The notes below the pieces were generated by a model. It ran no database searches. It had not been told where the DNA came from and saw only the letters and a list, made by a program, of their open reading frames with translations. Shown here in pieces: positions 1 to 64,000 of a stretch of 64,000 bases of DNA. This DNA comes from Vitrella brassicaformis CCMP3155 (taxonomy: Eukaryota > Protista > Chromerida): the NCBI GenBank assembly GCA_001179505.1, contig CDMY01000406.1:21424-85423 (forward strand), read 5' to 3'. The translations under genes were made by a program, and so were the position numbers. The stretch's first letter is position 1, and each line of letters begins with the position of its first letter.

Positions 1-384
1 AAATGCATCACACTGGACGCCGGGAGGTGTTGTCCAGCGGCCGCTGGGCCTCTTGAAGTGGATGTTTGGTGAAGTCCAGCCGGTGAAGTACAGGATGTGC
101 ATCTTTGCCACGCCCCGAGACGTCTGGTCGATGTCATACAGTAGATCTGAGGAAAGAAGGGAGTTGCGAAAGATTCCCAGCAGCTCCTGTTGCTGAGTGC
201 GGGTGACGATCTGTGAGCGGAGAGCGGCTCGCGTGGCATTGTCAGTCGACATGGCCATGCGGGCCATCTTGCTGATGGGCAAAGACATGTCAAAGAGGTC
301 GGCGGGCTGGAAGAGGGCATCGCTGGGGGGCTGCGACGAGGGCGCTGCACCAGTGGGCTGCATCAGTCGTGATTGTGGGGTCAT
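1..384 (-). CDS. 5' part of a CBM25/26-like starch-binding-repeat protein (runs off the window start)
   Basis: Reverse complement of 1-146 reads DLLYDIDQTSRGVAKMHILYFTGWTSPNIHFKRPSGRWTTPPGVQCDAF, with the Y.TGW..P.IH....W T.PG pattern of CBM25/26. Homologous to exons at 51.5 kb and 53.35 kb. Candidate ATG at 384; upstream exon structure uncertain. Confidence 0.6.
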   Translation of the reverse strand, partial: MTPQSRLMQPTGAAPSSQPPSDALFQPADLFDMSLPISKMARMAMSTDNATRAALRSQIVTRTQQQELLGIFRNSLLSSDLLYDIDQTSRGVAKMHILYFTGWTSPNIHFKRPSGRWTTPPGVQCDAF

Positions 385-553
385 GTGCGTGAGAGATCTG
401 CAGGCACACGAAGACACGAAAGAGCTTCTGTTTTTTGGCATTTCGATGCCACCTTTGCTTCTCTGAGTGCCATCTTACCCTCACTGAATCCGCTTCCGCT
501 CCGGCTCCTTTCGTATGAGGCTAAGCTTGCAATCCCTTCGGTTCCGTTTCGGG

Positions 554-568
554 GCTCGCATGCGAGCT
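554..568. promoter_or_regulatory. Perfect 14-bp palindrome GCTCGCATGCGAGC (554-567) in the divergent CBM/SBP spacer, overlapping the recurring AGCTCGCA motif
   Basis: Read directly from the sequence; the same 8-mer recurs upstream of several other genes. Confidence 0.4.
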
Positions 569-651
569 TGGGGGATTTGGGGCTTTGCATGCATTTCGCG
601 AAGCGTAGCGATCCCGCCAGCCCGACGGAGGAGGGAAATCCATATCGACTG

Positions 652-2198
652 ATGCCCCACAGCGGCGTCAAATCGCAGGATCTCGGCATCTCCATCCCTT
701 TGGTCCTCTTCCTCTGCCCCATCCTGCTGCTCTTTTCCCTCCCGCCCTCCTGCCTCACTGAGGCATTCACGTCCCTGCCGGTGGTGTCGGTCAACACGAG
801 CCTCTACTACCCCGCCGGCAACCGCTTGGCGTGTCTGGTCGACCGCAGCATCATGTTTGCCATGAATCGTGCGCTGACGGAGCTCAAGGCGGCCGAGGGC
901 AATCAGAATCTCATGGCCAGGTGGGCGGCGCCCGTCGAGGAGGGCGGGGCGGGAGAGACCAACTACCGGTGGGCGAAGATAAGATGGGCTTTGCTTTGTC
1001 TTCTCCTTTGTGTTCACTGCCATCTCTCCTCTGATTGCCCTCTGTGTGATTGTTTGTGTCAGGTTGGCAATCGATTGTGGTTTGGACACCGCCCAGTTCC
1101 CATGGCCGCCGGTGGTCAACGGCAGCAGGCTGCAAAAAGCGCTCGAGCGCAAGGTGATACGCATGCACTCACAGAAGGACACAAAGACAGAGAAACAAGA
1201 CGCTGCCTCTCGTTGTTCTGTTGCCCTTTGTTGTCAGTCGTTGAACTTGGCTTCCTTTGTGTTGCCGCAAGAGGAGGCGGAGCCCCCGGTAATTCGGACG
1301 GCCATCGACATCGCCCGGGCCGAGGCAGCGACCATTGGCCGGCACTACATCGGCGAGCCGCTGGGAATCGAAGTCATCAAGTACAGCTCGGCGGCAGAGA
1401 CACTCGCGGTGAGTGAGTGGGGGAGTGAGACACGGCAACTGTCGGTGTCTCACTGATGGCTGTCAGGAGTTGAACAGCGGCAATGTCGACCTGACATTGC
1501 CGTGGTTTGCCAAGGGCGGGCTGATCGGCGAGAGGACGTCCCCAAAGGGCATGATGGGGCGCACTGTGGCCTTCGACGTGGGCTGCGACGCCGCCATCAA
1601 CCAGTACATTGTGTCCGTGTCAAGACTCAAGAGTGAGGGACGCTTGCGCGTGTGTCGGTGCAATGATTCTCTCATATGTGTGTGTGTGTGTGTGTGTGTG
1701 TCTTGTGTCTGTGCAGCCTGGAAAACGTTTGACGACCTGCAGCAGGCAGGCGCAGAGCTCAAGATGGTCACCGCTTACTCAGGTGAGTGCATCACGTCTT
1801 AGTGGACAAGAATGTGCGTGTGTGTGTGTGTGTATTCCTCTCTCATGGCTGCAGGTCGGTACAGCATCTTGAGTGCCATATTCCCGTTGGCCGAGATCGT
1901 TTTCGACCCCCATGTCAACGAAAAGAGCGAATTTGTGGCCTTTCTGGCGGGCAATATCACAGGTCAGAGGCTATACAGTCTGTCCACACGAACATGCACA
2001 CGGTCCCATCCAGTCACCACGCCCCTCCCCTCTCTGTCTGTCTGTGTGTGTGCAGGTATTCTCGGTGACAAGTCGCGCATCCGCTCGACGACGGGCATCC
2101 CCTCGGGCTTCCTGGACCTGCTGTTCGAGGAGGTCAACACGGGCATACTCGTGCCCATCACGGCCTTCTACCCCGCACCCGGACACCTCTGCCCATGA
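652..2198 (+). CDS. Secreted family-3 (PBP2/SBP_bac_3-like) solute-binding protein, copy A, about 7 exons
   Basis: Hydrophobic signal-like N-terminus, then exons MNRALTELKAAEG..MARW / GSRLQKALERK / AIDIARAEAATIG / ELNSGNVDL / KTFDDLQ / LSAIFPLAEIV / GILGD..AFYPAPGHLCP*. GT-AG introns with TG tracts. Near-identical inverted copy at 49039-50561. Confidence 0.7.
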
Positions 2199-2272
2199 CA
2201 ATGGTCGTCGGTCACCACGGACACAGCCGAGGGGCCACCACACGGCAGCCGACGGAGCACTCACTGACTGAC

Positions 2273-4659
2273 TCATTGGGGTGCGAGCATGGCGAATTCG
2301 GCCATGAGGGGGAGGTGGTCGGATGGGAAGAGGGCAGAGGGGAGGGCCGTGTGCTGGCTGCACACAATAACACACACACACACACACGCACACAGACAGA
2401 CAGACAGTGGATAGATGGACCAGCTCTATTTGTCGGACATTGTGTGTGCATCCGTGTGTGTGTATCTGTGTGCGGCGTGGGGTGCTCACCTGAGTGCGTC
2501 CTCCTGTGGCAATTTGATGGCCTCGACGGCCACGAGGTCGGGCCCCTCGAAGAACAGATAGTCGAGACACCCTGAATGAAGACCATGCACATTTGTTACA
2601 CACGTGTCAAGCTTGACACCCTCCGGTGGGGCCACCGGTGCATATCGCTTACCTTTGAATGCCACCGTGTAATTGGTGAACTGAGGCTCTTGGCCGAACA
2701 CCTCTCTGTAAGCACTCCGATAGGGCTGCACTTGCAACGAAGGCACCGCCTGCATCGGGATCTTGTGCCGACGGGTCACCTGGTTGACCAACACAACACA
2801 TACAGCAGAGAAAGGCTCCGTCTGCTGCTGCTGCTGCATGAACCAGCCGAGTGACTCAAGTGGCTTACTCACCGGATGGTCGGGATGGTCCGCCCCCACC
2901 GTCCCCTGTGTCAGCAGCTGGTACACACCACTGTACAGCCGACCAACATCCTCCGCACTCTCGCTCTCCACAGCAACACCATCACCATCACCATCAGTCC
3001 GCCCTTTGTCTCCCTGCTGCTCGGTCGGCTCACTGCTGCCGGCGATTTCAGCTGGCGGGTCGGCGGCAGACCGTGTGGTGCGCATGGAGAAGCCCTGCAC
3101 GTGGAAGGGCGAAGGGGGCGTGGGGCTGCCCGGCCGGGCCACAGCCACAGACGGAGGGCTCGATGAGGGGGGATGGGTCTCGGGGACCTGTTAGTGGACA
3201 AAACGTAGATAGCTTCACACGGCATGTGTGTGTGCGTGTGTGCGGGAGGAGCTTACGGGAGGGTGTCTGAGCGACTGGTTGAGCGTGCGTGATCCGCTCT
3301 TGGCGGGCGCCTGATACCGGGCGGCGAGAGAGGGCAGCTCGGGGTCATACCGATCGGCGTGAACCTGATTGACGCACACACACACACACAGCAATGGGGC
3401 AGGGTGCCGCTGAATGCCTGTCTGTCGGTCGGTCTGTGTGTGTGTGTGTCGATTTGCCTTGTATGGGACCGAGTTGAAGTCGCCCGCCAGGATGCAACCG
3501 CCCTGCGGCTGCTTCTCGGGACTGCTCTTGGCGAACTCCTCGCAATACGCCGACACCTCCTGGTGGCTCGCACACACACGTTTGTCTGCCGGTGTGTCTG
3601 TCTGCCGGTGGTGTGAATTCGACCCATCTCCTACCTTTGCCAGGATGTAGGCCTGTAGGAGCTTGATGTCGGGGAAGAGAGGGTCCCAGAAGAGATGGGT
3701 CGACACCACGTGCACCACTGGACCGCTCTGAGTGATTTGATTCGACGCCCACAGAGAAAAAGACAGGGGCAGCATTCACTCACTTCCAGCCATATATCCG
3801 TTTGTGTGCGTGTATGTGTCTCACGGGCATGAGTGAGAAGGATGCGATGACGGCCATGTTGAGCTTCTCCTTCAGCTCACGCCACAGAGCCCACTGCACC
3901 TGGCAACACACAATGGAGTCACAACCACATGGAGGAATTGATGGATGGATGGATGGATGTGCTTGCCTTACATCTGTGCCGGTCATGTGCATGTGTTGGC
4001 TGAACCACTTGTCCAGCAGCGAATTGAACCGAAACGTCTGTGTCGACAACAGCCGGAATACCTCGGGCCTGCACAACCGCCCCAACACACACACACACAC
4101 ACACACGCACACACACACACGCACACACACACACACACACATGATGACACCGACGGACACACACAGAAAGAAGGAACGTACCTGTAGAAGATTGCGCACC
4201 CGTCCCCGCTCGGCAGCGTCGAGTTGAACATGTGCACCGCCTTACGGTATCCCCCCGCACCCAGAGAGGTCGACAGCTGGTCCAGTGACACCTGCTCAGC
4301 CTTCCAGACAGCCGACACACACATCACACACGCGCACACCTCTGCGTGTCTGTCTGCCTGTGTGTGACGGACCTCCTGCAGGCAGAGTATGTCGGGGTCA
4401 TGGTGCAGCAGCTCCTTCTCTATCCTGGACATCCGCACCGGAAACTTGAGGACACTCGGGGCGCAATAAAAGTACTTGGACGACCGCAGAGCGTCCAGCT
4501 GCACCGACCGATGAGAGAGTGAGAAATGACAGGCACATCACATGCCGACCCTCGCTGCGCTGTGTGTGTGCCATGTCATTGCGGGTGGCTGACCCGCCTC
4601 ACCCTGTGCATGATGTTGTAGGTGAGGACCCTGAACGTGCGGACCGTCCCAGCAGACAT
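2273..4659 (-). CDS. CCR4/nocturnin/angel-like endonuclease-exonuclease-phosphatase (EEP) family protein
   Basis: Motifs in order: FRVLTYNIM, DPDILCLQE, GDGCAIFYR, STHLFWDP, ILAGDFNSVP, FTNYT..FKGCLDYLF, FPSDHLPLMAEF followed by TGA (2273-2275). Confidence 0.9.
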
Positions 4660-4890
4660 CAGACAGACAAGCACATCCTCACCGCCCTCCCTCGCCCCGC
4701 TCCATCCGGTCGCTATGCAGCGATGAATCAATCAATCGACTAGGCGCGCTGAATGCATTGCAGCCCTGTCACAAACACCCCCGAGGGTCAGGCGTATCTG
4801 AGCGTTTCGTGTGACTGTCTTCTCTGCTCACTCACCTCGGCGTCGTTTTTGATTGACTCGGAAGCCAAACCGACAGACAGACAGCTGACT

Positions 4891-4987
4891 GATTCTTGCA
4901 AGATCTACGGATGCCAAACTATATAGATCACGAGAGGGCCGCAGCGCCTTAGTTGCATCTCCCGAGCTCGCAGCAAGCTCGCAGACG
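4891..4987. repeat. Direct-repeat element, copy 1 (partner at 6765-6847), in the CCR4/OMPDC divergent spacer
   Basis: Identical 17-bp core caagatctacggatgcc, then agatca(c)gagagggcc and agctcgcag, in both copies. Confidence 0.75.
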
Positions 4988-5112
4988 GGAAGAGGGAGCT
5001 CCGAATTACGTCTCATCTGCAGCCACAGCAGGTCAGCAAGAGTGGATGCTGCATAGATCTGCACATCGATCAATTGCAAGTGGCTGCAGCTGGTGATCGG
5101 GCCCGTCCGGTG

Positions 5113-6149
5113 ATGTCTGACTCGACGGCCTTCTTCCCCCGTCTGTGCGCCCGCATCCGTGCCGTCGACTCCATCCTCTGCATCGGCCTCGACCCGCATA
5201 CTTCCCTGCTCAACAAGACCACCTCTGCCGACTCTTCCTCCCTCCCCACCGCAGCCGACGTCGAGGCCTTCTGTGACGGCCTTATCGACGCCACCCTTGC
5301 CGTGGCCTGCTGCTACAAGCCCAACGTTGCTTTCTTCGAGGCTCTGGGCGGCCCCGGGCTGGAGCTGCTGGCCAAGCTGATCGCCAAGATACCAAAGGAC
5401 ATCCCTGTGTTGCTCGACTGCAAGCGGGGCGACATCGGCTCGACCGCTGCTGCCTATGCGACGGCCTCTTACCATCACCTGAAGGCCGATGCCGTCACCC
5501 TCAGCCCGTACATGGGCACCGACTCTATCGTGCCGTTTATAGAGGACGGCAGCAAGGCCGCCTTCGTCGTGTGCAAGAGCTCCAACCCTGGCTCCAACGA
5601 CCTGCAGGCACTGGCGATGAGTGACGGCAGGCCGCTCTACCTGCACGTGGCGAGGCTGTGTGAGCGGCTGGGTCGGACCCACGACAACAACGTGGGCCTG
5701 GTGGTGGGGGCGACTGACTGTGAAGCGTTGCGGAGGGTGCGGTCGGAGTGCCCTGATGTGTGGATACTGGCGCCGGGGATTGGCGCACAAGGAGGCGACC
5801 TCAAGGAGGCCCTCACAGCCGGTACCTAAGGACAGCACCTACCAATGCTTTCCTTCGTGTGTGTGCCATTGATACCGAGCCACCACTGTGTTTTGATGGG
5901 TGTGTACTGTATGTGTGTTGTGTGTGTCAGGACTTCGTCCGGACGGTCTGGGGATGATCATGCCCGTGTCACGAGCCATCTCACGAGCTGAGGTGGGGAC
6001 CAATCTCCCAACACGTGGCTGGCGCATCTGTGTGCATGGTATGTGCATGTGTATGTGTGTGTCAGGACATGCGCGGGGCAGCTGAAGAGTTGCGGCAGCA
6101 GATGAATGCAGTCAGAAGGGAAGTGGTCCATGGTGGAAGAATGGGCTGA
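5113..6149 (+). CDS. pyrF: Orotidine-5'-phosphate decarboxylase (PyrF subfamily 2, Plasmodium/bacterial type), 3 exons
   Basis: LCIGLDP, YKPNVAFFE, LLDCKRGDIGST (catalytic DxKxxD), DAVTLSPYMG, KSSNPGS, GLVVGAT, ILAPGIGAQGG. Final exons MIMPVSRAISRAE / DMRGAAEELRQQMN..*. Confidence 0.95.
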
Positions 6150-6764
6150 TTGATGATGTTAGCTGAGCTGAGCTGAGCTGCGTCTCCTTTCGGTGTGCTG
6201 AGATCGCTCTAGCAAGACAGATTGATCGATGGTCTCGTGCAGGCCAGGGAGGGGTGTGGGTTTGTGTGTTGCTGTGTTACCTACCTTTCCGCCTGGACAA
6301 GCGAGTCCACGTTGTCAGTCAGTGACGCAGGAACGAGTAATCGATTGCTTGATCGACATATGCAGGCAGAGTTGGTGCGCTGGCTGTGTGAGACTCGATG
6401 TTCACCACACACACAGAGTGTCCATTCTCACTCTCTGTGTGCAGTGACCCTCGAGCATCTCACAGACACACATGACACGGCTGACTGTGTGTTGACGATG
6501 TGTCCAAGGCAATGGCAATGCGCTCACCTCACACTCACAACTGAGCCCATCACTGCAGCGGCCCCATTGCAGTGATTTCACCTCCCGTCCGATCGCGAGC
6601 TGAAATCTGCAGCAGATCTGACGCCTTCCCTCTCTCTCTCTCTCTCTCCCTCCCTCCCTGTCCCCTCCCAAGTCATCTCCGTCGACGGGCAAAGCGCTCG
6701 TTGACCAACGACTCCTACGGACAGCCGATGCCGTTGGAGGCGATGGTCTTCGCCTGGCTGACCG

Positions 6765-6847
6765 GATTCTCACAAGATCTACGGATGCCGACTTACACAG
6801 ATCAGAGAGGGCCTCAGAAACAACTCATTGCATTCTGAAGCTCGCAG
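6765..6847. repeat. Direct-repeat element, copy 2, upstream of the 7.2-10.7 kb gene
   Basis: gattctcacaagatctacggatgccgacttacacagatcagagagggcc...aagctcgcag aligns to 4891-4987. Confidence 0.75.
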
Positions 6848-7199
6848 GGAGGCGTAGGGCAGGCGGCTCGTCAAAGCGACAGCCCACCGGACACGGAGGG
6901 GTCTCATTGCATTCCTTGCGCAACGCGAACAGAGACCAACGACTGAAAGATCACCGTTCCAGGCCTTTCATTCACCAGAGAGCAGTTGTCAGGGTCCTTC
7001 GACGAGTGTGCGTCGCACTGACATGACCGACGGGCTCATTCTTGTGGTACTGAACGCAAAGAGCCCACTTCTCTGCTTGTCAGGCACTGGTGGATGGATG
7101 GATAACTGTGTGCTTGTGTGTCTGTGCGTGTCTTTGTGTGTTTGTGTGTTTGCTTGTGTGACACCGCCAGGTGACAATCGTGTTTTTGGCGAAGGGTGC

Positions 7200-7903
7200 A
7201 TGGGTACTCCTGGAGACGGCCCTTATGAGTACCCGGGACAGCCACTGGCACGGCTCCCATCAGACATGAGCAGCAATGCACCGCTGGGGCTCTATGACGG
7301 TACGGATGGTACCTCACTCAGACACTCACTCCACACACTAACATTCGTCGCGTCTGTCCGGGTGCAGAGCTGACGAACGACCCATTCTTCCGAAAACAGG
7401 ATGAATCACAGGGTGAGCAAAGCATTCGAAGGAGCCGAAGCAGTGTGTCACTCCCGCATGTGGTGGTTGCTTGCGGCTGTGAATGTCAGGTATGGACTAC
7501 GGCGTCCCGCGGCTGCCGTCGCTGAGCATGACGCCCACACCTCGAGGCAGCGAAAACGGCGACAGTGACATGGGCATCGGCATCGGCAGCCAGGCAGGCG
7601 TGGGCGGCCAGCAGCAGCCCATGCAGATGGGCATGATGGCTGGTGGTGGTGGTGCAAACGGAGGGGCGGGGACGCAGATGATGATGCAGAGCGACGCCAT
7701 GACACAGCAGGCGGCCATGCAGGGGTGAGCAGAGATCAGATCAGATGGACGCTCACTCGAAGTCGGTTGGCCTCACTCTCTCTCTTTCTCCATGCTGCGT
7801 CTGTTTTGCTGGCAGTCTGCTGCAGTCGTCCTCCATGCCGCCCTCTCTGCTGCCCTACCACCACCAGCCGCCCATGTACCCATCACCATACGAGCAGCAC
7901 CGT

Positions 7904-7935
<32 letters not shown>

Positions 7936-10705
7936 GCCACTGTTCCACCCGCCCCCGCGGCCGTTGCCGCCACAGACGAGCGCATCTTTCCCCCTCCCCA
8001 ATCCACGGCCAAGCGCCACGAGGTCAGTGCAGGCAGGCATCTTGCTCCCTTGGTCAATGGACCGATCGACGTGTATGTGTCCGTGGCCATCAGGCCTCCG
8101 CTGCCCCCTTCGCGTGTGGCTGAGAGTCCTGTAGAGGATCGGAAGATGAGCCCACACCGCTTCACGCCCCTCTCGCCGGCCGTGTCGTCATCTTCACGCT
8201 CACAAGGTGAGTGTATGGGCTCTCTAGGTGTGTATATGGCCTTGTGTGTCTGCAGATGGCGAGGGCGGTCCGGGTGCCGGCGGCCGCAGCAGAGCCCACC
8301 ATGACCAGCCGCAAGAGCTGAGAAGAAAACAGGTGAGTGAGTGGACTCAACACATACACACATACACAAACACGTTTATCTGATTGATGATGTGTGTGCA
8401 GTCGCCCGAGCGTGCGGTGTCGCCTTTGATGGAGCACTGGAGCACCATGGCGAGCGGCGGCCAGGCGGCCAAGGGCGGGGCGTCCAAGGACAACTTCACC
8501 GCCATGATCGGCGACATGAAGACAGACGTCCAATACGGCGTGCGGCAAGGTCACATGAGATGAGATGGGACGAGAGAGACCGGCGGCAGAGAGCAATGCT
8601 GGTGCGTGTGTGTCTGTGTGTGTGTGGAGCAGGTATCATGTCTCAGGCGGCTGTCCCCAGCTCGTCTGTGAGTGGGATGGGCAGCAGCGACGACGACCCA
8701 GACGGCGAGGGGGGCATCAACAGCGTGGTATCAACACACACAACGCACACAAACCTACCTACGGCGCAGGCGCCCATATCGCATGTGCGCTTCCCTTCCC
8801 GCTCGTCAGGCGAACAAGATGCGCCACCTGTCGCTGTGCTCTGATTTCCTGACCGCTGCTGAGGCCGCCTTGGCGGCGGCACCGACAAGGGAGGAGGTGC
8901 GCGTCAAGGAGGTCCCTGACATTGAGCTGCCAAACGTGGAGGTGATCAACAGAAGAAACACCATCACGGCAGAGCGGCGAATGACCCCAATGTGTGTGTG
9001 TGCGGATGGATGTCAGGTGCATGTGGACACCGATCTCGATTCCGGGTCGGTGTTGCTGGTGCGGCCCGACGGCCAGACGTGCAATGAGGTCAGTGTGGCT
9101 CCCGGCTCGTTCGATCCGCTCTCGTCACATGTGTCTGTCTGTGTGTGTGGATGCCTCAGGTGGTACTGCAGGTGCGTCCGCCCGACCCTCTGACGATCGA
9201 CAAGTTCGTCTTCAGCGTCGTCATCGAGAGAAATGCTGGCGGGGAGAAGTCGCCCGCTGCGAGGAGGTGAGGTACACCACAACACCCACCACACCACACA
9301 CATGTGCCAGGGCCACACACTCGTTGATGCTCTGTGTGTGTGGGTGTGTGGTGTGCAGACACTCTGTGAGCCGGTCGCCCGAGCACACCGACTCCTCACC
9401 ACATGCAGTAAGACCACCACACACGTACAGCTATGCTGAGAGACCTTTCTGGGTATGTGGATGTGTGTGTGTGACCAATTTTGCAGTCGGGTCCTGACAT
9501 TCCGATGCAAGATGCTGCCATCGTCAAGAGGGAGAAGGAGGACGGCCTGCTCTCACCCAAGGTCAGTCGGCATTGCCAGAAACACACACACACACACGGC
9601 AGCTATAGCTTCTCTCTCTGTGTGTGTGTGTGTGTGTGTGTCAGAGTGCCAATATCAGTTTGTTTGGCCGCGAGACGGTGACGATATCTGTGCGGGCGTC
9701 AAGCGGACTCAAGAGCATGACCCCCAAGATACAATCGGTACACCACCACAGCACACGAGATGGCCAGCCATCCAGCCCTTTCTGTCTGTGGCTGGCCGCA
9801 TGGTGGCTGCAGGTGTACCTGGCCGATCAGCACAAGCACTGCGAATGCAAGCTGGACATTCAGGTACACACACCTGCATGGACTGCGCATTGATACTGGT
9901 CGGTCCATTTCTTTCTGTCTGTCTGTCTGTCTTTCTGTCTGTCTGTCTGTCTGTCTGTCTGCAGGACATTGTGCTGTACAACCGTGTGGGTTTCTTCAAA
10001 CCCACTGCCATGAAGCCCAAGCCACTGGTAAGTCAGTCAGTGGGCACGTCATATAGAGGTCAAATGCAACGCACATGGCTGGGCTGTGCTGTGTGTCGTG
10101 CAGCGTCACCAGTGGGCGTGGTATCGGAACGCATCGCTGCAGGACACTTACGAAAACAGAGAGCTGGAGCTCAAGGTAAGTTGCCGAATGCGCGACAAGA
10201 GACAAAGGGGAGGGCGCCCCCCCCCCAAACCAACCTGTGTGTGAGTGTCCATTTGTGTGTGTGTGCAGGAGTGCCGTGCGGCGCCTGAGGGCCGCAGCAC
10301 CCGATGGCGCACCGACAAATTCATCGCCGACTTCCTCGTAGTACACAGCCCACCACACAACACAACACGGGCGATGCCCATCTGCTCTCTCCCTCCCTCT
10401 GTGTGTGTGTGTGTGTGTGTGTGTCACTTCCGCAGTGCAATTTGTCAACAGCCCTTCAGGCGTCCTTCGAGCTGCTGCCGCTGTCAGAGGACTGCCAGCG
10501 GGGCGTCATCAAGGCCGTCCGGCTGCACCGGGCCGACGGCACGCCGGGCTTCTGCCGCATCGACGGCATCCTCAACTTCCGGACCAACACACAGTCGCAG
10601 CTGCGGGTGCAGGGCGGCGCGTGTGAGATCGCTCTACGGGGCTTCACGTGTGCGGCCACCCAGATTACGGCATCCGACAGGGTGCACCGGAAGAATATGG
10701 ACTGA
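7200..10705 (+). CDS. Hypothetical multi-exon protein with an M/G/Q/P-rich low-complexity N-terminus and an unrecognised globular C-terminal region
   Basis: Consistent GT-AG exons on + with TG-rich introns: MDYGVPRLPSL, polyQ, VKEVPDIELPNVE, CQYQFVWPRDGDD, DIVLYNRVGFFKP, FELLPLSEDCQRGVIKAVRLH..KNMD*. Start uncertain. Confidence 0.6.
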
Positions 10706-11308
10706 CTGTGTGATGAGCAGACGGACAGGCAGACAGACAGACAAACAGACGGGCGTGTGTCCGTGGGAGGCACCTGTGGTGTGGGTGTGTGGTGCGAGTA
10801 CAGGGCGGTCGTGGGGTGGGTGGGCAGGGCGGTTTTTTGAGCAAACGTGATTGAGACGACTGTATGCTCCAGTGAGTATTGTATTCTATTCTATTCTAGG
10901 AAGAGTTCTGTCGGCGATGGGATCTTGCATCGCATCATGTGAGAGATATTTACCTCAAGTCCGCATTCGGCTCATAGAGTGCGGGCTTTGGGTGGTTTTC
11001 TGCTGCATGAGGCATGAGCCCACGTCGGTCAGGAATGAATAACCTGATGATGAGCAATGGAATGCACAGAGTCAAACAAGTTTGATGATCTGATACCTTG
11101 TCGGACACACACCCACCCACACACCCGGTAGGTCCTCATCAGTGGGTCCTCATTTGACACACAAACACGAGCACCCAGCTGGATGGACAGACGACACATT
11201 TCTCATGTCACAGACAGACACCACGACCATCCATCCCACATCCACCCACTCAGACCAAAAAGCCTCTCACACGCGTACACACACACACGCATTTCACCCC
11301 CACGTCAA

Positions 11309-13547
11309 TCAATCGATCACAATGGCGTCGTCTTTGGCCTTCTTTTTCTTTTTCTTCCTTTTCTTCTTCTTGACCACTCCATCCACCTGGCGGCCCTCAT
11401 CCCCCTCCCCTCCCTCCCCCTCTCCATCGCTCTTGGCCCTGCCCTTCTCCTCCTCTCTGCTCGTATGCACATCCGTGCCCGCAGCAGCCGCTGCTGATGC
11501 GGGCTCAGCTCGGTCCGTTCCCCTGTCCTTGTTTTTCTTCCTCCGTTTCTCCTCCACGTGGGGCTGGCTCTCGTCGTCCTGCCCGTCCCACCCATTCAAA
11601 GCCGCCTCAGCCTCCTCGCCGCTCGGGGCCGCCTCGTCCCTTTTGCGCTTCTTCTTCCTCTTACCCTTGACACCCGCCCCATCCACCACACCATTGACCT
11701 CTCCACCTGCTGAGGAGGCAGCAGCTGCAGCGGCAGCAGCGCTCGACGCAGCGGCCGCTGCCGCTGCCGCCGGTTCCTCCTGCTGCTCGGGCTCCCTCCT
11801 CTTCTTGGCCCTCTTCTTGCTCGGTGGCTGGGCGGCTCCATCAGAAGCTGCAGCAGCTGCAGCTGCTGCGGGCTCTGACTTGACTTGATGCAGCATCTCC
11901 TGCTCGTCGGGCGCCTTCCTTTTCTTTTTCTTTGCTCGCGCAGCCATGTCATCCGCAGGGGCAGGGGCGGATGCAGATGCCGACGCAGATGAAGCGGCCG
12001 CAGCAGCTGCGGCAGCTGCTGGGGGCTGGCCCGCCATGTCTGTTGTTTGCCGTTTCTTCTTCTTTTTGGGTTGGTGGGTCATGTTGTCCATGGGGTGGGG
12101 CGGCTGGCTGCGGGGATTAGAGGGCTGGAACAGAGGGACGAGAGGCCGCAGGACGCCCTCATCGTCGACTGGACCTGCAGAGGGAAAAATCAAGAGGAGT
12201 GGATGAGTGTGTATCCGGGGGGGTGCAGGTGGTGGGTGCGCTGCTTGCTTGCCTGTATCGTTTTGGTCTTTGAGCGATCCATCCAGGTTCATCAGGCCAC
12301 CATCCCTTCCCTCACGCAAACTGACAGATTGACAAGGGATGCCAGTGGTGGATGCGTGGATGGGAGGATGGTTGGTGGGCCCTCGTGTTGCCCACCTGAC
12401 GACGCGGAACTGCACGTAGTCATCGATGCCGATGGACGACTCGGCCGCCGACCTCTCGGCGTCCACCAGGTACCTGTCCATGTCTGGATCGTCGTCGACC
12501 AGGTCTCTCTCCCTCTTGATTTCGCCCTTGACGCGTTCACGCTTGAAGTGCTCTTCATCTTCCTTGGTCAGGTCGATGTCACGGTCGACGGCATTCTTCC
12601 ATCGCGTGAAGAGCGACTGCCCTTCATCGGCCACGCACCACCACCGATTCTGGTCGGCCGGCACACACACAAAAGACAGGAAGGCGGTCGAGTTGGTTGT
12701 GCGTGTGTGGGTGTGCGATGCATCTATCCCGATCAGACCTGTGCATATTTGAGGTACTTGGGCAGCCGCTGCCTCGACACGAAGGCGGGGAAGAGGCCGT
12801 GCACTGTGATAGCTATGTAGTGGCTGCCCACATAATGCACCCGACCAACTGAACAACACGGACCGATTCACATACGTTCGCCTTTGCCAGCATCCGTGCT
12901 GCCCACGGAGAAGGTCTTCTGGCACAGGCTGCCAGACGAGGCACTTGAGCTGGACGTCCACCAGGGTGTACCCTGTGTTGTCGGCGCAGTTGGCCGTCGT
13001 GTAGCCGCACGACTCGAGAGCACGGGCCGAGTGGTGCGCCATCCACACCCCACGGAACTCTGGCAGATACCTGAGGGGACGACGCATTCATCCACAGCCA
13101 CCAATCCAATCCAATCAGCCAGCCAGCCAATGAACCAATGTGTTGATGATGCCTGTCCGCACCTGTGCAGTAGGTTCGAGAGGAAGTACTGAATGCCGGT
13201 CAGCGGCTCGTTCAGAAAACGCGCCTCCAGCTGGACCGTGTTCCTTCAGCCACAGCACAGCACAGCATCAACGCAAAACCCATCCACACTGTCCAATGCA
13301 GCTGCAGTGTTGCCTCATCGGTCGCGTACTTTGCTTCGATGACCACAAACGAGTCGACGTCCACTCCATCGGCATGGAATTCGCTCGCCATGTTGTGCAG
13401 CTGTGCCACGGGGCTAGAGTCGGTCCTGGCGAGTCTTGCGTCAAGGTGTGGGGCGAGCTCCCGCCTGGAGCGGAGGATGAAGGGCACCACCTTGCTGCGC
13501 TTGATGGGGCGGCAGGTCACCACTTCCCAAGGCCGCTCGTCATCCAT
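11309..13547 (-). CDS. RNA polymerase I subunit RPA43-like (Rpb7 family) with Lys-rich C-terminal tail
   Basis: FLNEPLTGIQYFLSNLLHR|YLPEFRGVWMAHHSA...VDVQLKCLVWQPVPEDLLRG matches the A43/Rpb7 N-domain pattern (P..GI...L...L.RY....GV.LA; F.VF.P..G..L.G). Long KKKK/polyA tail as in eukaryotic A43. Confidence 0.6.
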
Positions 13548-13915
13548 TCAATCAATGGATCACGGACACACGCGGAGGGCACCGGGGCTGCCCTTCGAGG
13601 CTAGCTGACGACGAAGGTGAGTGAGCATCTCCCAAGCATCTCCTGAAATGCGTCGATGAGTCGGATGAAATCGCATTGGCGAATATCGGCCCTGATGCTT
13701 CAGCATCTCTATCAACACGTCCGTGGCAGTTGCTTGAAGCCGGTCTTGTCGAAACAATTGTCTAGAAGAAAATGCGAGCTCAAAATTGCAGATCTGCGAG
13801 CTTAGCTGCAAGGACAAGAGTGCACTCAAGTCTCCGTCTCACCGTGAGGCGCTCAGGTGACCCGTGCTTCTGCTGCCGACCTCATCCATTCAAGGCATCC
13901 ATTCCAGCATCCGGG

Positions 13916-15229
13916 ATGAAGAGAAAGGCGGCACGCACGGCGAGGCAAGCGGCTGAGCAGCAGCCATCCGCATCCGCATCAGCTGCACAGCAGTCACGCC
14001 TGACAGCGTGTCCCGACGGCGTTGTCTTGATGGTCTGCGGATTCCTGGGCGCCGATGTGGCCGCCTTCCGCCTGACCTGCCAGCGCAACAAGGGGCTCAT
14101 CACGGTCACATTCCTCACTCATCGCGTCAACGGCATTCTGCGGGCCAACCACATGGACGGAGTGCTGCGTGTCCAGCCGCCCAATGAGGGCCGACGGCTG
14201 CGTCGACATCTGGGCCAGCTGACCTTTGTGTTGGGGCTCATCTATGTGCTGGAGAACGGCGGCCTGTGGGAGCGGTGGGCGCCTCTGTTTTGGCTGGGCA
14301 GGAGCCACGGCCGCATCAGCACACTGCCGGCGACGCTGTCGAGTGACGACCTGCAGAAGGTTGGCGGCAAGGCGGTCTTCAATGGGCGATGTGAGGCGGT
14401 CCGGCAGTGGTCACTGTTCGGGCCACAAGTTCAACGAGCAAAACGACGCTGAGATGACGCTGTGGCGCACCCGGCACGGCCGCGAGCAGATGGGGTCATT
14501 CAGCCTGACCGTGTACACGGAGCAGACACTGCCGGCCAACCACCCCTTCCCATTTGACGATAGAAACCCTCCGGGTGGGCGGGTCAGGGGAGAGGGATAG
14601 TTGTGCCGTCTCATCTGTCTGTCTGTCTTTTCTTGCGTTTTGCAGTCCGCATGAGAGACGTCCTCTCGGCCTCGTTTCGGGATGCTGTGGTCAGATGGTA
14701 AGTAAGGACAGAGACCAGCGAAAAGAAGACAAAGACAACACCCGGCTGCGGTTGGTTTGACTGATTGATTGGTCAGTATGCGTGACTGCCGTGCGACACG
14801 ATACGTCACGACCAAATTTGCCCTGCCGGGGCATCAAGACCGAAGTGTTAGTCACCAGATTGATTCCACAGGCCTACATGAAATTGCCCTGTCTCTCTTC
14901 ATCTGTGTGTGAATGTGTGCTTGGTTCAGAGAGAGCTGGTGACGCAGGCGCCGCCCATTTGGGGCTGCACTATAGCCTCGTCCCATGTGATGCCGCCCGG
15001 CGGACCTCGTCAGCGCGTCGTTGTGGTCTGTGGCGACCAGCCGGGAGACACGTTTGCCGCCCACATCTACTTGTATCTGCACGGTGCGACGGCGAGCACC
15101 GCCCTGTTCACCACAGAGAGGGCACAGGGCGGGGTGCGGAAGCCCATGACTGTGGCGAGGGTGCGGCAGCGGCTGGGCAATGACGACATGCAGGCGATCT
15201 TTGAAGACTCGCTGAACCAATTTGCGTGA
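13916..15229 (+). CDS. Lineage-specific family paralog 1 with an F-box-like N-terminus
   Basis: SRLTACPDGVVLMVCGFLGADVAAFRLTC (F-box-like), AVFNGRCEAVRQWSLFG, QTLPANHPF, QAPPIWGCTI, GDQPGDTFAAHI, LFTTER; these blocks are shared with the genes at 25.9, 54.9 and 61.4 kb. Confidence 0.7.
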
Positions 15230-15787
15230 ATGAGAGGGGTGGTGCATGGAATGAATGAATGAAGGGTGCTTGGGTGGTCAAGGACGTGGCTCTTGGGGAT
15301 TTTCACGAGGCAGAGAACGGGAGGGAAAGAGGGTGTGGGTACATCTGCGTCGGCCGTCTGTCGGCAGTTGCGAGCAAGGATGGTGTCAGGGGCCGTGGCT
15401 GTGTGGGGAGAGGGAAGACAAGGCAGGTTAGTTGTCGCCATCAGGTGTTTTTGAGTAAGCTGCTGTTGATGAGTGAGGTGGGGGAGTGAATGAGAAGAGG
15501 AAGCAGAGAGGGAGGGGCCTGTCTGTCTGTCTGCCTGTCTGTCTGTCTGTCTGTCTGTCTGAGGGTTGGGTTGTTTGCATGTGTTGTGTTTGTGTGCAGG
15601 AGTCTTTGGCTTTCGTGCCTGCACACCGCGGCTGGGGGTTTGACACTCTGACTCTCTCCACTCCCTCACACTTAAGTGAAAGCGTCATTTACACCACACC
15701 ACGTGTCAGTCAGGGAATTCATCGCCCGCCTACATGGCACACACACTCAGGGATCAGACACATAGGCCACAAACCACACGACACACA

Positions 15788-18700
15788 TCAGTCACGTATG
15801 ACGAATATCGCTGGAGGGCGGCACCCATCTCTGCCTCTTAACCTGCATGCCCATGGTCGTCTGCCTCCCACCCAAAACGCCCACTGAATCAACCACATCC
15901 CGAGGAAAACCACCACAAACAAGTACCCGATGAAAAACACCCACATAACGAAATGTAGGAAAGAGTACATCACAAGCCACAGTAGCAGTAGGAAAGAGTA
16001 CGTCACAAGCAACAAACATGACCAATATATGCAGTTGAACGCATCAGCCACACAGCCACATGCACGGCCAAGGAGCGACGATCCCTTGTACTTCCGCATG
16101 GTCCTTTTGTTTTGGGCCGAGAAAGGCATTTCCAACGGCGTTTTCCCCTGTTGGCATGCACGAGACGAGTGCGACACTGAGCTTCCGGGGAATATTTGCT
16201 CACTTGATTGTTTTTTATCTCCAAGAGACCTGCGCCGCCCCACTCAAGCCTGACACCCACCCACACCCACAGCAGGAGAGAAAAATTCTGTAGTTGTGAT
16301 GCTCGCATCTTTCATCAGTGTCTCTCACAACTTAGCCACAAGTTTGGGGCCGCGTCTGTTGCCGAAGAAGATAAAGGGCATACCCATGAAGAGGACGACT
16401 GTCAGCACTGCAGAGCAGAAGCAGAACTTCGTGGCTGGCTGCACACCTTGTTCTGTGATATAGTACATACCACGACTTACAGCACAGTGAAGTGCCGTGT
16501 TTCCATCCTTGGTATGCCGTTTGCAGGGAGAGAGACACAGACAATTGAACACATAGAGTCATCCTCCATTGTTGTCTTTACATCTGTCCCTCACTTTGGC
16601 CTGCTGCGTCAGTAGGTGTTTCCCTCCTTTGGCATACATCGCCTCCAAGGCATCACTTCCCCCCAATTTTGTGCAAGCGATGAATGGCGTCGCACCAGGA
16701 GCAGGGGCAAGGCCTTGTCTGTCTCTGTCATTGTTTTTCATTTCCAGTAGGGGCGCCCCACCCCACGCCAATCTATTCGACACAAAAGAGAGTGAGAACG
16801 GAATATTCACGTCGTTTATCTGTGTGTCTCACAGCTGAGCCAAAGCTTCGCGATGATTCCCCTCTCCAGCCAAATCGAGCGCCGTGGCGCCATCCTGCAT
16901 GTGATGGACAAAAGGGAAGAGCACTCAGCAAGGCGAGAAGCGTGTGTGTCTTCATCTGTGTGTCTCACGCTGTCCTGTTGGGTGAGTATGTCATTCCCCC
17001 CTTTGGAATGCATCGCCCGCATCGTGTCAACTTGACCGCACCGGGCGGCACCGATGAATGGCGTCTCGCCAAACTGCACGCACACACATACGCAAAATCG
17101 ACACAGCGAGGCATCCGAAAGATGTTTGCACTGTTACCTTCATTGTGCGTGCATCGAGCAGCTTAGGGTCCCACGCCAGCAGCTGACTGACGGCCGCAGT
17201 ACGGCCAGCGGTGGCGGCAAAATGCAGGGCAGTCCACTTATCATTCTGCATTTCATCATATTACAGCAACACACGCCTGATCATTACCACCAGAGCTTTC
17301 ACTGTATTGGCACCAGGTCTGTTTGCTCCAAGATGGACGGGCCATATTTCTCAAACATCAGGGTCATGATCTGCGTATGGCCTTTCTCCGCCGCCCTCAG
17401 GAAGGGAGTCATTCCGGTCTGCGCAAGGCAAATGCAAATCAGAGGTTCCCTCGTTGTTACGGGCCCTTGATAGCATTTGACCTTGAAGCAGAAGAATCGA
17501 GCTCTCCTGTCGTCGAGGATTCTCGGCCCACGGAGGTTGAGCAGCTGAGCAACCGATGTGATATCACCAGCATTCACTGCCGCGTGGATGTTTCGCTGCA
17601 AAAGATACGCAACAATCGTGAGAAGCAGGAGGGATCAGCCTTGCTCCTTCGATATTACGTATTTGATCTCTGCCGGCAACGCTTCGTCATCGATTGTCAG
17701 GACGACATCGGTCTGCCCATACAAAGGCGACAAGTACAAGAAGGTGCGTGAGACATGACTCACGTAGTCGTCCCGTACATCTTTGATTTTTTGGCGGAGT
17801 GTGCTTGGCCTGGATTTGTGCCGGAGTGTGCAGTGTGTGCTTGACCCGGGAGCCTGCACACACAACACAGGCAGCAGAATGTAATGTCGATCGTTGGTCC
17901 ATCTGTCTACAGACCAGTCCCCGCTTGAGGTGAGGTCGATGCCAGGGTGCTGGGCGGTCCCGTCGTGGTGGTAGCCATGCTCATGTGGGCACCCGATGAA
18001 GGGCCGACGGGATACTCAGCAGCAGGAGAGACAGAAGGCGAAGGCTTCGACTCCGGGACTGCATGCATTTGAAAGGGCATCAGGCAATGGCGACTCTGCC
18101 GCATTGTAGGCGCAGCGGAATCAATGCACCTGTCTCTTTCGACGGACCAGACGGAACGTCCAGCTTGGCCAGCACCTGCCGACCAGAGACAGGACGTCAG
18201 ACGTTTGGCATCGCTTGTGGTTTCTCCCTGTCGTGTGTGCATCGGGTACCTCTTTGGCTGTGGGGCGATCGGCCGGACAAAAGGCAAAACAACTCTGATC
18301 AACAATCACGATGAGAAGGGACGTGCAGTGCCCATAAGGATTCTCTTCATCTTGGTTTGCCTCGATGGGATTCTTGATTCGCGCGGGCAGAGATGCTGGG
18401 ATTTCCGGAATCTGACAGGGAGAAGGAGACATAGATTTGTGTACGATGCCTTATAAGTCTGATAGCGGTACCTCTTTATTGACGACCACTTTCGTAAATA
18501 TAATCGGCAAGCCTTTCCCCTCAAAAGGCGGCCGACCTGTAGGATACGTTCGCCATCTTGTCTTGTGTCTCACTTGGTTTTCGTGTCTCCTGACCTCCAT
18601 GCAGCTGAACCGCAATTCCTCCAATCGCCCATATATCCGCCTTCTCAGACAGCTTGTCCACTGCATATGCACACACACGATGGAGCGATCTGCTGTGCAT

Positions 18701-19593
18701 TTGCGGACTTACGGTCCGTGTCAAACCCCTCGGAAGGCATGTAGTTGGGCGTCCCACCGGCTGCACACCACACGAACTGCGCTACGCATTTGTTTGTCGG
18801 CGTGAATACTTGCGGTGAGAATCGTCTTTCTCTGAGCCCCGCGAATCATTCCGAAATCCGAAATCTTAATGGTCAGGTTCCTATCCAGCTGACAAGCATT
18901 CGGAACAACGAGAGACTTGGGATACCATGAAAGAAGAGGAATTCTGCCGTAACCGACCAGTAGGTTTTCTGGCTTCAGGTCTCTGTGCACGACGTTCCGA
19001 CTATGGAGATACTGCACACCCTCGCATATCTGACAGCAGCCGCCACATACAAACGAGACGCGTCACGGATCTCCTCTTCTCATGTGTCTCCGGCACCTCT
19101 CTCAGGAGCCTGTCTCGCACGTCCGGCGGCGGGGGTCCATTCTTCGCCAGGTAGGACGCCAGCGAGCCGCCCTCACACAACTCTGACGAACAAGCGGCAC
19201 ATGGAGAAAGCTAGGAGGACGATAAAAAATGGGCTGGGTACCCGCCACAATCATGAGGCCATGCTTGTCGTCTCTGCAGACGCCCTTCAGCTGCACGATG
19301 TTGGGGTGACGGAGCTGCGTCATCGGCAAGGCCTCTTTGAGCACCTCCATGAACTGCTCGGACTCCCGGAGCTCTTCATTGCCTTTGTAGACCTTGACCG
19401 CCACGGGCTGCCCTCGCAGCTCTCCCCTGTAGACCTTCCCGAACGCTCCCTCGCCTGGGTGGCAAGCAGACGCACCATGATGATTCCCCAGATATCCCTT
19501 GTGGGGTTCATGGGGCTGACCGAGCTCGGTGTCGCTCACAGTGAGGTCCTTGGGGTCAATCACCAAGTCAGCCAGTGACACCAAGTCAGTCAT
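15788..19593 (-). CDS. TKL-group protein kinase + ankyrin repeats + C-terminal transmembrane segment(s)
   Basis: [49 protein letters not shown]; then ankyrin repeats ([49 protein letters not shown]). The last exon is long and hydrophobic. Splice joins such as EIKY|RNIHAA are in frame. Confidence 0.75.
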
Positions 19594-19773
19594 ATTGGAA
19601 GCGTGGGGGGCTGTGAGGTCTGACAACCACCAGGCGAGAAGGGTCAAACGGCCGTCAAACGCCGGATCAAGCTCGCTCTCGCTCCCTGTTGTGCTTGAAT
19701 GCAGCGTCACGGTGAACGTGAACTGGGTGGGACTTGACGGACATAGACCTCACAACGACACCGAGCACAACGA

Positions 19774-20658
19774 ATGAGAAGGACGACAGCACGACGGCCC
19801 CCGAAGGCAGGAAGGGCCTGCCTGACAGCCCTTGTCGTGGCCGTGCTCATGGGGCTCCTCCTTTTCTGGTGCTGGACGGCCTTGCTCGAGCCGGCGCTGC
19901 TTAAGAGGATGCAGAGAGGCGTCTGGTTCGTGTATCTAAAGCCCTCGGCACACCTCTGGGACACTCTGCACGCAGCTGCTGACCCGCAAGGCGGCTTGTG
20001 GGGCTACAAGGCGAACGTCCACGGTGAAATCGACACCTTTATCTCAGCGAGACACCCGCATTATCGCTCTCTCTGGGATACGGCATGCAACTTGGGATAC
20101 CTCCTGACGCGGCTGGCCCATAGTCATCCTAATGCGACGCATTACGGCAGCGATATCAGCCCTTTGATGGTCAACGTCACGCAGAAGAGATGTGATGGCC
20201 ACTGTGTCACCGCTCCCTCCGACCTATTCTCCCTCCAACAGCACGACACACGTCTGCCAAGAGCATTCCCACGGGCGTTCGACTTGGTTATCGTGTCGGA
20301 TGTGCTGTACTATGCCAAGTGGCGCGGCCTCCCCCCGGTACTCTGGCAGTATGGCCTTCTTCCAAGCTGGCTCATCTCTGCTTCCCAGCATTCATTCTGG
20401 GACCGTTTGAGAAGCCTGGCGTGTTCTGAGGTCATTCTATCAAATCACGAGAACAATCCGGCTGTGTTGGGGCTGATGACAGCCATGGGCGCCACCCCCG
20501 TGATGCCCAAGAAGACGATATGGACAGCTAAAGGGACCGCTCCGCGCGAGGCTTGCAATGGGAGTGGCGAGGAGGAGAGAGACGCAGTGGTTGGCTCCTC
20601 TAGTGTGTCTCACATGAAGGGGAAACCACGGGGATTTGCTCTTGCGCCTGGCCGCTGA
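19774..20658 (+). CDS. Intronless membrane-anchored class I SAM-dependent methyltransferase (NodS-like)
   Basis: 294-aa single ORF; N-terminal TM (LTALVVAVLMGLLLFWCW); motif I WDTACNLG, then HYGSDISP and FDLVIVSDVLYY. Confidence 0.7.
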   Translation: MRRTTARRPPKAGRACLTALVVAVLMGLLLFWCWTALLEPALLKRMQRGVWFVYLKPSAHLWDTLHAAADPQGGLWGYKANVHGEIDTFISARHPHYRSLWDTACNLGYLLTRLAHSHPNATHYGSDISPLMVNVTQKRCDGHCVTAPSDLFSLQQHDTRLPRAFPRAFDLVIVSDVLYYAKWRGLPPVLWQYGLLPSWLISASQHSFWDRLRSLACSEVILSNHENNPAVLGLMTAMGATPVMPKKTIWTAKGTAPREACNGSGEEERDAVVGSSSVSHMKGKPRGFALAPGR

Positions 20659-20962
20659 TAAGTGGGTTGTTGCATGCATATCGTTCATGGAACAACACGA
20701 ACACACCACCGACCTGCGTATCAGGGACCATGCTATCTGAGAATTCATGAGCGTCAATGTCGATATGCGTCCGAGCTCTACGTGTCTGATGAAGTATAGA
20801 TGTCCATCGGCAAGGTGTCAGACAAGACAGATGTCCTTCTCCCACACTCAAACCACACCCACACGCACATCGTTGGGAACATTTTTGTTGGCATGCCATG
20901 TGAGGCACCACTCGTCCATCCAAGTTGCCAGCCCCCACAGTGATGGCCAGTGCATACATTCA

Positions 20963-21599
20963 TCATGCCTTTGCCTCATTGTAAAAGGCGTGCGTCCACG
21001 CACAGAGAGACTTGGCGGCCTTGGACTGCCTGCCGACATTGTCAGGGGTGTAGTCGGCATTGTCAATGCACTTCTGCAGCTTGTCCAGCACCGCCGTCGA
21101 TACGTTGTCACTGCTCACGCCCTTCAATCGATCCAAAAACGATGGCTGACACAGACAAGGAGACAGGGACAGACACACAGACAGAGACATCGACAGACAT
21201 TGTGAGATAGATAAGCGATGCGCCGTCTGCAAGGCATACGTCAGAAAGCACTTTCTGGACCACGTGCCAGTCGGTTCCTTCCCCGAGGATGGTGTTCACA
21301 GCCTCCATAGTCATCCTGCATGTGCAATGCGCCAAGGGAAGTGGGAGACAAAAGGAAGACCTTTTGTGTCTTTCGATTACTTGACGAGTGGAGGCGGGAC
21401 GGGGAGACTCTTAAGTTCTGTCACTTGACTCTGAACGTGGGCGCAGAGTAGATGCAGAGGCTGCCCGCAGCGGCTGTCCTTCACCCACCTTGTCAACGCG
21501 AGCAAGGGCGGCTGATGCTGAAGGAAGCAGAAGCAAACGTGGAAAAGGAAACAGAAGCGAGAGGAGGAAACGGCACCGTGCAGCTGTGTGCTTACCCAT
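20963..21599 (-). CDS. Stand-alone dynein heavy-chain stalk microtubule-binding domain (MTBD) mini-protein, ~113 aa, 5 exons
   Basis: Spliced product MASAALARVDKSQVTELKSLPVPPPLVKMTMEAVNTILGEGTDWHVVQKVLSDPSFLDRLKGVSSDNVSTAVLDKLQKCIDNADYTPDNVGRQSKAAKSLCAWTHAFYNEAKA* matches the dynein MTBD consensus (ELKS..PP..VK..MEAV..LG...W...K.L.D..FL..L...D...S.AA.SLC.W). Confidence 0.8.
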
Positions 21600-21717
21600 G
21601 GTGCGATGGGAAGCTGGGAGCCTTCCGGAAGACTGCTTCCGGAAGACTGGGGGCCCCGGGGGCAGAAATGCAAGCTAAGCCGTCTCCACAGAACGGGACA
21701 TCAGGCAGCCTCTAGCG

Positions 21718-22289
21718 ATGACGTCCTCTCTCTCTGGCCCCCCAGAGGCCGGCTCTGTGTCGCTGAGTGCCACTGGGCTGAAGGGCAAGGTCGGCGCCCT
21801 CGCCAACTCGCTGTCGGTCGCCTGCGAAGAACTCCATGGTCAGTCACGGAACACAGCACAGAGAGCCCTTGTCTGCAGAGGGGCCTCACTTCCAATCGCT
21901 CTTGTGTTGTTTGTGGTGCAGTTGACCGCAGCATTCTGGACACCATCAGGGGGGAGAGGGAGCTAAGGCAAGGGGAGCTGCAGGTGCAGCTTGATGAGGC
22001 CAGGCGGTTCTTCCAAGCAGAAATACAGGCATACACACACGAGGACGACACACACGTGACGCACACACTCACAATTCATGTGTGTCCCTGTCTGTCGTGG
22101 TGGATTGGATGACGCATGTAGAGAATGGAGGAGGAGTTTCGCGCACAGGCTCAGCTGCAGAAGACGGAGAACGGCCGCATCCAGCAGTCTGTCACCTCTC
22201 TCAAGGCGGAGAAGACCAGCCTCCACCAGCAGATTCTCTCACTGCAAAGGCGTATCGAGGAAATAGAGGAGGAAGTGGGGCATGACTGA
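21718..22289 (+). CDS. Small coiled-coil protein, 3-4 exons
   Basis: MTSSLSG..ACEELH / VDRSILDTIRGERELRQGELQVQLDEARRFF / MEEEFRAQAQLQKTENGRIQQSVTSLKAEKTSLHQQILSLQRRIEEIEEEVGHD*. Confidence 0.65.
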
Positions 22290-22510
22290 CTGATTGGACG
22301 GGGCAAAGTGTGTGCGGGGGCTTGTGTGTGGACGACCGTCTGAACTTGCCGTGAAATACCTAGGACGATTCGCATGGAGAGAGAGCATCGAGAGCATGAA
22401 CATGTCCTTTAGACACACACGCAGCAGCCCACACGTCTACGTCTGTACGAACACGGGTCGCATCATGAATAGATGCACTGCTCACGCACACACCCATCCC
22501 TCAGCCCTGG

Positions 22511-23868
22511 CTATCGCGGCGGCCCGGCCTCATCTGTCGGGTTGTCCTTCATGCGCTGGATCTCCGCATTCGCCTGCAGCACCCACAAACACATAAAGCC
22601 GCAAACAGTGGCACAAAGGGGCTGGCGCGTGCGTAGCTGACTGGTCTCTTTTTGACCTTCTGGCGGTCCTGATAGCTGAGAGCATCATACTGCTGGCCCG
22701 TCATGGCCTCCCACTGCAGACAGTCAGTGAGAAGGCACACGCACACACACATGCTCAACGGATGCACTGCACGAAGAGGGATATGTGGACGTCTTCAAGA
22801 CCTTTTTGATGTCTCTCATGTTGTGCACTCGCGGCTCGTACGACACCTGCTGCGGCTTCTGTGCCTTGACACGCTCGTTGAAACCCGCCAGCCTGCACAC
22901 ACGCAGACGACCGGCAGACACATCCAGACAATGAAGCTGCATTTCTGTATGTGAGCGGCTTACAGGGCCTGCATATCCGCGTCGTCAGCGATGTTGACTT
23001 TGCCCTTCGGAGGGGGCGCAGCAGCCGCAGCAGCGACGCCCCTCGCACGGCCCCTCTCCCTCTCCCTCTCCCTCTCCCTCTCCCTTCCCCTCTCCTTAGG
23101 CCGCCTCTTGGGCTGGCCACCGGCAGGACCCTCCTCAGATTCGTCTCTGCCACCGCCAGCAGCGCCGCCCTCGTCAGCCCGCCCCCCACCCTCCCCACCT
23201 TCCCCATCCTCCCCGTCCTTGACATCATCATCCTCCGTCCGCCGTTTCTTGGCGCCCTTCCCCTCCCCCTCCCCATTAGGCCTCTTCTGCGCCGCCCTGC
23301 CCCTCTGGCCATCCTTCTTGATGGCCTTCGATGCAGCCGACACACCATGGCCGCCGCCAGCCGGACGCCATGCGGGCCTGGCGGGCTTGTTGGCGCCCTT
23401 TGGTTGCTCGGACGAAGGGTCGCTCACGGTCGGGCCTTTCTGCTGAGCAGCAGGGGCACCAGAAGGCTCAGGAGCAGGCTGGCTCTGTGTGGCGGCGGCA
23501 CCGCCTTTGTCCTTCTCCTTCTCTGCATCCTCAGCATTGCCATTCTCGGTCGCTGCACCAACGGCAGGCTTGACCTCACCATCCACTTGCTCAGGGACGC
23601 TCTCCTGCTGCTGATATTGCTGTGGGTCCGATAGATGCGGATGCTCGCCGCTCTCCTGGCCGTCGGGCTTTGGAAGAGGGCGGGAGGCGTGCGATATGCG
23701 CATTCTTGTGGGAGGGGGTGGCCGTCGCCTCTGTTGCTCATGCAGGGGGTGGGGCTGTCGAAACCACTCGTCGTATGAGGCCGCCTGCTGCTCGCCAACT
23801 GCATCGCCAAGGTCTGCCGCTGGCGGAGGGACGTCAAAATCGAATGGATCTGCCTCCTCGCCAGCCAT
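22511..23868 (-). CDS. Hypothetical charged (K/E/R-rich), low-complexity, probably nuclear protein
   Basis: MAGEEADPFDFDVPP exon; long G/E/K-rich exon with an RE repeat; then LAGFNERVKAQKPQQVSYEPRVHNMRDIKK / WEAMTGQQYDALSYQDRQK / ANAEIQRMKDNP..*. Confidence 0.6.
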
Positions 23869-23915
23869 TGGCCTCAACCACCGACAATAATACTACAGAT
23901 AATCGCCATCAAAAG

Positions 23916-25471
23916 ATGCGTGCGGCATCGCGAAAGGGTGCGAGCTGGAGAAAGGAGGAAGCAGGAGTATTCAGTCCCGACGGTGGCATTGTGGATGTGC
24001 CAAAGATGGACGAGGGAGAGTCCCCGGCGCTTCTGCTTCCCCTGGCAGACGACTTTCATGTGCACCTTCGACAAGATGCCATGATGAAGGCCGTCACGCC
24101 CGCCGTCATCCACGGCGGCTCGGTGAGCATGGCCTCGCCGGCATGCTCACCTTTCATCAGTCCTGGTGTGTCATCTATTTCAGGACAGAGTTGTGGTGAT
24201 GCCAAACACGATACCGCCCATCCGCACGTGCGCAGAGGCAGCTGACTATCGGGCAAAGCTGCAGGCGATTGACCCACGAGTGGACTACCGAATGACTCTC
24301 TATCTCGGTGAGCTCTGCACACGCGCACACGAATGGACGAATCAAACGCCATCAATTCTGCCCGTGTTGCGTGTTTCTCCAGGTCAAGAAGTGTCAGCGG
24401 ATGATCTCCGTGCCAACGCGGATGAGAGCGGCGTTCGTGGCGTCAAGAGCTATCCCCGCGGCGTGACGACCAACAGCGAGGCCGGCATCGAGTCCTACAC
24501 CACCTACTACCCCCTGTTCAGCGAGATGGAGAAGATGGGACTCACACTGCACATCCACGGGGAGGTGGGCAGACGCCCAGATGCTCACGCGGATGTCCAA
24601 TGAGGAGATAGGTGTGTCCGTTGTGCTGCAGGTGCCTGGTGTGTCGGTTTTAACCGCCGAGGCGAGCTTCCTCCCTCAGCTCGAGGAGCTGCATCGGGCA
24701 TTCCCCAGCTTGAAGATCGTAAGCGCGATACGCACTGTGGAGAGAGATTGGCGTAGAAGGCATGTGAATGCGTGTGTCGCTGCTGCTTGTAGGTGCTTGA
24801 GCACGTCTCGACAGCAGCGGCCGTTTTGTTGGTGCGTCGGCTCGGCCCGACTGTAGGTGCCACAGTGACGGCCCACCACCTGGACCTCACCATCGATGAG
24901 GTGGTGGGGTGCTCCCACAACTTCTGCAAGCCTGTGGCCAAGATGAGAGAGGACCGGGAGGCCATCAGACAGGTCGTCATGGATGAAGGTGAGACGTGCT
25001 CGAAGCTGTCTGCTTACACACACGTAATCTTTTCTGTCTCTGGATGCATGTGTCTGTCTGTCTGTCTGTCTGTGTGTGTCAGGCCATCCCCGTTTCTTTC
25101 TCGGCTCCGACTCGGCCCCCCACCCCCGGCACAAGAAGGAGATCGGCATGAAGGCCGCAGCAGGATGCTTCACTTCCCCTTTCCTCCTCGCATACCTCGC
25201 CGACACCTTTGTCTGGGGGTCGAGCAGATACACAGACGATGACACCACCGTCACCAAGCGCCTGCCTGACTTTGTGGGCCGCTTCGGCGCGGAGTTCTTT
25301 GGGGTACCTGTCAAGAGATATGAGGAGGGGAAGCCAGCGGTCGAGCTGAGGAAGAGGGCGTTCACTGTGCCGTCGGTCTGGGGGGAGTCGATACTGGGCA
25401 GCGAAGGGGCGGTGGTGCCCTTCAGGAGTGGGGATGTGCTGCGGTATGAGAGCCGTTTGGTTGGGCTGTGA
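23916..25471 (+). CDS. pyrC: Dihydroorotase, type II (E. coli PyrC-like)
   Basis: DDFHVHLRQD, VVMPNT.PP, MTLYL, KSYPRGVTTNS, LHIHGE, LEHVST, ATVTAHHL, FCKPVAK, FFLGSDSAPH. Start is ATG 23916 or 24006. Confidence 0.95.
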
Positions 25472-25883
25472 GTGTCTGTCAGTCCACCGGTGTCCGTGGG
25501 ACGAAGGATTTGTATGTCGTGGAGATCGACAGATGGATGCTTGGACAGATAAGCATGTGAATGCAGGCTGCCTTGGTGCCTGGCTGACTACCAAACCACG
25601 CCATTTGTTGATCGATGGAACGGTCCGTATGAACTCCGACTAGCCGACACGCAGTCAGTCGTGCACGCAGCCACGCTGCCACACAGACACATTACGCTGT
25701 TTCCATCCATCCATCCATCCACTCGCCCGCGTCTCGTTGGTCGATGAGATGCGACGTATTGCTACAGCCAGTCCATTCGCCCGCCCCTCACACATGCACC
25801 TGTATGTGTCTACACATCGATCTGCCTGCCGTGGCCACCTGGACAGACAGCCAGGGGGCCAACCCCCCTAGTCAAGTCTACAG

Positions 25884-27285
25884 CTAGTTGCCGCCCAACA
25901 CCACATGCGCATCGGCTCCCAACACCTCACGCGCCAACCTCACTGTCTGCGGGAATCTGGCTGCACGCTTCTTGCCATCCACCGGACGCTCCGTCGTATA
26001 GAGGCGGCTAGAGGCAAAGTTGGTGTGGGTGTAGATGATGATGTGGGCCGCAAATGTGTCGTGGGCTTCGCCACCGTGAAGCAGAATCACCCGCTCGAAA
26101 TAGCCTGTTGCCGGTGCGTGGCTCGTGCTGATGGTGCACCGGTCCCACACAGGCGGCGGCTGAGTGGCGAGCACCCGCCGCTGAAGAAAAAGGGACGCAT
26201 GGCGATGAGTGAGTTGAGTGAGTGTGCGTGTGACTGACCAGTCGGTCGTAGATTGGGGCGTTGCTGTATGGGGTGACATCCTGGTGTGCAACCAGCGACC
26301 CTCCATGACCCAACCTGATCAAACACATCATGGCAGAGCGGTGCAGCCAATGTGTTTACGTGTTCGTGTGTGTATCCCATCCTGCTCAACCCTCTCACTC
26401 GTTCAACACAGCGTCGCGAACTGAAGCATGGTCGAGACCTGCAAACAAACGTCCGCATACACAGCCAGATGGTCCATCTCCCTCGCTCCCTCCCTCTCCC
26501 TCTCCCTCTCTCCCTCACCTAGAAGCTCACACACGGGGTTGGCCTCGTCGTATCCGTTGCGGAAGGGGTGGTCGGCCGGCAGCGTCTGCGCTTTGCGGAT
26601 GGTGAGCCGATGTCCATCCAGCCGCTCCCCATCGTTGACGCGCTCGAGCTCCATGCCGATGTGCCGGCCGATGAGTGAGAGCTGGCGCACAGCCTCACAC
26701 CGCCCGTCAAACACCGCCCGGCTGCCCACCCCCTCCACATCAGCACTCCTCAGCTCTATCGGCAGCTGCCCGCCTCCCCGCCCCTGATGCTTGGCCACTC
26801 TGACGATCGGCACCGTCGCCGTCCACTCGCCGCTCTTGTCGATGAAATACGCCAGCCGCAGCAGCAGGTCGAGCGATGTCAGGTCAGCGGAGAGGGTGAT
26901 GATGCCTTCGAGTCCCTTGGCGGCCAGCTGGGCTTCTATGTGCTCCTTCACCAACTGGGTCACAGCGCTGGTGATGCTCTCCTTGTCCTGGTCGTCGTTG
27001 ATCTGCGACAGGAGTGCCCGCCTGGTGTCCTCCAAGTGGGCCGCTTTGCTGATCACAATGGACGAGAGGGGCGGAGGGCTGAGGGTGGGGCGGTCCTGAT
27101 CCGATGATGACGTCGCCTGATAGATAAAACGAACCGACAAGAGACCAAGAGAGCCGTAGTGATGGGTGGCAAATGATATCTCTGTGACATTGTGTGCGCC
27201 CTTCATTCACCTGTGGCAGCGGCAAGCCGGCTCCATGATCACGATCAGCAGCAGTAGCGGATGAAGATGACGCTGCAGCCGCCAT
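25884..27285 (-). CDS. Lineage-specific family paralog 2 (no clear F-box)
   Basis: MAAAASSSSA leader; LDLLLRLAYFIDKSGEW, LPIELRSADVEGVGSRAVFDGRCEAVRQLSLIGRHI, QPPPVWDRCTI, HGGEAHDTFAAHI. Confidence 0.7.
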
Positions 27286-27520
27286 GGCTAAGTCAAGAAC
27301 GCCTGAAGGCAAGAAGATCACGTCAATTGGATCAGCAGGGCCATCCTTATCATCTCTCAATGCTCACCAAATTGTCCGTGAATACAGCGTCTCAGTGGAG
27401 GCTTCTCATGATGCGCTCTGCGGGAGAAGGGCAGGATCGTAGCTTGCGAAACCCTGAACCCGAAACCCTTGCATTCTTTCTCCCTTCTTTCCCCTCCCCT
27501 TCGCGATTGACTGTGGGCCA

Positions 27521-30250
27521 ATGGCTGACAAGAGGGGCCCGTTCTCGGCCATCTTCGCGCTGCTCAACGCCTTCGATGTGTGGCTGGCAAGGCGATACTA
27601 CGTACTTTCGAGGGCCATTGGCCGCAGCCCCAAGGCCGTCGCTGTTGGTTGCTGTGTCGTCGCCGCGCTCGGTCTATTGTGCTTCCTGCTATTGGTGCGA
27701 GAAGAGAATAGGGCGGAGAAGCTGTATTTTGACCAGGACAGCGAGGCGGCAAAGGTGGAGAAGCGCTACGAAGACATCTGGGAGAAAAAGGGTTTGAGGG
27801 TCGGTTCGGTGCTGCTCGTGTGGCGGGGTAAGCTGACAAATGAGTGCAGATGAGCAGAGGTTGTTACTTCTTGCCGACATGCTCTGGCTTCGTGCAGGTG
27901 ATTTTGGTGGCAACGTGTTGGACGTGCAGCAATTCAAGGCTGCATATTCCATCTTCTCCGAGCTGTACACCTTGCCCTTCGACTACAACGGCCGTCAGCT
28001 GACTTACGAAGACATATGCTTCCGCCCGTCTGGCCCCGGCACGCCATGTGTCGTCACGTCCATATTCTCTGCCTGGGGAATCCCGCCATTGGACCAGAGT
28101 GTCATCGACGGTGTGACAACGAGACAGGAGATACTTGATCGGCTCAACGACCCTGCCGCAATGGATCACCGAAACGAGCCTCTGGTGGAGTCGCTGCCGA
28201 GCATCCTTCCCAAGGTCAAGAGAGACCAAGATGGAGACATCATCGAGGCGACCTCTTTCCAGGTATGTCCAAATACCAAGGAAGAGCGCTGCTTTCAATG
28301 GCATTTCTGCCCGCATTGGGTCAGTTCACCTTTGTGACCAGCGGCAGCGAGGACAAGGCACTTGAGTTTGAGGATGCATTTGTCAAGGCAGTCCTCGACC
28401 CTGACACCGACGAGTACGGCAAGATTGGCGGATTCAATGTCTATCCAGTCACGGAAAGCTCTCTCAACAACGAGCTGGACAAAAGCACCTCTGAGGACTT
28501 CCCTTTGATGGTACAGAGAAAGAGCTGCTGTGTATACAGAGCTTCACACTGTACTGCGTGTCTCAGGTGGTGGCCTTTGTTGTCATGGTCAATTTTGCGA
28601 TCACAGTGACCCTCAAAGTTGGCAATCTCGTCCGGTCTTGCACGGGGCTGGTGAGCATCACTGCGATTAAGGGTACACACACCTCCCTATGGTCTGGTCG
28701 ATCATCGTGCATGTTTGCAGGCGACACTGGGCGTCTTTGGTGTGGGCATGGGGCTCATCACAGGGTTTGGCCTGGGTGTGCTGTTCGGTGAGGATGCAGC
28801 ATGCAAGACGATAGAAGAGATACACACAGCCAGGTCTTGTCTGTCGTATGTGTAGGTGTGCCCTTTGTGAGCATAGTTGGCACCGCCCCCTTCCTCGTGG
28901 TCGGTATAGGAATCGATGACATGTTCATCCAGATCGCCACCTTTGACGAGCAAGACCCCGATGAAGAGCCCGAGGAGCGAGTGGCCAAGGCGATGCAGGC
29001 TTTGGGCCGTCCATCACCATGACCACAGTGACCGACGTTGTGGCTTTCGGAGTTGGCGGCTTCTCGCTGTTTCCGGCCATCCAGTTTTTCTGTGTCTGCT
29101 GCTCTGCATCTCCATGGTCTTTGTCTTCATGGTCTGTGACAAGATGACATCTCATTGGTTGGAGACACGCACATGTGCTGTATGTGTTGGTTGTCAGGTC
29201 ACCTTCTTTGTGGCTTTGCTCGTGCTGGATGCGAGAAGACAGAAGGCGAACCTGTAATCCAGCCGCAACAACACAGACAGACAGACCTCCCTACATTAAT
29301 AATGACTTCGCTGGGTGCAGGTCCGATTTCCCCTTGCTGTTCTGTTGCATGAAGTCAAAGGAGAGTGACATGTACAAGCAGCCCATAAGGGACGTGCCGT
29401 GGGGCCTGTCTGCAACAGTGAGGACAAGGCTGGGCCCGTTTCTCGCTCACCCGATCGTCAAGGCTGCTGTCGTCTTGGCGTATCTTGGACTGCTCTCTGG
29501 AGGTCAGAGGGGAAGGCGCACACAGACGTGGGGTCGTTGCTCATTCTTCTGTGTGTTGCAGCCATAGTGGGTGTATTAAAGCTCAAAGAGGGGCTAGAGC
29601 TGAAGAATTTAGCGCCCTTCTGCAGCTATTTCCGAGCAAGAATTCAAGCAGAGGAGGTGGGCAAGGCAAGGCAAGACACCACACGGCAACACAGCGCAGA
29701 TTGCCGTATCTGTGTCTCATGCAGAAAACAGGCGCTGACATGGTCTCAAGTGAGCTGTCTGTGGCCGTGAGTCTCCGGAAGGTGGACTTCGCCACGCCGG
29801 CAACGCAGGCATCCATCGATGCCGTGACCAGGAAATTCGAGAAAAGCAAGTGGACAAACAGAGACCCACAAAGACGGGTAACGGCAATCGGACCTTTATG
29901 TGCAACTGAGTGCCTTTCCTCTGCATAACCCAGATCACGAGCTGGCTGCGGGGGTTTGAGGATTGGGAGACGAACCAAACAGCGGCGACGTGCCCGCCAG
30001 ACTTCTCGGCGTGCCTCAACAACTTCCTTTCCACGGAAGGAGAGGTCAGCGAGACAGACAAACGGGCAAAGCACTCACTCATGGAATGGACTTCGCTGCA
30101 GCGCTATGAGAAAGACGTCTTGAGGAGGCCGACCGATGGTACTGTGAAGGCCTCCCGCTATTTCGTGCTCACCAAAGCGACGCCAGACTTCCTGAAACAG
30201 GTATGCCAACCGACCGAACACACTTCACCCAAGTCAAATGCTTGGTCATG

Positions 30251-30281
<31 letters not shown>

Positions 30282-31372
30282 GACAGCGCAAGCTGATGAC
30301 TGCCTATCGAGACATTGCCGAAGACTCTGATTTCGCCAGGAAGGGGGAGATTCTGGTCTATCATCCAGGCTTCTACTATTTCGAGCAGAGTATCGTGATC
30401 CGAGATCAGACGCTCCTCAACCTGGGGTGCGCCGCCTCTGCTGTGCTCGTGTTGACCTACATCTTCCTGGCACACCCGGCCGTGTGTTTCTCTGTCCTGG
30501 TGGGCCTCTATCCATCAATGCATGTGATCATGCCTGCATACTCATTTTGGTTTCTCTGTGCTGTGCTGTGGTGTGCATGGCTGCAGGTGATGATTGTGAG
30601 TATTGACGCCATGATTGTCGGCTACATGTCCCACTGGGGCATCCCTCTCGACTCGGTGCGCAGCTGTCTCACCGAAGCACAGTCAACGATACGTGTGTCT
30701 GTGTGTGTGTATGTTTGTTTGTGTCTCTGCTGGTTCAGATCACAATGATCAACCTTGTCATGGCCATCGGTGAGTAGGGGAACAGCAAGGCCACTGATAT
30801 ACATTATGACATGTCCGTCTCGGATTTCGGTGTAGGCTTTGCGGTCGATTATTCGGCCCACATCGCTCACGCCTTCATGCAGGAGACAGGCACACACAAC
30901 GAGCGCATGATCAAGGCCCTCCAGTCCATGGGTGTCTCCGTCGCCAACGGGGCGTTGTCCACGCTGCTGGCGACGCTGCCACTCATCGGCTCTTCCTCCT
31001 ATATCTTTTATGTGTTCTTCCAAATGTTCTTCATGGCTGTTCTGTTCGGAGCCAGTGAGACACACACAGAGCACCTCATGACCCCACACAAGAGTCCTTA
31101 TCATTCTGTTCTTGTTCGTGGATGCAGCGCATGGTTTGATTTTCCTTCCCGTCTTGCTGTCTCTCATCGGTCCCCGGTCGTCATCACACCGATCCGCTGA
31201 CGAGCAAAAGCCAAAAGACACGCGGAAGATCGAGCCTTCGGGCGAAGAGGAGTTGCCACGGCTGGCTCAGATGTCGGTACCCTCAGACCTGCAGACAGCG
31301 CCGGGCAACAGCAGTGACGACGGGGGAAAGGGGAAGGACGATAGTGGGAAAGGGGAAGATGCGACCGTGTAG
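27521..31372 (+). CDS. Patched/NPC1-like (NCR1/PTCHD3-type) RND protein with a sterol-sensing domain; apparent frameshift(s) at ~29.0-29.1 kb
   Basis: EENRAEKLY, PFLVVGIGIDDMFI, GPSITMTTVTDVVAFGVG, FPAIQFFC, TFFVALLVLDARRQ, GFAVDYSAHIAHAF, ALQSMGVSVANGALST, HGLIFLPVLLSLIGP. Confidence 0.85.
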
Positions 31373-31743
31373 TCGGGTTGAAAGATGGGAGACTCTTTCT
31401 TAGGAGATAGCCAGCGTTATGTTTGCTGTGTCTCTAGTCTGAAGACGTTCACATACGCAGATGTAAAATGAAGACATTCCGCTCTCTTCCCATCAACACA
31501 ACAGTCACCGACACGCCGGGTCTCTGCGAGCGCGAAAAATGCAGATCATCGCAGTCCCTCGCTCCTTAAGTCCCTCCCGGCGATGGTGACTGCCCATCTC
31601 ATGGTGGCGGCGCTCTTTGTGTGGTGCCTCGCCATCGGAGGCGTAGGCGGGTACGGCTCAAGCACTGGCACAGGTCGGAGGCGAAGCCACTGACACGACG
31701 CCAGCGCGTGGGTTGTCTGTTGGTTGACCTCTGCATGCAGGTC

Positions 31744-32970
31744 ATGTGGTGCTGTTTGCCCATCCTCTCACGACGGCTCACCACAGCGGCTCAGCAGGTG
31801 AGTGCGGCCTGCTGCAGGCCGAACAAACCATGCAGCACCAGACAGGCAGACACTTCGGCGCCTCACTCGAGTGCACCGAAGAGCGCATGCACGCACACAC
31901 AGTGTTTGTTATGGTGCGTTGGGGTGTGTGTGTGTGTGTGTGTTGGTGTGCGTGTGTGTAGGTGTAGGTGCCTACCGGCTGCGCGGCTCGTCGGGTACGC
32001 AGGCAGCGTCTTGCACACCACACCTCCCGAGCTGAGAGACTCCGTCATGTCTGTCTGGGCTTACACACAGTCTCACACACACGCATTCATGTGTGCTGGT
32101 CTTCAGATGGGTCTCACCGGCCGCTGCTGTTGGCGCCCTCCTCTTCACACACGGTGAGTGAGAGGGGAGAGGGGGGGAGAGGGGTGAGAGGGGGGCTCCT
32201 TTCCATACTGTGTGTGTGTGTGTGTGTGTGTCTGTGTTTAGGCTCCGACGCTGGAGAGTGCGCTGTTTGCAGAGGGAGGCGGCGGAGAGTCGACAGGCAG
32301 CGGCAATGACGCGCCCACACAAGAACAAGAACGTAAGGCCACGAACGACAAGCAGACGGCCCGGCCGCCTTGTCTACCGTCGTGTGTTCGTTTTTGTTTC
32401 CCATCAGTCAGGGAACTCATCCAGACACAGGGAGAGCTCATCAAGGCCAATATGGAACTCATCCAGGCGCAGGGACAGCTCATCCAGGCACAGCAGGACG
32501 CCCTCGCCAGTATTGTTGAAGAAAGCAGGAAGGGCTGGGAGGCCCACGACAAGAGGTGGCAGGACATCGTCAAATGAAACGAGATGAACATCAAGTACCT
32601 CCAGCGCTACATCGACACTACACCGAAGACTCAGCCCTTTCAGTGAGACCCCGATCCGGGTACGCACACAGACACCCAGTCAGCCCAATCCAGACGTCTG
32701 GATGGATGGTCTTCCTTGTGTCCATCCCCTCCTCCCTTTCCCTCCCCCTGTCGTCTATTGGTCCAGGAGGTCGGGGCGGTCCTCACTTGCCCCCTGATAG
32801 ATGTGTTCTATCACCTATGGGGCAGATCACAGGCTGATGTGCGTGCGGTTGTGGGACGGAAGTATGAGTGGATCTCGTCTAATGTAGACAGCAATCTGCC
32901 ATCCGCTCCTTCCCGTCCACACAAACGTCCTATTCAAATTCCCCATCTGAATAGCAGCCCATTTGAATAG
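31744..32970 (+). CDS. Hypothetical protein with a transit-peptide-like N-terminus, one hydrophobic segment and a heptad-repeat coiled coil
   Basis: MWCCLPILSRRLTTAAQQ / VSPAAAVGALLFTH / APTLESALFAEGGG / ELIQTQG-ELIKANM-ELIQAQG-QLIQAQQ / EVGAVLTCPLIDVFYHLWG..SPFE*. Exon joins partly inferred. Confidence 0.45.
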
Positions 32971-33053
32971 GGTTTCGTCTTCTGCAGGGTTTGTGGGGTT
33001 TCGTCTTGAAATCAAAAATACACTTTCCAGCCCTCCTCCTTCCATCAGCGCGT

Positions 33054-34132
33054 ATGTCGAACCAACACCCTTCTGTCATGCTGCCGTGTCACGACGGCGC
33101 CAAGTGGCCCAAGATCTGCGATATGGTCAAGAAGTACGCCAGCGGCGGCCCGCCCGACACCAATAGCCTCCGCCAGTTCATCATCGAGCTGCAGCACACC
33201 CTCACGAACAGCAAGCGGTTCACCATTGAACAGTTCAACTCCATCTTCGAGGCCATCCCGCCGTCTGACCAGAACCGATTCCGCTCGTTCGCCATCCCCC
33301 AGATGTGCCGCAGCGTGCTCGCCATGCGCCGGCTCTTCCGGACGGCCGTCCCCGCGCTCATCCCGGGCCGCCTCGGTTGTGTGACGCTGACGGCCGAGCA
33401 GTGCTTCTCGCTGCTGGCGGCGGGTTTCCTGTGCATCTTGCCCTTCCAGAAGGGCCCGCCGGGCAGCCGAGGTCTGGCCATCAACTTCTTCGGTCTGTTC
33501 CGCAACACGCAGCCCAACAAGGTGCAGAAGCTGCAGTGCTTCGTGCTGTACTTCATCCGCATGAGTGAGATCATCGACAAGGGCGACCGCGACGAGATGG
33601 ACCGGCCGATCGAGTTCCGCCGGTTGGTGTCGCAGCGCCGCAGGGGCGCCGAGTGGTGGGGCAGGGCGGAGCAGGTGCTGGGCGAGGTGGTGGTCAAGGC
33701 CAGTGACGACAAGATCGAGGACTCCAACCAGCTGCAAGCCGACTTCGCCAACCGATGCCTCGGCGGCGGCGTGCTCTCGCAGGGTGAGGGGAGGGGACAC
33801 ATCCNNNNNNNNNNNNNNNNNNNNNNNNNNNNNNNNNNNNNNNNNNNNNNNNNNNNNNNNNNNNNNNNNNNNNNNNNNNNNNNNNNNNNNNNNNNNNNNN
33901 NNNNNNNNNNNNNNNNNNNNNNNNNNNNNNNNNNNNNNNNNNNNNNNNNNNNNNNNNNNNNNNNNNNNNNNNNNNNNNNNNNNNNNNNNNNNNNNNNNNN
34001 NNNNNNNNNNNNNNNNNNNNNNNNNNNNNNNNNNNNNNNNNNNNNNNNNNNNNNNNNNNNNNNNNNNNNNNNNNNNNNNNNNNNNNNNNNNNNNNNNNNN
34101 NNNNGGGAAGACCGCATGTGGTCATGATGCCT

Positions 34133-34184
<52 letters not shown>

Positions 34185-35513
34185 ATGTGGGTGGATGTGT
34201 CCGCAGGTTGTGTGCAGGAGGAGATTCGTTTCGCCATCTCCCCCGAGTTGGTGGTGTCGCGCCTGCTGATGGCCCCCCTGCTTCCGCTGGAGGCCGCAAT
34301 CATCACGGGCAGCAAGCGCTTCACGGCCTACGACGGCTACGCCAGCAGCTTCACCTGCACCGGCCTCTGCACCGACCCCGCCCCCGTGCACCCGCGCAAC
34401 AAGGCCGTCCACAGCTTCGTCGTAGCCCTCGACGCGACCAACTTCCACCATGCCGACCGGTCGGTCCAGTACGGTGTGGGCAACATGCTGCGGGAGACCA
34501 ACAAGGCCCTGGCGGCCGTGCAGTTCAAGGACGTCAGAGCAGACAGCCTCGCGTTCGCATCTGGTGAGTGAGTGATTGAGGGGGAGGGCGGTCGGTGGGG
34601 CGATGCTGGGACGACACACACGTGGTGTGCGTGTTTGGGGTGTCTGTCTGTGTCAAGGCAACTGGGGCTGCGGTGCGTTTGGGGGCGATCCGCAGCTGAA
34701 GTTCCTGCTGCAGTGGATGGCGTGCAGTGTGGCGGACCGTGCGCTGCACTACTACCCCTTCACGGACCCCCGCGTCAAGAAGATGGCCGACGTGGTGCAG
34801 ATGCTGCGGCAGGGCCAGTGGACGGTCGGGCGGCTGTGGACCTTCCTCCTCGACCGCAGTGCTGACAGCACACTCAAGACCAAGGGCGCATTCAAGACGC
34901 TCTTCGAACACCTCAACCAGACATACGCCGTGAGTGGAGAGAGTGCGACGGACACACACGCGGAGATCCATGCAATGCATGCATCCCCCTGTGTGTGTGT
35001 GGTGGGGATTGACAGGAGGAGGAGGAGGATATTCCCGTGCCGATGGAGGAAGAGGAGGCCCTCCCCGCCGACCAGCCTATGGACGAGGCTGAGCTCTACT
35101 TCAGTGGACTGGTGGGTGGGTTGTGGGCAAACATCACCAGCACACAGAAACACACATACACACACACACAAATGAGTGCATCCAACGGTTTTTGTGTGTC
35201 ACACAGGGCGGTGATTTGGATTTCGGCGAGGACGAGCTGCTGGCTGGCCCGCACCTGCCGCCCGACGATGCCGACATGGGCAACTACGAGCCCCCCAAGA
35301 ACAACCATTCTGACGGTACGGACGCCCGACCATATGCCAAGGTGCCCAGTGCTGAGGAACCTGTTATGTGTGAGTATCTGTTGTGTGTATGTCGGTCGAT
35401 CAGCTGTGATGCGCGACACGGGGCGCGATGAGTCGGGCATGGATCGCCAGGGGTTCGACGACTTCCTCCTGGCACACATGGGCGGCGGCAGTAGCGCCAG
35501 CGACGACAAGTGA
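33054..35513 (+). CDS. PARG: Poly(ADP-ribose) glycohydrolase
   Basis: LQADFANRCLGGGVLSQG|CVQEEIRFAISPEL (GGG-x-QEE catalytic motif), VVALDA, LRETNKA, GNWGCGAFGGDPQLKFLLQW; acidic C-terminal tail. Confidence 0.93.
33805..34104. other. Assembly gap (300 N) inside a PARG intron
   Basis: Run of n bases between the GGGVLSQG exon and the CVQEE exon, next to (TC)n(TG)n repeats. Confidence 0.99.
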
Positions 35514-36042
35514 CAACTAGGGGCAACCAATATGGCATAGTGGAGGGAGGGAGGGAGGGAGGGAGGGGGGAGAGAGATGCTTAGCCATAGCGTGGTGAGA
35601 GATAGAGGGATGGGCCCTGCCTGCTTAGACAAATTGATTGGTCAGACGGACGGAGGCTTCCCCCCCAATCATCGTCCATGAGTGAGTGCATGTGGGTCTG
35701 TCTGTGTGTGTGTGTTGTGTACAGTGTGGTTGCCCGTCGGTCAGACGCTGTTCGTTCCATCCAGTCAGTATGGACACAATTACGGCATCAATCGCCGATG
35801 AGTCGAATTCGTGAGTCCATCGCATCCGCCAGCCACATGACAGACACAATCGCCATGCCACGCCACGCCGCCACACACACAGGCAGAAGCATGATAAATA
35901 GGCTCACTCATTCACTGACTGACGGCCACACCACATTCTCTCACCGACAAACAAAACACAAATAAACAAACCGCCACATAGCCATTCCAGTAAGGACCAC
36001 TAACTCTCGGCCCATACTCAGTCACTCGATGGCGATTGCAAA

Positions 36043-39000
36043 TTACTCCATCATCCCGTTGGCCGCCCCATGGTGTCCACCCGAGCTGCTCAGCTCGGCC
36101 TGCAGGGACTGCATCGGCACCAGCGAGGCGGGCTGCGGCGAGCCGGAGGCCGCGAGGGGGTTGACGGCCTGCAGACCCAGGGCATTGCCCAGCTCGCTGA
36201 ACACACGCTGCAGCTCCTGACGCAAATGCCTTGAGTGGTGGGATGGGGTGGGACAGCAAAGCACACAGACAGATGGTGTGTATGTGTATGTGTATGTGGC
36301 TCAGCTCAGCTGCTCTGTTTGTTGTCTGTCTGTCTGTTGTGTTAGCTATGGTATGCCTTAATTGCCGCCTACGCGTCTTTGGATGCGATTGCCGCCGTCA
36401 GCTCAGGGAAGAGCGCCATCAGGTGGCACTTGGACCCTGCACAGACAGTACAACGACACACCACACACCACACACAGCTGATCTGATGCCCCCAGCCTTT
36501 TGCCGCCCCCTCCCCTCCCTGTCCGTCTGTCTGTCTGTCTGTCAGATGCGATGCTCACTCACCGGCGACTTTGCAGGCCTGCTGTATGTGTGTTGGGAGG
36601 ATGTGTGCGTGGCAGTGTGTGAACACGGCGGGGTCGATGCTCAGCTGCCGCAGCTGGCCCAGCAGGAAAGACACCTCGTCGAGACGCGGCTTCGGCAACG
36701 GACACTGCACCGCACCAGCCAGAGCCACATGCCATGCAGCGCAGAGAGACATTTTGGCCGGCACCGCTGAGCTGAGCTGAGCTGACCTGTCCGCTGGTCA
36801 TGTCGTCTCTGATGAACTCTCCCAGGATGGTGCGGCACCTGTCGAGCAGCACCGGCAGGGCCGCCGACGCCAGCACCATGTCCAAACTCTTCTCCGCGGC
36901 TGGCTGCTGGGGGGCTGGGGCTGTCTGCGTCTGTGTGTGTGGGCCGGGGGGAGGGGGGCGAGGGGGCGGCGGGCTGCAGATCTCAAACAGCCTGCAGTGC
37001 AGTCGATTCGCCGGAGAGGCAGGATCACACACACAGATGCATTGCTTGTGAGGTGAGCTGAGGTTCTGGTTGGTTGTTTGCCCACTCACTTTGCGAGTGC
37101 AGTTCGTGCGAGGAGCGGCCTATCGCGGCTGACGGCGCAGTAGTGGTCCAACACATGAATCTGCACCAACAAGAGAAGGCATTACTGACACACTTAGGGT
37201 GGTGCTGCTAATGCTCTCTGGCCAATGAGTGACGGACTGACCGACCAGCATGTGGAAGATCCTCTTAGCGTCAGGGATGGCGGCGGCCAGCCCCCTCCCG
37301 CGGCGCACAGTGAGGATGTCGCACGTCCTGCTCTTGACCACATGGTCATAGACCTCCCCCTCCTTGAGCAGCATCTGGTACTCAGCCCGCCCCAGGTGCT
37401 TCAGCCGCCCAACGTCCCACTCCAGCACCAAGTGACGCACCACCAGCCCCACCGACAGCCAGTACCGCTCAAGCACCTCCCTCTCCCTCTCCCTCTCTCG
37501 TGTAGCCGTCGTCACTCCTTCCCGGCCGCTCAGTGCCCGCACGGCCGTCATGGTGGATTGCAGCAGGTCGAGGATGCCCTCGTAGCCCAGCTTCCAGTAC
37601 CCAAAAGTGCTCAGTGACGCGCCCGAGTGGGTGGACTTGGTGCGCACGAGCAGCAGGAAGGTGTGGAACAGGAAGGGGACGCACTCGAGCACCGTCCACA
37701 CCCCCAGCAGCTGTGGCGAGGTTTGGCTGTCGGCTGGCGAGGATGACGGCGTGTCTGTGTGCTGCTGGGGAGGGAGAGGGGGAGAGGGAGAGGGCATCGT
37801 GGACGACGGCAGGAGAGGCCGTCTCGTTGCCGCCTTCCTTGTCTGCTGAGCCCCTGCCCGCTGTTGTCGCCTCTGCCGGCCGTCCCCTACGCCCACAGGC
37901 CGCTCGACCACAACCACGCTCCCCCGCTGCGGCAGGCTCACAGCCCGGCACACCGACACACCTGTCCGCCTGTCCACAGCATCTTCCATCTCTCCCCCGT
38001 CGGCAGCAGCACTCGCCGCTCGCTGCTGCTCGTCCGTCGAATCGGCCGTCTGCTGCGGCGCGGTGAGGCCGTATTGGATGGACGACGGGAGCAGCGGCGA
38101 GTGGACGCCCTTCTGCGCTGTGTGTGTGGGTGGAGGGGCGGGGGGCGGGGGAGGCGACGGGCGCCCAGGTGGTGAGAGTGTGGGCGGCATGAGGTCTGCG
38201 AGGATGGTGCGGACGGACTTGCAGATGAGGGAGAGGGTCTTGGCGGCGAGGGCCAGCTTGTTGCTGTCGACGAACATGATGCGCGGATGAAGCAGCACGT
38301 GGCACAGCTGACACACAACAGAAAGAAGATCACTCACACACACTCACACACACACACGCACACACAGGCGCTTCTTTCCCCTTAGTCTGTGCAGCAGACA
38401 GACCTGTTGCCATATCCTGGGCACGGCGATCATCACATGCTCCCTCCCCTCCCCCGCACACCGCCGCACCTCCCAATCCAACACAACAACGCCCACACCG
38501 CCCCCGCCATTGGAACCGCCATCGTCCACACGGCAATAATGCGCCGGCACCAGGCCGTAGCCCTCCCCGCCCCCACTCACAACATACGGCTGCCCCAGCA
38601 GCTTCTCAACGTACTCGAGTACGAGCGACTGGGGGTACGGCACGCGCAGCGTCGAGATGTGGTAGAAGTTCAGCTCCATGAAGTTCTCCTCGGGTGTCTG
38701 GGGGCCGGGCTTCTTCTTGTCGGCTTCTGGGGCGTCTGGGGGAGGGGGCGGGGGAGGGGAGGTGGCTGGGAGGGACTGCGGGAAGTGTTTCTGGTACTGG
38801 GCATTCTTCTGCACGCACTTCCTGCAACCAAGGGAACAAACGAGCCAGCAATGAGGTAGGAGTCTCCCTCTGATCTCTGCGCCCGTCTGCGTGTGTGTGT
38901 ACCAGGGCGGCGTGGGCTGTTTGGTGTAGGCGTTGACCGGGGGCAGCTGCCCCCACCCCTCCTCCCTCCTCTCGTACGCCTCCATAACGCGCCACTCGTC

Positions 39001-40520
39001 CACCAGCCCCTCCCCATCCACAGAAAGCCGATCCAGCGACGGGGGCACATCCGTCCTTGCCCGCACATAGGGGTCGAACCGGTCGATAGTCGACCGCACG
39101 GACGGCAACCCCTCCTCAGCCAGAGCGTAGTGCCTGGAATGCTCGAACTGACGCTTGTAGGCGGCGAAGCAAGAGGCGTATGGCGGCGCTGAGAGGGGGA
39201 GGAGGGAGGGGTGGGGGGAGGGGGAGGTGAACAGCGATGGGAAGATTGCGGGGCCGTCCAGTGGGCGGCCGTCGGTCTCTGCCGGGGGGGTCGGCTGCAC
39301 ACACGGCGACACTGCTCCATCCACCGGCGACGCTGAGAGAGAGAGAGAACACGCGATGAGCGAGTTTCTTTCATGTGTGTGTCTTGTCTGTGGTCTGGTC
39401 TGTGTGAGGAAGTTCGGACCTTTTCCCCCGTGTGAAGGGTGTGTGTGCGGCAGCTGGACTGGTGTGGCATTGGGGAGGTAGTAGCATCTCGAGGTGAGGA
39501 GGCTGACGAAGAGCTGTGTGACCAGGAGGTGGTGCACGGGCTGCATCGACGAGGCGTGGCTCATCCGCACCTCACCCAGACTCTGAACCAGCACCTGCAC
39601 ATACACACACCCAACACATCACGATACTCACGGGCACATCCACCACCCCATGGATCCCCCCGGGCGTGGCGTACTTCAACGAACTTCTCGGGTATGACGT
39701 CCATGTGGCTTATCTGCTCGCCCACATAGCGGAAGATACTCCAGCCGCTCCCCCAGACGGAGAACCACATCCGGTCGCACACCACCACCCCCTCGCACGC
39801 CACGCACTCCTGCCAACCCCACCCAATTTCCATGCGAATCGCCGCCTGCTGCTGCTGCTGATGCGGCTCTTGGAAGGTCTCCCCTTGATCGGTGACGTCT
39901 GTGGTGTCACTGGTGGTGTGGTTATCGTTGCGTGTGATATAGATGGGCTGCTGGCTGTTGGGAATGCGGATCAGGTCGGCCAGCGTGCGGGCGGCAGCGC
40001 TGCTCACTGCACCAAGCAAGATACCCCACACAGACGACAGACATAGACAACATGTGTTCGAATGCACTGACTGACTGTCCGCCTGACCTTCGACAGAGGG
40101 CGCGGGGAAAGACCCCTGTGTGTGCCGTGCGTCGCTGGTGGTGTCTGCCAGCGTCAAAGCCGCCCTGGTGAGCTCCAGCAGCGCCAGGGCTGCCGGCGCG
40201 AGCGACTGCAGACCGACCACGGGCACATAGCCATTCAGCACACGGTACACCTGAAGACACAAAGACAAACCTCACCACCAGACACGTAGCCAGGTCTGTG
40301 TGTCTGACTTACCCCCTGCAGCGTGAGCACAAGAGTCTCGTCCCACTGCTTGACGACAGAGTCGCGGCTATGGTGGATGACCAGGGGGGTGGAGGCGCCC
40401 CCAACAGCATGATGGTGTGCGGTGGAAGGAGTGGTCGGCGCCGCTGTCCCATAGAGAGCCAGGTGGTACCGCTGATGAACCTGGTGCAGCGTGCGAACCA
40501 ACACCTCCACCACACAGCTG

Positions 40521-40552
<32 letters not shown>

Positions 40553-43500
40553 TTTGTTCTGCGAACTAACTAACAGGTTCACCCATTCCCACCCACCCTG
40601 TGTGTACGTACCTCTTCCAATAGGCGGCTGGGAGCAGTTTCCCATGAGTCAGCAGGATGGACGTCAGTGTCCTCAGGGCGCAGTTCCTCACCTCCGGCCG
40701 GCTGTCGTAGCTGAGGCAGTGCAGCCACAGCAGAATCTCCGACCACAGGGCCTCGGAGGACGTGTCGCTCGTGTCGTCCTCCCGCCGCTGCTGGCGCTGG
40801 CGCTGGCCGGCCGTCTGCTTCTGCCGTAGGGTGAGGGTGTCGGTGATGTTCCAGAGGAAGCCGACAGCTCGGAAGGACGTGTTGATGCCCAGACACTTGG
40901 TGGAGGCGAAGGCGCCCACGGAGCTCACAAGACCCACCAGGCTGATCTGCATCGAGTGGAATGAAATGCAGCACAGAGTCATGTTGACTTGTGCGTGCGG
41001 CGCAGTGTGTGTTGTGTGGGTACGTTTGGTGGGATGTGTTCCGTGAAGTCCTGCAGGATCAGCTCGATCAGCTGGAAGAGCAGTCCGAGCGTCCGCCTCC
41101 CCAGCTTGCTGGGCGTCTTGCCCGCCACTCCCGGGCCGCCATCCATCTCTGCCGCCCCCTCCCCTCCCCCAGCCACGCCCTCGCCCTCGCCCTTGGTGGT
41201 GCCCTTCATCGACTCAATCTGCCGCTGGATGAACCTGTGTGCGAGCTCGAACGTGTCGCCGAACTCCTGTGCGGTTGCCTGGCCGATCCATTGGATGATC
41301 CAGCACCAGGTGGGGGAGCTGAGGATCTGACCCTTGGACTGCAGGAAGTTGAGCATGCCCTCCACCACCTTGAAGCGGACGTCCTCGAAGTTGGACTGCG
41401 TGAGGTCGCCGAAGGGCGCCAGCAGCAGGCACTGACAGTCGCTGAGCAGCGCCGCATCGAAGCCCTCACCCCGTTCCTCGGCGTCGGACAGACGAGCCGC
41501 CACCAGGACGCCCGGCATCCCACGGCCCTCGCGCGGCACAAACGGCTCCACCTCTGCATGAGCACACAGAGATGGAACGATGTTTGCCTCCCTCCTGTGG
41601 CCATGTGTGTGATCGGCCTCACCTCTGCTGCTCTTGTGCTCCTTGTCTTGGTCTTCACCCGTCTCCTTCTTGGCGCCCATGAGTACCTTGACGGCATGCT
41701 GCACCAGCTGCCACAGCCCCAGCACCCCCTGCAGCCGCGGCGAGGACGGCAGGCTCCGCGTGTTCCACACACACATCAGGTAGTTGAGCAGCAAATCCCA
41801 TACCGCAAACAGACGCGGCAGATTCCTCCGGTCCAGACACAGCCCCACAAACACCAGCCGGTTGAGCGCGAAGAGCCACACCTGGCTCTCGCTGCCGTCT
41901 GCCAGGGCGTCTCGGTCGGTGTCTGGTGGACGGGATGATGGGGGGGCGGTCGATGAGGGGATGGATGAGCTTGGAGCGCTTGCCGTGGATGGGGTCCTCT
42001 TCGTGTCTTCCGTAGATGCGCGTGTGACGGGCGGCCGGTTGCGGGGAGCGACGCGCATCCGTCCAATGCCCCCGCTCTCGCCCTCCTGCTCATTGTCGTC
42101 GCCAAATGCGAAAGCGCCGCTCATGGACAGGGCCGGGGGGTTGTAGTCGGCCACTCGGGAGGCGTCCCTCTCGTCCGGCACATCCTCAACCATCTCCTCG
42201 CCAGCCGCGCTCTTCATCGACAGGTAGTCCTCAGACACGCCGATCACACGCGCCATCGACTGGGCGTCGATCTCGGCCTGCTGGGGGTCCATCTCGCTGG
42301 CGTCACGATCAGCAGAAGACGGGGCAGCAGGGGCGGATTTGTTGTTCTTGTCGCGTCCTAGGCCCTCGAAAAGCAGCTGTGGCGTGGCTGCCGTGGCGAG
42401 TGTGGGTGTGGGCTGGGAGGGGTCCTTGGGGTGGTTGGGGGATCGGGTGAAGGCGGCGGCTGGGGGCTGTGACGCATTCTGCAGCACCTCCTTCTCGATG
42501 TAGTACAGCAGGTGCTCGCCAAGCGCGCTCACGAAGTCGACCCAGCTGTCCTCCCCCAGGTAGCAGCAGGAGTGAAAGAGCGAGTCGAAGCCCGTCCTGA
42601 GCACCGTCAGCTCGGCCGTCAGCACAGCGCTGTAGCTGGGGCCGCCCTCAGACGGGCTCGCAACAACACTGGCTGTCCCCCCTGCCGCGGCAGAAATGCT
42701 CGTCCCACCTCCACTTGTGGGCGGTGGTGCGGCCGCCCCGGTGGTGGGCTTCTGTCCGGTGATCTGTGACGACGGGAGGTCGGTCAGGACGGCCTTCCTT
42801 TGCCCACACAGGACGGCGTACAGCTCCTCATAGGCCTTGAGCACGATGGACCACCCCTTGCTCCCCAGGATGCCCCCGAAGGCGCACGAGTGGCAGAGGT
42901 TCATCAGCGACTTGAGGCAGATGATCGACCGGCTGTCGAGAAACCGCTGCGGGCCGACCGTGGGGGCCGCTATCGACGCGTTGGGCGAGAAGGGGAGTGC
43001 GAATCGCGTGAGTGACTGCAGGGTGGCCTCCCGGGCCTGGTCCAGCTGGAACACCCCTACACAGCAGAGGAACGTCTGGAGAGACCGCAGTAGAGGGTGC
43101 AGCAGCAGCTCATCGGGCAGGCCGCCAGAGGAGCTGACGGCCGTGGTGAGCAGAAGCGTCAGCGAGGAGAGAAGAGGCGGCCATGTCGCCGAGAGGATGT
43201 CGCTGCAGTGGGTCTGGTATTGCGTGAGGGGGTGGGGGAAGTAGTCGACACGAAGGGCGTAGCCATAGCGGTGGGCGAACGCGGCGAGGGGGAAAGGGGT
43301 GGAGGCGGGAGGGGGGGCGGACAGAAGGGAATGATCGGAGGAGTCCACCACCCGATCGCTCTCCGCCTCAGTGGACGCTGCACATCACACCAACAACTTT
43401 ACAGGATTGTTTCCACGCACCCCCCCGTGTGTGTCGGGTGCTCACCGTGGAGAATGAGGTTGTAGAGGCTGACAATAATGGTCAGCAGGTTCTCGACAGC

Positions 43501-46146
43501 CAGGCCCAGACAGATCGCCAGTGTCAAGCCCTCATTGGCCGCCCCGGCCACAACAGCTCCTGCCTCCTCCTTGGCGCCACTCATGCCGCCCCCCGCCCCC
43601 CCGGCTGACGACACACTCGCCTGTGTGGTCGGCTGCGACGTCATCTTCGTCTGGAGCAGAGCCTGCGGCACCTCAGACTCGCTCAGCAAATCGAGAAAAC
43701 AGTACTTGGACGGCCGTGATGCCGCGAAGTGTGGCCGATAAGGCCCTCTCTGCTGCTGGCCGTCCTCATACTCGCCGTCAGCCCGCCCCATGTGAGCGGC
43801 GAGTGTCCGTGCCAGCAGGTGGGCAAACGAGGTGCTGAGGACGTTCTTGCCAACGGGGGTAGGGAAGGGGAAGGCGTATGGCATGGCTGCCGCGTGAGCA
43901 TGCTCAGCGCCGCCGCCGGTGGTGGTGGTAATGGGCTCTTCCTGGAGCTGGTGTTGTTGTTGGTCCACAGTGGGTTTCCTGCTGCTGCGGCTCATCGGGT
44001 GGACTACGCCGGAGGTCGGCAGATGCAGCACGGGGAGTGGGAAGAGCAGGCACTGACACTGCACGGCGAGCAGCAGCAGCGCCTCCACTGTGGTGGACGT
44101 CTGCGGCTGCTGCTGGTGCTGGTGGGTGACCCCGCCGCCCCCGGTGAAGCACACGTGGTGCACCACACGCCCCAGACTCTCCACGATCTCCACCAACGGC
44201 GGTGTGGGTGAGGGGGAGGTGGTGCTGTCGCCTCTCTCCCTCGCCGCGGCGCCGGCAGCAGCATAAGGGGTGAAGAGCTTCTTGACGATGGGGGGGTTGT
44301 TGCCGACTTTTGTGTTGATGAACTGCAGCAGGAGGGCCGTTTGCCATGGGAGGGCGTCGGCGTGGAGATAGGGGAGGAGGACGGTGAAGAGGACCTGCAT
44401 CTCGTCCAGGAGATGGTCGAAGTAGTGGTCCATCAGCAGACCCACCAGACGAAGACACCTGATTGATAAATCACACCGACACACACAAGAGGCAGGTCAT
44501 GGGCACAAAGAAGGCAAAGCATGGTTTTGTGACCTGTGTGGCTGACCTGACGAAGACTGGGAAGTCCCAGCACTTTCTGAGGTTCTTGAGCAGCACCGTG
44601 CACACGTGATGCTTCACCAACAGGAAGAAATCAACTACCTGAACACACACACACACACACACCCCTAAGTCGCCTGCTGCCGTGTTCCCACTAACTAATG
44701 CGAGTGAGTGCCTGACCTTGAGGAACAGCTCAGGGTTGGTGCTGATGGTGGTGTGCAGCAGCTCCAGACACAGCGCCTTGGGCAGGTCCACCGGGGAGAG
44801 GTACACCCCTCCCTCGCCGCTATCCATGCCGCCCCCGCCCCCACCCCCACCCTGGCCGCCTGCTGCTGCTGCTGCTGCTGCCGCTGCCGCTGTGTGACCG
44901 TCCACCTGCACCTGCGACCCCTCCCTCTCTCTCTCCTGCTGCTGCCGGAAATAATACTGGTAAGACTGCTGACGGGACAGCGGAGATCTCGGCGCGCCGC
45001 TCCCTCCGCCGCTGCCCGTGACGATCGACATGCCATGGTGGCTGAGCTTCCTCACTGGCCCACTAGTGCCGCCCCCCTGCTGCACCTCTGGATCGCACAG
45101 AAGCGTCAGGTCCTGAAGGAAGAGGAAGAGCGTCCTGTAGGGGCGGGGGAATGCCGGGGAGGGGGGCGGCAGGTAGGGGCACACGCATGGCGGCTCGTAG
45201 ATGTGGTGTGACGCCGACGCCCTCATCTGGGGGGGCGGGGGGCCCTTCCAGATGAGGGGCGATATCTGGTCGACTGACAGGGGCAGCGCCGAGTGCTTGG
45301 GTGAGGTGGGCGGGGGCGGGTGGGTCGACAGCGTGTAGTTGGCCGTCTCCACAAAGTGAGATGCCAGCTGACGCAGACCTGCACACACACACAGACACAC
45401 ACAGACACACATGTGGTGGATGTTTCCCTGCTGCCGCCGTGAATGAATGGATGGATGGATGGATGGATGGATAATAGACACGTACCTGCGCATGCCGTAT
45501 GGTGCACGACGCTGCTTGACGAGCGATAGAGCATCTGGAACACCTGCAGCAGGCTGGCCACCACCAGCTCGCTCTCCACCAGCCCGACCGCCAGCGCATT
45601 GCCCGCATCGCCCTCGGCAGATGAGGGCGGCGACAGCAGCAACAGCGTCGTCTGGACCACCTTGAGCTGAATCGACTCTCCAGACGGCGTCACATTGGGC
45701 AGAGGGCCGCTCGTGGCCGACGAGGCGATCTGCGCGATGCCGCTGCTGCCCTCGCCGCTCGCTGCCGCGCCCTGTGAAGCGATGAGCTCTTTGAGAAGGT
45801 TGATGCAGAGCGGCAGCGTCTGTGGCGGGAGGATGCGGCACTTGATGAGCTTCTGCAGGCAGGTCAGGGACACCAGCACCAGCTTCGGTTGCGCAGTGTC
45901 ACACGCCATCAGCAAACACTTGAAGACCTCATCAAAGGGGAACTGGTGATGGGACTGGGCCGCCTGCTGCTGCTGCTGCTGGTCTTCCTGCAGCTTGTCC
46001 TTGTAGTTGCGCAGCTTGAGGATGGCCTTCTCGACGCCCTCCTTGATGGGATGATGCTTCTTCTTGCACTCGGCCGACAGAGAGCGGATGTCGTTCTCCA
46101 CGTCGACACACAGCGATAGCAGCGACGCCACAGCCGCCGAATCCAT
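36043..46146 (-). CDS. MON2: MON2 (Sec7-related ARF-GEF-like scaffold; DCB/HUS/Mon2_C regions)
   Basis: N-terminal VENDIRSLSAECKKKHHPIKEGVE, LVLVSLTCLQKL, ESIQLKVVQT, LCLELLH; SKGWSIVLK; ISLVGL; CLSYDSRPEVRNCALRTL; SVVKQWDETLVLTLQG. Many low-complexity insertions. Confidence 0.85.
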
Positions 46147-46571
46147 CGACAGATCTGGCTCACCAAACCGACGCGTCAGTCATCGAAACCGGAACGTAAG
46201 CATGGCAGGGGAATGGCACATCGCCGGATCTACACACCATGACGCAGATCCTCTGTGCTTGGCGCTGAGCTCGCAGACGTTCGGATCGCGCGGCGACAGA
46301 AACTCACCGCAGAAGGCGCGTGTAGGGGTGCCATGATGGACAGACGGCGGAATGATGAAGATCTCGCTGCAGGCGGGATGCATCACTGATTGAGGTGGGC
46401 AGTCAGGCACAGGGATAGATCAGAAGCCCTTCTTGCCATCTTTCTGTTCGTCCGTGTGTTTGTCCTATGCAGGGCGGCTTGACGCGGATGGGCTCCCTTC
46501 TCAGCATTTGCCTTGGATACACAAGCAGGTTAGGTAGAGCATGACGCCACGCACACTGGCTGGCAAAAGGC

Positions 46572-48362
46572 ATGCCGGCGCAACTATCAATCATCGTTTT
46601 TCTCCATTGGATCTCCGCGGTCAGGACTGTGTGTGCCTCTGCACACGGCGGCGAGCTGGTCGACACGGTGCATGATTTGGGCACCAGTCATGGGAGCATA
46701 CGGCTGGCCGACGGGATCATCTGTCGAACTTTTTCTGAAGAGCAGCAAGTGAGGGACCTCATAGAGCGTCATGGGGCCGACCCAAATCATGCGCCCGGGC
46801 TGCGAGCGCCAGGCAGCAGCGGCCGGGGGGTTCAGTGTCCGCTCCTGGCGCTTGCTATTGACACCAGCGACACCACCGCGGTGACCATCCACATGGCGGA
46901 TGGTCGCCACGGTCATCGGCGGCCTCTCGCCTTGCCCAGGTGGTCGTCTCCTGAGTTGCAGGCGGCCATCATCAACGCCCTCATCGACGGAGGCGCCAAC
47001 ATGCAAGGGCTCATCAGGATGGCAGTCTGGTGTGGCAACGAGAGCGCTGTGAGGGTCTTCTTGGCGCGAAGCGCTGCGGTGCGCCCCCCTCACGGCCCTG
47101 TCCTTGTCATGGAGCTGCCCTGGTCCATCTCCGACCGAGTCGGCCGTCAGGTATCCCTCGCTTATGAGCAGCGGCTGTTGTCAATCTACCGCCGGCTCAT
47201 ACAGCACGACGCCACACTCGCAACCGAACAAGAATTCAACGGCAATCTGATCTACAATGCAGCCCACAGCGAGCGAGGCTACTACTCGCAGGCCTTCATC
47301 GATTCGTATCTCGACCTGCTGGTGGACAACGGGGCGAGTCTGACGGCAGTGGATGGGTCTGAATATGAGGCGACGCCTCTGCACGTGGCGGCATTAAAGG
47401 GCTCTCGCTATGTGACCGACTACCTCTGCCGCCATGTGGCAGCAGCGGACATCGACAGAGAGACGACGGGCAGGTGGTACCCCAGCGAGACGCCCCTGTA
47501 TTGGGCCGCCCGCAAACTCAATGAAGTGACTGAGGTCTCGCAGGGCGACATCATACCGCAATCCACGAGGGATCGAGCCACTAGAGCGATTCCCCGCCAC
47601 GAGGCCACCATCCGCAGCTTGCTGAGAAGCGGGGCGGACATCGGCCGCATCCCCACAGACGAGAAAGGCCGCGAATGTCGCCAGCTGGTGCTGCCCCAGT
47701 GCACGACAGTCCTCAACGATGACGTACACACCGGAGCGATGGCGGCCGTCAATGCCGCCCTCGCCCCTCAGCGATCGCTGGCGGCCTTGTTGATGAAGTC
47801 CCTCCCCGCCCTCCTGCCCCACCTGCTGAAGCACCCTGGCACCCCTGCGGGCAATCGGCCCCCCGCCCCTCCTGGATACGGCCCACACGAGGCAGAGGCC
47901 ATCGGCTGGCGCATCGCAGCCATGTGCTTCGACCAAGACGCTGCCAATGAAGCCATCACTGCCAACATCGGCATTCGGCACAGCGATATGGCCCGCCGTG
48001 TGCAAGCTGCCGTCAAGCATGTCGTCAAGTCAGCGGTATTTGCGGCCAGTAGCAACAGGGAGGTGGTGGGCGGCATGGCCGATGTGGGCGGCGTGACGGT
48101 TCGGGTGCCGCTGCAGTGCTTCGCCATTGCTCCTGGGGCCGACACCCGCTCGCAAGAGGTGGTACACACACGCGACCGTCTGGGGCTGCGTGAGGTGGTC
48201 CACAGGGCGCGGCTGGACGAGGCGGCCCGATATGGTCTGGAGGAGTCCATCGTCAAGGGCTTCAATCAGCATCTGGGCAACGACGATTGCCAGTTCGCTG
48301 GGTGGCAGCAGCTGGGCCGCGTCGACAAGGGCGGGCGGTGGGTGACGCTGGGCATCCAGTGA
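46572..48362 (+). CDS. Intronless lineage-specific ankyrin-repeat protein
   Basis: 596-aa open frame; DLIERHGADPN, LLVDNGASLT, ATPLHVAALKGSRYVTDYLC, ETPLYWAA, LLRSGADI. True start uncertain. Confidence 0.7.
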   Translation: MPAQLSIIVFLHWISAVRTVCASAHGGELVDTVHDLGTSHGSIRLADGIICRTFSEEQQVRDLIERHGADPNHAPGLRAPGSSGRGVQCPLLALAIDTSDTTAVTIHMADGRHGHRRPLALPRWSSPELQAAIINALIDGGANMQGLIRMAVWCGNESAVRVFLARSAAVRPPHGPVLVMELPWSISDRVGRQVSLAYEQRLLSIYRRLIQHDATLATEQEFNGNLIYNAAHSERGYYSQAFIDSYLDLLVDNGASLTAVDGSEYEATPLHVAALKGSRYVTDYLCRHVAAADIDRETTGRWYPSETPLYWAARKLNEVTEVSQGDIIPQSTRDRATRAIPRHEATIRSLLRSGADIGRIPTDEKGRECRQLVLPQCTTVLNDDVHTGAMAAVNAALAPQRSLAALLMKSLPALLPHLLKHPGTPAGNRPPAPPGYGPHEAEAIGWRIAAMCFDQDAANEAITANIGIRHSDMARRVQAAVKHVVKSAVFAASSNREVVGGMADVGGVTVRVPLQCFAIAPGADTRSQEVVHTRDRLGLREVVHRARLDEAARYGLEESIVKGFNQHLGNDDCQFAGWQQLGRVDKGGRWVTLGIQ

Positions 48363-48873
48363 GTGAGTGAGTGAGTGACCGACTAACAGAAAGAGGGAGA
48401 GGGAGAGGCGAGGGCGGTGGTGTGGCCGGGACCTTTATCCCGGTGCGTGGTTTAAACAAGCTGCTGAGTGCTTCAGAGAGCGAGGGGTTTATGATGAATC
48501 AATCGCATTGGTGACGTACTGGATGCCATGGTTGATGCGTGGGGGGTGGACTTTCATTGAACCACCCACTGCAGCTGACAGACTGGTGTGTGAGTGAATG
48601 CATGTGCTGTGCTGTGCTATCAAATTGACTCACTCGTGCAAAGACACTCTTTTCCTTCACGCAGGTGCGTCCATCCAAAGAAACGGCACGCACACTATCT
48701 AGGTCTGTCTGTCGTTTCGTTCGCTGCAAACAGCGGATCTCACAAAGGGTACGTGGTCTGTCTGACTGTTGTCTCAGTGACAAATATGAACAGCTGATAT
48801 AAATGGACTTCAATGGGCGACAAATATGTCTCGTGTGTCTGTTTGTCTGTGTGTGTGCGTGTGTGTGTGTGTG

Positions 48874-48963
48874 TGCAGCCAGCACACGGCCCTCCCGTCT
48901 GCCCTCTTCCCATCCGACCACCTCCCCCTCATGGCCGAATTCGCCATGCTCGCACCCCAATGA
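48874..48963 (+). pseudogene. Orphan duplicate of the last exon of the CCR4-like gene
   Basis: cag|ccagcacacggccctcccgtctgccctcttcccatccgaccacctccccctcatggccgaattc..ccaatga matches the reverse complement of 2273-2360 with one synonymous change seen; no upstream CCR4 exons are present. Confidence 0.85.
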
Positions 48964-49038
48964 GTCAGTCAGGCAGTGCTCCGTCGGCTGCCATGTGGTG
49001 GCCCCTCGGCTGTCTGTGTCGCTGACCGACGACCATTC

Positions 49039-50561
49039 TCATGGGCAGAGGTGTCCGGGTGCGGGGTAGAAGGCCGTGATGGGCACGAGTATGCCCGTGT
49101 TGACCTCCTCGAACAGCAGGTCCAGGAAGCCCGAGGGGATGCCCGTCGTCGAGCGGATGCGCGACTTGTCACCGAGAATCCCTGCACACAGACAGACACA
49201 CAGAGAGGGGAGGGGCGTGGTGACTGGATGGGAGCATGTGCATGTTCGTGTGGACAGACTGTATAGCTTCCGACTGACCTGTAATATTGCCCGCCAGGAA
49301 GGCCACAAATTCGCTCTTCTCGTTGACATGGGGGTCGAAAACGATCTCAGCCAACGGGAATATGGCACTCAACATGCTGTACCGACCTGCAGCCATGAGA
49401 GAGGATTACACACACACAGACGCACATTCTCTCTCACTGAGATGGGACGCATGCACCTGAGTAGGCGGTGACCATCTTGAGCTCTGCGCCTGCCTGCTGC
49501 AGGTCGTCAAACGTCTTCCAGCCTACACAGACACAAGACACACACACACACGCACACATGAGAATCATTGCAGCGACACACACGCAAGCGTCCCTCACTC
49601 TTGAGTCTTGACACGGACACAATGTACTGATTTATTGCGGCGTCGCAGCCCGAGTCGAAGGCCACAGTGCGGCCCATCATGCCCTCAGGCGACGTCCTCT
49701 CGCCTATCAGCCCGCCCTTGGCAAACCACGGCAATGTCAGGTCGACATTGCCGCTGTTCAACTCCTGCCAGCCATCAGTGAGACACCGACAGTCGCCGTG
49801 TCTCACTCCCCCACTCACTCACCGCGAGTGTCTCTGCCTCCGAGCTGTACTTGATGACTTCGATTCCCAGCGGCTCGCCGATGTAGTGCCGGCCAATGGT
49901 CGCTGCCTCGGCCCGGGCGATATCGATGGCCGTCCGAATTACCGGGGGCTCCGCCTCCTCTTGCGGCAACACAAAGGAAGCCAACTTCAATGACTGACAA
50001 CAAAGGGCAACAGAAAACGTAAAAGGCTGTCTGTCTGTCTGTCTTTGCGTCCTTCTGTGAGTGCATGTGTGTCACCTTGCGCTCGAGTGCTTTCTGCAGT
50101 CTGCTGCCGTTGACCACCGGCGGCCATGGGAACTGAGCGGTGTCCAAACCACAATCGATTGCCAACCTGACACAAACGATCACACAGACAAACAGAGGAG
50201 AGTGACAGTAAAAGCACAAAGGACAATGGCCCATCTTCCCTCACCGGTAGTTGGTCTCTCCCGCCCCGCCCTCCTCGACGGGCGCCGTCCACCTGGCCAT
50301 GAGACTCTGGTTGCCCTCGGCCGCCTTGAGCTCCGTCAGTGCACGATTCATGGCAAACATGACGCTGCGGTCGACCAGACACGCCGACCCGTTGCCGGCG
50401 GGGTAGTAGAGCGTCGTGTTGACCGACACCACCGGCAGGGACGGGAATGCCTCAGTGAGGCAGGAGGGCGGGAGGGAAAAGAGCAGCAGGATGGAGCAGA
50501 GCAAGAGGACCAAATGGATGGAGATGCCGACATCCTGCGATTTGACGCCGCTGCGCAGCAT
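49039..50561 (-). CDS. Secreted family-3 solute-binding-like protein, copy B (inverted duplicate of 652-2198)
   Basis: All exons present with the same introns and scattered substitutions (PKG/PEG, DVG/DSG, NQNL/NQSL); frame appears intact. Confidence 0.75.
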
Positions 50562-50648
50562 CAGTCGACTCGCCGGCTGGCGTCTCCTCAAGCCCGGGGG
50601 CCCCCGCCCCCAACTTGAACTTTGAATGATTCTCCCTTCCCTCCCCCG

Positions 50649-52096
50649 ATGACGAGTTTCAAGGACCTCATCGACCGGGCCAAGCCCTCTCTGGACAGCC
50701 CACCGCCCTCAAGTTGGCGCAGCTCGGCTCCCTGCTGCCACACGACGTGTGGCAAGGCGTCAACATCAGCCGCAACGAGGTGACTATTGGATCATGGGGG
50801 AACGGCGACACGACTCCCACTTGCTGTGATCTGTGCGTCCAGGTGGATTTCAGGAGGCCCGGCAACCACATCGTCAGTACCCTCACGGGCAGAGATGGGG
50901 AGACAGCTTCTGACAGGCACTAAGACGTCTGACCTTGTGTCGGCTGTGTGGTGTGTGTTGATCTTCTCAGCTGTACCGGTCGGGCTGGCAACCCCCAGCG
51001 TGCCACTTCAGCCACGGGTCGGCCGAGTGGACTGACCGTGAGTGCCTGTCGCTGGGGGGAGGCCTGTGGTACATGCATATTCCGAGGAATATTCAGCACC
51101 GGGTAAGCAGAGGCGTGGGAGGCAGCTAGGGGATTCAAAGCATAAGTATGACGATGCGTTCAACTAAGTCATGTCATGCAGGAGGTGGAGTTCGTTATGT
51201 GTGACGCTAGTCGAAGCCAATGGGATCACCCACCGTCACACACTGGAAGTCAGTGATTCACTGTGTGTGCACCTCAGTCCAGGGATGCAAGCAAGATATA
51301 TGATTCACTGTGACAAGCTTTGTCTTGCTGTGCTGCTCTGCTGTGTTCCTCAGTGCCCAACTACCCCGTTTGGACAGAGGGGGTCTATATGTTGAGTGAC
51401 GGAAGCCTGAAATCCCTGAGAAGTGACGTCGGTTGGGATTATGTCGGTAAGAAGCTGACGAGAGACAGACGGTTTTTCATCAAAAATCCAGCTTCTTATT
51501 GGTTCGTCAGACTTGCTGTTCATCCGCGACAAGGTGGCGCGAGAGGCAGCAGAGGCGCACGTTCTCTACTTCACCGGCTGGACCCCACCCCGCATCCACT
51601 TCCGACATACCAACAGTTGCTGGACAGAGCCTCCAGGCATCGTGTGCAATGCGTTTTCCGGCCGCGTGTGGCATGCGCAAATGCCATTCCATAGCGTAAG
51701 CTGCACATCGCACAGAGACCCACGAGTGGGCGAAATGTGCTTTCTCTTATGCCGAATGTGTATGTGTCTCCACTCCACTCAGGGTCTTGAGTTCGTCCTA
51801 AATGACGGGAGCGGCTCTTAGGATCACGCTCCAGGAGGTGAAGGAAGCACAGAGACAAAACAAGCTTTAGGGATGCCACACGGTCTGGATATCCTTCTCT
51901 GCTTGCCACTATGGTGTGTTTGCGTATGCCTGCAGGTGGCAACTACGTTCTCCGAGACGCTGGCCTGTACTTGCTGGTTGACGGAGAAATCCTGCGGCCG
52001 GAGTCTCTTCGTCATCGGCAGGACCTTCTCCGGTTTGTTGTCTCTGGTCTGAGGCCCGCGTTGAGAGAGGCCTCAGGTGCGACACAAATGCGATGA
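50649..52096 (+). pseudogene. Tandem CBM25/26-like repeat gene with an in-frame TAG and a probable 5' frameshift
   Basis: Repeat 1: HI|LYRSGWQPPACHFSHGSAEWTD..WYMHIP..EVEFVMCDASRSQWDHPP..NYPVWTEGVYML. Repeat 2: DLLFIRDK..HVLYFTGWTPPRIHF..WTEPPG..GLEFVLNDGSGS*DHAPG|GNYVLRDAGLY. The TAG at 51819-51821 sits at the conserved Trp. ATG 50649 is out of frame with the LAQLGSLL exon. Confidence 0.7.
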
Positions 52097-52349
52097 AGTG
52101 ATTGATTGATCATCTGTGTCTGTCTTGTTGTATGGTTGTTGTAGCTGGCCCCTTCGTGAGGCCAAGCGCAGCGGTCTCACCGACGGCCAGCGACACGTAA
52201 GTGAAGCCAAGACTGCTGCTGAAATACTGAGAGGGAATCGTGTCAGCCATGTGGTCTATCTGCTTGTTGATCTGGCTGGCTACAGGACCAGGGCGACCGA
52301 GACACCGACCCTGCCGCCCAGCTCTCCGCCACCCAGCTCGCCATCCCAC

Positions 52350-54233
52350 ATGTCGGCCAGGGCAACCGACACGTGAGTGGCAGAGAAAACTGACGAAAAT
52401 GCACCTGATAGACTCGACTGTTGCTTCTCAGTGTAACAAGACAGACGCCAAGTGCGACGATCGGACAACTTCTCGTGAAGATCAAGGAGTTGCGGAAGAC
52501 ACTAAGGGGGCTGTCCGACATCTCCCCGGAGGAGATATGGGCCCACGTTCGTTCCCTGGTCATGTCCCATCAGCTCATCCGCCTACAGCCGGTCAACTCA
52601 CCCGACCAGCCCACAGCAGCGAGAACTGCCGAAGCACAGCAAGCGACGTTCGACTGGGCCGCCCAATGGCATCAGGTTGAAAATACGAAGGAAAACACAC
52701 TATGTCACTTGTCGTACGTCTTGTGATGTTGCAGGCTGACGATACAAGAGACCTCCAGCGACCGGGGGTGCACCTCTACTACACACTCAAGTCAAGCAAG
52801 AGCAGCAACAGCAGCAGCAGCACCAACACCAGCAGCAGCGCCAACAGCAGCAACCGGAGCCTGAGGATGCCGAAGTGCGAGTACATTGTGGGCTGCGTGG
52901 AAAGTGAGTCAGGGGAGCCGCTGTACCATCGTCTGGACAGCAAGATGTGCGGGCAGCTCACCAATGAGCTGTGGTACGTCCACATCGACCGGAAGGTGAG
53001 AGAAGATGGGGAGGGAACGGATGTTGGGACGGCTGGCTGAGTGTTTGATTCTCTGTCAGTCGATGTATTTCATCATGGGCATCACCGAGGGGGGCAGGGA
53101 GAAAGAGTGGGACGCGCCGCCCTTCCACACCGTGACCGACACAGACAGTCGAGACCGCCATCCCTTTGCACGGGTGTGTAGTCTGGAAAGCTACTATTCC
53201 ATCAAGCATGAGGGGATCTATTTGCTGCATGAAGGCGTCGTCCACACGCTCTGGCCGGAGGAAACCATCATTCGTGAGGCGTGTCTCGGTGAGAAATGAC
53301 CACAAAAGAAGACTGTCGGTCCCAAACGTCTTCAAGTTGGTCCCCTTCAGACATTCTGTCGCTGCTCGACAAGGAGGCCATGACAGCGAACAGTGCCCAC
53401 ATTCTTTACACGACCAGCTGGAGGCATCCTCGCTGCCACTACCGACGAGCAGACTTCATTTCGAACATTGTGAGGGAGGTGAGGTGGACCGGTTCGCCCG
53501 GTGTCAGGTGTGAGGGCGTCCCAGAGGGCGAAGGAGACCTCTTTCACATCTCGATGGCCTGGCACGAGGTGAGGAGACGCGGGACACACACTCTGCTGTC
53601 ATCTTTGTGTCGCTCATCGTGTCGTCTGTCTTGTCAGAATCTGCGCATTCTGTTCAACGATGGCAATGAGGAGAAGACCGTCTGGGATCATCCTCGAGGC
53701 GAGGCTCTGCCCACAGCAATTGGGGCCAGTAATGGTTCGATTGGGCTGTGTCTCCCTCTTCAGATGGCAGCGGCGCCTATGTGATTCCCTCGCCGGGCCT
53801 TTACGTCATATCGCAGAGCTGCATGTACTCGGCCTCCACCTTCAACGCGGCTGACGATGGCCTCCTTCTCCACATATACCAGCTGCTGGAGGCAAAGACA
53901 GCCGACATGGCCAGTAAGCAACAAGACACGAACAGCCCGAAGAAGTCAGATGAGTCTTTGTGTATGTGTGTGTGTGTCTTGTGTGTCTCAGCTGCCGACG
54001 AGCATCGTGAGACGCAAGGGGAGCTCCGTGCCTTGGCCTCGAGGCTGAGCACAGTGAGAAGCCAGGAAAGTCGTCCTTCAGCGGCCGGAGGGGAGGCATT
54101 CCAGAGGCGACTAACATCCATCGTGGGACTTACAAGACCAAGACATAGGGCATTTTTGTGGCGTGGTAGTACGTGCGCCTGTAGGATAGGACATGGATGC
54201 GATGAGTTGCAGTCGGGTTTGTGCCGTGAGTGA
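52350..54233 (+). CDS. Tandem CBM25/26-like repeat protein (diverged paralog, apparently intact)
   Basis: HLYYTL..WYVHID..YFIMGITEGGREKEWDAPP..YYSIKHEGIYLL, then DILSLLDKEAMTANSAHILYTTSWRHPRCHY..WTGSPGV..ILFNDGNEEKTVWDHPRG..GAYVIPSPGLY; collinear with the gene at 50.6-52.1 kb. Start and end approximate. Confidence 0.6.
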
Positions 54234-54945
54234 GGGTTCTGTTTGCTATTTTTGCGTTGATGGAGATGTGACACTCACTCACTCACTCACGATAGATGGG
54301 ATGGATAACCTATGTATGTATCCTTCGAGAGGCACACCGCCAGCCAACGGCTCGGCGACTTCTTTGCGTGTGTGTGTGTGTGTTGGATGAAGGCTGGCCA
54401 GCCAAGCTTTCACTGCATGTGTTTCTGTGGCTGTCCATCGACTCATGAATGCAGCCCGGCACAGAGACAAATGAATGGACGAGCGAGCTGCTGTTGGTCC
54501 GCCGGGCACACCGTCGGCTTCGCCATGAGCGTGACAGGCAGACACACACCATCCATCCATCCATGAAGCGGCCCAGCAAGGCAGCAGGCAGACGCCACGC
54601 ACACACCGATGCCCTCCCTCCCTCCCTCCCTCCCTCCCTCAATCGCTCAATCCCTGTCTGTATGCGCACAGACAGACAGACAGACTTTAGACAGGCAGAC
54701 AGAAATTGCACACCGACCGCCTTGAAGGTAAAGGTTCAATCACCCATCGCATCTGTACACAGTCCGCCACCCTGTCCACCTGCAGCACAGATTCAGTCCT
54801 GACACACAAGGCATGACACACACGTGGGAGTCGTCCATCAGGCAAGTGTGTGGTGGCGGGAGGGGGAGAGGGTGAGGTGTGTGGGCGGTGTGGTGACCTG
54901 CAGGGGCGGGGCCACCACCACCACCAGCAGCTGCAGGGGGGAGAG

Positions 54946-56380
54946 CTAGGCCAGCTGGTCGCCGAATACCAACACGGCGTCGGCCCCCATGACCTACCGC
55001 GCCACCCTCACTGTCAGTGGGAACCTGGCGGCACCCTCCCTGCCGGCCACCGGTCGCTCCGTCGTGTGCAGGTAGGCGCCGGCATAGTTGAAGTCGCTAT
55101 AGATGTAGAAGTGTGCCTCGAAGGTGTGGTGGGGCTGGTCGCCGTGCAGCACTATCACTTGGTAGAAGAGTCCTCCTGCCGCCGGACAGTGGTTGGTGCT
55201 GATAGTGCGGCATCCCCAGATGGGCGGCTGCTGAGTGGCGAGCTGCCGCTGAAGAGAAAGGCAGATTTGACAATGAGCGAGTGGGGAAGCTGGTGAGAAA
55301 ATCGTGTGTGTATAACTGACCAGTCGGTAGAACCGTGTGGCATTGACGTGCCGGTTGCCATGCAACCTCCGACCACGCTGGTGTGCAACCTCCGACCCTC
55401 CCCAATGCATCCTGATCAGACGCATCACGGCAGAGCGGTGCAGCAAATGTGTTCGTGTGTTCGTGTGTGTCATTCTGCTCATGTTTCTCACTCGTCCAAC
55501 ACAGCGTCGCGGACTGAAGCGTAGTCATCACCTGCACACACAGCCCAATGGTCCCCCTCCTATAGCTCTGCCCCCTCTCCCTCACCATGATACTCACACA
55601 CAGGGTTACCATCGTCGAATCTGTAATTGCGGAAGGGATGGTTGGCCGGCAGCGTCTGCGGTGTGTGGATGGTCAGCCGACGCCCACCCAGCCGCTCCTC
55701 GCCATTGTTGACGCGCTCGAGCGTCATGCCGATGTGGCGGCCGATCAGTGAGAGCTGCCGCAGCGCCTCACACCGGCTGTCGTATACCGCCCGGCTGCCC
55801 ACCCCCTCCACATCAGCACTGGTCAGCTCTATCGGCAGCTGCCCGCCTCCCCGCCCCTGGTGCTTCGCCACTCTCACGATGGGCACCATTGAGGCCCACT
55901 CGCCGCTCGTGTCGATGAAGTACGCCAGCCGCAGCAGCAGGTCGATGGATGTCAGGTCAGGGGAGAGGGTGATGATGCCTTCGATTCCCTTGGCGGCCAG
56001 CTGGGAGTCTATTTTTTCCTTGACGCGCTGCAGGAGAGTGCTCTCGATGGTCTCCTTGCTATGGTGCAGCAGCTGCTGCTGCTGGGTGAGGGGGCCGCTG
56101 GCGATCTGTGCGATGAGTGCGCGTCTGATGGTATCCGAGCGGGCGGCCTTGCTGATGAGCAGGGGTAGCAGTTCTTGAGGGCTGGTGGGGCGGCCGTGGC
56201 CCGACGATGACATTGCCTGAGGGATAATATATGAAACAACAAGAGACCACCGTCGTGGCATATGATCTGTGTGTGTGTGTGCAGTCTGAAGACTTCACTC
56301 ACAGGCGGCTGCGGCAAGCCGGTTCCATGATCATCATCAGCAGCTGCTGCAGCGGATGAAGATGACGCTGCAGCCGCCAT
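54946..56380 (-). CDS. Lineage-specific family paralog 3 (no clear F-box)
   Basis: MAAAASSSSAAAAADDDHGTGLPQP leader; IDLLLRLAYFIDTSGEW, LPIELTSADVEGVGSRAVYDSRCEALRQLSLIGRHI, QPPIWGCRTI, HGDQPHHTFEAH, LHTTER. Confidence 0.7.
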
Positions 56381-57030
56381 GGCTATAGGTCGACAACGAA
56401 CGCCTGAAGCATGCAAGAAGATCAGCAAGACGATGAGAGAAATGCACGTCCATCCATTCAATGGCATTCATCCTTCTCATCTCTCGATGCTCACCAAATT
56501 ATCGGGGAGTACAGCACCTCTCAGCGCGGCTTCTCATCGCAGAGCACTCACAGTGAAAGCAGTGAGGCCACGTGCTGTCCACACCTCGTTTCTTCCTCGC
56601 TCACGAGCTCGCATCCGCGGCAGAAGAAACGGGTCTGCGCAGGGAGGAGATTGGGAGGAGGGGCATGCGCAGAGATCTATGCATTCCCCTGGCATCCATT
56701 CATCCATCCATCCATCAGGTGTGCGGCTACACTTGTGTTGAGCGCCCCCCTCGTTCGTTGCCAGCGTTCACACACATGTTCCCCTCCCTGACGCCTGTGC
56801 ACAGATGTGTGTGTGTGTGTGTGCTGTCAGATCTTATGGGCAATCTGAGGTGGAGCTGAGGTGTCGGCAGCAGCATCGACACACAGCTGCATGGAGGCTG
56901 CCGAAATCGCCCACACGCACCTGATCACCTGAGCAGTGAGTGCCAAACTGAAAGCACTAACGCACGGGTGGGTGCCCGTATCGTCTTTCTCTCTCTCTCA
57001 TCGGTGCAGGTGGCTGATAGTGTCCTGGCA

Positions 57031-60000
57031 ATGGACACAAGTAGCGATGGCGGCCCCGCTGCCTCCAGAGGTCATAGCACACTCATGCACACAGCCACAC
57101 GATGCATCGATAGACGTGACCCGTGTGGTTCATTCAGGGAAGGAGGGCGGCGGAGTGAATGGCGATAAGGATAGCTTGCGGGATGTCATCGATCAGATAC
57201 ACTCGGTGAGAAAAAGATGAGAGGGACGGGCGAGCTGCCAGCAGATGTATGCTGTGGATGGAGCAATTGCTTGTTTTGCTCTGTGCAGGTCACCTCACGG
57301 ATGGCCGCCAAAACTGAGGCGGCGGATCTGCAGATATCAGATGCCGACAGCAACACAGAGGTTCGCGCTGGAACAAGCCACACGTGCAGCCATTCCATCC
57401 CCACATCTCATACCCTACCCGCCTCTGATTGTTCTTGGTGTTTTTGTCTTTGCCGACAGGCCTGTGTATCGTTGGCTGCCCGTTTGTCCGGTCTGCTGGA
57501 GACCCTAACAGATGCCGACTCGACGCTCAGCAATGAGCTGGCGCAGATCCCCCCTAACACCCAAAACAAAGAGGTGGGGACGGACTGACGAACAGAAGGC
57601 GCACCCAGTCAACATCTCTCCGTGTGTCTGTGCGTGTGTCCATCATCAGCGCAAGGATGGTGACGGCAGGTTGGTTCGGTGGCTGTACAACATCCACGAT
57701 GAGGCCAGCAAGGCAGTGTACCTCAGCAAAGCGGTATACACACACATGAATGCAATTCAAGTACTGATGGACCGCCTCACGTGGTCATTCAGGTGTCTGC
57801 TGGTGACGGGAAGGGCTCACAAGTGGGAGCCAGCCCGGCTGCCGCTGCCGCCGCGAGTAGTGGAGGTGCGCATGACACATCCCCCCACCCAATGTCTGCA
57901 AACATCTTAAGGGTGGCTGTGATGGATGGTCGTGGTCGTGTGTGTCTTCAGGTGCTTCGGTTGGCGTATTCGGTGCTACAGCAGCAGCAGCGACACACCA
58001 GCACACGGGAAGCTCACAGGTGACACATGCACATCAACACAGGACGCGACCATCCCCACTGACGACATGCCTTATCCTCCCGTGTCTGTGTGTGTCAGGA
58101 TCACGGCCGTCCGTGTCTGCCGGGTTTGCCAGCAGCCGTCATGGGCACCATGGGTTCCTTTTTGACCACCATCGACAACATCACTCGCCTGACGCGCGTC
58201 AACAAGGAAACCCATCAGAAGGCCACAGACAGCACATACGGCGTCTTCCGACACTTCGCCGTGACGAAGGACGAGGAGGGCAAATACAACAACATTCCCA
58301 AGCTGCGGGGCGTGAAGCACCTGGTGAGATGGGGGTGCAGTGTCATTGGCAAAGCTGTGGCACGTGACATTTGTTGGTTCGGTGTCTGCGTGTCTGCGTG
58401 TGTGTGTGTGCAGGGCAAGATCCGGACGGCCCATGTGGAGGCTTCGCGTGTGGTGCCGTGTGTGGCCGAGCTGCTGGAGAGTTCCTCAGCGGGGCTCGAG
58501 CAGCTGCATGTGGCAGATGGCGAGAAGGTGCGATGGCAGGACGACACAGCACCGCGCCCCCCCGGCGATCCCGTCCCCTTTCCCAGCCTCACACAACTAG
58601 ATATCCAGTCACAAAAATGGCTCAAACACATCAGGTATCAACACAGGAGAGAGAGAGAGAGAGAGTGCATCCATCACATTGTTGGCTTCCTTTGCTCATC
58701 TGCAGCCAGCGTCGATGGGCCCTCCCAGCCCTCACGAGCCTCAAGGTGGACAGTCCCTCCCGGTTCGACGGATCATCGGGGTCCTTCACGCGCCTCGTCG
58801 AGAGGTCGCCCAAGATCGAGCGGCTGGAGGCCGGGTTCATTCATTTTGGCGACGACGATTGGCCCAACTTCCTCGTCGCCCTCGGCGGCTGCCCCCACCT
58901 CACTCACATCACCGGCCTAGGGATTCCCGGCAACCAGCTGGACCGCATCAAGGAGCTCAAAGAGGCCCTCAACAAGCACTGGGCCAAACAGGAGCGCAAA
59001 GGTGACTCGAGTATGAGCTAGATACGGGCAGCAAACCATGATTTGACTATCCTCTGCTGTTCTCGTATGTGCAGGTGTGCGCAAGAAGCTGGGGTTCGTC
59101 GTGTCTAGCACGATGATCCACGCGGACTGCCGGCAGGGGGCGGCCGACTTGCAGGGTATCAGTGAGTGGGCAGCCGAGGTGAGCTGTGAGCTGGAGTGGC
59201 GGCCGTTCGGCGACTCGCTGACGGTGGACTGCAGCAGTGACACTGAAGAAGCCTCGTGTGCGCCAGACGGCCTGTATGGAGAGATCGCAAAACAGCTGGC
59301 GTCAAAGGCGACTGAGGTCAGGAAAGGAGAGACAGGGGAGGTCCAGTGGATCTCTACGTGACCTTGTGTACGTGTGTGTCAGGTTCGGCTCGCGCTCGGC
59401 GGCACCACACTGCACGAGTCATGGCGTGACAAGCTCATCTTCCCCAGGGCAAGTTCTCTCGGCATCGAGATCAAGGAGAGCTCGAGCGGCTCGTCCGTGG
59501 TCGACAGCATCCCCGAGTGGCTGACTGAGAGGGAGGGAGAGGGGGAGGGGGCGACAAGCCGACACTTCCCGGCTGTCGAGCAGTTAGTTGTGAGTTTTGG
59601 GGAGCTCTCCTTCTCTGACCTGCCCTCTGCACCTTCTAAGCTCAGCCGTCTTGTCGGGGGGCTGGCGGGGCTCGAGAGAGTCTTTTTTAGCGATTTGTCT
59701 AGCGCCTCTGTGGCCTGTGAGCTGCTATCATACCTCTCTGTGCCACGCCTTAGTGAGGTCGAGATTGCCGAGCCTCTGTCGCATGAGTGGCCAGCCAGCG
59801 TGCCAGCGGAATGGAGCTTTCGCTCACCTCCCATAGAGCGCCTGGTGACCGCCCCTCTCGAGGTCGACCCAGATCAGTGGTCTAGCAAGGAGGGTGTGCA
59901 TTTGTTTCTGCAGTTGGTGTCGACTCTGCGCCCATCGCGTGTCGACCTCACTGCAATACTGCATGATGATGAGTTGGAGGGAGAGGGGGAGGGGGAGCAA

Positions 60001-60153
60001 GGTGACGATGCATCTAGGCTGCTCCAGGCCGCCCGTGCATTCGCGTGGGAGTGCAACGACCGTGTTCAGGCGCTCTACACGATGACGGGCGGCTCATGTG
60101 AGCAAGTCGATGTGGAACAGTACCGTCTCACCATGCAGCTAGCTGCCAAGTGA
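57031..60153 (+). CDS. Lineage-specific F-box-like / LRR-like protein
   Basis: LPAAVMGTMGSFLTTIDNITRLTRVNKE (F-box-like); LRR-like segments LEQLHV, FPSLTQLDI, LPALTSLKV, KIERLE, CPHLTHITGL, FPAVEQL, LERVFF, LSEVEI; ends MQLAAK*. Confidence 0.55.
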
Positions 60154-61440
60154 GTGACTCAGTGGCCGTACCAACTACTCTTGTACAGTCTGTCTGTGTG
60201 CATAGAAGGATAGGTGGATGGATGGATGGATGGTGTGCCGGCGCCGACACTCCGGTGACTGCCGTTTTGCTCATGACCAAGCCGATTGTGTGTCTGCCTG
60301 ACTCGTTCTTCCACGCTGCCCCTTCTTCTCTCGGCCTTTGCTCGGCCGACCACCGGCAACACAGCCACCAGGTCGGCCGAGGGGGGCTTGGAAAGGGCGG
60401 ACAGCAGAGACACAGTCTGGCCGGTGGGTGTACACATGCATGCGTGGCGAGACGGGCAGACGTGCGCGTGAATGAGATGAGAGGAATTGCGTGCTGCCTG
60501 GCCTGTGGTGGGTGAAGACATGCACCATGCAATGAGGCAATGAGTGGGTGGTGCATGGGCAGGGGGCGTTTCTCTGGTGGTCTGGTCATCAAGCACAAGT
60601 AGTTGAATGAGAGCCATCAATCAATTGTTCACACACACATGTAGAGGAGTCAGGCAGCTAGCTGTCCCCTCACACCACACACACCTCCCCCTCCCTCCAT
60701 CCCCACTCCGCGGATGCTTCTGCTTGTGGTCCACAAACAGATCACTTCAGCAGCGCAATCTGTGAAATGAATCTAGGTACGTGTGCGGACGAAGAACACG
60801 CCTCTGTGTATGTGTGTGTGTGTGTGTGTGTATGTGTGTGTGTGTGTATGTGTGTGTGTGTGTAGAGGGGCCCATGCCGATGTGGCGTCTCTGCTGCTAC
60901 AGCAAGCCTCTCGTCCTGGCGGCCACTAACCGATGCCATGTCTGTGTGTATTTCTCTGTCTGTCTGTCTGTCTGTCTGTCAGAGTCGCGGGGCATCAAGA
61001 GGAAGGTGTTGGTGAAGAGACCCCAATGCTGCTGTGTACCATATTAGGCACAACACACGGGTGGTGCTGGATGTATGGATGGGGAACGCCGGCTGTCGGT
61101 GTGACGCCTACAGCTGCGGCCCCGTGTGCATGTGTGTCGAGATGTGTGTGGGGGCATGTGAGGCCCTTCCTATTACTTCGGCGTCTGACAATATGTCAAC
61201 AGACGAATGGGACATATGTGTCTGTATAGAGAGAGAGAGAGAGAGTCCCCAATGCATTGCCACACACCCATCTACAACACCCACACACACAGGCAGTCTG
61301 TCAGTCCACTCAAACACGCCACTGCTCCGCCCCATCACGCACACACACCGGCTGTCAGTCAGTCTCTCAAACACACCTGCGGCAATGGCCAGACAGACAG
61401 GGAGGCTCTCTGGACACTCGAGAGTTGAGAGATTAGCCAA

Positions 61441-63346
61441 TTAGTCTACGGCTGCGGCCAGTTGGTTGCCGAACACCCTCTCTGCGTCGGCTCCCATCAC
61501 CTGCCGCACCACCTTCACTGTCTCGGGGAACCTGCCGGCTCCGACCCCCATCACCGGAGGCTCCGTCGTGTGGAGGTAGGTGACGGCAACGGTGGGGGTG
61601 CTGAAGATGGAGATGTGGGTCTCGAATTGGTGGTCGGGCTTGTCGCCATGCAGCACTATCACTCGGTAGAAGTCTTCAAGTGCCGGACGGTGGCTGGTGC
61701 TGATGGTGTGACAGCCCCAGATGGGCGGCGGCTGAGTGGTCAGCTGCCGCTGAAGAGAAAGGCAGATATGACAATGAGCGAGTGGGGCAGCTGGTGAGGC
61801 AATCGTGTTGTGTGGGTGTGTATAACTGACCAGTCGGTTCAACCGTGTGGCATCGTTGGACCGGTCGACATACTGGACCACGGCCTCCGACCCTCCGAAA
61901 CGCAACCTGACCGAACACATCACGGCAGAGCGGTGCAGCCAATGTGTTTGTGTGTTTGTGTGTATCCCATTCTACTCATCTCCCTCACTCCTCCAACACA
62001 GCGTCGCGAACTAAGCATACTCATTTACTATACACAGGCGGACACACGCAACCAAATGATCCATTGCCTTCCTCCCTCCCCTCCCCCTCTCGCTCACTGA
62101 TCATCTCACACACGGGGTTCATCTCACACACGGGGTTGGCCTCGTCGTATCCATTGCGGAAGGGATGGTCGGCCGGCAGTGTCTGCAGTGGGCGGATGGT
62201 CAGCCGACGCCCATCCAGCCGCTCCTCGCCATTGAAGCGCAGCACAATCATGTTGATGTGCCGCTTGATGAGTGAGAGCTGCCGCACAGCCTCACACCGC
62301 CCGTCAAACACCGCCCGGCTGCCCACCGCCTCCACATCAGCACTGCTCAGCTCTATCGGCAACTGCCCGCCTCCCCGCCCCTGATGCTTGGCCACCCTGA
62401 TGATCGGCACCGTCGCCGCCCACTCGCCACTCTGCTGGATGATGTGCAGGAGCCGCAGCAGATGACCGACGGATGGCATGTCATAGCTGAGGATCTCCTC
62501 GAGGCCCTTGGCGACGAGCTGTGCATACAGCAGCCGCAGCAGATGACCGACGGATGGCAGGTTGTAGTTGAGGATGGGCAGGTCATAGCTGATGATGTCC
62601 TGGAGGCCCTTGGCGACGAGCTGTGCATCGATCTGCGTCTTGACATAGGCCTCCGACACACGTTGGCTGCCGAGTGTGCAGGTGCGGCGGAGGCGGGCGA
62701 GGCCGCCGGGGCCGAGCAGAGCGAAGACGACGTCACGCTCGACGTCCGGTGGCAGGTCGAACAGGCCAATGTGCTGGCCGGGCTGAGGGGAAAGGCGGCA
62801 GAATGAGAGATATGTGTGGCTGTCTGTGTGGCTGTCTGTGTGGCTGTTTGTGTGTGTGTGTACCGTGTTGCCGTCGGACTGATCTCGGGGCGCTCTCTCG
62901 ACTAACGCGAAGCCCTCATACATCTGCACACACCACAACACACACACACACACACACACAAGGTGGATCCCTCAGCAGCCACCAGGCCAATGGACACATG
63001 AGAATGCCTACCTGTTGGCCGTGCGGCGATGTGTTGGCCTGGTGCGGCACTTTAACAGTGAACTCCTTTGTCCCCTCTACCGCCCTCATGGACACTCTCG
63101 TCCCTCCGCCGGTCTCCTCAGTGCGATAGACGTCGGCCTTGACGTAGACCTGCTTGCTCTTCTCCCGATTGGCCGTCACCATCCACACACGAGTGCCGGT
63201 CTTGTAGCGCTCGCGGGACGACGGCGGCATCTGATGGATGGATGGATGAATGGATGAACCAAATGATTGAGTGAATGAGCTACACGTACCTGTGGCTGCG
63301 GGAGGTCTGCAGCAGCTGCAGATGAAGATGAGGCTGCAGCTGCCAT
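61441..63346 (-). CDS. Lineage-specific family paralog 4 with an added SH3-like exon and an F-box-like motif
   Basis: MAAAASSSSAAAADLPQP leader; KTGTRVWMV..YVKADV..EFTVK exon; GLFDLPPDVERDVVFALLGPGGLARLRRTC; family core AVFDGRCEAVRQLSL, QPPIWGC, HGDKPDHQFETHI. Confidence 0.7.
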
Positions 63347-64000
63347 GGCGCCGCACAGTGACTGGCCAAACACAGACGCCTGCAAACAAGAGTGCAGAGG
63401 CACAGAATGCGAATCCCATCCCTCCAGCTGGCCATTCCTCTCATCTTTCAACGCTCACCGATTCACAGATGTGAGTACGGCCTCTCAGTGAAGGCTTCTC
63501 ATCGCCAAGAGCTCACAGTGAAAGCAGTGAGCGCCATTTGCATTACAATCCGGCGCGATCATCTCCCCCCAGCGGAGCTCGTAATGAGCGCTGGGCGGCA
63601 AGAAGGCACCCAGCTGCTGCGTCAGTGCAGGGGGAGCGAAGACAACGATGAATGAGTGAATGACTGGCACTGTGGCAGCTATCAGTCATTGCTTGCCTGG
63701 TCCTCCGGCGGAACACCACCGAATCCCATAAAGGGATTCTTCACAAGGTTCTTCACCATCGGGTTGTGCTTCTTGGGAGGAGAGGAAACCTGTGGGCGGG
63801 GGGAGACTGCGAGCTTTCTTGATCTCGACCCAAGGACGGTTGATCTCGACCGAAGGACAAGATATGGCATGCAGCGTGTTACCGATTTGCACTGATGGAT
63901 GGCTCATTTCACTGGTATGCATTGATGTCGATGATGTCAATCCCAGCCGAGCTGAGCCTTTGCACTGCACACCACAGACATATAGTGCCCGCTCACGCAA

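What the first reader, a model, noticed from the sequence alone, without database searches (positions are those of the whole stretch)
652..2198. Secreted solute-binding protein with an apparently circularly permuted PBP2 (family-3) fold
In canonical SBP_bac_3/iGluR ligand-binding domains, the helix N.AL..L...G.Y..I..KW is the last element. Here its equivalent (MNRALTELKAAEGNQNLMARW) comes straight after the signal peptide. The canonical start follows (GSRLQKALERK.L.LASF, AIDIARAEAATIG, LNSGNVDL, KTFDDL, FPLAEIV, GILGD), and the protein stops where that helix should come. The two ends overlap in sequence (VNTSLYYPAG vs VNTG..TAFYPAPG), as expected for permutation by duplication. Neighbouring genes box it in on both sides, so it is unlikely to be a fragment of a longer gene. 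Both copies appear intact. It would be a free, non-receptor PBP in a eukaryote. The motif order is seen; the fold assignment is inference.
Basis: partly seen in the sequence, partly recalled or inferred. Interest (0 to 1): 0.75.

Follow-up and report, generated by a model that had tools for sequence, protein, structure and literature searches.

The report
Circularly permuted flytrap binding protein gene
This alga (Vitrella, a free-living relative of malaria parasites) has a real, spliced gene for a secreted bacterial-type "flytrap" ligand-binding protein whose chain most likely starts with the piece that normally comes last, an arrangement shared by at least five sister genes and, apparently, by the malaria antigen PfVFT1.

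Summary
The seven-exon chain at 652-2198 reproduces the public Vitrella protein CEM10925.1 exactly, if the ATG at 589 is used. A 90%-identical paralogue has a spliced, transcript-derived product.

The fold is supported but not proven. Pfam, NCBIfam and PDB sequence searches see nothing, and my AlphaFold model was poor. However, the ESM Atlas model aligns canonical SBP_bac_3 clusters to residues 140-366. The only profile-profile match to canonical binding proteins puts residues 85-113 on the canonical C-terminal helices (P 0.002-0.006).

The strongest support is indirect. A second, better conserved Vitrella family (contigs C206, C458, C446) passes Pfam's SBP_bac_3 cut-off. It matches the canonical profile in permuted order, with the helix segment and the canonical start inside one exon. 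A model of its first lobe finds one outstanding PDB neighbour, Plasmodium falciparum PfVFT1 (Z 12.3; next 6.7).

The 3D position of the N-terminal helices in the target could not be checked. The claimed end-overlap is weak. The scan noted this stretch and a sister gene before.

Verdict: probably a natural circular permutant of a class II binding protein. It is a new variant of a known kind, of moderate to high interest.

The parts
589..968 (+). Exon 1. The annotated ATG is at 589; the ATG conserved in paralogues is at 652. It encodes the leader, a strand, two helices and the start of the linker.
   Evidence: The chain equals P0152. The exon end at 968 comes from the spliced P0002.
652..768 (+). 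Hydrophobic leader, a predicted signal peptide that ends near ...CLTEA
   Evidence: Read from the sequence. It is conserved in the C406 paralogues. No signal-peptide predictor was available.
781..822 (+). Strand-like segment VSVNTSLYYPAGN, read as the canonical return strand (beta18) moved to the front
   Evidence: By-eye reading against the canonical ...IAFPKG... strand; the hhalign matches begin only at residue 85 and do not cover this segment. It is conserved in the divergent paralogue (L002 piece).
841..924 (+). Two helices (P0152 residues 85-112) equivalent to the canonical C-terminal helices
   Evidence: hhalign gives P 0.0024, 0.002 and 0.0057 against canonical columns at the C-terminal end. 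The region is helical in the AlphaFold model.
925..968 (+). First half of the new linker. It also carries the fn3-like motif W-A-P-x-x-G-G.
1063..1153 (+). Exon 2: the second half of the linker with the conserved Cys (IDCG), then the helix that precedes canonical strand 1
   Evidence: Canonical chains start aligning at model residue about 145.
1238..1408 (+). Exon 3: lobe 1 strand 1, helix 1, strand 2 and the start of helix 2
1467..1632 (+). Exon 4: the rest of lobe 1, with a G-E-R-T motif at the canonical T-x-x-R site, a conserved Cys at the canonical F-S site, and the crossover to lobe 2
1717..1782 (+). Exon 5: lobe 2
1855..1962 (+). Exon 6: lobe 2
2056..2198 (+). Exon 7: the last lobe-2 strand (ITGILGD), one helix, the return strands ending ...AFYPAPGHLCP, and the stop at 2196-2198. 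No terminal helix pair follows.
   Evidence: Cross-family comparison.
49042..50561 (-). Intact paralogue in the same window (CEM10955.1 = P0153), also head-to-head with a CBM25 gene

Best explanation
The gene encodes a secreted, disulfide-bonded protein of about 37 kDa with a Venus-flytrap fold (class II periplasmic-binding-protein fold, solute-binding family 3 type). Its chain is circularly permuted relative to bacterial binding proteins.

The order of elements after the signal peptide is:
1. The strand and two helices that normally end the protein and complete lobe 1.
2. A linker of about 35 residues carrying a conserved cysteine.
3. The canonical N-terminus, followed by lobe 1 and lobe 2 in normal order.
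4. A stop right after the strands that return to lobe 1.

The N-terminal helices are inferred to pack where the canonical C-terminal helices sit. The protein would then still close on a small ligand in the cleft; it keeps an Arg and an Asp at the two canonical amino-acid-binding positions. With no ABC transporter partner expected, it would act as a soluble binder or a sensor partner in the secretory pathway or at the cell surface.

Shown: the gene model, the element order, and the family context. Inferred: the 3D packing, the disulfides, the ligand and the role.
For: **Gene model.** It equals P0152. The spliced paralogue products P0001 and P0002 sit on contigs of 901 and 1513 nt, too short to be unspliced. 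The divergent paralogue P0003 has the same architecture at 41% identity.

**Fold.**
- The Atlas model of P0152 (pLDDT 0.54) has nearest feature clusters that are SBP_bac_3 (0.94-0.96).
- Canonical clusters align to residues 140-366, with TM by row of 0.58-0.63.
- Even the poor AlphaFold model, built from Vitrella sequences only, aligns residues 145-252 to the N-terminal lobe of solved family-3 proteins (Z 5.0-5.3, rmsd 2.3-3.6). PfVFT1 is the top hit.

**Permutation.**
- The only hhalign hit between the family and canonical profiles is residues 85-113 against the canonical C-terminal helices.
- A PDB profile search hit GluR0 in two stretches in permuted order, E 1.3.

**Sister family (C206, C458, C446).**
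- It scores 32-41 bits on Pfam SBP_bac_3, above the cut-off.
- Its exon pieces hit canonical columns in the order 275-304, 70-115, 129-153, 187-206, 208-232, with P values 8.6e-5, 2.7e-9, 0.009, 0.14 and 0.0016.
- The first two pieces lie in one open frame.
- Four of its five pieces score best on the matching band of the target family.
- Both families share two cysteines that canonical proteins lack.

**Solved-structure neighbour.** The lobe-1 model of C458 has pLDDT 70 and pTM 0.66, with no canonical C-terminal rows in its alignment. PfVFT1 (5jkq) is its only neighbour with Z of 8 or more among 48,161 chains: Z 12.3, 144 residues aligned, N-terminal helices included.
Against: - No Pfam, NCBIfam or PDB sequence hit for the target.
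- AlphaFold with five sequences gave pLDDT 36.
- Homology between the target family and the sister family rests on weak scores (P 0.02-0.06 per piece) and on shared cysteines.
- MAFFT can also align the target's C-terminal ...GFLDLLFEEVNTG... stretch to a shortened canonical helix pair.
- No coordinates were available, so the position of the N-terminal helices was not seen.
- PfVFT1 was in AlphaFold's training set.
- The match of the poor target model to 5jkq has rmsd 13 A.
Confidence: 0.65

Rival explanations
1. Partial duplication, not permutation. The body (residues about 145-374) would be a complete canonical-order domain. Its last 30 residues would be a shortened version of the terminal helix pair. 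The N-terminal strand and helices would be an extra, vestigial or oligomerising copy.
For: The MAFFT genafpair alignment puts ...GFLDLLFEEVNTG... plus the following nine residues on the canonical terminal helices. The divergent paralogue's C-terminus looks more helix-like. The body length of 228 residues is close to that of a full canonical domain.
Against: - One-to-one mapping of 15 canonical elements leaves only about 40 residues after the last lobe-2 strand, where canonical proteins have about 70 (sequence comparison).
- The sister family aligns this helix to the helix before the return strand, and its own chain stops there.
- The hallmark N-x-A-L ... W motif sits at the N-terminus, not at the C-terminus.
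- The last stretch, ILVPITAFY, is beta-branched, uncharged and contains Pro.
Confidence: 0.15
2. Not a binding-protein fold at all. It would be a lineage-specific alpha/beta protein whose motif resemblance is chance.
For: Zero Pfam, NCBIfam or PDB sequence hits. The AlphaFold model has low confidence. All structural Z scores for the target model are below 8.
Against: All Atlas feature and structure neighbours are SBP_bac_3. The top 50 PDB rows are dominated by binding proteins, with the canonical N-terminus at residue about 145. UniRef names the paralogue a solute-binding family 3 domain protein.
Confidence: 0.07
3. Gene-model artefact. The true gene would be longer, for example a tandem multi-domain gene split by the annotator, so the odd order would be two halves of neighbouring domains.
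For: Introns 2, 4 and 6 are stop-free multiples of three. The window starts only 650 bp upstream of the gene.
Against: - A divergent CBM25 gene starts 205-267 bp upstream, and a convergent gene ends about 290 bp downstream.
- The transcript-derived P0002 starts 10 codons before the ATG and ends at the same stop.
- Three paralogue lineages share both ends.
- In the sister family the junction lies inside one exon.
Confidence: 0.03
4. The N-terminal region is a remnant of a fibronectin type III domain, not a binding-protein helix.
For: About 200 fn3-repeat giants match residues about 84-119 of P0002, with summed E down to 3.5e-32. BLASTP gives 39% identity over 36 residues to fn3 strands A-C. Those proteins carry Pfam fn3.
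Against: - The significance comes from summing up to 26 repeats of one short match.
- Pfam fn3 does not hit the protein.
- Only half a domain is covered.
- The segment is helical in both models.
- The W-x-P-x-x-G-G part is not conserved in the divergent paralogue.
Confidence: 0.03

Closest known systems
PfVFT1 (Plasmodium falciparum PF3D7_0606800, PDB 5JKQ; Parker et al. 2017, Protein Sci 26:1878, cited in PMC13199436)
   Same: It is a roughly 35 kDa protein with a signal peptide and no anchor, a single bilobed flytrap, and it comes from the sister lineage of chromerids. It is the only solved chain that aligns with the sister-family lobe model including its N-terminal helices (Z 12.3-12.4, 140-144 residues). 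It is also the top hit for the weak target model.
   Different: No sequence similarity was detected. The literature treats it as specific to P. falciparum and of unknown function (PMC3245289, PMC13199436). Its topology paper is not held here, so I could not check whether the permutation is described. The link to the target itself is indirect.
Bacterial solute-binding proteins family 3 (PF00497; HisJ, LAO, GlnH, ArtJ, cyclohexadienyl dehydratase)
   Same: The succession of lobe-1 and lobe-2 elements is the same. The target keeps an Arg at the T-x-x-R site and an Asp after the last lobe-2 strand. The sister family reaches E 2.6e-7 against solved members.
   Different: The terminal strand and two helices are at the front. 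There is a new Cys-containing linker. No transporter genes are nearby. The gene is eukaryotic and intron-rich. The target falls below every family cut-off.
TpMglB-2 of Treponema pallidum, called 'Type Ic / Cluster Bc' (PMC4990184)
   Same: It is a documented natural circular permutation of a ligand-binding protein that keeps ligand binding and closure.
   Different: It is a class I (sugar-binding) fold. Three N-lobe strands moved to the C-terminus, the opposite direction. It is a bacterial lipoprotein.

Membership tests
SBP_bac_3 (PF00497) / class II periplasmic binding protein fold | Profile HMM match above the curated cut-off | tested here: not met
   P0002 and the single exons give 0 families at E up to 10 in Pfam and NCBIfam. 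The sister family does pass, at 32.1 and 40.6 bits against a cut-off of 26.4.
SBP_bac_3 (PF00497) / class II periplasmic binding protein fold | Bilobed alpha/beta fold resembling solved or predicted members | tested here: inconclusive
   The Atlas model (pLDDT 0.54) gives TM by row of 0.58-0.66 to SBP_bac_3 clusters over residues 140-366. The weak AlphaFold model gives Z 5.0-5.3 to the N-lobe of family-3 structures. These agree with each other, but both models have low confidence.
SBP_bac_3 (PF00497) / class II periplasmic binding protein fold | Canonical chain order, with the two terminal helices at the C-terminus | tested here: not met
   The helix pair matches at residues 85-113. The chain ends after the return strands.
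SBP_bac_3 (PF00497) / class II periplasmic binding protein fold | Ligand-contacting Arg (T-x-x-R) and Asp of the amino-acid binders | tested here: inconclusive
   G-E-R-T and ...ILGD occupy these positions by manual element mapping only. No reliable alignment supports it.
Circular permutant arisen by duplication and truncation | The N-terminal segment is homologous to the canonical C-terminal segment | tested here: met
   For the target, hhalign gives P 0.0024, 0.002 and 0.0057. For the sister family it gives P 8.6e-5.
Circular permutant arisen by duplication and truncation | The rest of the chain is collinear with the canonical N-terminal and middle parts | tested here: inconclusive
   This is significant for the sister family. 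For the target there are only structural-neighbour ranges and a band test with 4 of 5 pieces on the diagonal.
Circular permutant arisen by duplication and truncation | Vestigial overlap of the two ends | tested here: inconclusive
   z 2.0 to 3.6 in the C406 copies and none in the C759 paralogue. The C446 sister gene keeps the return strand at both ends by eye.
Circular permutant arisen by duplication and truncation | The moved segment occupies its original place in 3D | not testable with these tools
   No model coordinates and no permutation-aware aligner were available.
PfVFT1-like apicomplexan flytrap proteins | Structural match that includes the N-terminal helices | tested here: inconclusive
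   The sister-family lobe model gives Z 12.3-12.4. The target model gives Z 6.2 at rmsd 13.3.
PfVFT1-like apicomplexan flytrap proteins | Detectable sequence homology | tested here: not met
   5jkq is absent from every PDB sequence or profile search at E up to 10.
Fibronectin type III | Full-length domain match and a beta-sandwich | tested here: not met
   There is no Pfam fn3 hit. The match is a 36-residue half-domain only. The region is predicted helical.

The most novel reading that the evidence does not exclude
Chromerids and apicomplexans share an old family of secreted flytrap proteins that arose from a bacterial family-3 binding protein by circular permutation. The terminal strand and helices moved to the front, and the new linker became stapled by a disulfide. 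PfVFT1, a malaria blood-stage vaccine candidate described as specific to P. falciparum and of unknown function, would be its only structurally solved member. The Vitrella genes would then give the antigen an evolutionary origin and a ligand-binding hypothesis that can be tested.
Probability: 0.35. Interest if true: 0.75.

Novelty: new variant of a known kind. Interest (0 to 1): 0.6.

Why it matters
Natural circular permutations of flytrap binding proteins are rare. One class I case (TpMglB-2) was described from a crystal structure. A class II case with several diverged copies would show how the two-lobe fold tolerates rewiring. This matters to people who engineer these proteins as biosensors, where permutation is done by hand.

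It also explains why standard family models miss these genes. If the link to PfVFT1 holds, an orphan malaria antigen gains free-living relatives, a likely bacterial ancestry and a concrete test: which small molecule does it bind?

Tried and rejected
**Searches for relatives**
- Word-index searches with exon 1, with P0002 and with the family profile found only Vitrella proteins.
- The full HMMER scan found only Vitrella kin plus fn3 repeat proteins. I read the fn3 hits as a summed short-motif effect.
- Pattern scans of bacterial genomes and metagenomes with the family or the sister family found no relatives. One alignment was too diverse to scan.
- A search of 301 sampled proteobacterial genomes with the sister-family lobe piece found only canonical matches starting after the helix segment. 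No permuted order was seen there with this query.
- Five further genomes searched with the target profile gave only noise.

**Structure and alignment**
- AlphaFold on the target with five sequences failed.
- I did not add canonical sequences to the target's alignment. MAFFT misplaces them, and the result would have been circular.
- For the sister-family model I dropped the canonical C-terminal rows after seeing them misaligned.

- The Parker 2017 paper is not held.
- Joined step: no joined spliced model was handed to any tool or printed. Searches used single exons by reference or the database proteins P0152, P0153, P0002 and P0003. The exon chain was joined once inside a script, only to test identity with P0152.
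- Contig C847, which holds one of the genome's PF00497 hits, looks bacterial and was set aside.

Full report
**What is in the sequence**

The window is eukaryotic DNA: short GT-AG introns and (GT)n runs. It lies at C406:21424-85423 of a 72.7 Mb assembly. Public records name the organism Vitrella brassicaformis CCMP3155.

I rebuilt the exon chain from splice sites. A 363-residue database protein, P0002, sits on a 1513-nt contig. It is 90% identical to exon 1 and is already spliced. It showed that exon 1 runs to 968 rather than 920.

With the ATG at 589, the chain 589-968, 1063-1153, 1238-1408, 1467-1632, 1717-1782, 1855-1962, 2056-2198 equals the public protein CEM10925.1, here P0152, 374 residues. 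The paralogues lack the upstream ATG, so 652 is the conserved start.

On method: I handed no joined model to any tool. Searches used single exons by reference or database proteins. The chain was joined only inside one script, to test identity with P0152.

**Neighbours and copies**

- A CBM25 gene starts at 384 on the minus strand.
- A minus-strand gene ends near 2486 downstream (the 2486-3148 frame has no Pfam hit); frames further along, at 3215-4504, hit Exo_endo_phos, so it is probably the last exon of that gene.
- There is therefore no room for extra exons.
- The same contig holds an intact paralogue inside the window (49042-50561, minus strand; CEM10955.1 = P0153). It also holds a copy upstream that lacks the last three exons, and two exon-1-only copies.
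- A divergent paralogue on C759 (P0003, 41% identity to P0152) has the same architecture from the N-terminal strand to the C-terminal end.

**Is it a binding-protein fold?**

Sequence libraries say nothing. There are no Pfam or NCBIfam families at E up to 10, and no meaningful PDB sequence hit. Two word-index searches and the full HMMER scan found no full-length relatives outside Vitrella. My AlphaFold run on five sequences gave pLDDT 36.

Three independent lines do support the fold:
1. The ESM Atlas holds P0152 (pLDDT 0.54, pTM 0.52). Its nearest clusters by features are SBP_bac_3 (0.94-0.96). By structure, canonical SBP_bac_3 clusters align to residues 140-366 with TM by row of 0.58-0.63.
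2. The weak AlphaFold model used only Vitrella sequences. It still aligns residues 145-252 to the N-terminal lobe of solved family-3 proteins, with Z 5.0-5.3, rmsd 2.3-3.6 A and 69-84 residues.
3. UniRef names the paralogue a solute-binding family 3 domain protein.

I rate the fold at about 0.85.

**Is it permuted? Evidence in the target**

I built a canonical profile from seven E. coli proteins and another from 87 sequences. hhalign gives one hit only: target residues 85-113 on the canonical C-terminal helices. The match is gapless, with P values of 0.0024, 0.002 and 0.0057. A PDB profile search gave GluR0 in two stretches in permuted order, but at E 1.3.

Mapping element by element against HisJ, fifteen canonical strands and helices follow one another from residue about 158 to ...ITGILGD. 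After that, canonical proteins have about 70 residues. The target has about 40, enough for one helix and the return strands (...AFYPAPG resembles ...IAFPKG).

MAFFT can instead place the last 30 residues on a shortened terminal helix pair. That is the main rival reading.

**A sister family settles the order**

The genome's own PF00497 hits led to genes on C206, C458 and C446.

- They pass Pfam's cut-off at 32.1 and 40.6 bits.
- They reach E 2.6e-7 against solved cyclohexadienyl dehydratase-type proteins.
- Their exon pieces, in gene order, hit the following columns of the 320-column canonical profile:

| Piece, in gene order | Canonical columns | P value |
|---|---|---|
| a | 275-304 | 8.6e-5 |
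| b | 70-115 | 2.7e-9 |
| c | 129-153 | 0.009 |
| d | 187-206 | 0.14 |
| e | 208-232 | 0.0016 |

- HMMER gave the same order.
- The first two pieces lie in one open frame. In C458 the first three do. Splicing errors therefore cannot explain the order.
- Upstream of the helix segment there is only an acidic linker and Y-Y-F repeats, not another lobe.
- C206 and C458 stop right after the strand before the return strand. C446 keeps a return strand at both ends.
- Caveat: the C206 and C458 stop codons overlap an AG|GT that could be a splice donor.

**Link between the two families**

The link is weak but consistent.
- Four of five sister-family pieces score best on the matching band of the target family. 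That is roughly p 0.007 for chance placement.
- These matches include the helix segment on 85-114 and the C446 end on ...ITAFYPAPGH.
- Both families carry a cysteine in the new linker and another at the canonical F-S site. Canonical proteins have neither.
- The sister family aligns the target's ...LDLLFEEVN helix to the helix before the return strand. This argues against the rival reading.

**A solved relative**

I folded the contiguous C458 piece that encodes a whole lobe 1 in permuted order (172 residues). Its alignment had no canonical C-terminal rows. The result was pLDDT 70 and pTM 0.66, with the leading segment forming two helices at pLDDT 66-77.

Against 48,161 PDB representatives, the only chain with Z of 8 or more is 5jkq, P. 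falciparum PfVFT1. It scores Z 12.3 over 144 residues, model 3-172 against chain 22-236. The next hit scores 6.7. Canonical proteins align only to model residues 73-169.

PfVFT1 is a 35 kDa protein with a signal peptide, no anchor and unknown function. It is regarded as specific to P. falciparum (PMC13199436, PMC3245289). Its structure paper is not held here. AlphaFold was trained on that entry, so the match is not fully independent.

**Function**

The protein has a leader and four conserved cysteines outside it, which fits an oxidising, secretory location. An Arg at the T-x-x-R site and an Asp after the last lobe-2 strand suggest a carboxylate or amino-acid-like ligand. That rests on manual mapping only.

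The head-to-head pairing with CBM25 genes recurs because the pair was duplicated as a unit. I saw no evidence of a functional link.

**Comparison and verdict**

Natural permutation of a binding protein is documented for the class I protein TpMglB-2 (PMC4990184). I found no description of a class II family-3 case. No permuted order appeared in 301 sampled proteobacterial genomes with the query used.

Confidence in the permutation for this gene is about 0.65, limited by the missing 3D check. It is a new variant of a known kind.

The scan had already noted this stretch (s1-212133) and a sister gene (s1-252832).

Noticed in passing
window 871-966 and 1064-1072: A 36-residue stretch covering the end of helix 1, helix 2 and the linker is 33-39% identical to strands A-C of bacterial fn3 repeats (W-x-P-x-x-G-G-x-x-x-x-Y). 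This made about 200 giant fn3 proteins the main hits of the full HMMER scan. I read it as a short-motif coincidence amplified by repeat summation.
   Followed up: partly
window 1154-1237, 1633-1716, 1963-2055: Introns 2, 4 and 6 are 84, 84 and 93 nt long, all multiples of three and free of stops. Retention would keep the reading frame. The paralogue shows similarly stop-free stretches.
   Followed up: no
L003 748-1728 (C406:18244-19227) and L001 2408-2632, 3740-3964: There is a third copy of the gene with exons 1-4 only, running into the neighbouring CBM25 gene. There are also two copies of exon 1 alone. These are likely duplication debris or chimeras.
   Followed up: partly
window 1-384 (-) and about 50600-51100 (+): Each intact copy sits head-to-head with a CBM25-type starch-binding gene, about 200-270 bp between the start codons of the target pair. 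The pair was evidently duplicated as a unit.
   Followed up: partly
L091 1121-1282 and 693-842; L096 5034-5516; L094 7900-8100: The sister-family genes carry N-terminal repeats of the type C-x-N-G-T-x-F-F-T-x-D-G-x-T-Y-Y-F before the flytrap. These are faintly like choline-binding or cell-wall-binding repeats (Pfam E 0.058).
   Followed up: partly
L091 2620-2632; L094 6070-6080 (-): The C206 and C458 sister genes end at TAA and TGA codons that overlap good AG|GT donor sites. The true 3' end needs transcript data.
   Followed up: partly
L090 911-1648 (-) (C847): Contig C847 (15.6 kb) is AT-rich and intron-free. It encodes an ordinary 245-residue bacterial family-3 binding protein. It looks like bacterial contamination in the assembly.
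   Followed up: partly
L094 about 7560-7860 (C458): There is an assembly gap (a run of N) about 400 bp upstream of the helix segment of the C458 gene, so its 5' part is uncertain.
   Followed up: no
Atlas result for P0152: The nearest Atlas cluster by both features and structure is an unnamed bacterial family of 345 residues (55 members, Pseudomonadota). It aligns to residues 82-366, which includes the leading helices. It could be a bacterial family with the same order, but its sequences were not retrievable here.
   Followed up: no

What the first reader, a model, noticed from the sequence alone, without database searches (positions are those of the whole stretch)
20963..21599. Stand-alone dynein microtubule-binding domain as a ~113-aa protein
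Five in-phase exons encode only the distal CC1, MTBD and start of CC2 of a dynein heavy-chain stalk, with no AAA ring. An in-frame stop lies upstream, and a divergent gene starts ~120 bp away, so no motor can be attached. Intact splice sites across four introns argue against random decay. It could decorate microtubules, compete with dynein or lock an affinity state. The adjacent gene encodes a small coiled-coil protein that might supply a stalk-like partner in trans (speculative).
Basis: partly seen in the sequence, partly recalled or inferred. Interest (0 to 1): 0.75.

Follow-up and report, generated by a model that had tools for sequence, protein, structure and literature searches.

The report
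Motor-less dynein microtubule-binding domain gene
The alga Vitrella brassicaformis has a small, transcribed, correctly spliced gene that encodes only the microtubule-gripping tip of an inner-arm dynein motor, an old fast-evolving copy that may bind microtubules without any motor, though this is untested.

Summary
The window is Vitrella brassicaformis CCMP3155. On the minus strand at 21599-20963, five in-phase exons encode the annotated 113-aa protein P0001. It passes Pfam's PF12777 threshold and covers only the stalk tip (profile positions 94-203 of 344).

- **Transcription:** spliced contigs from four runs in three studies confirm three of the four introns. None joins the gene to a larger ORF.
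- **Stand-alone status:** an in-frame TAG lies upstream, and no other dynein relic exists in the 64 kb.
- **Fold:** AlphaFold gives a confident six-helix MTBD (pLDDT 92, TM 0.90 to solved MTBDs).
- **Origin:** the DNAH6-type inner-arm heavy chain of alveolates. It is 57% identical to Vitrella's own 4165-aa orthologue, where the MTBD is one exon.
- **Evolution:** the copy's branch is about 15 times longer. pN (0.29) is well below pS (0.66), there are no indels and the frame is intact. That fits relaxed but real constraint.
- **Doubts:** four conserved lysines are lost, no orthologue was found, and intron 1 and the start codon lack read support.

Best reading: a lineage-specific, expressed, motor-less MTBD protein. 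Microtubule binding is inferred, not shown. The trans-partner idea for the neighbouring gene has no support. In passing, motor-less proteins with 2-9 tandem MTBDs turned up in several protist lineages.

The parts
21596..21599 (-). Exon 1 of the annotated model: ATG plus G, followed by the donor GTAAG. The context is CACCATGG.
   Evidence: Sequence and the annotated protein P0001. No RNA contig covers it.
21518..21595 (-). Intron 1 (78 nt, GT..AG). It is in frame and free of stops. If retained, it would add 26 hydrophobic residues.
   Evidence: 62-aa ORF 21411-21599. It is unconfirmed by reads. The X1 contig ends 1 nt past the exon 2 acceptor.
21489..21517 (-). Exon 2, encoding (A)SAALARVDK, the last turns of stalk helix CC1.
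   Evidence: The joint 21430 to 21489 is seen in run X1.
21381..21430 (-). Exon 3, encoding SQVTELKSLPVPPPLV(K): helix H1 and the PP motif.
   Evidence: The joint 21314/21315 to 21380/21381 is seen in three runs.
21240..21315 (-). Exon 4, encoding MTMEAVNTILGEGTDWHVVQKVLSD: helices H2 and H3.
   Evidence: The joints on both sides appear in spliced contigs.
20963..21145 (-). Exon 5, encoding helices H4 to H6 and the first about 7 residues of CC2, then TGA at 20965-20963.
   Evidence: PF12777 gives E 8e-5 on this exon alone. Contigs run unbroken through the stop into the 3' UTR.
21600..21717 (.). 118-bp spacer shared with the divergent gene, a likely bidirectional promoter region. It holds the in-frame upstream TAG at 21677-21675 on the minus strand.
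   Evidence: Contigs of the + strand gene begin at 21687.
21718..22289 (+). Divergent neighbour encoding a 131-aa coiled-coil protein. Exons are 21718-21838, 21922-22028 and 22122-22289. The second intron is GC..AG. It is context only and is not shown to be a partner.
   Evidence: spliced contigs in four runs; only sub-threshold coiled-coil matches.

Best explanation
This is a real, expressed, lineage-specific gene. It arose when the stalk-tip segment of the DNAH6-type single-headed inner-arm dynein heavy chain was copied in an ancestor of Vitrella. It then gained its own promoter (shared head to head with a small coiled-coil gene), its own start and stop codons, and three introns inside the domain.

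The 113-aa product folds on its own into the six-helix dynein microtubule-binding domain, with only stubs of the two stalk helices. Without the stalk and the AAA ring, ATP cannot control it. The most likely activity is passive, nucleotide-independent docking at the tubulin intradimer groove that dynein MTBDs use, on axonemal or cortical microtubules. Loss of conserved lysines probably weakens or alters that binding.

Shown here: gene structure, transcription and splicing, fold, origin, and constraint weaker than in the parent but still present. Inferred: microtubule binding and any regulatory role.
For: - **Identity and domain:**
- **Transcription:** spliced contigs in 4 runs from 3 studies, with no joint to any other ORF and none across the stop codon.
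- **No dynein remnants:** tblastn with three full DNAH6 orthologues finds only the three MTBD exons in the 64 kb.
- **Fold:** AlphaFold pLDDT 92.2 and pTM 0.85, with helices matching CC1 stub, H1-H6 and CC2 stub. Foldseek gives TMq 0.90 and rmsd 1.4-1.5 A to 8i3j and 3err.
- **Origin:** it nests in the alveolate DNAH6-type clade (ultrafast bootstrap 93). It is 57% identical to Vitrella's P0186 and 55% to the Chromera and Perkinsus proteins.
- **Not a recent segmental copy:** the parent MTBD lies in one exon, L002 13108-13491, whereas this gene has three introns inside the domain.
- **Constraint:** pN is 0.286 against pS 0.66, a pairwise dN/dS of about 0.23. There are no gaps over 105 aligned residues, and 30 of 49 strongly conserved MTBD positions are kept, including E16, P23, P24, W44, S94, A96, C101 and W103.
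Against: - No orthologue was found in any other organism, Chromera included.
- The terminal branch is 1.29 against 0.083 for the parent, so constraint is much relaxed.
- 19 of 49 conserved positions are changed, among them four lysines (K22V, K41G, K48Q, K65S). Net charge is 0 against a mean of +1.9.
- In a neutral simulation, 11% of sequences at the same divergence remain free of stops. An open frame alone is therefore weak evidence.
- The start codon exon has no read support, and one run keeps intron 2.
- The runs are labelled RNA only by a guess.
- There is no protein-level or binding evidence.
Confidence: 0.55

Rival explanations
1. It is a transcribed relic. A partial copy of the DNAH6-type gene landed beside an active bidirectional promoter. 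It is spliced and transcribed but makes no useful protein, and it is drifting towards loss.
For: - It is a singleton in one species.
- Its branch is about 15 times longer than the parent's.
- Four conserved lysines and 19 of 49 conserved positions are lost.
- 11% of neutral simulations stay open.
- Intron 2 is retained in one run, and the start exon is unverified.
Against: - pN is far below pS, although synonymous sites are near saturation. Neutral drift over that time would have erased the similarity.
- There are no indels over 105 residues, and the three read-confirmed introns are cut exactly at the modelled GT..AG sites.
- The hydrophobic core and signature residues are kept, and the fold is predicted with high confidence.
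- Introns gained or kept inside the domain imply a long history as a spliced gene.
Confidence: 0.3
2. The MTBD fold has been put to a new use and binds a partner other than the microtubule lattice. Candidates are a dynein light chain such as LC1, which binds an outer-arm MTBD, or tubulin tails. Alternatively, the protein enters the secretory or plastid route if intron 1 is retained and supplies a signal-like peptide.
For: - The changes fall on conserved basic surface positions, while core positions are kept.
- Retained intron 1 stays in frame and would encode MGKHTAARCRFLLSLLFPFPRLLLLPS before ASAALA.
- A solved MTBD-LC1 complex exists among the fold matches, 6l4p.
Against: - The signal-like peptide is what any polypyrimidine tract translates to.
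- The X1 contig ends exactly at the exon 2 acceptor, as expected at a splice branch.
- No partner is identified.
- DNAH6-type dyneins are not known to me to bind LC1 (my own knowledge, not tested here).
Confidence: 0.1
3. The 113-aa product is a mis-modelled part of a larger gene, or one piece of a split dynein whose other pieces lie elsewhere and are joined by trans-splicing or by assembly.
For: - Split dynein genes exist in some fungi (PMC5100056, read).
- The 5' end of the transcript is not covered by the contigs.
Against: - An in-frame TAG lies 26 codons upstream of the ATG.
- The divergent gene's transcripts start within 90 bp.
- Contigs run through the stop codon with no downstream joint.
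- There is no dynein-like sequence anywhere else in the 64 kb.
- The stalk stubs are too short to pair with a separate stalk.
- Vitrella already has an intact DNAH6 orthologue with its own MTBD.
Confidence: 0.05

Closest known systems
MTBD of DNAH6-type single-headed inner-arm dynein heavy chains: Vitrella P0186, Chromera P0196, Perkinsus P0163, Chlamydomonas 8glv_Fm, human DNAH6 8j07_g5
   Same: The six-helix domain is the same, with no H2-H3 flap insertion. Identity is 55-57% to the alveolate orthologues, and E is 1e-22 to 3e-19 to solved chains. It sits phylogenetically inside this clade.
   Different: The tail, linker, AAA1-6, about 100-residue CC1 and CC2 helices and strut are all absent. 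It is 113 aa against about 4150. It has its own promoter, start, stop and introns. It evolves about 15 times faster, and four conserved lysines are replaced.
Engineered or isolated MTBD constructs used in structural work: SRS-MTBD fusion 3ERR/6RZB, dynein-c MTBD 2RR7, yeast MTBD 6KJN/6KJO, Dictyostelium 3J6P (108 residues modelled)
   Same: The boundaries and fold are nearly the same (TMq 0.81-0.90; P0001 residues 10-106 align to the whole 108-residue chain 3j6p_D). These constructs show that the domain is a stable folding unit. Lacey et al. (10.1101/590786) show that it binds at the tubulin intradimer interface.
   Different: Those are laboratory truncations, usually held by a fused coiled coil that fixes the helix registry. 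This one is a natural gene product with almost no coiled coil, and its binding is untested.
Motor-less proteins with 2-9 tandem MTBD repeats: P0156, P0007, P0008 (Diphylleia), P0298 (Tripos), P0025 (Cyanophora)
   Same: They carry PF12777-type MTBD domains with no AAA domain.
   Different: They have several repeats at a period of about 150-175 residues, in proteins of 300-1900 aa. Each of their domains scores lower to P0001 (84 bits at most) than true DNAH6 MTBDs do (117 bits). In the tree P0001 groups with dyneins and not with them.
Impact_N (PF01205) plus MTBD-like domain proteins, an ESM Atlas cluster of 58 members, mostly from oomycetes
   Same: An MTBD-like fold sits outside a dynein (TM 0.85-0.86 by the query).
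   Different: The domain is fused to an Impact_N domain in proteins of about 398 aa. Only 14% of members reach PF12777, so they are far more diverged. No direct kinship with P0001 was shown.

Membership tests
Pfam PF12777 (MT, microtubule-binding stalk of dynein motor) | Score above the curated gathering threshold | tested here: met
   The score is 34.8 bits against a cut-off of 24, E 1.2e-8. Only profile positions 94-203 of 344 are matched, which is the MTBD without the long coiled coils.
Dynein MTBD fold | Six-helix bundle H1-H6 at the junction of CC1 and CC2 | tested here: met
   The AlphaFold model has pLDDT 92.2. Foldseek gives TMq 0.90 and rmsd 1.4-1.6 A to 8i3j, 3err and 5ayh. The model was built from an alignment of dynein MTBDs, so it is not independent of the homology.
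Dynein MTBD fold | Signature residues conserved across heavy chains (E16, P23-P24, V27, W44, F56, L60, S94, A96, C101, W103, A106) | tested here: met
   All of these are present. However, 19 of the 49 positions that are at least 80% conserved are changed, including K22V, K41G, K48Q, D64S and K65S.
Dynein heavy chain (motor protein) | Six AAA+ modules and a linker | tested here: not met
   The product is 113 aa with no AAA match. tblastn finds no dynein AAA sequence anywhere in the 64-kb window.
Dynein heavy chain (motor protein) | Long antiparallel coiled-coil stalk linking the MTBD to the ring | tested here: not met
   Only about 9 residues precede H1 and about 7 follow H6.
Microtubule-binding protein (functional class) | Binds microtubules | not testable with these tools
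   This needs co-sedimentation or microscopy. The loss of conserved lysines makes the outcome uncertain.
Tandem-MTBD motor-less proteins | Two or more MTBD repeats in one chain | tested here: not met
   P0001 has a single domain.
Tandem-MTBD motor-less proteins | Closer kinship to those repeats than to dynein MTBDs | tested here: not met
   The best repeat scores 84 bits against 117 bits for a DNAH6 MTBD. The tree places P0001 inside the alveolate DNAH6 clade.
Pseudogene or gene fragment | Frame disruptions, lost splice sites, no transcription, or pN about equal to pS | tested here: not met
   The frame is open, the three read-confirmed introns are cut at the modelled GT..AG sites, spliced contigs are present, and pN is 0.286 against pS 0.66. 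Recent loss of function cannot be ruled out.

The most novel reading that the evidence does not exclude
Vitrella makes a natural, free-standing dynein MTBD that docks on microtubules without a motor. It could occupy or mark the inner-arm dynein track on the B-tubule or on cortical microtubules. It would then be the smallest member of a broader and, as far as my searches show, undescribed class of motor-less MTBD proteins. That class also includes chains of 2-9 tandem MTBDs in dinoflagellates, glaucophytes, CRuMs and other protists.
Probability: 0.35. Interest if true: 0.7.

Novelty: new variant of a known kind. Interest (0 to 1): 0.5.

Why it matters
In the literature I could search, the dynein MTBD appears only as the tip of a motor's stalk, and isolated MTBDs are laboratory constructs. 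A natural gene that makes just this domain would show that the module can leave the motor and persist. It would also give a ready-made minimal MTBD for asking how the domain behaves with no registry control from the stalk. The tandem-MTBD proteins seen in passing suggest that motor-less use of this domain may be widespread and overlooked. The case for function in this single-species gene is still indirect, so its weight depends on simple binding and expression tests.

Tried and rejected
1. **Orthologues of a stand-alone MTBD.** I ran a word-index search with exon 5 and with P0001, and an exhaustive HMMER search. Only P0001 itself came back. The small hits (112-209 aa) sit on short contigs or extend into CC2, and Pfam on 50 single-domain hits showed many with AAA_8 or AAA_9 flanks. 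I take them for dynein fragments.
2. **Recent segmental duplicate of the Vitrella DNAH6 gene.** Rejected: identity is 57%, synonymous sites are saturated, and the intron structure differs.
3. **Decayed full-length dynein paralogue at this locus.** Rejected: there are no other dynein-like hits in the window.
4. **Membership of the tandem-MTBD family.** Rejected on per-domain scores and the tree.
5. **Neighbour gene as a stalk-like partner.** It has no significant similarity to the stalk. Its Pfam hits are all sub-threshold and of the coiled-coil kind. These include Ax_dynein_light at E 0.022, which ranks below BRE1, FliD_C and tropomyosin and so counts as noise.
6. **Literature.** Seven searches found no paper on natural motor-less MTBD proteins. 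Kollmar 2016 does not mention them.
7. **Nup98 or IMPACT fusions noted elsewhere in this genome.** No Nup98-type or Impact_N family appeared in the Pfam tallies of either hit set, so no kinship with P0001 could be tested.
8. **Bacterial-type promoter and terminator scan of the spacer.** Nothing was found, and it is not relevant to a eukaryote.

The database protein P0001, returned, stood in for it. In the scripts, codons were read exon by exon, and the two codons that straddle introns were left out.

Full report
**What is there.** The window is contig CDMY01000406.1 of Vitrella brassicaformis CCMP3155, a photosynthetic relative of the apicomplexans.

| Exon | Coordinates | Length (nt) |
|---|---|---|
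| E1 | 21599-21596 (ATGG) | 4 |
| E2 | 21517-21489 | 29 |
| E3 | 21430-21381 | 50 |
| E4 | 21315-21240 | 76 |
| E5 | 21145-20963 (includes the stop) | 183 |

They sum to 342 nt, and all four introns are GT..AG. The product equals the annotated 113-aa protein P0001.

P0001 passes the Pfam threshold for PF12777 (34.8 bits against 24). It matches only profile positions 94-203 of 344, which is the globular tip without the long coiled coils. Against solved structures the best match is residues 2833-2938 of a 4191-aa Chlamydomonas inner-arm heavy chain (E 1e-22). Human, mouse and bovine DNAH6 follow.

**Is it a gene on its own?** An in-frame TAG lies 26 codons upstream of the ATG, at 21677-21675. 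The ATG has a good context (CACCATGG). A divergent gene starts 118 bp away at 21718.

Contigs of four public runs from three studies were laid on 19700-24200:
- They carry the spliced form, skipping 21146-21239 (four runs), 21315-21379 (three runs) and 21431-21488 (one run).
- The skipped parts have CT..AC ends on the + strand, which are GT..AG on the minus strand.
- No contig joins these exons to anything else.
- Contigs run unbroken from 21145 through the stop codon into the 3' UTR.
- The neighbour's transcripts start at 21687 and are separate.

Three limits apply. The runs are labelled RNA only by a guess, although the removed introns speak for cDNA. No contig covers 21519-21662, so exon 1 and intron 1 are unverified. 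One run (X7) keeps intron 2 up to 21482. The X1 contig stops one shared letter past the exon 2 acceptor, and the X2 contig stops two shared letters past the exon 3 acceptor. That is what a graph assembler does at a branch between spliced and unspliced forms. It is circumstantial.

tblastn with three full-length DNAH6 orthologues against all 64 kb found only the three larger MTBD exons at E up to 1. No decayed motor lies next to the gene.

**Fold.** With an alignment of 55 MTBD segments, AlphaFold2 gave mean pLDDT 92.2 and pTM 0.85. The helices are 2-7 (CC1 stub), 11-18 (H1), 25-38 (H2), 44-51 (H3), 56-62 (H4), 70-80 (H5), a short turn at 87-91, and 95-112 (H6 plus CC2 stub). Foldseek against PDB returned only dynein MTBDs at the top: 8i3j, 3err, 5ayh and 6rzb, with TM by query 0.86-0.91 and rmsd 1.4-1.9 A. 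The Atlas's own alignment-free model of this sequence is less confident (pTM 0.74) but has the same fold.

**Origin.** Domain by domain, the closest relatives are true heavy chains of alveolates:
- Perkinsus olseni: 117 bits, 55% identity.
- Colponema: 102 bits.

Vitrella's own DNAH6 orthologue is P0186 (4165 aa, contig CDMY01000288.1). It is 57% identical over residues 2830-2927, with no gaps. Chromera's P0196 is 55% identical.

In a maximum-likelihood tree of 26 MTBDs, P0001 sits inside the alveolate DNAH6-type clade (ultrafast bootstrap 93). Its terminal branch is 1.29 against 0.083 for P0186. A clade of P0001 with the Vitrella heavy chain is not rejected (p-AU 0.23). The simplest history is therefore a duplication in the Vitrella lineage followed by fast change.

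In the parent gene the whole MTBD lies in one exon (L002 13108-13491), whereas the small gene has three introns inside the domain. It is not a recent segmental copy.

**Constraint.** I compared 109 codon pairs, read exon by exon, with the parent:

| Measure | Value |
|---|---|
| pS | 0.66 (near saturation) |
| pN | 0.286 |
| Pairwise dN/dS | about 0.23 |

The parent branch is short, so most amino-acid change is on the small gene's side. My rough estimate of omega for that lineage is 0.4 or less. That means relaxed but real purifying selection over most of its history.

There are no indels over 105 aligned residues. A substitution-only neutral simulation to the same identity left 11% of sequences free of stops, so the open frame alone is weak evidence.

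Of the 49 positions at least 80% conserved among 42 heavy-chain MTBDs, 30 are kept. These include E16, P23, P24, V27, W44, F56, L60, S94, A96, C101, W103 and A106. The other 19 are changed. The changes include four lysines (K22V, K41G, K48Q, K65S), D13Q, D45H, D64S, Y79C and P83A. Net charge is 0 against a mean of +1.9, within the range -3 to +4.

Position 48 is K in 98% of the heavy chains and lies in H3. From my memory of the mouse sequence it matches R3337, which Lacey et al. name as a tubulin contact (10.1101/590786). I did not verify that mapping here.

**How it most likely works.** The domain is a stable folding unit that binds the tubulin intradimer groove in all dyneins studied. In this protein the stalk is reduced to stubs, so helix sliding and ATP cannot set its affinity. 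My best reading (0.55) is a small, motor-less microtubule-docking protein, probably with weakened or shifted binding.

The main rival (0.30) is a transcribed, drifting relic beside an active bidirectional promoter. Lesser rivals are a new partner or a new location (0.10) and a mis-modelled or split gene (0.05).

**The neighbour.** The 131-aa product has exons 21718-21838, 21922-22028 and 22122-22289. It is transcribed and spliced. Its Pfam matches are all sub-threshold and of the generic coiled-coil kind. It has no significant similarity to the stalk. The trans-partner idea stays pure speculation.

**Comparison and novelty.** No paper on natural motor-less MTBD proteins turned up in seven searches. 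UniRef already labels P0001 automatically as a stalk-domain protein.

The exhaustive search also showed many motor-less proteins with 2-9 tandem MTBDs. An Impact_N plus MTBD-like cluster also exists. The domain therefore does occur outside motors. P0001 is not kin of those proteins and is a separate, minimal case.

I file it as a new variant of a known kind, of moderate interest. It is a clean and testable oddity, but it is a single-species gene with no functional evidence yet.

Noticed in passing
Proteins P0007-P0156, not in the window (for example P0156, P0007, P0008, P0013, P0025, P0298): A large set of motor-less proteins (300-1900 aa) carries 2-9 tandem dynein MTBD repeats at a period of about 150-175 residues. 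62 of 63 scanned match PF12777, and no dynein AAA family is among the 25 most-matched families listed of 56. A few carry a CFAP97, TPR or WD40 domain as well. Sources include Diphylleia rotans, Tripos fusus, Cyanophora paradoxa and MMETSP or metagenome data. I found no paper on them.
   Followed up: partly
ESM Atlas cluster seen, not in the window: A cluster of 58 Impact_N (PF01205) proteins of about 398 aa, mostly from oomycetes, holds an MTBD-like fold (TM 0.85-0.86 by the query).
   Followed up: no
window 21518-21595, minus strand: Intron 1 of the model is 78 nt, in frame and free of stops. If it were retained, the protein would begin MGKHTAARCRFLLSLLFPFPRLLLLPS followed by ASAALA, which looks like a signal peptide. 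It may be no more than a translated polypyrimidine tract. No read covers it.
   Followed up: partly
window 21431-21482, minus strand: One run (X7) has a contig that reads from exon 3 on into intron 2 without splicing. In that form the first in-frame ATG would be Met29, which would give an 85-aa product lacking H1.
   Followed up: no
window 22029-22121, + strand: The second intron of the neighbouring 131-aa gene can only be placed as GC..AG, a minor splice type. Contigs from four runs confirm it.
   Followed up: partly
window 19703-21145 and 22120-22891: Single contigs span the 3' ends of convergent gene pairs: the methyltransferase-like gene at 19849-20658 (+) with the MTBD gene (-), and the 131-aa gene (+) with the 316-aa gene at 22511-23703 (-). 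Their 3' UTRs therefore overlap or abut.
   Followed up: no
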